From: Octopus vulgaris
Lineage: Eukaryota
Direction: 5' to 3'
Length of the DNA: 64,000 nt
Assembly (NCBI GenBank): GCA_951406725.2
Contig: OX597835.1
Location: 27,280,001 to 27,344,000, forward strand
A program made the position numbers and the translations under genes. The notes under the pieces are model-generated. The model was not told the DNA's origin, searched no databases, and saw only the letters and a list, made by a program, of their open reading frames with translations. Each line of letters opens with the position of its first letter. Position 1 is the stretch's first letter. Below, piece after piece: positions 1 to 64,000 of this stretch.

Positions 1-120
1 AGCCCACAGAAGATAGTAATTGCAATATAGCATCAAGACAGACTCAACATGACACTGTATTTAATAAAACAGGATCTTTGAATTACAGATACAGTCTATC
101 TCAAAAACATACATATACAG

Positions 121-168
<48 letters not shown>

Positions 169-591
169 GTAAAAAAAATACAAACTGGTACAAGAACGCA
201 AAACATTTAGAAGACGATACAAAAAACACGGACGGGACATTCAAAGCTTTCAATCTTCAGTCAAGAACCGGATCATCCTCGCAATTTCAGCTGATATATA
301 TAAGTACCTTATTTTCAACTGCCTATCACCTCAATACACTTGACTTATATAGGCACAATGAGTCACTATTATCTATAGGCTGAAACAGCTGTAAGTGATT
401 TTAATAATTCATATTCACATTTTTTAATAACTACTTGTATTCTTATCTTATATGCATTGAATAATATATTATATGTATGCATGTTATTATGGTCGTCGTT
501 TTGATAAATAAATAAGTCAATATTTTAATGTCCTAAAGTTGATGAACCAACTAATGTGCTTCTCCATTTTCTTATTTGTAATATATATATA

Positions 592-961
592 CTAGCAGTA
601 TCGCCCGGCGTTGCTCGGGTTTGTAAGGGAAATAACTATATAAGCATTTTTAGAGAGTTATAGCCAAAAAATAGCAAAAAAATGCATTAAAAATGGAAAA
701 AAAATTATAGTAAATTTTTTTTTAAATCGTTGACTCATCGTAGACATTTTTAGAGTTACTTCCCTTATATAATAGCGAAAAAATGCATTAAAATGGAAAA
801 AAATGATGGTAAATTTTTTTTTAAATCGTAGACTCATCGTAGACGCACGCTAATACCCAGAAGGGCTCGATATGAATCACGACTGCACCGCAAAATGTGG
901 GAGTAGTTAGGAATCTAAATAGTAGGAGACAGACACACAACCTTACTTTTATATATAAAGA
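592..961 (-). mobile_element. Non-autonomous Helitron
   Basis: 5' TC, 3' CTAG preceded by the hairpin CCCGAGC-AAC-GCCGGG, inserted between A and T; inverted near-copy of 2125-2508. Confidence 0.8.
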
Positions 962-1066
962 TATATATATATTTAGGGGGAGAATTCACGAAAAAAACAA
1001 AAGATGAAGAAAAGTGGTGTAGAAAACAAACAGATGTATTAGTATAAGGCTCGGGAATTGAAAAAG

Positions 1067-1104
1067 TCTTTAATGTTTCGAGCCTATGCTCTTCCACAGA
1101 AAGA
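1067..1104 (-). ncRNA. Degenerate minimal hammerhead (Penelope-type)
   Basis: TCTTT CTGTGGA A GAGC-ATAG-GCTC GAAA CATT AAAGA. Stems I and II pair, but the core deviates from CTGANGA. Confidence 0.5.
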
Positions 1105-1226
1105 AATAAGGAGAGAAACAAGGAGAGAAAAAAAAATGTGTGTAGTGGCTACCAATCTATCATTTTAGCAGCTTCTCTTTTCCATTTTAAACAAGTTTTA
1201 TGGGATATGAGTTTTATGAGTTTTAA

Positions 1227-1264
<38 letters not shown>

Positions 1265-1282
1265 AATATACACAAACACACG

Positions 1283-1313
<31 letters not shown>

Positions 1314-1501
1314 TATTTTTTAATAATATATTACTATTATTAATATAAGGAAATCAATATTGAACTCAACATAAAGATGTACCTGTGTGAAAGACCTTAT
1401 TGTATTAAAAATATATATAAATAAATAAATAAACATAAAAAAATAAATATAATGTATAAGATAAATTTGGTAGTTTAAAAGTTTTGAATTGATTTTTTAA
1501 G

Positions 1502-1593
1502 CATGTTACGATCGTTTCACAGAAGAATTGTCCCTATAATGAAATCCTATATTGATAAGCATTTATAGACAACCCTTCTGCTCTTCAGAGATA
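1502..1593 (-). ncRNA. Type I hammerhead ribozyme with extended stem II
   Basis: TATCT CTGAAGA GCAGAAGGGTTGTC...GACAATTCTTCTGT GAAA CGATCG TA ACATG. Stem II has 14 bp including G-U pairs, stem III is the palindrome ACGATCGT, cleavage triplet is GUA, and stem I has one C-C mismatch. Confidence 0.8.
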
Positions 1594-2124
1594 TAAAATA
1601 TGAATATTGTATAATATATCAAATGATATATTACCACACAGCCACACCTGTGCTTATAAGGGACATGAAAAATCCAATTAGAAATAATTATGCAATGAAG
1701 TAAAAAAAGTTTTTTATTATTATAACCATTTCAACCAGTATGGGAGACAACTCCATACATGTTTTACCCTTTATGACATCATCAGCATTTACTACCTCAC
1801 CTCTATTATTGCATAAAATCAATGTTCCACTCAATTTCTTGCCCTTCTCCCTCTCTCTCTCTCTCTTCTTACAACTATTCTACCAATCAACACTTGAACC
1901 ACTACGCTTCTCAAAGAACAACGAGAAGCTTCAACAAGGTCGTTTGACCTGCTAGAAATAGCAATCAAATTTCTCTCAAATCACACCATATCACCTTAAC
2001 AGAAAGGAAGAATGTAGATGGAATGAAGACCTATGTCTGGAAAAAAAAAACATAGCGATAATAATAATAAAAGACAGACGTTTGTGACAGTCTTTTACAA
2101 TAAACTGTAATCGATCAGGACTAA

Positions 2125-2508
2125 TCTTTATATATAAAAGCGAGGTTGTGTGTCTGTCTCCTACGATTTAGATTCCTAACTACTCTCACATTTTGCGATG
2201 CAGTTTAACCAAAACCGGGTATCTTATAGTCGTGATTCATATCGAGCCCTTCTGGGTATTAGCGCGCGTCTACGATGAGTCTACGATTTTTAAAAAAATT
2301 TACCATCATTTTTTTCCATTTTAATGCATTTTTCGCTATTATATAAGGGAAGTAACTCTCTAAAAATGTCTACGATGAGTCAACGATTTTCAAAAAATTT
2401 ACCATAATTTTTTTTCCATTTTTAATGCCTTTTTTTGGCTATAACTCTAAAAATGCTTATATAGTTATTTCCCTTACAAACCCGAGCAACGCCGGGCGAT
2501 ACTGCTAG
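2125..2508 (+). mobile_element. Non-autonomous Helitron
   Basis: A|TCTTTATATATAAAAG...CCCGAGCAACGCCGGGCGATACTGCTAG|T; no TSD. Confidence 0.85.
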
Positions 2509-2982
2509 TACAGTCTAAACAACAAAAAAAAAATAAAATAAAACGACACATGAACACATCATAAACAAGGGAGATAATTTGGAATTTTCCTAAATATTAT
2601 ACATAGAAGAAAATGTTTGTATGAGTACATATATACATACATATGTGTGTGTATCTACAGTTGGGAAAAAAGAGTACTCATTACCATAGATATAAAGAAT
2701 ATTTTATTTTCGGCAGGTCGGTTTTATTACTCTGAGTTTCACCTATGCAAAGATGAAACACTGCCATATATACATGCATATGCATACATACAATCTGAGT
2801 AATAACCTCATAAAGTGCATTTATAAGCTTCTCTACGTCATCATATTTATTTATAGGTACTTATATAATTGCTTATAAAATAATTCATGTGATGATACGA
2901 GACGGAAAATTCAGCAACTAATAGCTGTTACGACTGCATAGAAAAATAATTATGTACTGTCATTAAAACTTGTTTCTTTCAT

Positions 2983-3019
<37 letters not shown>

Positions 3020-3114
3020 TTCTATTTCTAATACATTTGTTTGTTTGTACTCTACCTGTCTTCGTCTCTTGTTTATTTTCGTAAACTTTCCCGTTTTATA
3101 TATATATATATATA

Positions 3115-3185
<71 letters not shown>

Positions 3186-3196
3186 TGTGTATATAT

Positions 3197-3557
3197 GTGG
3201 GTGTGTGGTAAGTAGCTTGCTTACCGACCACATGGTTCAGGGTTCAGTCCCACTACGTGGCACCTTGGGCAAGTGTCTTCTACTATAGCTTCGGGCTGAC
3301 CAAAGCCTTGTCAGTGGATTTGGTAGACGGAAACTAAAAGAAGCCCATCGCATGTATGTCTTAGTGTGTCTGTGTTTGTCCTCCCAACATCGCTTGACAA
3401 CCGATGATGGTGTGTTTACGTGCTCGTAACGGTTTGGCAAAACAGACCGATAGAATAAGTATTAGGCTTACAAAGAATAAGTCCTGGGGTCGATTTGCTC
3501 GACTAAAGGTGGTGCTCCAGCATGGCCACAGTCAAATGACTGAAACAAGTAAAAGAG
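3197..3557 (+). mobile_element. SINE family A copy
   Basis: Aligns over its length with 37843-38245. Confidence 0.85.
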
Positions 3558-3589
3558 TATATATATATATATATATATATAATCAGTCT

Positions 3590-3627
3590 GTCTGATGAAA
3601 GCAAACAAGCCGAAACTTTGAAGTCAT
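3590..3627 (+). ncRNA. Degenerate minimal hammerhead
   Basis: GT CTGATGA A AGC-AAACAA-GCC GAAA CTTTGAAG TC AT. Core intact; the first stem II pair is mismatched and stem I is weak. Directly follows (TA)n. Confidence 0.5.
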
Positions 3628-5651
3628 TATCAATTTTTCTTTCGCAAAGTTTAATTCAAGAAATATGTACTCAAATGAAAAATAACTGAATAATCCTTCA
3701 GTATAATGTTAAACTGTTTTTATATTAAAACTTGGAAATTTTTACGGCTGTAATTAGTCTCTTCGGTAAAAGTTGTCGAATCTATACACAAACGGCCTCA
3801 TCTGACAAAACGGAAGGGACAATATAGAAACGACAGGCAAGGATACCTGAATGTCTTGCATAAATATAAAACATTACAAAACGTTAATTAAATCAGTTTG
3901 ATTAGTCTTAATTAGCACATGTCCCCTGGCTGGCTCAAAGTTATTCACACAAGATATGTGAAATCCCTGGAAGTTTGCAGAAATTCTAAGATATGTTGTT
4001 TCATGTTTATAAACAGTAATTAACTCGAGTTTGATTAAGCTTCGTAAATTACCAAAGTAAAATTATAAATAATTCGTAAATTAGGAGGAATATGGTGTAT
4101 CGTTTCTATGGTCCCTTTCGTTTTAAAGATGTTCTACATTACTCCTTTATTGCTTAGAAAGTTTCAATGACATGACAAGATACTTATATGAGCAGGTGAG
4201 TAAGCCTTCGAGAAAAATTTAATAGAATTAGAGAAATATATAGTGTAATAAATTGGATAGTTCAAATGTTATTTCTTTTGGCGTACCTACAAGTGATGTG
4301 TAACAGTATATATTTGTGCACGCCCAGTAATTTTATTTTTTATATACCATTTTAAACTCTGCTGTAATCATAATCTACACTATCTGAAAGGTATTTGTGG
4401 AAGATTTCATTAAAAAATTTCCATTTTTCTTGAAGTCATGAAGAAACAAAATCGGTGGGGTACATTTGTGTAGGTATGCCCTCTTCGTTACTAATTAGAA
4501 GTTTGAATGGAGGTAGCATAGCGATTATTAAACATGAGCAGGTAGATAGGATTTTAAAAGAATTTTAGTATCAAAATTAGAGAAATATATAATGTAATAA
4601 AATTAGTAACTAGACGTTCAAATTACTTTAATTTTATTTGTTTTTATCATCGACAATTATATTGTTTAGCTGCATTCGAATTATTTTGCATTCATTTTCA
4701 TTTGTAGTGACTTAAAAATATCAGGTTTAAAAAAAAACGAAAAGTGAAAATGGAAATAAGGGGGAAATGACAAGATTTAAAATTTTTTAAAAAGAATGTC
4801 TGAACTGTTAAAATTATAAACGGGAAAATAATTAATTCGAAGAAATATAGCATCCACTAAAGTTCAAATCGTTTTTTAACTTTTACTATTATCAGTCATT
4901 AGACTGCGGCCCCAGTATTTATTCTACCAAACCTGGTAGGTACTTATTCTATCGGTTGTTTTTGCTGAATCGCTAAGTTGCATAGAAATAAACAAACCAG
5001 CACCGGTTGTCAAGCGGTGGTAAGGGTCAAAGGCACACACACACACACATATTACATATATGTGTGTGTATTAGCTTCCTGCAGTTTCCGTCTACCAAAT
5101 CCACTCACAAGGCTTTGTGGTAGGCCCGAAGCAAGAGTAGTAGTGTTTTAACGTGCCGCGTAGTGTAACTGAACCCGAAACCATGTGGTTTCTGAACACG
5201 TTTTCTTACCACGCGGCCATACCTAAAACATGTGATTAATGCCCCATGAAGTTACTACCAAATCGTGTTTCTCGTTATATTGTTAAGTCATTATTCACTA
5301 ATTAACCTTAAAATAATAATAATAATAATAATAAATATTTTATATATTTGTTGTCGTAAAGACCCTGGATAAAAGAGACATTAAAGAAAAATGAATTAAC
5401 TTTTATTCCTTTCTGTCGTAATATCTAAGTTTAGAAAATAATTTAGAGGAGTCCTACTTCAAAGACACGAATTTCTTATACCATTTTTTGCTCACACACC
5501 ACTACCATCACCAATTTCCTCGGACCCCTGGGTTTGCGGGGTTTTTTTTTATTTAATTTTATTTTATTTCGAAAATTCTTCATGAAGCTATTTTAAATGA
5601 CAGCATTTTTTCTATATTCTGTGTGAGAGAAAGAAAGAAGGAGGGACGAAA

Positions 5652-5852
5652 ATAGATAGATAGGTAGGTAGGTAGGTAGGTAGGTAGGTAGATAGATAGG
5701 TAGGTAGGTAGGTAGATAGATAGATAGGTAGATAGATAGGTAGGTAGGTAGGTAGGTAGATAGATAGATAGGTAGGTAGATAGGTAGGTAGGTAGATAGG
5801 TAGGTAGGTAGATAGATATGTAGGTAGGTAGATAGATATGTAGGTAGGTAGG

Positions 5853-5893
<41 letters not shown>
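5652..5893. repeat. (GATA)n/(GGTA)n compound microsatellite
   Basis: Directly visible. Confidence 0.95.
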
Positions 5894-5894
<1 letters not shown>

Positions 5895-5944
5895 TGCTGT
5901 AATTTAAGATTATATTCATTAACACGAGTAATAAATAAACATAC

Positions 5945-6553
5945 CGCATCTGAGAAATTCCTTCCTAGGAACCTGGTAAACCAGTTAGCGGTGCCGGCAA
6001 AATCCAAAATCTTTTTTTCCTTCGCTATTTCTCTCGCTCTGTCTGTGATCATATCCCGTGTTAATTCATCCAGCTTATCGTTAGTATAGAAACCGTTAAT
6101 CCAGCTGGCAAGTTCCCGATCCATTTCCCGCACTCTGGTCAGTTGACGAGTTCCACGTCTCTTGGAAATGGCCTCGCCCTTGCTAGGGGTCTTCCCATTA
6201 GCCTTGGTTGTGGTGGTTCTGGTCGTCCTCGTGTTGGTGGTAGAATTAGAAACATCGTCCGCAGAATTATTATCCCGTGTGGTTTTAACAGCAGAACTTT
6301 GATTGCTCACCTCGTTGAAGTCGGGGTTAACAGAGGTGAAGGACATCGGCGAAGACACCGAAAGTTCCAGTTCCAATTCGGGTTCGGTTTCCAAATCGGG
6401 AGGTTCTTCAGCATCGACATAGTTCGATTTATCCGTCGTGGAATCCACATCTTTGTTGTTACCCGTTTGGTCGTCGTGTTCGGGTGTTTTGGCCGACAGA
6501 GAACTGTTTATGGCACCGGTGTCCTTCTGTACCGTCATCATGTCTTTGGACAT
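5945..6553 (-). CDS. Coding exon of a CENP-B-type HTH (HTH_Tnp_Tc5-like) domain protein, ~203 aa; downstream exons not identified
   Basis: ORF 5612..6652: acidic, Thr/Ser-rich N-terminus then EMDRELASWINGFY...LTRDMITDRAREIAKEKKILDFAGTANWFTRFLGRN, matching the CENP-B/pogo HTH pattern. First ATG at 6553 after an in-frame upstream stop at 6706-6704. Donor GCG|GTATGT at 5945; beyond it the ORF runs into a microsatellite. Confidence 0.8.
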
Positions 6554-7268
6554 CCTCGGTGGTTTGATGCTCAAAACCTTTATTACTATTATTAATACTA
6601 CTACTACAGACGTTACTATTTTTATTAGTGTTGCTGCTACTGACGGCAACACTGCATTTACCGTGTGTAATTGATATAATTCCTTTGTTCCACCGTCCTC
6701 CTTTCAAAGCTTCGCAACAACCAGGCGGCACAACTGCTGTCGCCGCCGACAGACGGCGCTCACTGTCATCCCATTCATTCACCCGTTTTTTTTTTTTTAA
6801 TTTTCAAATATTGTCTTAATTCATTCTTCTTACCATGATGTAACTACAGGCGTAGTTGAAAGCGCTAATATGAAGAAATAATTAGTGAAATGTAAATAAA
6901 TATATATTTTTACAACCATCAAGCATTCTGAACAACTTTTTTTTCCTTCATATCATATATATATATGTGTGTGTGTCTGTGTTTGTCCCCCCAAAATCGC
7001 TTGACAACCGATGCTGGTGTGTTCATGTCCCCGTAACTTAGCGGTTCGGCAAAATGGAGCGATAGAATAAGTACTAGGCTTACAAAGAATAAGTCCTGGG
7101 CTCAATTTGCTCGACTAAAGGCAGTGCTCCAGCATGGCTGCAATCAAATGACTGAAACAAGTAAAAGAGTAAAGAGTATATATATATATATATAAAACAA
7201 TTTAACAAATAAAACATGCATACATACATACATATATGTAAATACCTACATCTATATGTATATATACA

Positions 7269-7312
<44 letters not shown>

Positions 7313-7324
7313 AGTACAGGACAC

Positions 7325-7381
<57 letters not shown>

Positions 7382-7615
7382 CGGAGATGTACTTGCATAG
7401 CAAGTGATTTGATCTGAGATCGTGTGTTGAAACGAAAACAATTGCAGCGTGGAAGGTGTTTGTAAGCGATGCAGCACGGATTTTTGTCAGTGAACAGGTT
7501 GCGGTCTTAAAGCGACGAAAATATTTTGACAAATTAAACTTAAATGTTGAAGTGAATCGAACGGCTTTTGTGTGTTTCTTAAATGGCTTACAAACACCTT
7601 CCACGCTGCAATTAC

Positions 7616-7676
<61 letters not shown>

Positions 7677-7916
7677 TATATATATATTTCATATTCAGTA
7701 TGTAAAGGGACCATTTTAGGCGAATTCAAAATATTACATTATATATAAGGGCTTAGTAAAATAAATTACTTTATACTGAACTCATTAGAAATAGCAGCTA
7801 AAGAAATTTCTTCAGCTATTTCTAATACTTAAAGAAGATCTCTCTCAGATAGTGCTTGCCTAGACCAACTCACAAAGGTATGGGGGAAAAAACATTAAAA
7901 AATCAAATATATATAG

Positions 7917-7950
<34 letters not shown>

Positions 7951-8368
7951 CTTTGTATGTATATGCATGTACGTTTATGAGAGACAGACAGACGCTCCCT
8001 CGGCATCAAGAAATTAAACAAGCTTTATTAATTATAATTTACGTTTTTGAAGTGGAGAAAACAAAGTTTCTTTTAACTGGAATGTTTACTACAAATGAAT
8101 ACATACACATGTACACTATAACATGTGGCTTATTTTCGAAAGGAATAAAGAAACAATGGAAGTCAATAATACAACATTTATTTTTAATTATTATTTCATA
8201 CGAAGCGTCGTATGTACTTATATATGTGTATGTGACCGTGCACGTGTGTGTGTGTGTTTAATAACATACCGCCGGTGAAAATCTGAGCCAAACTTATAAA
8301 ACACATGTAACTGCAACCAGATGTGTTGAGTACTACATTCATTTGTTCACTCCCGTGTATGTGTAGAC

Positions 8369-8411
<43 letters not shown>

Positions 8412-8746
8412 GTGTAAGAAGAAGAAAACAAATACTGCTAGACAATTCATATTTGCCACTCTACTCTAGAAAACGGATACCTAACTTATTTTAACAATTC
8501 CATTGGGAATTTGCACAAGACACACTCACCTAATGACATCATGCATGCATGCACATATTACTTTTGAATACGGTTATCATCTATGTTGTGGCCGTCTTGA
8601 AACAGCTGTCGAGATAAAACTTTATATTATTCTCGTCTTCTGTTTTTGCTTTCTTTTTCTATATTTTGTAATCTGTATTTTGTGTTTCATGTAAATAAAC
8701 GTTTCAAGTCTGTGTTTATCTACCTTACTACCTACCTACCTCTGAG

Positions 8747-8750
<4 letters not shown>

Positions 8751-8781
<31 letters not shown>

Positions 8782-8810
8782 CAGACAGATAGATAGATAA
8801 ATAGACAGAC

Positions 8811-8861
<51 letters not shown>

Positions 8862-8970
8862 CAGATAGATAGATAAATAGACAGACAGATAGATAGAAAG
8901 ATAGATTGATAGATAGAAAGATAGACAGACAGATAGATAGATAGAAAGATAGACAGACAGATAGATAGAT
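8751..8970. repeat. (GATA)n/(GACA)n microsatellite
   Basis: Directly visible. Confidence 0.95.
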
Positions 8971-10063
8971 AAGTTTCTTTATTGGCCACACAGGGCTGTA
9001 CACAGATGGGACAAGTTACAAGGTAGAGCTTTTCTTTTGGGGGAGAAAAATTTTAAAAAAAGGCAGCATAGGTTTTCGATCAAAAGGGATCGTAAAAGGG
9101 AAAAAAGAACAAAAAAAAGAAAAAAAAGAAAAGGAACAAAAGAAAAGAAAAATGAAAAAAGAAGAAAAAAGGGGAAGAGGAAAAAAAACAATCAATAGGG
9201 ATTGTGTATCACAGTGTCATGATGTATGGTGTAAAGGGGAAAGCAAGTAAGGTGGGAAGAAAAGCCTACGAAAAAGACCACAGTAACCTTGGTCAGTATT
9301 GTTATATGTTACCACATTTGTTTGCAAGTGGGTAACCCTCTGTTTTCAATTTCTGGAGATAGATAGATAGATAGATAGAAAAATAGATAGATGCATCTTT
9401 AGATAAACATGTTCAAATGGAGATACAACAGTGTCTTTTATATTAGATCTTTTTTGTAATGTTTCCTTATTTCGTCCTGTGTGTTCAGATTGTATTGAAA
9501 ATATTTCAAAAGCTCATTAATGTTGTAAGGCATACTCAGTCACATGTTACAAATTAAATAATTTCGCCCTTTTGTATTGTTTCGCTTTTTGGGGGTTTTT
9601 TTCTGTTCTTTTAACATCTTTCTTCCTTTAAACAACAGGGATGGATATGAGAATGTCGTTCATGCCTCTCCTGAGATTATTAGAGATCTATGAGAAATGA
9701 AGCTGTTCCAAAAGTATTCACAAAAAGTTTCTCACAACTCACAACCTCATAAATCTCTTCAATCTCCCTTTCTCTCTCTCTCTCTCTTAGATCTTTCTCT
9801 ATATATCTCTCTCTCTCTATCTCAGATCTTTATCTCACTCTCTCTCTCCCTCACTCTATCTATCTGTCTCTTTCTCTCCCCCACCCCTTTGTCTGTCTCT
9901 TTCTCTATCTCTTTCTCACTATCACTCTCTCTCTCTCTCTCACTTTCTCTCTCGCACTGTCTGTCTGTTTGTCCGTCTCTCTCTCCCTCTATCTAACTAT
10001 CTTTCTCTCTCTCTCTCTCTCTCTCTCTCCCTCTGTGTTGGTCTTTTTCTCTGTCTTTCTCAA

Positions 10064-10691
10064 GTTCCAAGTCTTATGCATACAAAATTTCCTGCAACTG
10101 TCATGGTTTTAGGGGTTGTCAGCGATGAAGAACATGTGATGCTTCCTTACTTCTTTCCACAAGACCTTAGAATTAACTCTCCCACCTACATTGAGGTCCT
10201 GGAGATAATTGTTAAGCCCTGGATAGACAGCATATGCAATGGAACGCCATATGTGTTTCAGTAAGACTCTACACTACCAGACAAGACTCTAGTAACACAG
10301 GAATGGATGACTGAAATTTTCATGATCACATAACCCCTAACATTTGGCCTCCTAATACCCCAGGTCTCAATCCATTGGATTATTACATGTGGAGTGTTGT
10401 TGAGAGAAAGGTCAATGAACACACCCATAACACCAACGATTCTTTGAAAGCTGCCATAGTCAGAGTAATGTCCAAAATGAACCAGCACCACTTGATTCGA
10501 GCAGGTAGATGATTTAGATTTCATTTGAAGCAGTTGTTGAAGCTGAATGTGGCTTTATTGAATAACATTATAGAAAAGAAGGTTTATTTTTATCCTCATA
10601 GCATCTCTTGATAAATAAAGTTATTATCTGTAATTATATATGGACTTTTATAAACATAAATCTGTCCTCAAATACCTTGCCACATCTTGTA
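10064..10691 (+). mobile_element. Tc1/mariner (maT-like) transposase remnant with right TIR
   Basis: HTKFPATVMVLGVVS...YVFQ*D...WPPNTPGLNPLDYYMWS with stops and frameshifts; ends ...CCACATCTTG|TA. Confidence 0.8.
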
Positions 10692-10725
10692 TATGTTTGT
10701 GTGTATGTGGATATATATATATATA

Positions 10726-10888
10726 TCACTGTGACCGACCAGGCTATCAGATGTTACTACACATCGCTGGTCACAATGCACTTTGCATTGTTTTAGCGGG
10801 GTGGTGTCATTTGAAGGCTAAAACAATGCAAAGTGCATTGTGACCAGCGATGTGTAGTAACATCTGATAGCCTGGTCAGTCACGGTGA
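10726..10888. repeat. Near-perfect fold-back (72-bp arms, 19-nt spacer) of a TA-embedded repeat
   Basis: Arms 10726-10797 and 10817-10888; a non-inverted family member lies at 34207-34327. Confidence 0.9.
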
Positions 10889-10911
10889 TATATATATATA
10901 TATATATATAT

Positions 10912-11789
10912 GCAGGGTGCAGTGAATAAGCTGTCTAACTAAATTATGCAAAAATGAAAATAACACTGACCTCTCATTTTAACAGATATATTTACCAGAA
11001 TTACATAAAAATATCTTGAAATACTAAAGAGTAAATTTATTCAATAAAATCGCCATTGGCTTCAACCACGGCCTCAAGGCCACTTCAGAATCTCCTGCAA
11101 CTCTTCTGGACAATTTCCTTGTTTAAGTTGGTGAATGCTGCTATAATCCTTGCATTCAGGTCATCTTTGGTGTTACAAGGAGTTTTGGTGGTCTCTTGCT
11201 CAACTGTGCCCCACACATAATAATCAAGGAGGTTGCAGTCTGGGGAGTTAGGTGGCCAGATGTTAAGGGTGATGTAGTCGGAGAAACTGTCTGACAGCCA
11301 TGATTGGGTTCTCCTGCTTGTGTGGCATGGTACAGAGTCCTGTTACCAGACATAGGGTCTTCCGGCAGCTACCCTCTTGACCCAGGGTAGCTTACCTTCT
11401 CCAGGCACTTGATGTAGGCCTCCTTGTTGAATCAGAGGCCATGTGGGGAGATGAATGGAGACATAACATTGCCATCACTAGTGATCACGCCAAACACCAT
11501 GATGTTGACTGGATATTTGGTTTTTATCACTCTTGGTACATGTCTTCAGATTGCACTGTTTTCAAATTGACACCCAAACACTCTGACTTGTTCGTATTGG
11601 GGCTTCCAGCACAAATGCAAAGCAACACATGTTGTTTCCAAATTTCTGGCACAGTGAATTGCATCATGGTGCTTATTTTTCTCCCAGATGGTCCCTAACT
11701 ATACTGTGTAGTCAACAAAATCAAAAACAAACAATGTGCATGCACAAAAGTAAAAATATAAAATGGTAACAATTTACCTATCGCACTCT
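10912..11789 (-). mobile_element. DD37D (maT) transposase remnant with degenerate TIRs
   Basis: YVW*QD-[37 aa]-D (…WPPNSPDCNLLDYYVWG), counted by hand; ends CAGGGTGCAG.../...TCGCACTCTG. Confidence 0.82.
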
Positions 11790-12210
11790 GTGTGTATGTG
11801 TGTGTGTATATATGTATATATATATATATGTGTGTGTGTGTATGTACATATATGTATGTATATATGTATGTACATATATATACATGTACATAAGTATATA
11901 TATATATATATATGCATATATGTATGTATATATATATATATATGCATATATGTATGTATATATATATATATATGCATATATGTATGTATATATATATATA
12001 TGCATATGCATATATATATATATATATACGCATATATGTATGTATATGCATATGTATATATATATATATGCATATATGTATGTATATGCATATATATATA
12101 TGCATATATGTATGTATATGCATATATATATACGCATATATGTATGTATATACATATATATATATACGCATATATGTATGTATATATATATATATATATA
12201 CGCATATATG

Positions 12211-12250
<40 letters not shown>

Positions 12251-12264
12251 CGCATATATGTATG

Positions 12265-12297
<33 letters not shown>

Positions 12298-12317
12298 ATA
12301 TATATATATATATATAT
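11790..12317. repeat. Compound (TA)n/(TG)n/TATGCA microsatellite
   Basis: Directly visible. Confidence 0.95.
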
Positions 12318-12545
12318 AATTAATCAATATAGGGTGGCAAAAAAATTTTTTGTAGAATTCTTTTGCCACCAGCGGCCTAGTAGGAAAAAATTAAATAGTC
12401 ATAAACTATTTTTACGTTCAACATCACAATCAAGGAACGGCCATAATAGGCCATTCACCCACTAGAAATAACAGCCAAAAGCTTTAACCGCAAAATAACA
12501 TTAATTCCGTAAACCAGGAGAAAATTGAAAAACTTTTACCCTGTA

Positions 12546-12652
12546 ATTTCTTAGACGATGCACCGTTTCATCTACCGTTTAATGGTAAACTAACCTGATT
12601 AAATTAAATCAAGCCAATCCACCATAGGCCCTTAGACACATCAGTAAGAAAT
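12546..12652 (-). ncRNA. Hammerhead ribozyme copy with core substitution (CTGATGT, A9->U), probably inactive
   Basis: Reverse complement of the 13084 motif except at one core base. Confidence 0.75.
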
Positions 12653-13083
12653 AGCCAAGTCGGAACAGATATTTTTCACGAGGCATTCCTCTTGCTACCT
12701 CGGCAATATCTGACCTAAAATTTTCAAATCGTCGCACTCGCGCCAAATTTATCGGCAGCAAATAAATATAAGCCACCGATTCCATTACGGAACTAACCAG
12801 AAAATTCATAATTAATCAATATAGGGTGGCAAAAAAATTTTTTGTAGAATTCTTTTGCCACCAGCGGCCTAGTAGGAAAAAATTAAACCAGGAGAATATT
12901 GAAAAACTTTTACCCTGTAATTTCTTAGACGATGCACCGTTTCATCTACCGTTTAATGGTAAACTAACCTGATTAAATTAAATCAAGCCAATCCACGAGT
13001 GCGACGATTTGAAAATTTTAGGTCAGATATTGCCGAGGTAGCAAGAGGAATGCCTCGTGAAAAATATCTGTTCCGACTTGGCT

Positions 13084-13190
13084 ATTTCTTACTGATGAGT
13101 CTAAGGGCCTATGGTGGATTGGCTTGATTTAATTTAATCAGGTTAGTTTACCATTAAACGGTAGATGAAACGGTGCATCGTCTAAGAAAT
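13084..13190 (+). ncRNA. Type I hammerhead ribozyme, intact core; predicted cleavage after GUC at 13182
   Basis: Stem I ATTTCTTA/TAAGAAAT (8 bp), core CTGATGA, stem II GTCTA/TAGAT enclosing a long G-U-rich hairpin, GAAA, stem III ACGG-TGCA-TCGT, then C17. Confidence 0.88.
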
Positions 13191-13574
13191 TACAGGGTAA
13201 AAGTTTTTCAATTTTCTCCTGGTTTACGGAATTAATGTTATTTTGCGGTTAAAGCTTTTGGCTGTTATTTCTAGTGGGTGAATGGCCTATTATGGCCGTT
13301 CCTTGATTGTGATGTTGAACGTAAAAATAGTTTATGACTATTTAATTTTTTCCTACTAGCCGCTGGTGGCAAAAGAATTCTACAAAAAATTTTTTTGCCA
13401 CCCTATATTGATTAATTATGAATTTTCTGGTTAGTTCCGTAATGGAATCGGTGGCTTATATTTATTTGCTGCCGATAAATTTGGCGCGAGTGCGACGATT
13501 TGAAAATTTTAGGTCAGATATTGCCGAGGTAGCAAGAGGAATGCCTCGTGAAAAATATCTGTTCCGACTTGGCT

Positions 13575-13681
13575 ATTTCTTACTGATGAGTCTAAGGGCC
13601 TATGGTGGATTGGCTTGATTTAATTTAATCAGGTTAGTTTACCATTAAACGGTAGATGAAACGGTGCATCGTCTAAGAAAT
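13575..13681 (+). ncRNA. Type I hammerhead ribozyme, second tandem copy; predicted cleavage after 13673
   Basis: Identical to 13084-13190, 491 nt downstream. Confidence 0.88.
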
Positions 13682-13899
13682 TACAGGGTAAAAGTTTTTC
13701 AATTTTCTCCTGGTTTACGGAATTAATGTTATTTTGCGGTTAAAGCTTTTGGCTGTTATTTCTAGTGGGTGAATGGCCTATTATGGCCGTTCCTTGATTG
13801 TGATGATATATATATATATATATATATACGCACCCATGCTAGCATGGAAAGCGGATGCTAAATGATGATGATGATGTATATATATACATATATCATCAT

Positions 13900-14210
13900 C
13901 ATCATCATCATCATTTAACGTCCGTTCTCCATGCTAGCATGGGTTGGACGGTTCGACCGGGGATCTGGGAAGCCAGAAGGCTGCACCAGGCTCCAGTCTT
14001 ATCTGGCAATGTTTCTACAGCTGGATGCCCTTCCTAACGCCAACCACTCCGTGAGTGTAGTGGGTGCTTTTTACGTGCCACCTGCACAGGTGCCAGGCGA
14101 GGCTGGCAACAACCACGGTCGGATTGGTGTATTTTATGTGCCACCGGCACGGAAGCCAGTCGAGGCGGTGCTGGCATCGGCCACGAGTCGGATAGTGCTT
14201 TTTACGTCCA
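13900..14210 (-). mobile_element. RTE-derived 3' tail repeat
   Basis: GGCGTTAGGAAGGGCATCCAGCTGTAGAAAC...CATGCTAGCATGG...(GAT)n. Further copies near 22130-22400, 22870-23160, 23300-23900, 24030-24430, 28750-29030, 34858-35275, 36210-36480, 38400-38710, 50465-50840, 51888-52065, 59500-60265 and 63660-64000. Confidence 0.85.
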
Positions 14211-14219
14211 TAATTATCA

Positions 14220-16710
14220 TCATCATCATCATCATCATCATCATTTAGCGTCCGTTTTCCATGCTAGCATGGGTTGGACGGTTCAACTGGGGTCTGGGGA
14301 GCCCGAAGGCTGCACCAGGCCAGTCAGATCTGGCAGTGTTTCTACAGCTGGATGCCCTTCCTAACGCCAACCACTCCGAGAGTGTAGTGGGTGATTTTAT
14401 GTGCCACCGACACAGGTGCCAGTCGAGGCTGGCGAACGGCCACGCTCGGATGGTGTTTTTATGTGCCACCGACACAGGTGCCAGTCGAGGCTGGCGAACG
14501 GCCACGCTCGGATGGTGTTTTTATGTGCCACCGACACAGGTGCCAGATAAGGCTGGCACCGACACAGGTGCCAGTCGAGGCTGGCGAACGGCCACGCTCG
14601 GATGGTGTTTTTATGTGCCACCGACACAGGTGCCAGATGAGGCTGGCGGACGGCCACGATCGGATGGTGTTTGTTACGTCCCCAAAGCACGGAGGCCAGT
14701 CTATGCGGTACTGGCTACGGCCACGTTCGGATGATTTTCTTGTGTGCCACCGGCGCTGGTACCACAAAGATACAAATTCCATTGATGTTCATCTATTTTG
14801 ATTTGATTTTCACTTGCCTCAACAGGTCTTCACAATTGTCACAAGAAGGAAGGTATGCACAGGTGGACTGACAACGTCCCAGGCAGGGGCCACGGGTTAT
14901 GGCCTGACTAGTCTTGCCGGGTCTTCGGATGGTGTTTTTATGTGCCACCGACACAGGTGCCAGATGAGGCTGGCAAACGTCCACGATCGGATGGTGTTTG
15001 TTGCGTGCCCACAGCACGGAGGCCAGTTGATGCGGCACTGGCCACGGCCACGTTCGGATGGTTTTCCTGTGTGCCACCGGCCCTGGTACCACAAAGACAC
15101 AAATTCCATTGATGTTCATCTATTTTGACTTGATTTGATTTGATTTTCACTTGCCTCAACAGGTCTTCACAAGTGTCACAAGAAGGAAGGAAGGTATGCA
15201 CAGGTGGACTGACTACGTCCCAAGTAGGGGCCACGGGTTATGGCCTGACTAGTCTTGCCGGGTCTTCGGTTGGTGTTTTTATGTGCCACCGACACAGGTG
15301 CCAGATGAGGCTGGCGGACGGCCACGATCGGATGGTGTTTGTTATGTGCCCACATCACAGAGGCCAGTCGATGCGGTACTGGCTACGGCCACGTTCGGAT
15401 GGTTTTCTTGTGTGCCACCGGTACTGGTACCACAAAGATACAAATTCCATTGATGTTCATCTATTTTGATTTGGTATGATTTGATTTGATTTGATTTGAT
15501 TTGATTTGATTTTGATTTTCACTTGCCTCAACAGGTCTATACAAGTGTCACACGCTTGCCTCAACAGGTCTTCACAAGTGTCATAAGTAGGGAGGTATGC
15601 ACAGGTGGACTGACTACGTCGCCGGGACTTCGGATGGTGTTTTTATGTGCCACCGACACAGGTGCCAGATGAGGCTGGCGAACGGCCACGATCGGATGGT
15701 TTTCTTGTGTGCCACCGGTACTGGAACCACAAAGATACAAATTCCATTGATGTTCATCTATTTTGATTTGGTTTGATTTGATTTGATTTTTTGATTTTCA
15801 CTTGCCTCAACAGGTCTTCACAAGTGTCACACCCTTGCCTCTGCCTCAACAGGACTTCACAAAGTGTCACACACTTGCCTCTGCCTCAACAGGTCTTCAC
15901 AAGTGTCACACACTTGCCTCAACAGGTCTTCACAAGTGTCATAAGAGGGAAGGTATGCACAGGTGAACTGACTACGTCGCCGGGTCTTCGGATGGTGTTT
16001 TTTGCCTCAACAGGTCTCCACAAGTGTCACACCCTTGCCTCTGCCTCAACAGGTCTTCACAAAGTGTCACACACTTGCCTCTGCCTCAACAGGTCTTCAC
16101 AAGTGTCACACACTTGCCTCAACAGGTCTTCACAAGTGTCATAAGAGGGAAGGTATGCACAGGTGAACTGACTACGTCGCCGGGTCTTCGGATGGTGTCT
16201 TTATGTGCCACCGACACAGGTGCCAGGTGAGGCTGGCGAACGGCCACGATCGGATGGTGTTTGTTGTGCCCACAGCACGGAGGCCAGTCGATGCGGTACT
16301 GGCTACGGCCACGTTTGGGTGGTTTTCTTGTGTGCCACCGGCACTGGTACCACAAGAATACAATTCCACTGATGTTCATCTATTTTGATTTGTTTTGATT
16401 TGATTTTCACTTGCCTCAACAGGTCTTCATAAGTGTCTCAAGAAGGAAGCTATGCACAGGAGGACTGACTACGTCCCAGGTAGGGGCCATGTGTTATGGC
16501 CTGACTAGTCTTGCCGGGTCTTCTCACGCACAGCATACTTCCATAGGTCTCGGTCTCTAGACATTTCCTTAGTGAGACCTAAAGTTCGAAGGTCGTGCTT
16601 CACCACCTCGTCCCAGGTTTTCCTGGGTCTACCTCTTCCACAGGTTCCCTCAACCGCTAGGGTGTAGCACTTTTGCACACAACTATCTTCAGCCTTTCTC
16701 GTCACATGAG
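14220..16710 (-). mobile_element. RTE-clade LINE 3' end: ORF2 C-terminus plus long 3' UTR with internal tandem duplications and (GAT)n tail
   Basis: ORF 16505..16783 VEGTCGRGRPRKTWDEVVKHDL...DRDLWK is an RTE C-terminal motif. The UTR contains ~60-bp and ~330-bp tandem units. Confidence 0.88.
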
Positions 16711-16722
16711 TACATAAGTATA

Positions 16723-16782
<60 letters not shown>

Positions 16783-16933
16783 TACATGTCTGAATTCAAA
16801 GACTGAACTTTTGGAATCATGTCCTTACGTGACAAAATACCTATTGCAGTTGTGGGCCCCCCCCCCCATGATCACGGCTAGAATCCACATTTTCACTATG
16901 TTCCTACACAAGCTTCCTATATGTCTTAACTTC

Positions 16934-17173
<240 letters not shown>

Positions 17174-17461
17174 ATTGTATATATGAAATGTATGTATAAG
17201 TACATTTGTGCCTGTGTTTGTCACACACTACCACCACTAATGCTTGGAATCAGTAATTGATTATCTTCCTCTAAATGTCTGCAGTGCTATTGTATTCATA
17301 GTTATTGTTATGAAGAGCTTCATTAAACTGGGTACACTGATTTGCATAAATGATGCATTCTTGACAGCTAGTTTGATTAATAAATGGCAGGCACAGATGT
17401 TAGGCAGAGACTAAAAATTAAAAGAAACAAATAAAACAAGAATTGTAAACAGTTTAAGTAT

Positions 17462-17467
17462 TTTATT
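17462..17467 (-). terminator. Candidate polyadenylation signal (AATAAA) for DNase II
   Basis: AATAAA on the minus strand about 790 nt after the stop, in unique sequence beyond a microsatellite. The hexamer is common in AT-rich DNA. Confidence 0.3.
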
Positions 17468-17626
17468 GAGTTTGAACAATACAAAATTAATCTTTAGAAA
17501 ATCAACTTTTAACAACAAATGTGAATGTGTGTGTATTTAATTAGAGGTTGGGTTAACCTCATGATGGGATGCTTTCATCCCAGGAAATACTGGTTCAATA
17601 ATAGGTGTATATAAAAGCATATATTT

Positions 17627-17691
<65 letters not shown>

Positions 17692-18249
17692 TCATATATA
17701 GATATATGTGTATGTATGCATGTATGTATGTATATATATATATGTATGTATATATATGTATATATATATATAAATATGTATGTGTGTACATATGCATATA
17801 TAGGTGTGTGTGTGTGTATGTATTTATATATGTATATATATGTACACATATTTATATATATATATGTATACATATTTATATGTGTGTGTATATGTATATA
17901 TATTTATATCTACATACATATATATATTTACATGTAATTGTATATATGTATATATATATATTTATATATACATATGTTTGTACATATATATATAGGGAGC
18001 TTGCTTCCTAGCTACATGGTTTCGGGTTCAGTCCCACTGCGTGGCACTTTGGGTAGGTGTCTTTCACTATAGCCCCGAGCTGACCGGAGCTTTGTGATTG
18101 AATTCGGTAGGTGGAAGTTACTGCCGTGTGTGTATATGTGCGTGTAGGTGCTTGTGCCTCTCCGAAAGAGAGAGAGGGATATATATATATATATATATAC
18201 ACATATCTCTTTCCTGTCTTTCTTCATCTTCTTGTCTATATAGTTGGTT

Positions 18250-39839
<21,590 letters not shown>

Positions 39840-40583
39840 TATAAGTTTTAGAAGTTACGAACCGACTAAGTTTGCTTTCAACTTGCGGTTCTCGTTTTAT
39901 ACCAAATCAAAATCGGACAATAATTTCTACCCGCTGCTTTGTTATCGTTCGTTTGTAGATATGTTTGAGGTGGTGATAATAACGTGGGTATATCGTCTAT
40001 CTCGATTTGTCTGTTAATCTCACTGTATTGCAATGCCTATCTTAGATTATGTGCTTAAGCGTATCATCTGTTTACGCCAAATTATTGTCGGTTTCGAGAT
40101 AATTTTATTATTATTATCGTATTCCGTCATATCCGTGTAGTTCCATGTGACTTCTGTCTTCTCAATTTTTTTCCTCTTTATCTGTCTCTGTCACCCGTGC
40201 TTTCGTCCACTTCCCCCGCCGCCACTACTTTCTACTTATATAGAGGAGACTACTGATGACAAAGATTGTCAATTCGTAATTGTGTCGGTGCGTTCAAACA
40301 CACACACACATACATGTATGTGTTTATATGCGTGCATGTATGTGTGTGTGTATGTTGTGGAGTGGGTGTTTTTTTTCTAGTTTTTAAAACGAAACTGACA
40401 AAATTATTTTATCCAGGTTAATGCCCTATTCTATATATACATATATATATATATATTACATACATACATACACACACACACACATACATATATATATATT
40501 ACATACATACATACATACATACATACACACACACACATATATATATATTACATATATATATACATTACATATATATATATATT

Positions 40584-40667
<84 letters not shown>

Positions 40668-40685
40668 GTATATATATATATATTA

Positions 40686-41022
40686 TCCTTAAATCCTTAA
40701 ATCCTTAAAAATGTTTTAGCCCGAAGGCCGCGGCCATGCTGGGGCACCACCGCTGAATGAGCTACACTAATTTGTGAATCCACCTCTGATACGTGGCACT
40801 TGATCAACAAGGGAGTTCGATGCTGCTGCCCGCATCTGTGTCTCCTGTCGTGAGGTAGGTTCATCTGGGACCCCCGATAAGAAGAGATCCAGTTTAGTTT
40901 TAAAGAAACCCACATCCACACCATGTAAGTCTCTCAGGCATTTAGGGAGGATATTAAAGAGCTGTGGTCCTCTGAAACCCAAGCTGTTGCAGTATCTGGA
41001 CCTGTATTTTGATGGTGATGTT
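40686..41022 (-). mobile_element. CR1/L2-group-like LINE 3' end with (TAAGGATT)n tail
   Basis: ORF 40767..40982 RGPQLFNILPKCLR...FKTKLDLFLSGVPDEP...ASNSL is a LINE ORF2 C-terminus; short 3' UTR and tandem tail follow. Confidence 0.75.
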
Positions 41023-41091
41023 ATATAATATTGATATATATATATATGTATACATATATATTATACATATATATTCTATATATATCAATAA

Positions 41092-41156
<65 letters not shown>

Positions 41157-41346
41157 TATTGTAAAATCGAAGAAAACCTTTAATTGAAAGACAGATTCCA
41201 GATACATATGGTAAATAATCATATACGAAATATAAGTCAATTAATACATTAAAATAAAAATTATTTGGTTCATTGCATGCATATTACTCTACCTCTGGTA
41301 TTTGAGTACTCTTTTTCCACCTTGTTTCACATTTATGTGCTTACTC

Positions 41347-41394
<48 letters not shown>

Positions 41395-41539
41395 GTCGAA
41401 ACTATGCATAGTCCAAAGATGATAAGGGTAAATGGTTTTATTTTCCTTTGGTTTCTGAATTACAACTATTTAGCGGTTTGAGTTTAGCTGCTCTTTCTAG
41501 TGGATCGAATGGCCTATCAAGACCATTCCTTAATATTGT

Positions 41540-41601
<62 letters not shown>

Positions 41602-41651
41602 TATAGGAAAGAATGGAACTGAACGAAGATTTAACAAAATTCCTTTATTTT

Positions 41652-41737
41652 ATTTTCGACATAGGTTTCGAAGTCTGCAAAATCCCTAATTCCGAATGAA
41701 TAAGGAGTCCATTATGCAGCTTTCTCTTCAGGAAAAT
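41652..41737 (-). ncRNA. Type I hammerhead ribozyme with extended stem II
   Basis: ATTTTC CTGAAGA GAAAGCTGCA...TGCAGACTTC GAAA CCTATG TC GAAAAT. Stem I is a perfect 6 bp, stem II is extended with an inner hairpin, stem III is minimal, cleavage triplet is GUC. Confidence 0.8.
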
Positions 41738-42016
41738 CCAGGAACTTCTTTCGCCAACAAAATGCACAACAAGTGCACAACTTTGCAGACTTCGAAACCT
41801 ATGTCGAAAATAAAATAAAGGAATTTTGTTAAATCTTCGTTCAGCTCCATTCTTTCCTATACTTATTATATTAAATTAAACTTCAAATTTCCGCACTAAG
41901 GCACGGAGTATATGCCCTATGGTCGTAACTTCAACCGTGCCCTTTCTGTTGTGAGTTTGCTACCCAGGTATCGGTTATCTTTCGAATTATCCGTAATAAG
42001 ATAATTCATTTATCTA

Positions 42017-42056
<40 letters not shown>

Positions 42057-42296
42057 TATATGCATATGCATATATGGGTACAGGATGTCACAAAACGTGA
42101 ATTGCTCGAAATGTGGAGTAGATAAACAGCCGACAACTGATGAAAGGTCGTTTATATTACTTGTCTTGTTTTCCATTTGTTTCTCTCGCTGTTCGCATAC
42201 TCTGGTGCACCTTCGTATTTCATGTTTCCGCATTTCGTAATCCATGTCGTTTTCGTATTTCGTGTTTACGTTTTGTGACGTCCTGTACCAATATAT

Positions 42297-42389
<93 letters not shown>

Positions 42390-42475
42390 GTAAGTATGTA
42401 AATATGCATGTATACATGTATATATATATATATGTATATTTATATATATACATGTATATATATATATTTATATAT

Positions 42476-42525
<50 letters not shown>

Positions 42526-43867
42526 GTGGGCACCGTTAATCGAAAAGTTAACTTCGTTAATCATTAATCTATTATCCAATGGATAAATTAGTACAATAGT
42601 AGTAATTCGACGGAACTTGCCGAACATTTTATTTCAAGTAGCTGTGATTTTGTGGAACAACTGAAAACGTACATTTTCAGAAAATATTCTGATTCTACTA
42701 CACTTTCAGTGCTCAAAATGCACGAGGACAAATACGTTTGTGAATTGCTAGCACCACGCCCCTGACGAATAAATCTAATGACAGCTGAATTTCATCACAT
42801 TTACTCAAAACTGTTCGACCACGTATTCTTTTTCCTGTTTTGTTTTCTGCTTTTCTTTTTCCTCCCTTTTCCTTGTTACCAGTTATGGAAAACTGAAAAC
42901 TGATTATGTCAATGTAAAATGGAACACAGGATGTCCTCATTCATGTTTTGAATTTCTGTGCTTTTTTTTATCTCTTATATTTTACAGAAGACAGACGATC
43001 TATCAAAATATTGTTCAATCCGTTCAATAATCAGAATCAATCTCTATTACAAATCGCATTGCGCACTTCTTATTGTTCCTTTATTGTGTTGTTACAATGT
43101 TGAAGATGATTATAATGCAAGTCGTTACAATATACAATATATATATACAACTTCGTTCGGTTGTTTGTATGTACATGGCTTGTTTATAGATCTCCATTCT
43201 GTATGATAGTAGGCAACTTCATTTCTGTAACTGCTCGGGAGAAAGACAAAATGGAAGTAATAATTCGTTCGTTTATTGACCACAAGGGCTAACAAAAATC
43301 AATTAAAACATAAAGGGACAAAACACAGGACGAAAGTTACAAAGGGTTTTGTCCGTTTGAAAAAGTCCGTGTACAAAAGCAGGATGACAACGAAAAATAA
43401 GTAACAATTAAAACTCCCAAATAGGGGGAGGCGCTTCGAAAGGTTACTTGTGGAAAAACCCATAAAAGCCACGGGAGCCTGGTCAAAGTGGGGGGGGGGG
43501 GTGTATAGAGCCCCTTTCTCCTTTTATATTTCCTTTTCATTCTCACAGGTGTAAAAAGTAATAATAACAGATAGCAACAGTAAGAGGTGTGCCTTCGCAT
43601 GCTGATCAACATATTGAGAAGAATTGCTCTTTGGCCCTGAGATCAGTCAATCCATTGGTCAGATGCCGAGAGACCGAAGAGATCGACTGATATTTGCTTG
43701 TATATTTATAATTTTTGCCAACTAAAGCAGGTCAAGCTAAAATATTAGGGTTCTTCGTCCCTAATCAGGTGTGGCCTGGGAACGACTCCAGAAAGATCAA
43801 GAGGTCAGTTTTTTCTCATTAATCTCTCAGTCCAACTGGCGAAAATAATAGGCTGAGAACTTATTTG

Positions 43868-44883
43868 ACAATGCAGACAAATGTGGATTCCGTTTCGTAA
43901 CTTAGCTTAGCCATTCTGTAGCTGTACGTTATACACTCGTACATTGTTGGCAGAACTTGGTCCTTCACAAAGCATTACCAATCGACACCTCCATATGCTC
44001 GGCCTTGTGAACAGACGCTGTCGAGAACTCCTTATGAACAAACCAATGATAAGGCTCAACGTCGTAGAAATATTTGCAAACGGCATGCCCACAGCTCTGA
44101 GCTGAAACTAAAGCGAAAAAAAATCCTCGAGATGCCCGTTTTTGGCCTCGAATTGTAACTGGGAATGAAAATGGATTTATATTTGTAATCCTTAAAACAG
44201 AAATCAGAGGTTTTATATTACAATATAACGTACAGCTACAGAATGGCTAAGCTAAGTTACGAAACGGAATCCACATTTGTCTGCATTGTTATTAAACAAG
44301 AATAGTTCGATCAGAAGTTTGTGTTGTATGTTAGATAGAATTTCAAGGTAGTGTTATATTTTGAGCTTGTCCCAGATGGTCATGCTGTAAACGCTAACTT
44401 TTATACTCAATAAAGGCATTAAGTATAAGATGCTTTGAAAGCCTGGTACTCAGCATTCATTAGTCAATTGAAGAAGTGCATTCCTACACATAATAATGCT
44501 CCAAAACACATTGTGAATGAGACCAAGCGCAAACCTGAGGGGCTGAAAGTGCAGTTTCACTCTGTCTACAGTCCAGACCTTGCGCCATCAGATTACAACC
44601 TTTTTCCAAGCCGTGGAAAAGATGGTGATCAGATGGTGCGTTCCCTGTAGGGACTGAGGTTCAACAATGTGGATGGGGATGTTGAAAACGGAACCAGGTA
44701 GTACTTTTGCCTCTAAACAAACCAATTCTTCTAAGGGTGGAATTGAGCTTCTGGTACAATGATGGCAACAGACAATAGAATACGATGGGTTAAAGTTTGA
44801 TGAACAAACGCTTTGATTGTGTTATTAGTTTACACTATTGATTAAAGCTTGAAATACAAGAAAGCTTTTGACTCAACCTGGTA
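43868..44883 (+). mobile_element. Mariner transposase remnant with an internal inverted duplication
   Basis: ORF 44435..44650 HNNAPKH...YSPDLAPSDYNLF; 66-bp inverted repeat at 43868-43933 / 44224-44289. Confidence 0.75.
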
Positions 44884-44884
44884 T

Positions 44885-45298
44885 ACTCTTTTACTCTTTT
44901 TTACTTGTTTCAGTCATTTGACTGCGGCCATGCTGGAGCACCGCCTTTAATCGAGCAACTCGACCCCGAGACTTATTCTTTTGTAAGCTCAGTACTTATT
45001 CTATCGGTCTCTCTTGCCGAACCGCTAAGTTACAGGGACATAAACACACCAGCATCGGTTGTCAAGCAATGCTAGGGGGACAAACATAGACACACAAACA
45101 CATACATTCATATATATATATATATACATATATACGACGGGCTTCTTTTCAGTTTCCATCTACCAAATCCATCACAAGGCTTTGGTCGGTCCGAGGCTAT
45201 AGTAGAAGACACTTGCCCAAGGTGCCACGCAGTGGGACTGAACCCGGAACCATGTGGTTGGTAAACAAGCTACTTACCACACAGCCACTCCTGCGCCT
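44885..45298 (-). mobile_element. SINE family A copy
   Basis: Reverse complement of 37843-38245. Confidence 0.85.
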
Positions 45299-46885
45299 AT
45301 ATCTATGTGTGTGTGTGATGAAGATGGTTAAAACAGTGAAGATTAGGTGTTTATTTTACAATATAAGGCTGAAGGATTCTATGTTCCTGTATTCGTATTC
45401 AGCTTGGATTTATTTGTTTTTGGCGGGAGTTAACGACATAGAAACTAAACCGAACCAAAGAAAGAGAACATCTACATCAATCGTGGGCAAACTGTAGCCC
45501 GTGGGACTTTCTGAATGGCACACATAACGAAACTTACTTAGAATTTTTTCAGTAGTGCGAACAGCCTGATAATGAACCAGAGCTCATACAGCTCTCGAAA
45601 AGGGTCGTCCATAACTGGTCTACGTGATTGTTCGACCTACTAGCAATAGCAGCTAAATCTCCCTTTTATCCCACATTGCTGTCTTAAAAATTAAATTGGG
45701 GGATACATCGAATATAATTCTAAAGAATGAAACGGTCGTAGACGGAGCGGTTTTGAGTATAAACCAACTGGATAAGGACCAACTTTGAGCTAAACATCTA
45801 TAACAAATATTAATTATTGCTTAGCACCTGGTTAGCTTCGATTCGATGGCATTCCAGCTCTGACCATCCCAACTTTGTACCCAAGATTGTATGATATATT
45901 CAACAAGGTGGCAAGCTTGTAGAAACGTTAGCACGCCGGCGAAATGCCTAACAGTATTTCGTCTGCCGCTACGTTCTGAGTTCAAATTCCGCCGAGGTCG
46001 ACTTTGCCTTTCATCCTTTAGGGGGCGATTAAATATGTACCAGTTACGCACTGGGGTCAATATAATCGACTTAAACCGTTTGTCTGTCCTTGTTTGTCCT
46101 CTCTGTGTTTAGCCCCTTGTGGGTAGTAAAGAGATATGTATTATATATTCAACGCGTGTCCTTCCTCATTTTTCAGATTTCGATATGCCTTCTATTTCTA
46201 ACTGCTCGAGCAACCATGTAAAGACACAGTTTCACAACTTGCTGTTGTTTACATCCAACCACGACTACCTAATCTTATTTCAAATTGTGAATCCAACACA
46301 ACAATAGTTCAATGTGTCCTTCTCTTATTTAAGGCATTAAAGTGCGAGACGTCACAGATTTGGCTGCTTTTTCTAGCAGATCGAGCGACCTACCACATGG
46401 TCGTGGTGATCCCAAGGGAGTTAATTCAATCTGAAATAATATATAATTAAAATTTGACGCGCGCTTGTCTCCCTTACTTGTAAGTGTGTGCATGTGCGTA
46501 TGTGTGTGTGTGTGTGTGTGTGCGTGCGACAAGAATTAAGAGATAATGATTTATTCTCATTAACATAGGATGTAACATTGAATATTAATAACTTCTTGCT
46601 TTACTATATCAACTATTCTTAATAACACATAGCTGTCAAGTTTCCGTGCAGCAGGCGTCACTGAATACTTTTCTTTTGTATTTGTATGTGTGTTCGTGTG
46701 TCAGTTGGGTCCTTGCATGCGTATGTGTGTATGTAGACGATGGGCGGGGGAAGGGGTTCTCTCCTCTCTGGGATTAGTGAAAGAAGGGACGTGGTGACTT
46801 TAGCGACCTCAGTGAAACGGCCCCAGCTGGGAATTTGGAAATGGTTCACGGGTTTTTATTTATTAAAAAAAAGGAAAGGGGTTCT

Positions 46886-47260
46886 GTATGCACGTATGTA
46901 TGTATGTATGTATGTATGTATGTATGTATGTATGTATGTATGTATGTATGTATGTATGTGTGTCTATGTATGTATATGTGTGTGTATGTATGTGTGTATG
47001 TATGTATGTGTGTATGTATGTATGTGTGTATGTATGTATGTATGTATGTGTGTATGTATGTATGTATGTATGTATGTATGTATGTATGTGTGTCTATGTA
47101 TGTATATGTGTGTGTATGTATGTGTGTATGTATGTATGTGTGTATGTATGTATGTGTGTATGTATGTATGTATGTATGTGTGTATGTGTGTGTATGTATG
47201 TATATGTGTGTGTATGTATGTGTGTATGTATGTATGTATGTATGCATGTATGTGTGTGTG
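46886..47260. repeat. (TATG)n/(TG)n microsatellite
   Basis: Directly visible. Confidence 0.95.
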
Positions 47261-48507
47261 TCACTATGATTGTGTATGACTTCGAATGTGTTTGTCTTAA
47301 AGAGTGTGTATCCGAACGCACTTGAGTGTGTGTGAGTGTTTTTTTGTGTTCGTATATGTATGTATCTGTATATGTTTGTGAATACGTGTGTGTGTGTGTG
47401 TGTGTTGCCTTTGTGTAGTGTGTTCGTATGTGTTTGTATCCGTGTATTGTTTTTGAACGTTCGGTATGAGTCTGTTGTGTGTTTGTGTATATATACACCT
47501 ATGCGTATGTGTGCTGCCATTGTGCCGCGCGGTGTTCATACACATATGTATGTATGTGTGTGTGTTTATGTGTATGTGTTCGTGCGTATCTATGCGTATG
47601 TATGTTTTTGTTTGTCGTATACACGATGTGTGCGTGCGTCCGAGTATGTGTTAGTTATTATCGTTGATCATACACAATTATAATCAAAGCATTCTTGCCA
47701 TGACCATCCCGTCCTTTATTTATTCATCGTGTATGTATGTACCCTATTAAAGTCGGCTGAGATTATTGGATAAAAATTTGACTGCTATATCTAGCAAGAC
47801 CATCACAAGATTCTCCCTTCTGTATGTGTGTGTGTGGTGATACTCAACCCAGGCATACGAGAAGACCTGCTAGAAATAGCAGCTGAATCTCCAGACCATC
47901 TCGCATTAAAAAAAAAATAAAGAAAACAGGAGGCATTCGAATAACCAGATGACCGTGCAATTAAATAGTATTACAATTCATTAATTAAAAAGAAAAATTC
48001 GATTATGTACCCATTTCACCGATGTCAAAGATATTAAATATAAAAAATTTCTTCTAACCATTTGAAATATATCAAATTTTCACCACATTACTTTAAAAAA
48101 ATGTAGCCTTGATGTAGTTTTGCAGGCTGACGACGAAAATTATATTAATTTTTATCCCCTAGCAACTAATAATAAAGAAGTTATAAGTATTTCACAAGAC
48201 CCAGATATTTCGTTTCAATTAACGACCCGAATGCAAATTGCCAGTGTTATCTTTATACTTCCCCTTTCGGACAGACAAGGGAACATCTCAGCTGTCGATA
48301 GAACTTTATTCTCTTGTTATATAATCCCATTCGCATCTAGGAAGACTTATATAACAGTAATATCTATATCTCTCTATATATATATATGTGTGTGTTAATT
48401 TGTTTCCGGAGATCGCTAGCAAAATGAAAACTCATGAAGCAGAACAATAATTTCCCCATAGTAGCAATGTTATAAATCGCAATTTGTTTCCCCTAAAATG
48501 TTTTACC

Positions 48508-48925
48508 GGATCTTTTCGGTTTGAACGGCAGTTTTTAAAAATAATTTCCACGTAACTAAACACTTTTAAACTTCATATACTGGTAGAATGTGTTTATAAA
48601 ACATCTTTTTCTCTTGGCTTTATTGTGAAAATTCTATAGTTTGTAAGATATTTGCTTTGTTTTTTTCTTCTTCAATTTCTGCAATTTCAACCAATCAATG
48701 ACGTCTATTGAGGTGAAAACATTCTGTACCGTATGAATATGTCCCTCGTTTAAGAAACAGATTGGGTTTATTTACATTTCTGAAGAAAAAAGATACCCTT
48801 CCCCCACCCCTAACCCTAACCCTAAAACAGATTGAAATGCAATAGATCGATACTAGGGTCATAATTATGGGTGACAATTTCATATGACACTGCTAGAAAA
48901 ACTGCCGTTCAAACCGAAAATATCT
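48508..48925 (-). mobile_element. Same MITE family, with 8-bp TSD (Merlin- or hAT-like)
   Basis: Flanked by GTTTTACC on both sides (48500-48507, 48926-48933); (CCCTAA)3 at 48808-48825. Confidence 0.88.
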
Positions 48926-48958
48926 GTTTTACCTGTAAAATATATAACATCGTAAATA

Positions 48959-49339
48959 TCTCTCTCTATATAAACGGCAGTTTGTCTGTGCGTGTTTCTG
49001 TGTGTCTGTTTGCTTGTACCCTCACCCTGACTACGGCTTTCAACCGATTCTGATGAAACTTGACACACACATAGCCCAATGTCATAATTCAAAACTAACG
49101 CAGCGAAAATTTTGAAAAGTTCCCCCAGTTCTGAAAAAAATCGATAAATTCGACATGGGGTCGAGAATCAGAAACACAAACCGCAAACTATCTAGGGGAC
49201 GCAACTCCACCTTTTTAACTAAAAAAAAATTTACCATCATTTTTTTCCATTTTTTTGCTATTTTTTGGCTATAACTCTCTAAAAATTCTTTATAGTTATT
49301 TCCCTTACAAACCTGAGCAACGCCGGGCGATACTGCTAG
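48959..49339 (+). mobile_element. Non-autonomous Helitron, same 3' end but different 5' half
   Basis: Starts TCTCTCTCTATATAAA; the last ~120 bp match the 2125-2508 element including hairpin and CTAG|T. Confidence 0.75.
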
Positions 49340-51543
49340 TTTGGCAATAAAACAACAGTAGAATATAAAGAATATTTTATGTAGAGTAGAAAGAATGTCA
49401 AGATGTACGTTTTGAGTTCAAATTCCCGGGGTCAATGAACTAAGTACTAGTGGAATACTGGAGGTCGATGTAACCGACGGGACCCCCTCCTCCAGATTTG
49501 AGACCTTGTACCTATAGCAGAAGGGATTATTTTTATGGTCGTTTTCTGAATCACCTTCACTCCCGCACACCATTACATGTAGACGTGATCGCCGATTCAC
49601 AAGCACTCGTAGACAGACTTGTAGATTTCTTTAAAAAAAAAAACAAATTTTGAGTCGCTTACGTAGAAAAAGTTTTATTATGCACTCTATAAATTTCCCG
49701 GTAACACACAGAAGCATTTGTTATGGAAGAAGAAGCTTTTGCACTTCGTTCAAAATTTTAATCTCGTGCTCGAAAAATAAAATTTGTAAACCCGAAGTCT
49801 CGTAAAGCGAGTCCTCGTAAAGTGAGGTATTACTGAATATCATTCTTTCTAGTACAAGGTGGGAGAGGACTGGAAGGCAAACGGATAAAGATAAGTTTTA
49901 AACTTCTTAAACACATTTTTTTGCCGATGACACTCCTCGGACCCTAAGTAAGGCATGTGTAAAATTTGAATGAAATTGGTTGTGTAGTTCTCAAGTTTTA
50001 GGGAAACACACAGACAGACAGACAGACAAACACACATTCTCAGTTTTATATAGAGACAGATAAGTCCATCACATATGCATTTATGTGTGTGTGTTTGTTT
50101 GTTTGTGTGTGTGTGTGTGTGCATCTTTGTCTCCCACCATTGCTTGACAACTGGTGTTGGTGTGTTTACATCCCCATACATTAGTGGTTCAGCAAAAGAT
50201 ATCGACAGAATAAGTACCTGGCTTAAAAAAAGAAAAGAAAAACCCACAATACATTCGACTAAAAATTTTTCAAGGCAGTACCCCAGTATGGCCACAGTCT
50301 AATGACTGAAACAAGTAAAAGGTCCTAAAACAAGTAAAAGATTGTCTTTTTTGTTCGTTTTTATGTGACAAATCTTTCATGCCATTTTCTTTGATTGAAT
50401 CCGATATTCGCTCTGTTGTGTCCTTTCATAGGTGGGATGACAGTCATAGACTTACTACAAAACATATCATCATCGTTTAACGTCCGTTTTCCGTGCTAGC
50501 ACGGGTTGGACGGTTCGACCAGGGTCTGGGAAGCCAGGAGGCTGCACTAGGCTCCAGTCTGATCTGGTGGTTTCTACAGCTGGATGCCCTTCCTAACGCC
50601 AACCACTCCGTGAGTGTAGTGGGTGCTTTTTACGTGCCACCGACACAGGTGCCAGGGGAGTCTGGCAGAGGTTACGATCGGTTGGTGATTTTTACGTGCC
50701 ACCAGCACAGAAGCCAGTCAAGGCTGTGCTGGCATCGGCCACGTTCGGATGGTGCTTTTTACGGCACAGCTATCACAACTACTATTTCCATTTGATATTT
50801 TTTTCGATGTTCATGTACTTGACTCAATAGGTCTCCTCAAAGATAAAATTCTCTGGACATAGCAGGATTATGCAACACGCCAGACACTTCCTTATGACGA
50901 AAATGCTTTCGTGAGAACTGAACATATGCATTTAGAGTCCATAGAACGGACTATCTGTCACAATATTATGATGAGCAATCTAGTTTGTTGCTCATGACAA
51001 AGAGATCTTTATATGTTAATGACAATACACGTGTATGCTCTGTCTAGAATAAAATTCAGTGAATCGATAAAGTTGGTTGAAGGCACAATGCAGACATCAT
51101 TTATTCATTAGGTGGAAATGGACGCACTGGAAATAGAAGAATTACAGGTTGAAACAAACGATGTATTTGTTTGTGTGTGTACACTTTGTTAATCAAATCA
51201 AATTGAATGCAAGCAGTAATTGCTCAGTAAGTGAGAGACCTCTAAAACAATCACAGAAATAAAAAAGACTCACAGTTGATAATGAAATTGTATGCAACGA
51301 GGATGTTACTGTTGTTGTTGTTGATGTTTATTCTGGAGCTGTAACTACTATAAATAAACGGTGACTGAAAAACAAGGTGGCACCGATATTGTAACGATTT
51401 TGAAAATTAAGTTCAAAATTGCCCTAAATGCTGTTGTTGCACTTGATTGGATTAGTCTTGATTAATTGGTATAATGATTAATTGGTATGTGCTGTACCAT
51501 ATGAAAACCAACTTCGATTGATTAATCAATATTTTTCTGGAAA

Positions 51544-51800
51544 CGGCGGTGAGCTGGCAGAAACATTAGCATGCCGGGCGAAATGCCTAGCGGTATTTCG
51601 TCTGCCGTTACGTTCTAAGTTCAAATTCCGCCAAGGTCGACTTTGCCTTTCATCCTTTCGGGGTCGATAAATTAAGTACCAGTTACGCACTGGGGTCGAT
51701 ATAATCGACTTAATCCGTTTGTCTGTCATTGTTTGTCCTCTCTGTGTTTAGCCCCTTGTGGGTAGTAAAGAAATAGGTATTTCGTCTGCTGCTAAGTTCT
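51544..51800 (+). mobile_element. tRNA-derived SINE family B
   Basis: Head GGCGGTGAGCTGGCAGAA...GTTCAAATTCC and central GCCTTTCATCCTTTCGGGGTCGATAAATTAAGTACCAG. Copies at 28142-28373, 45906-46132, 52075-52280, 52572-52932 and 58630-58857. Confidence 0.85.
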
Positions 51801-51854
51801 GAGTTCTAATTAACTCCTCCCTGAAAATTGCTGTCCTTGTGCCAAAATTTGAAA

Positions 51855-51888
<34 letters not shown>

Positions 51889-53011
51889 GGTGGCACATAA
51901 AAAGCACCTACTACACTCACGGAGTGGTTGGCATTAGGAAGGGCATCCAGCTGTAGAAACACTGCCAGATCAGACTGGGCCTGGCGCAGCCTTCTGGCTT
52001 CCCAGACCCCAGTTGAACCTAGCATGGAAAGCGGACGTTAAACGATGATGATGGTGATGATGATGATTATTAAAGCTGGCAGAATTGTTAGGACGCTGGG
52101 CAAAATGTTTAGTAGCATTTCATCTACCTTCAAATTCTGAGTTCAAATTCCACCGAGGTTGACTTTGCTTTTCATCCTTTCAGGGTCAATAAACTAAGTA
52201 CCAGTGAAACACTGGGGTTGACATAATTGACTTACCTTTTCCCTTGAGATTGCTGGCTTTGTGCCAAAATTTGAAATTAATTTTTTTCTGGAGCCCTAAC
52301 TTATTCTCAAAAGACAAAAAAGAAATAAATAACCTTTGACATCTTAATCTTATTTAAATGTTGTAGATAGAAATTGATTAAAAAGGCAAAATTCATCTTC
52401 AAAAGCTAGGTGTTGGCATGGCTCAGTGGTTAAGAAGCTTGTGTTGGAACCACATGGCTTCAGGGTCAGTTCCACTGTGTGACACTTTAGGCAAGTGTCT
52501 TCTACTATAAGCCATAGGCCAACCAATGTCTTGTGACAGAATTTGGTTGACAGAAACTGAAAGAAACGGAAAGGCGGCAAGCTGGCAGAAATGTTAGCAC
52601 GCCGGGCGAAATGCTTAGCGGCTAGAAACGTTAGCACGCCGGGCGAAATGCGTAGCCGTATTTCGTCTGCTGCTACGTTCTGAGTTCAAATTCCGCCGAT
52701 GTCGACTTTGCCTTTCCTCCTTTTGGGGTCGATTAAAGAAGTACCAGTTACGCACAGGGGTCGATATAATCGACTTAATCCGTTTGTCTGTCCTTGTTTG
52801 TCCTCTCTATGTTTAGCCCCTTGTTGGTAGTAAAGAAATAGGTATTTCGTCTGCCGTTACGTTCTGAGTTCAAATTCCGCCGAGGTTGACTTTGCCTTTC
52901 GTCCTTTCAAGGTTGATAAATTAAGTACCAGTTTATTTAAGTACCAACATCGGTTGTCAAGCAATGATGAGGGGGACAAACAAAGACACAAAGATACACA
53001 CATAAATATAT

Positions 53012-53067
<56 letters not shown>

Positions 53068-54019
53068 ACACACATACACACAACAGGCTTCTTTCAGTTT
53101 CCGTCTACCAAATCCACTCACAAGGCTTTGGTCGGCCCAAGGTTATAGTTGAAGACACTTGCCCAAGTTGCCATGCAGTAGGACTGAACCCAGAATCATG
53201 TGGTTGGGAAGCAAGCTTCTTACCACACAGCCACACCATCCTCTATGTTTCTAAAAACTTTTGGACCTGGGTCTAGATCCATTAAGCAAATATCGCTCCC
53301 GAGCCAGTGTGTGTGTGTATGTGTGTGCGAGGGAGAGAGAGGGAGTGTGTGTGTGTGTGCCCCCCTACTATCATCACTTGACAACTTGTGTTGATTTGTT
53401 TACACCTCCGTAACCTAGCGGTTCGGCAAAAGAAGCCGATAGAAAAAGAATCAGACTTTAACAAGTGTACTGGGGTCGATTTTTCGACTGAAACACAGCA
53501 AGGCGGTGCTCCGGCATGGCCGCAGTCAATTGACGGAAAACAAGTAAAAGGTCGAAAGTAAGAACCACGAAAAGAACTGAAAGTAAAGCTGGCCGGAGCA
53601 AGATTTTGCACTCATAAAGCCGTTGGATCAAAGGTCCGTCCGATCAAAACTGCTCAGACCACATACTAACAAAAACAAAAACAAAAAAAACAAAGGTAAT
53701 AACTAAATAAGAACACTAGGAGCCGATCGAAACGTAGTTGGTATTATTTTTTAAAAATCATGTTTAAGGGCAGGGGTTAATCGTCCGAAAAATCTTAATA
53801 AACGACAAACGCAACTCATAACTGAAATAACATGTTTGAACAAGGGAAGTTAGAAGACGCGATTACTTAAGCTGCTAGAAATAACAACTAAACGTCTCTC
53901 AACTCATTCTCTAGGGACTTAAAAAAGAAAAGAAAAGAAAAACAAGAGAACTTTGGATAATCTTTCCTATAGGGAAAGACTTTCTTTTGTATCCGCCCCA
54001 TAAAAAATTACCAAAAAAT

Positions 54020-54735
54020 GTTCTTTTCTACTCCAGGCATAAGGCCCGAAATTTTGGGGGAGGGGGCCAGTCGATTAGATCGATCCAGTACGCAACTGGT
54101 ACTTAATTAATCGAGCTCGAAAGGATGAAAGGCAAAGTCGACCTCGGTGGAATTTCAACTCAGAACGTAGCGGCAGACGAAATACCTATTTCTTTACTAC
54201 CCACAAGGGGCTAAACACAGAGGGGACAAACAAGGACAGACACACGAATTAAGTCGATTATATCGACCCCAGTGTGTAACTGGTACTTATTTAATCGACC
54301 CCGAAAGGATGAAAGGCAAAGTCGACCTCGGCGGAATTTGAACTCACAACGTAGCGGCAGACGAAATACCTATTTCTTTACTACCCACAAGGGGCTAAAC
54401 ATAGAGGGGACAAACAAGGACAGACAAACGGATTAAGTCGATTACATCGATCTCAGTGCGTAACTGGTACTTAATTTATCGATCTCGGCGGAATTTGAAC
54501 TCAGAACGTAACGGCAGACGAAATACCTATTTCTTTACTACCGACAAGGGGCTAAACACAGAGGGGACAAACAAGGACAGACATACGGATTAAGTCCCAG
54601 TGCGTAACTGGTACTTAATTTATCGACCTCGAAAGGACGAAAGGCAAAGTCGGCGGAATTTGAACTGAGAACGTAACGGCAGACGAAATACGGCTACGCA
54701 TTTCGCCCGGCGTGCTAACGTTTCTGCCAGTTCTC
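54020..54735 (-). repeat. Tandem array of SINE family B (~160-185-bp units behind one head)
   Basis: GCAGACGAAATAC recurs at ~54172, 54357, 54514 and 54678; a similar array lies at 30545-30975. Confidence 0.85.
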
Positions 54736-55275
54736 CGCAAAAGATATCCATGGTAGAAAATTGATTTCTTACCATGTCTTAATAATAATGACGATGAGAA
54801 AGTCTTCAATTTTAATAGAAATTCATTTTTATGGCTTTATCATCATTATTATTATAAGACATGGTAAGAAATCAATCTTCCACAATGTGTAATATATATA
54901 TATACATATATATATATTGAACATTTTTATGGGGAATGGGATACAAAAGAAGTCTTTCCTAATGGGAAGTCCGAAATACATACATTTATAAAAAAAAAAT
55001 GAAAGAAAAAGAAAAGAAAAAAACCGCACAGTCACGGTTGGAAAATGCTTTCGATCCGTGCTGACTTTGTACTTAGACAATAACGTAAACAAAAACCACG
55101 TTGTTGTTGTTATCAATACCAATAACAAAGCCGCTGCCATGGCAACAGTGTTTATTTATATAAACATAAGCAAAACAACGAATCAATGAATGAATGAACC
55201 GAATAAAGAAAGAAAGGAAGAAAGAAAGCTATAAACCAAAATGACTAAATTTTTCGTGGAGGTTAATGAAAAGCT

Positions 55276-55905
55276 AGTAGTAGTAGTGGTAGTAGTAGTA
55301 GTAGTGGTGGTGGTAGTGGTAGTAGTGGTAGTGGTGGTAGTAGTAGTGGTGGTGGTGGTAGTGGTAGTAGTGGTGGTAGTAGTAGTGGTGGTGGTGGTGG
55401 TAGTAGTAGTAGTAGTGGTAGTAGTAGTGGTGGTGGTGGTAGTGGTAGTAGTGGTGGTAGTAGTAGTGGTGGTGGTGGTGGTGGTGGTAGTAGTAGTGGT
55501 GGTGGTGGTGGTTATGACTGCGGCAGCAGTAGTAGTAGTGGTGGTGGTGGTAGTAGTAGTAGTAGTAGTATAGTTGTAGTAGTAATAATATGGATATAGT
55601 AGTAGTAGTAGTAGTGGTAGTTGTGGTAGTGGATGTGACGGCAGCCGCAGCAGTAGTAGTAGTAGTAGTGGTGGTGGTGGTAGTTGTGGTGGTGGTTTTG
55701 ACGGCGGCGTCAGCGATATTGGGGTGGTGGTGGTGACGGCAGCAGTAGTAGTAGTAGTAGTAGTAGTAGTATCGTTGTAGTAGTAATGATGATGATAGTG
55801 GTGGTGGTGACAGCAGCGTCAGCAGTAGTATTAGTACTTGCTGTTGGTGGTGGCGGCGGCGTCAGCAGCAGCAGCAGTAGTTGATGATGATGGTGGTGGT
55901 GGTGA
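55276..55905. repeat. Compound trinucleotide repeat (GTA/GTG/GCA/GCG)n
   Basis: Directly visible; source of the poly-Val ORF. Confidence 0.95.
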
Positions 55906-56090
55906 CGTCGTTTGCGGAGGCGAGCCGCAACAGTTGTATGCAGTCACAGGGGGGGGGAGTAGGAGGGTAGTGAAAGCGGAAGTCGCAGTTGCGCATGTCA
56001 GATTTTAAAACATGGCGATGTCACAAAGCGTTGTTGGAAACGGATGTTTATGAAATGTTTTGGTCAAGGCGTGAGGAGCAACGGTAAAAG
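55900..56090 (+). promoter_or_regulatory. Probable housekeeping-type promoter / first exon
   Basis: CpG-rich patch with ETS GCGGAAGT (55976-55983), NRF1-like TGCGCATGTC (55990-55999), YY1-like AAACATGGCG (56008-56017) and a possible donor G|GTAAAA near 56083. No downstream coding exon identified. Confidence 0.5.
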
Positions 56091-59000
56091 TTCAGTTGTC
56101 AGTCAACTCAGTGACTTGATTTTTTTCCTTTGTGTATATATATATACACACACACAACACATATATATCTCATACTTTTGTATATATATTTAATTTTTTG
56201 ATATATATATATATATATATATATCTGTACATACGCATGATATATAAATATATGTTGTATGTATGTTTTCAAATTATTGCTTTTATTGTTGAAGACATTA
56301 TCTCTTTCATAATCTCAACTGCAACTTCAGAGACCACGTTTAATGTTTTTTAAAGAGAAAACACAGAATTAAAAGGTATTTGTGTATATATATACATATC
56401 TATATTTGTTTATTATTGTTACTACTATTAGTTATATTGTTATTAAATTCAACATCCAGTCATTCAGGGTCTTGGCCCCTTTACTGGGACATAAGCTATC
56501 GACGGTTTCTCTCCATTCGTCTCTGTTGGGTCTTTTGCTCTCCTATTGCTCTCAACCCCAGCCGGACTTTCTCAGTTCGCACTCGTGTCACGCCGGTCAG
56601 AAGTTTGTTTGGGTATTGTTTTAGCCTTCTTTTCTTCCTTTTGTCCTCCCTTTGGGGTGGGTCCCATCCGTGGGACTCACTGCGACGCTGTACTTAGGGC
56701 TTCTGAGAGTGTCTAGGATCCCGCTATCTCTTCATTTGACTTCCATGTCAACGGGGTGTGTATCTCTATATTGGTGGGGAGGCGACTGTCGAGAGTGTCC
56801 CAACACCACAATGCTATATTATTGATTTATTCTTTCGGTCTATTGATTCCGGGTATCGGTAAATTTTTTCTTGTCATACTCCTCGATTTGAACGTGAAAT
56901 TTTTACCTAAAGAACGAATGGTTTCCGAAGATTCTGATGGACAGATTCGTTTGAAAACGTCAAAACCCCAGGGAAAAACTCATTTCTAAAGTGAAACAGA
57001 TGACACAGTTTAACTCATTATTAATATTATTTCCTTTGATGGGTTCGTTAAAATAAGTGAATGAAAATACATCCAAAAGGGTCTAACCGGCGGCTTAGAG
57101 CCTACACCGCCGCCACCAACCTCTACTCTTGCTGTAGAAAAGCAGAGGTGATTGTGTTAAGATTTGAATTCGGAACACTAACGTATGAAACTATATGTAA
57201 TGGAATTTTAAATCTCTGGTTGTTGTATCGGATTTTTTTCTCTTTAACATTTAAACCGGCCAAACTTGGCCCAAATATTCTACCTGTTTTGACATTCAAA
57301 CTGGCCACGTGCAGCCTGTCACACCCACCATACTATGCCATTTGAAAAGTAGTCACCACAGTCTTTACGTTCTGAGTTCAAATCCCATAAAAGCAAACTT
57401 TGCTTTTCATCCTTCTAAGGTAATTAAAACGTGTGTCTTTCAATTACCGGAATCATTATAAATGACTGTTTCTTTGTATCCTGCAAATTTCTGCCTTTCT
57501 GCCAGAGTAAGAAATCGTTACCGTTTATTATTTTAAAAATCGTTTGTGTCGCACAAAAATGCTTATGGTATTTAAATGTGGTCCCTTACTCTTTGAGTTC
57601 AGTTCTTGATAAGGTCAACTTGGTTTTTTTCCCTTCCTTCTAGCTCAATGAAATCCAATATGTCAATTACTTTACCCTACAATGTTATTCTAAAAAATAA
57701 ACAGTCTCTACATTAAAACCCCAAAGCTATGAGATAATGCCTGATTAATACTAAATATCACATTTAACACCTCCGCCAAGCACACATATATGAGTTACTA
57801 CACCTGTATGAGTTATTACACCTGTTTATTGTAGGCTCAGGAACAGGGGTGCAAGCACAACGCTACCCGTTTAATTCTAATTTTTTCGTAGTGGATGACG
57901 AAAACTCTTTGAATATTCTCCTGAAAAATTGGGTTTGCACCCCTTAAGCAAATTTCGTTCCTGTACTAATGATGTCTATATTTTAAAAGTGAGATTTTTA
58001 CCTAAAGAACGAGTGGTTTCCGACGATTTTGATGGTTAGATTTCTTCACAAAACTTTAAAAGAAGGGGAAAAAAAGGTAAAACAAATTTCACCTTTAGAG
58101 TGAAACGTGAGTAAAAGACAATAACAGACGTCAAAGATTTCTAAAAACAGGATTGGAAGAATATTAACTGAAGCATTGAACTAAATATACTTTGCGGTAA
58201 TATATGTTAAAAAGTTGAATTAGATTCGTCCATTAATTTGGAGATTTTCAACAAAAAAAAAAGATTCTTAATATTAATTCTTCATATTTTGTTGGTAGCT
58301 TACCTGGTGTAAAATTGCGAATATGAAAATAATACTTGTATATGGCGTGTTGTGAATTTATGGAAAGAAATCCCATAAAACTCGGCAATTTTGATAAAAA
58401 TTGAGAAGAAATGTTAGAATATATAAGAGAATATTTATTGATACTTTGCAGTATTTGTTCTGATAGTGGACTTTCAAAATATTGTTATATTTGGAGATGG
58501 TCATTTCTTTTTTCCGTCGTTCTTCACTCCTGCTTTATTATTATTCATATTCTATAACAACAACAATAATAATAATAATAATGATTTCAAATTTTGCCAC
58601 AAGGACAGCCATTTTGGGAGAGCGGTTTTTCAACCTCGAAAGGATGAAAGGCATAGTCGGCCTTGGTGGAATTTGAACTCAGAACGTAGTGACGAGTGAA
58701 ATACCTATTTCTTAACTACCCACAAGGGGCTAAACACAGAGAGGACAGACAAACAGATTTAGTCAATTATATCGACTCCAGTGCGTAACTGGTACTTATT
58801 TAATCGACCCAGAAAGGATGAAAGGCAAAGCCGACCTCAGTGGAATTTGAACTCAGACTGCCGCCATGCTGGGGCACTACCTTGAAGAATTTTTCGTTGA
58901 ATGAATCGCTCCCCATATGATTTTTTTTACCCCTTTTTGTAGCTTGCTACTTATTCTATTGAGTCCTTTTGCTGAGCTGCTATGTCACGGAGATGTAAAC

Positions 59001-59811
59001 ACACCAACACTGGTTGTCAAGTGGCAGAGGGGGACAAAGGCACACACATACACATGTATACATATGTTGTATATGAAGGGCTTCTTTCAATTTCCATCTA
59101 CCAAATCCACTGATAAGGCTGTGGTTGGTCTGAGACTATAATAGAAGACACTTGCCCAATGTTCCATAGGGTGGGGCTGAACCTGGAACCATGTGGTTGG
59201 GATGCAAGGTTATTACCACAAATTCAAGCCTGCATCTATATATGTTGCTTTGTTTTTCTTTTTTTTTTGACAAAATATTTAATTTTCCTCCATCTTCCCT
59301 CCTCTAATTCCATAACTCTTTCTCTCTTCAAAAGTCTGCTCTTATTGGCATTTTACATTCTAAGTTCATCTACTAAAATGAACTTTGTTTTTTATTCTTC
59401 CAAAATTAAAACTTGTATCATTTAAGCGCCAGAATCAATTTAATTGACTGTTTCTTTGTTTCCTGCAAATTTCTGGCTTTGTGCCAATTTAAGAAATCAT
59501 TCGAAATTGAACCAAATTCGATGAATGGCACCCATGCCAGTGGAGCGCTAACAGCTCCATCTGAGCGGGATCACTGCCAGAGCAGCTGTCTGGCTTCTGT
59601 GCCGGTGGCATGTAAAAGGCACCATTTGAGAGTGATCGTTACCAGTGTCGCCTTACTGGCACTTGTGCTAGTGGCACATGAACAAAACATTCAAGCAAGG
59701 TCATTGCCAGTGCCACTGGACTGACTCATGTGCAGGTGGCACATAAAAACACCATTTTGAGCATGGCCGTTGCCAGTACCACTACACTGGCTCTTGTGCC
59801 GGTGGCACATA

Positions 59812-60265
59812 AAAGCACCCACTACACTCTCGGAGTGGTTGGCGTTAGGAAAGGCATCCAGCTGTAGAAACTCTGCCAGATCAGATTGGAGCCTGATGCA
59901 GCCATCTGCTTTGCCAGCCCTCAGTCAAATCGTCCAACCCATGCTAGCATGGAAAGCACCCACTACACTCTTGGAATGGTTGGCGTTAGGAAGGGCATCC
60001 AGCTGTAGAAACTCTGCCAGATCAGATTGGAGCCTGGTGCAGCCATCTGGTTTGCCAGTCCTCAGTCAAATCGTCCAACCCATGCTAGCATGGAAAGCAC
60101 CCACTACACTCTTGGAATGGTTGGCGTTAGGAAGGGCATCCAGCTGTAGAAACTCTGCCAGATCAGATTGGAGCCTGGTGCAGCCATCTGGTTTGCCAGT
60201 CCTCAGTCAAATCGTCCAACCCATGCTAACATGGAAAGCGAGCGTTAAATGATGATGATGATGAT
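59812..60265 (+). repeat. Three tandem 141-bp copies of the RTE 3' tail
   Basis: AAAGCACCC at 59812, 59953 and 60094; explains the 47-aa repeat in ORF 59770..60252. Confidence 0.9.
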
Positions 60266-60815
60266 TATTATTCTTTATTTTTTTTAAAATCATTAGTGTC
60301 ACACAAAAATACTTATGGTATTTAATTGTGGGCCCTTACATTCTGGCATGGTTACCTTGGTTTTTACCCTCTGGCGTTTTTGGGATTCAGTATCAATCAA
60401 TTATGAGGGGATGCTGGAAAGTTCCTGGCTTTGGGTAAAAGAAAATACAGGAGGATCAGTTAATTATGGTTTTATTCACCATATTCCCCTCTCAGATTGG
60501 CACAATTATTGCAGCGATCCTTCAGTTTTTCTAAGCCCCGTAAAAAAAATTTAGAGAGTTGGGCCTCCAAGCAGGCCTTTCACGACACCCTTAAAGTAGG
60601 AATGTTACAGCACATCCCCTTGTACAAGAGTAGATTATCTATTCCTATAAAGCACTCTTAATTAGAACGGAATTATAAGAGTAAGCAAACAGACAAACAA
60701 CATTAATTATTGATGAAATTAGTTACTAAGTTTTGTACAATGATATACAACAAATATACAATGACTTACATTATTTACCTTCAACAGATATTTGTCCTCA
60801 TCTTGTTTGTTGTTA

Positions 60816-60856
60816 ACACATTTCAGCTGATATACTCTCCAGCCTTCTTCAGGTAT
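60816..60856 (-). ncRNA. Degenerate hammerhead in the PLE 3' terminal region
   Basis: ATAC CTGAAGA A GGCTGG-AGAGTATA-TCAGCT GAAA T GTGT. Core and stem II are present; stem III appears partly deleted. Confidence 0.6.
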
Positions 60857-60932
60857 CTTGGGGAAATTTCAAACCTAGGTTCTCATTCCTAAGGTATTTT
60901 TCGATGTTATGATTATTATTATTGTTGCTGTA

Positions 60933-61005
60933 CAGGTGACTGCCTGAAATCGAACTCCAAATCTTGGAGTTAGTACCCTGTGCTCTTAACCACTACACAT
61001 GCCCG
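60933..61005 (-). promoter_or_regulatory. tRNA-derived Pol III promoter-like sequence within the PLE 3' region
   Basis: A-box-like GTAGTGGTTAAG and B-box-like GAGTTCGATTTC at tRNA spacing; a homologous copy lies at 21377-21453 (+). Confidence 0.6.
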
Positions 61006-63314
61006 TGAGCAATTATGGAGTGAATTTTAGGGCTTATAAATCTAATATTTTTCTATCCTTCCTTAATACCAATTCCCATGGTCTGCTTAGGAGGTTGTTG
61101 TGTCCTAGCATATGACCTGCTTCTTTTAGTTTTGGTATTTCCAGTGGTGTTCTCTGTCTATTATTTTAACTTCATCCCACAGGGGGAGGTGGTCTCCATT
61201 TTTCCATACATGATCAGCTATACCCGATTTATCAATATCTCCTTGTGTCACAGCTTTGCGATGTTCGTCTACCCTTATTTTGAGGGGGCGGCATGTTTCA
61301 CCTTTGTATAACCTACCACAGCTGCATGGGATGGAGTACATGCAGTCTTTGGTCATATTCTCTTCTACTGGTGGTTTTACTTGAAGGAGTTATTTGCGAA
61401 GTGTTGTATTATTCATGAATACTGTCCTGATGTCATATGGGCCGCATATCTTTTGTATCTTTTCAGAGAGGCCTTTCACATAGGGTAGACAGACTGTGGA
61501 CAGTTTATTGGCCTCATCTATTCTCTTCTTCATAATTGGAATGGATAGTATACTTTTGGGTGTAGTTGTTGCTTAACAGATTGTTATTGAGCTTGATTAT
61601 TTCTTTGTGGTGTGTATCATGATTGCTACTTATAACCTTTGCATGATGTTTTAGGCACTGAGCAATCCCTCTCTTTACATTGTATGGATGGTGGGAATTG
61701 AAGTTCAGGTATCATCCAGTAAAGGTCGGCTTGCTGTATACAGATGTCCTGAATCCATACTTGGTGTACACCATGCACCAAGTATAGATTCTGGACATCT
61801 ATGCAATATCCACATGTCTGGCTAGCCATGGAAAATATTACCTTGCTTGGAAACAAGTGGGGGTGGGTTGGCAACAGGGTGGGTATCTAACCATTGAAAA
61901 TCTGCCACGGCAACTTTTCTGTCCGACCCATGCAAACATGGTCAAGTGGACATTAAACGATGATGGTGATGATGATGATGATAGTATAAAGAAAGGAATT
62001 AGCCACAGCTTACAACGTCAAGTTAAACTCCAGACACATGCAACAAGAGATGATGATTAGAAAAAAACCTTATTGTTACAACTTCCCTGTAAGCCCACTC
62101 TCAGCTTCCAAATGCTTACAAGCAAGTTTTAAAGCTTTTAATTTCTTTTGCTAAATTGTCTTGTGGGACTATGGAATACTGACTCATCATCATCATCGTT
62201 TAATGTCCATCTTCCATGCATATATGGAAAGGACAACATAGGAGCTGGCCAGGTAGAAAAACACCCTATGCTACTGTCTCTTTGGCAAGACACCTGTTTC
62301 TGCCTCATCTGTCTTTTTGTCACCCTCTAACCGTTCATCCTCTGACACGAGTTCCCCTCCTCAGATGCCCTTGCCCCTCTCGTAATTCCTTGTCTTGTGA
62401 GTTACATGGTTACCCTACCAGTGCTGGTGCCACACAAAAAAGCATCCGGTCCTCACTGTAAAGTGGTTGGCACTTGGAATGGCATCCAGCTGTAAAAGTC
62501 ATGCCAAGACTAACCTCACACACATATATTAATCAGATAACATACTGAGTATGTCTACCTGCTGGAAATAAGTCAAAGCTCTTATTTAAACTGCTAAAAA
62601 AAAATGCCGAAAAGTCATTTTAATTTTTCAGCGATTTTAAATATGAGTTTTGACTGTTATTTCCAGCAGGTAGACATACTCAGTATGTCCTTTGATTAAT
62701 ATAAATTTTAATCCTTCAGGTATTTAATGCTTTTTGGGGCCTGTAATTGCCTATATTATTACTTCCATTATCATCATTATTATCAATTATCATCAATAAT
62801 ATCATCTTCACAAATACTCAATCCGGAATTATTTGCTCCTTATTGGTATATCATCATCATCATTATTGTTTAACATCCACAATAAGCTTCTTTCAGTTTC
62901 CTTTTACCAAATCCCTCCACATGGCTATAGTGGAAGACACTTGCCCAAGGCGCCAAGCAGTGGGACTGAACCTGGAACCATGTGGTTGGGAAGCAAGCTG
63001 CACTTGTATTTAAGGAGATTAATAGAATTAATTGATTAGTTTTCATTAGTCAGGTTCGTGCAACCTCTTGCAAGAAGAAAATCAATTCTGCATACACTTT
63101 TCCGGTGCAGCATAGCAAGCCATTTCGTTAATTTGTACTAAGGTGGAAGTGGTTTGTTTTTTTCTTCGTTTATTGGTATTCCGTCAGTTATGACAACAAA
63201 AGTTCCTGTTGATCCGATTGACGGAACAGCCTGCTTGTGAAATTAACATGCAAGTGGCTGAGTGCTCCACAGACACACATACGCTCAATCATTTATCATT
63301 CAGATTATTCTGAA

Positions 63315-63565
63315 TGGGCTGTGACTGCAGAGGACATGCGTGGGCTTGAAAGAAATGAAGCTAGCATGATCTGCTGGATGTGTAATGTCAGTGTGCATGC
63401 ACGACAGCGTGTAAGTGCCCTGAGAGAAATGCTGGACATAAGAAGCATTGGGTGTGGCGTGCAAGAGAGACGTCTGCGCTGGTATGGTCATGTACTACAG
63501 ATGGATGAGGAGAGATGTGTGAAGAAGTGCCACTCCCAAACAGTTGAAGGAATCCAGGGTAGAGG
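63315..63565 (+). mobile_element. RTE ORF2 C-terminal fragment
   Basis: ORF 63237..63626 SEWAVT...LERNEASMICWMC...RRLRWYGHVLQM...VEG..GRG. Confidence 0.85.
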
Positions 63566-64000
63566 TTCATGGCTGTTTTCTGTACCAGCTTCACATAGAA
63601 GCCCCAGCCCTTCCAAAGTGCCTTAGATCGCAGGACGGCCTGCTGTACTTTCCTTGGATCATAGGGTGACCGGCTGTGCTTGTGGAGACCTATTGAATCA
63701 AGTACATCAGCATCAAAAATCGAATGGAAATTGTGGTTGCTATACCTGTTGCCGGCGGCATGTAAAATGGACCGTCCATATGTGGCCGATGCCAGCGTCG
63801 CCTTGACTGGCTTCCGTGCTGGTGGCATGTAAAAAGCACCAACTGATCATGGCCATTGCCAGCCTCCCCTGGCACCTGTGCCGGTGGCACGTAAAAAGCA
63901 CCATCCGTATGTGGCCGATGCCAGCGCTGCCTTGACCGGCTTCCTTGTCGGTGGCACGTAAAAACCACCAACCGATCATGGCCATTGCCAGCCTCCCCTG

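Follow-up and report, generated by a model that had tools for sequence, protein, structure and literature searches.

The retrozyme class, the hypothesis that retrozyme RNAs are copied as circles and a link to Penelope-like elements (PLEs) are already in print, and the way in which animal retrozymes are copied into DNA is debated. The founding paper, in its available text, proposes circles, names PLEs as strong candidates only and gives no insertion anatomy (the word "inverted" has no occurrence there; Cervera 2020, PMC7229834). A 2026 preprint, in the accessible part of its text, draws the PLE link from co-occurrence and pseudo-LTR homology, with no mollusc sampled (Li 2026, 10.64898/2026.07.22.740005). 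For PLEs themselves, the available text of Craig 2021 describes partial tandems, an inverted 5'-truncated copy, a tail of 30-40 bp at one end and a bias to microsatellites, and that of Frangieh 2024 (PMC11167929) shows a PLE enzyme that cuts and extends both strands, with two internal start sites on the RNA delimiting the tail. Amphibian satellite hammerheads cleave better as dimers, and a dimer design of animal hammerheads has been described (PMC4209133), according to the accessible portions of these reports. A giant squid paper (one of PMC6962438 and PMC10886601) counts 235 Hammerhead_1 matches and describes no element in the text available.

Here we analyze the window, a 64,000-nt stretch of Octopus vulgaris DNA that carries an insertion of a retrozyme family that we call family A. 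We consider it highly likely that this is a non-autonomous non-LTR retrozyme riding on an endonuclease-bearing PLE, with mixed linear and multimeric RNA templates. In the available texts on retrozymes, hammerheads and PLEs, we found nothing on family A or on 5' ends at a cleavage site; within these searches, the insertion anatomy and the cleavage footprint described below appear not to be in print, and the supplement of Cervera 2020 may list further invertebrate retrozymes.

A two-armed insertion with intact hammerheads

The insertion occupies 12316-13805 and consists of two head-to-head, 5'-truncated arms whose 3' ends point outward into (AT)n, with a long AT-type microsatellite (11796-12315) on the left side of the target and an (AT)n tract (13806-13828) on its right side. 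The plus arm (12996-13805, plus strand) runs through unit positions 305-491, 1-491 and 1-132 (1.6 units) and stops at a first fixed end, and the minus arm (12316-12996, minus strand) runs through 423-491 and 1-44, jumps to 159-491, continues through 1-237 and stops at a second fixed end. An earlier reading of the window, made from the letters alone (the sequence-only reading), began the element at 12996 and missed the inverted arm; because this arm occupies 12316-12996, the insertion begins at 12316. The complete 491-nt unit (13183-13673, plus strand) lies between two predicted cleavage sites, has 36.5% G+C and contains no tRNA-like part. The second hammerhead lies at +491, in agreement with the monomer between 13182 and 13673 that had been proposed. 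The segment between the fixed 3' ends, at unit 131 and unit 237, forms a 106-nt "tail" (13314-13419, plus strand), and we infer that the two ends are start sites of reverse transcription. The repeated stretches 12996-13314 and 13487-13805 are identical, with 0 mismatches. At 13359, the plus arm lacks one G that is present in the minus arm and in 34 of 34 loci, which is either a private deletion or an assembly error.

The insertion contains at least two tandem units with a complete type I hammerhead in each; the unit is short, low in GC, non-coding and without LTRs, and the copies of the family are dispersed and mobile, with target duplications of more than 4 bp where present, as in non-LTR retrozymes. 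The reading frame for RT plus GIY-YIG that marks an autonomous endonuclease-bearing (EN+) PLE is absent from it. The longest ATG frame in the unit encodes 66 aa and has no counterpart of at least 30 aa in a sister family (family B); we reject it as a gene, and the earlier statement that the monomer holds no credible ORF stands. In addition, the unit carries TTTGGCGCG at 13478-13490, and both family B and PLE family L091, the latter in its 3' region, keep similar letters. We take this motif to resemble an E2F site, and it is a possible internal promoter.

Two identical type I hammerheads with intact cores lie on the plus strand at 13084-13190 and 13575-13681, with predicted cleavage after 13182 and 13673, as had been read from the letters. 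In the first, stem I has 8 bp (13084-13091 with 13183-13190), the core comprises CUGAUGA (13092-13098) and GAA plus A (13167-13170), and the GUC site has C17 at 13182; helix III (13170-13181, plus strand) is the self-complementary ACGG-UGCA-UCGU. These are the parts listed in the sequence-only reading. Stem II begins with five pairs (GUCUA/UAGAU), followed by a 7x7 internal loop and an extension (13111-13154, plus strand) that has the 19 bp first assigned to it, 13 of them Watson-Crick and 6 of them G-U instead of about 7. Two further hairpins of the sequence-only reading, UUGCC-GAGG-UAGCAA and UUCCGU-A-AUGGAA, are missing from the predicted folds. A third hammerhead, on the minus arm (12546-12652, minus strand; site between 12554 and 12553), has core position A9 changed, at 12638, and is probably impaired.

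Within the window, a hammerhead descriptor matches the 2 intact copies and nothing else, and it has 0 matches in each of 30 random 64-kb sequences with matched dinucleotide make-up. The Rfam scan of the window gives no match at the gathering score. A search with Hammerhead_1 (RF00163), which the sequence-only reading had suggested, does match both copies at full length, but at 22 bits (E 0.025) against a cut-off of 34; the long stem II falls outside the 45-position model. The core features of RF00163 are all present, namely CUGANGA, GAA, A15.1-U16.1, H17, a three-helix junction and an open helix I. The monomer folds with a z score of -4.5. The lowest-energy fold conceals the core, the hammerhead fold is 3.9 kcal/mol costlier, and pair 10.1-11.1 is G-U or A-U, not the usual G-C; the predicted fold cost and this pair would speak against fast cleavage. 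Helix III is predicted at -0.2 kcal/mol as a hairpin and at -17.5 kcal/mol as a 12-bp duplex joining two ribozymes. It is probably a dimer design, with the junctions cut by ribozyme dimers.

The window holds other features. Two exons of a DNase II gene lie on the minus strand at 25707-26039 and 29665-29991 (Pfam E 5e-22 and 5.5e-10); the remainder of the gene would lie toward the retrozyme, which may be intronic. A 363-codon open frame at 5612-6703 (minus strand) has a weak Tc5/CENP-B-type DNA-binding match (E 9e-4, below the cut-off), and an Atlas search with the frame at 5615-6703 gave no usable match.

Family size and selection on the ribozyme

We searched a genome of 2.8 Gb in 227 contigs. 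A DNA search in which 40 of 946 candidates were scored gave at least 223 matches, the full-length ones 95-100% identical, and the exact core pattern of family A has 2,254 matches genome-wide. Its 3' ends adjoin ATAT 495 times at unit 131 and 779 times at unit 237, and the reversed-pattern controls for both ends give 0 matches. Well over 700 insertions belong to this young family of non-LTR retrozymes, the window copy among them, and the young, non-autonomous family of tandem hammerheads proposed in the sequence-only reading is supported. The unit in the window shares 92-96% identity with subfamilies of family A and 67-68% with sister family B. Family B came to light through a fragment at about 41385-41542 and has a unit length of 470-472 nt and 1,940 candidates.

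At the 11 fixed core positions, we counted 2 changes in 154 hammerhead copies with distinct context, a set in which some overlapping loci may appear more than once. Variation is found at N7 (all four bases), at 10.1 (G in 107, A in 47) and at position 17 (C in 129, A in 25), which are positions where hammerheads tolerate variation. In an alignment of six A and two B units, both-sided changes occur in 15 of 135 predicted pairs of a structure derived from the same aligned sequences, which exceeds 500 of 500 shuffles and every slid control. The compensatory changes between A and B include stems I, II and III, and the independent events are few because only two families are compared. Family B and one A subfamily keep the full self-complementarity of helix III through double changes. 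Judged from the sequences of its copies, the hammerhead is under selection. Conservation and covariation among genomic copies, by which the first interpretation was to be judged, are both found, and its suggestion of selection at the RNA level agrees with a core that varies only where hammerheads tolerate it and with a strand-specific fold (predicted circle, -141.8 kcal/mol sense versus -91.5 kcal/mol antisense).

Other hammerhead copies lie nearby and elsewhere in the genome. The fragment at 41385-41542 (plus strand) is a family B copy that lies in (AT)n, is truncated at its 5' end and retains the 3' half of the hammerhead. A third family at 41603-42020 also lies in (AT)n with two arms arranged in the same way, and its tail appears to be longer still; its hammerhead (41739-41650, minus strand) has a predicted site after 41658 and a loop 3 that is no longer palindromic. 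Further unrelated type I hammerhead families occur at L061, L079, L084, L087, L111, L197 and L208, mostly with a long stem II and a palindromic helix III.

Insertion anatomy across loci

We compared 34 loci chosen by best match. Head-to-head arms are found in 22 of them, and 19 of these 22 pair an end near 131 with an end near 237; the other 3 have one odd end, and none has two ends alike. At least one end lies within (AT)n at 31 of the 34 loci, and two loci outside microsatellites, L017 and L034, have target duplications of 12 and 14 bp. The inner (5') ends differ between loci, single-armed copies are common, and within a locus both arms carry one haplotype. Family B has the same two 3' ends as family A; its first end reads 143 because the alignment extends into the AT tract. 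The inverted 5'-truncated arm, the one-sided tail and the microsatellite target are together the insertion anatomy of PLEs. The sequence-only reading contained neither the inverted arm nor the pair of fixed ends nor the (AT)n target, and these features hold most of the mechanistic information.

Some arrays have a more complex make-up. At L165, L018 and L046, unit variants within one arm return every 3 or 4 units, a pattern that multimeric circles or duplications of blocks would give. At L002, L033, L044 and L109, the arms are patchworks of unit and neighboring sequence, which are probably consensus errors at single-haplotype insertions; the arms that appear corrupt are the minus arm of L033 and the plus arms of L044 and L002. 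We considered L109 as a retrozyme-PLE chimera and rejected it, since its far part mixes the two sequences, which we ascribe to an artefact of assembly.

5' ends pile up inside the cleavage site

The 5' ends were examined in 60 loci taken in genome order on contig C1 (the first 30 matches per end pattern), which gave 99 arms after removal of duplicates, 86 of them with a standard 3' end and 81 with a visible 5' end. Unit positions 1-20 hold 17 of the 81 ends against 3.8 expected from exposure, while positions 472-491, on the other side of the cleavage site, hold 3 of 81 against 3.3 expected. With one arm per locus, and with five duplicate loci and L126 (whose arm escaped detection) excluded, 13 of 49 ends fall in 1-30 against 3.6 expected (p 4e-5). 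The excess in 1-30 is found in each end class (6 of 26 in the 131 set and 8 of 28 in the 237 set), and the junctions in the pile-up were confirmed by eye. The pile-up is also seen after several units, at L018, L032, L036, L045, L119 and L165. Among arms beyond the first junction the excess is smaller, with 12 of 99 ends against 4.4 expected, and it is not significant in the set not selected for full units, which has 4 of 47 against 1.8 (p 0.1), three short or corrupt arms being left out of these counts. The simplest reading is that the pile-up would be the genomic footprint of linear RNA templates cut by the ribozyme, and that the template pool would be mixed, with cut linear monomers and multimers besides templates with intact junctions.

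The same pile-up could arise from a transcription start, from RT stalling or from microhomology joining, with the retrozyme-PLE reading otherwise kept. The ends are indeed scattered over 1-36 rather than set at 1, and the AT-rich hairpin of unit 13-40 provides microhomology and may contribute to the excess at the 8 loci whose two arms both end there. However, the edge at the cleavage site is sharp (in the one-arm-per-locus set, 3 ends in 462-491 against 3.1 expected), the hairpins at 183-220 and 420-463, although stronger, have no surplus of ends, 9 of the 24 ends within 1-40 adjoin either (AT)n or a remote part of the opposite arm, and L032 has its two arms joined head to head exactly at the cleavage site, position 1. 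An origin of the pile-up other than cleavage is therefore unlikely. We also considered a collision of two RTs on one RNA and rejected it: the 5' ends follow no such rule, and there is no excess at 131-237.

A second alternative is that the templates are circles only, the excised monomer being ligated and the circle copied round and round into tandem arrays (Cervera 2020). The intact junctions fit this model: 46 of the 67 arms reaching position 40 continue past the first junction, 129 of 131 unit junctions are without any altered letter, and arrays reach 7 to 9 units; internal priming also fits a template without a 3' end, and mussel, coral and axolotl retrozymes form circles, according to the accessible literature. 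In addition, some variants are seen in one sampled locus only, in all its units and both arms (L018, L020, L031, L039 and L041), which favors a bottleneck of a single unit such as a circle. These private variants may, however, mark source loci that were not sampled, as about 90 of more than 700 insertions were seen. A circle has no 5' end, yet the 5' ends pile up at unit 1-30, also after several units, and the mosaic arrays at L002, L032, L036, L041, L045, L046 and L050 (7 loci) are impossible from one monomer circle without later conversion and favor multimers or such conversion. Circles as the sole template are thus distinctly unlikely. As one component of the mixed pool proposed here, circles seem somewhat more probable than not, by analogy with other retrozymes.

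Other data bear on the form of the template without dividing the models. The unit register between arms shows mixed patterns that do not separate circles from multimers. Parts of the unit are found in 20 of 23 sequence records, of which none is recorded as RNA and 14 are guessed to be RNA. Four runs compared with a rotated unit cover 29 of 29 bins and contain the unit-to-unit joint in 4 of 4; their contigs span the cleavage site with no pile of ends, which cannot separate circle from tandem or RNA from DNA.

PLEs as the probable driver

GIY-YIG and protein searches identified four young RT plus GIY-YIG PLE families in this genome, with many open frames of 775-785 codons. The protein of PLE P0001 has a GIY-YIG match, an RVT_1 match just under the cut-off, PLE-like Atlas neighbors and a CxxxxCxxC linker, which belongs to Neptune and Nematis PLEs (Craig 2021, available text). 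All four families end in (AT)n, have tails of about 30-35 nt and carry minimal hammerhead-like motifs, read by eye. With its PLE-type arms, fixed ends and (AT)n target, the retrozyme is very probably moved by PLEs, a property that the sequence-only reading gave as background on such elements.

The young PLEs have features of their own. At L162:768-4471, and also at L156-L163 and L208-L218, there are two overlapping frames of about 440-480 and 775-785 codons, and a T run in the overlap suggests a frameshift rather than the usual single ORF. The 3' region at L162:4620-5010 contains repeated GATGACGTC and GATTGG motifs, which presumably resemble CRE and CCAAT promoter elements.

The similarity to PLE termini could also mean that the unit is a detached pseudo-LTR of an autonomous PLE, with hammerhead and ends inherited and the monomer RNA irrelevant. 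The ends, tail, inverted arm and target match PLE termini, and the terminal repeats of PLEs in this genome, including an intact element, measure about 500 bp, with 99-100% identity between them in several copies. For Xenopus, the available text of the 2026 preprint (10.64898/2026.07.22.740005) gives matches to known elements, PLE termini for the most part, for 24 of 57 retrozyme families. Against this, the PLE bodies of 79 loci of the four young families contain no retrozyme A or B sequence, the sole similarity being a separate retrozyme fragment at L078, and none of 25 free 5' junctions is a retrozyme-PLE chimera. Because there is neither shared sequence nor any join, the unit is not a terminal repeat of these four families, and to that extent the first interpretation, for which the unit had to be more than the end of an autonomous PLE, holds. 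The hammerhead-like motifs of the four families are different and minimal, upstream of every arm examined there is nothing but further unit sequence, the second arm or target DNA, and the structure conserved with family B is that of the whole unit and not just of its end. An origin as a detached pseudo-LTR is therefore quite improbable. Finally, a DNA-level foldback, MITE-like repeat or satellite with an incidental ribozyme look-alike, which the long inverted repeats of the insertion would suit, is largely refuted already and has a negligible chance of being correct, because the two ends are unlike (131 and 237), the inner ends vary, single-armed copies are common, the fold is strand-specific and the core is conserved by ribozyme rules.

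Discussion

We propose that family A is copied by a PLE from a mixed pool of RNA templates. Retrozyme arrays would be transcribed into multimers, and hammerheads, for which selection is seen in the copies, would cut some of the junctions, probably as dimers. The products would be linear monomers and shorter multimers, and some monomers may be ligated to circles. A putative PLE RT-endonuclease would make a staggered cut in (AT)n and both DNA 3' ends would prime, as the two-armed anatomy suggests, within the RNA, at unit 131 for one arm and at unit 237 for the other. By analogy with the start sites in the accessible text of Frangieh 2024, we infer that the retrozyme is primed in the same manner, with a 106-nt tail; the length of this tail, against 30-40 nt in PLEs as far as their published descriptions are accessible, counts against the proposed mechanism, and so do the negative results on sequence similarity and chimeras for the four young PLE families. 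The cDNA would run to the 5' end of the RNA, often dropping off at a ribozyme-cut end, in line with the observed pile-up, and would otherwise continue through intact junctions, and the two cDNAs would be joined head to head. A cut linear monomer would yield a dead copy without a ribozyme, and active arrays would come only from multimers or circles.

A broader view, which we hold tentatively and at slightly less than even chances, is that animal retrozymes can be SINE-like passengers without sequence kinship to their driver, family A offering its own paired starts 106 nt apart to a PLE enzyme that primes from both cut strands. If this view is true, the genome records the types of template used, cut linear RNAs on the one hand and templates with intact junctions (multimers, perhaps circles) on the other, and provides direct genomic evidence for germ-line hammerhead cleavage and for PLE-type mobilisation. 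It would also account for target priming on a circular RNA, which has no 3' end, and the several long-stem-II families of this genome, unrelated to one another, would each have captured the same machinery independently. Family A supplies insertion footprints, statistics of cut templates, two start sites and intact candidate enzymes in the same genome, and since an in vitro PLE assay exists, linear, multimeric and circular templates can be compared directly. In addition, scans at the Rfam threshold miss thousands of long-stem-II hammerheads in such genomes.

The family is placed as follows among the known systems, each compared through the accessible part of its literature. Like the retrozymes of Cervera 2020 (PMC7229834), it has tandem low-GC units with one type I hammerhead each and no ORF, a structured monomer, a palindromic loop 3 and, where visible, target duplications of more than 4 bp. 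In contrast to theirs, its 10.1-11.1 pair is G-U or A-U, and its stem II measures 68 nt against a 4-bp helix with a small loop, which agrees with the atypical length noted in the sequence-only reading. The comparatively long monomer claimed there holds against the 170-400 nt of Cervera 2020, which the 491-nt unit exceeds, but not against the 51-972 bp of Li 2026. As in the vertebrate retrozymes of Li 2026, at least two consecutive units contain a complete hammerhead and the family co-occurs with PLEs, but the link is made here through insertion footprints, and none of the four young PLEs has homology to the unit.

Amphibian satellite hammerheads (newt satellite 2, axolotl) share the weak helix III and the palindromic loop, whereas helix III here has 4 pairs and the arrays are short and dispersed instead of forming a large satellite. 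With the EN+ PLEs (Neptune and Nematis; Craig 2021, Frangieh 2024, PMC11167929), the family shares partial tandems, an inverted 5'-truncated copy, a one-ended tail, a microsatellite bias and what would be two internal RT start sites and the cutting and extension of both strands. It differs from them in lacking an RT and an endonuclease, in its tail of 106 nt instead of 30-40 nt, and in its full hammerhead in place of the minimal type of PLEs. The anole PLE uses mainly uncut RNA in vitro (Frangieh 2024), whereas the retrozyme shows the putative footprint of cut RNA.
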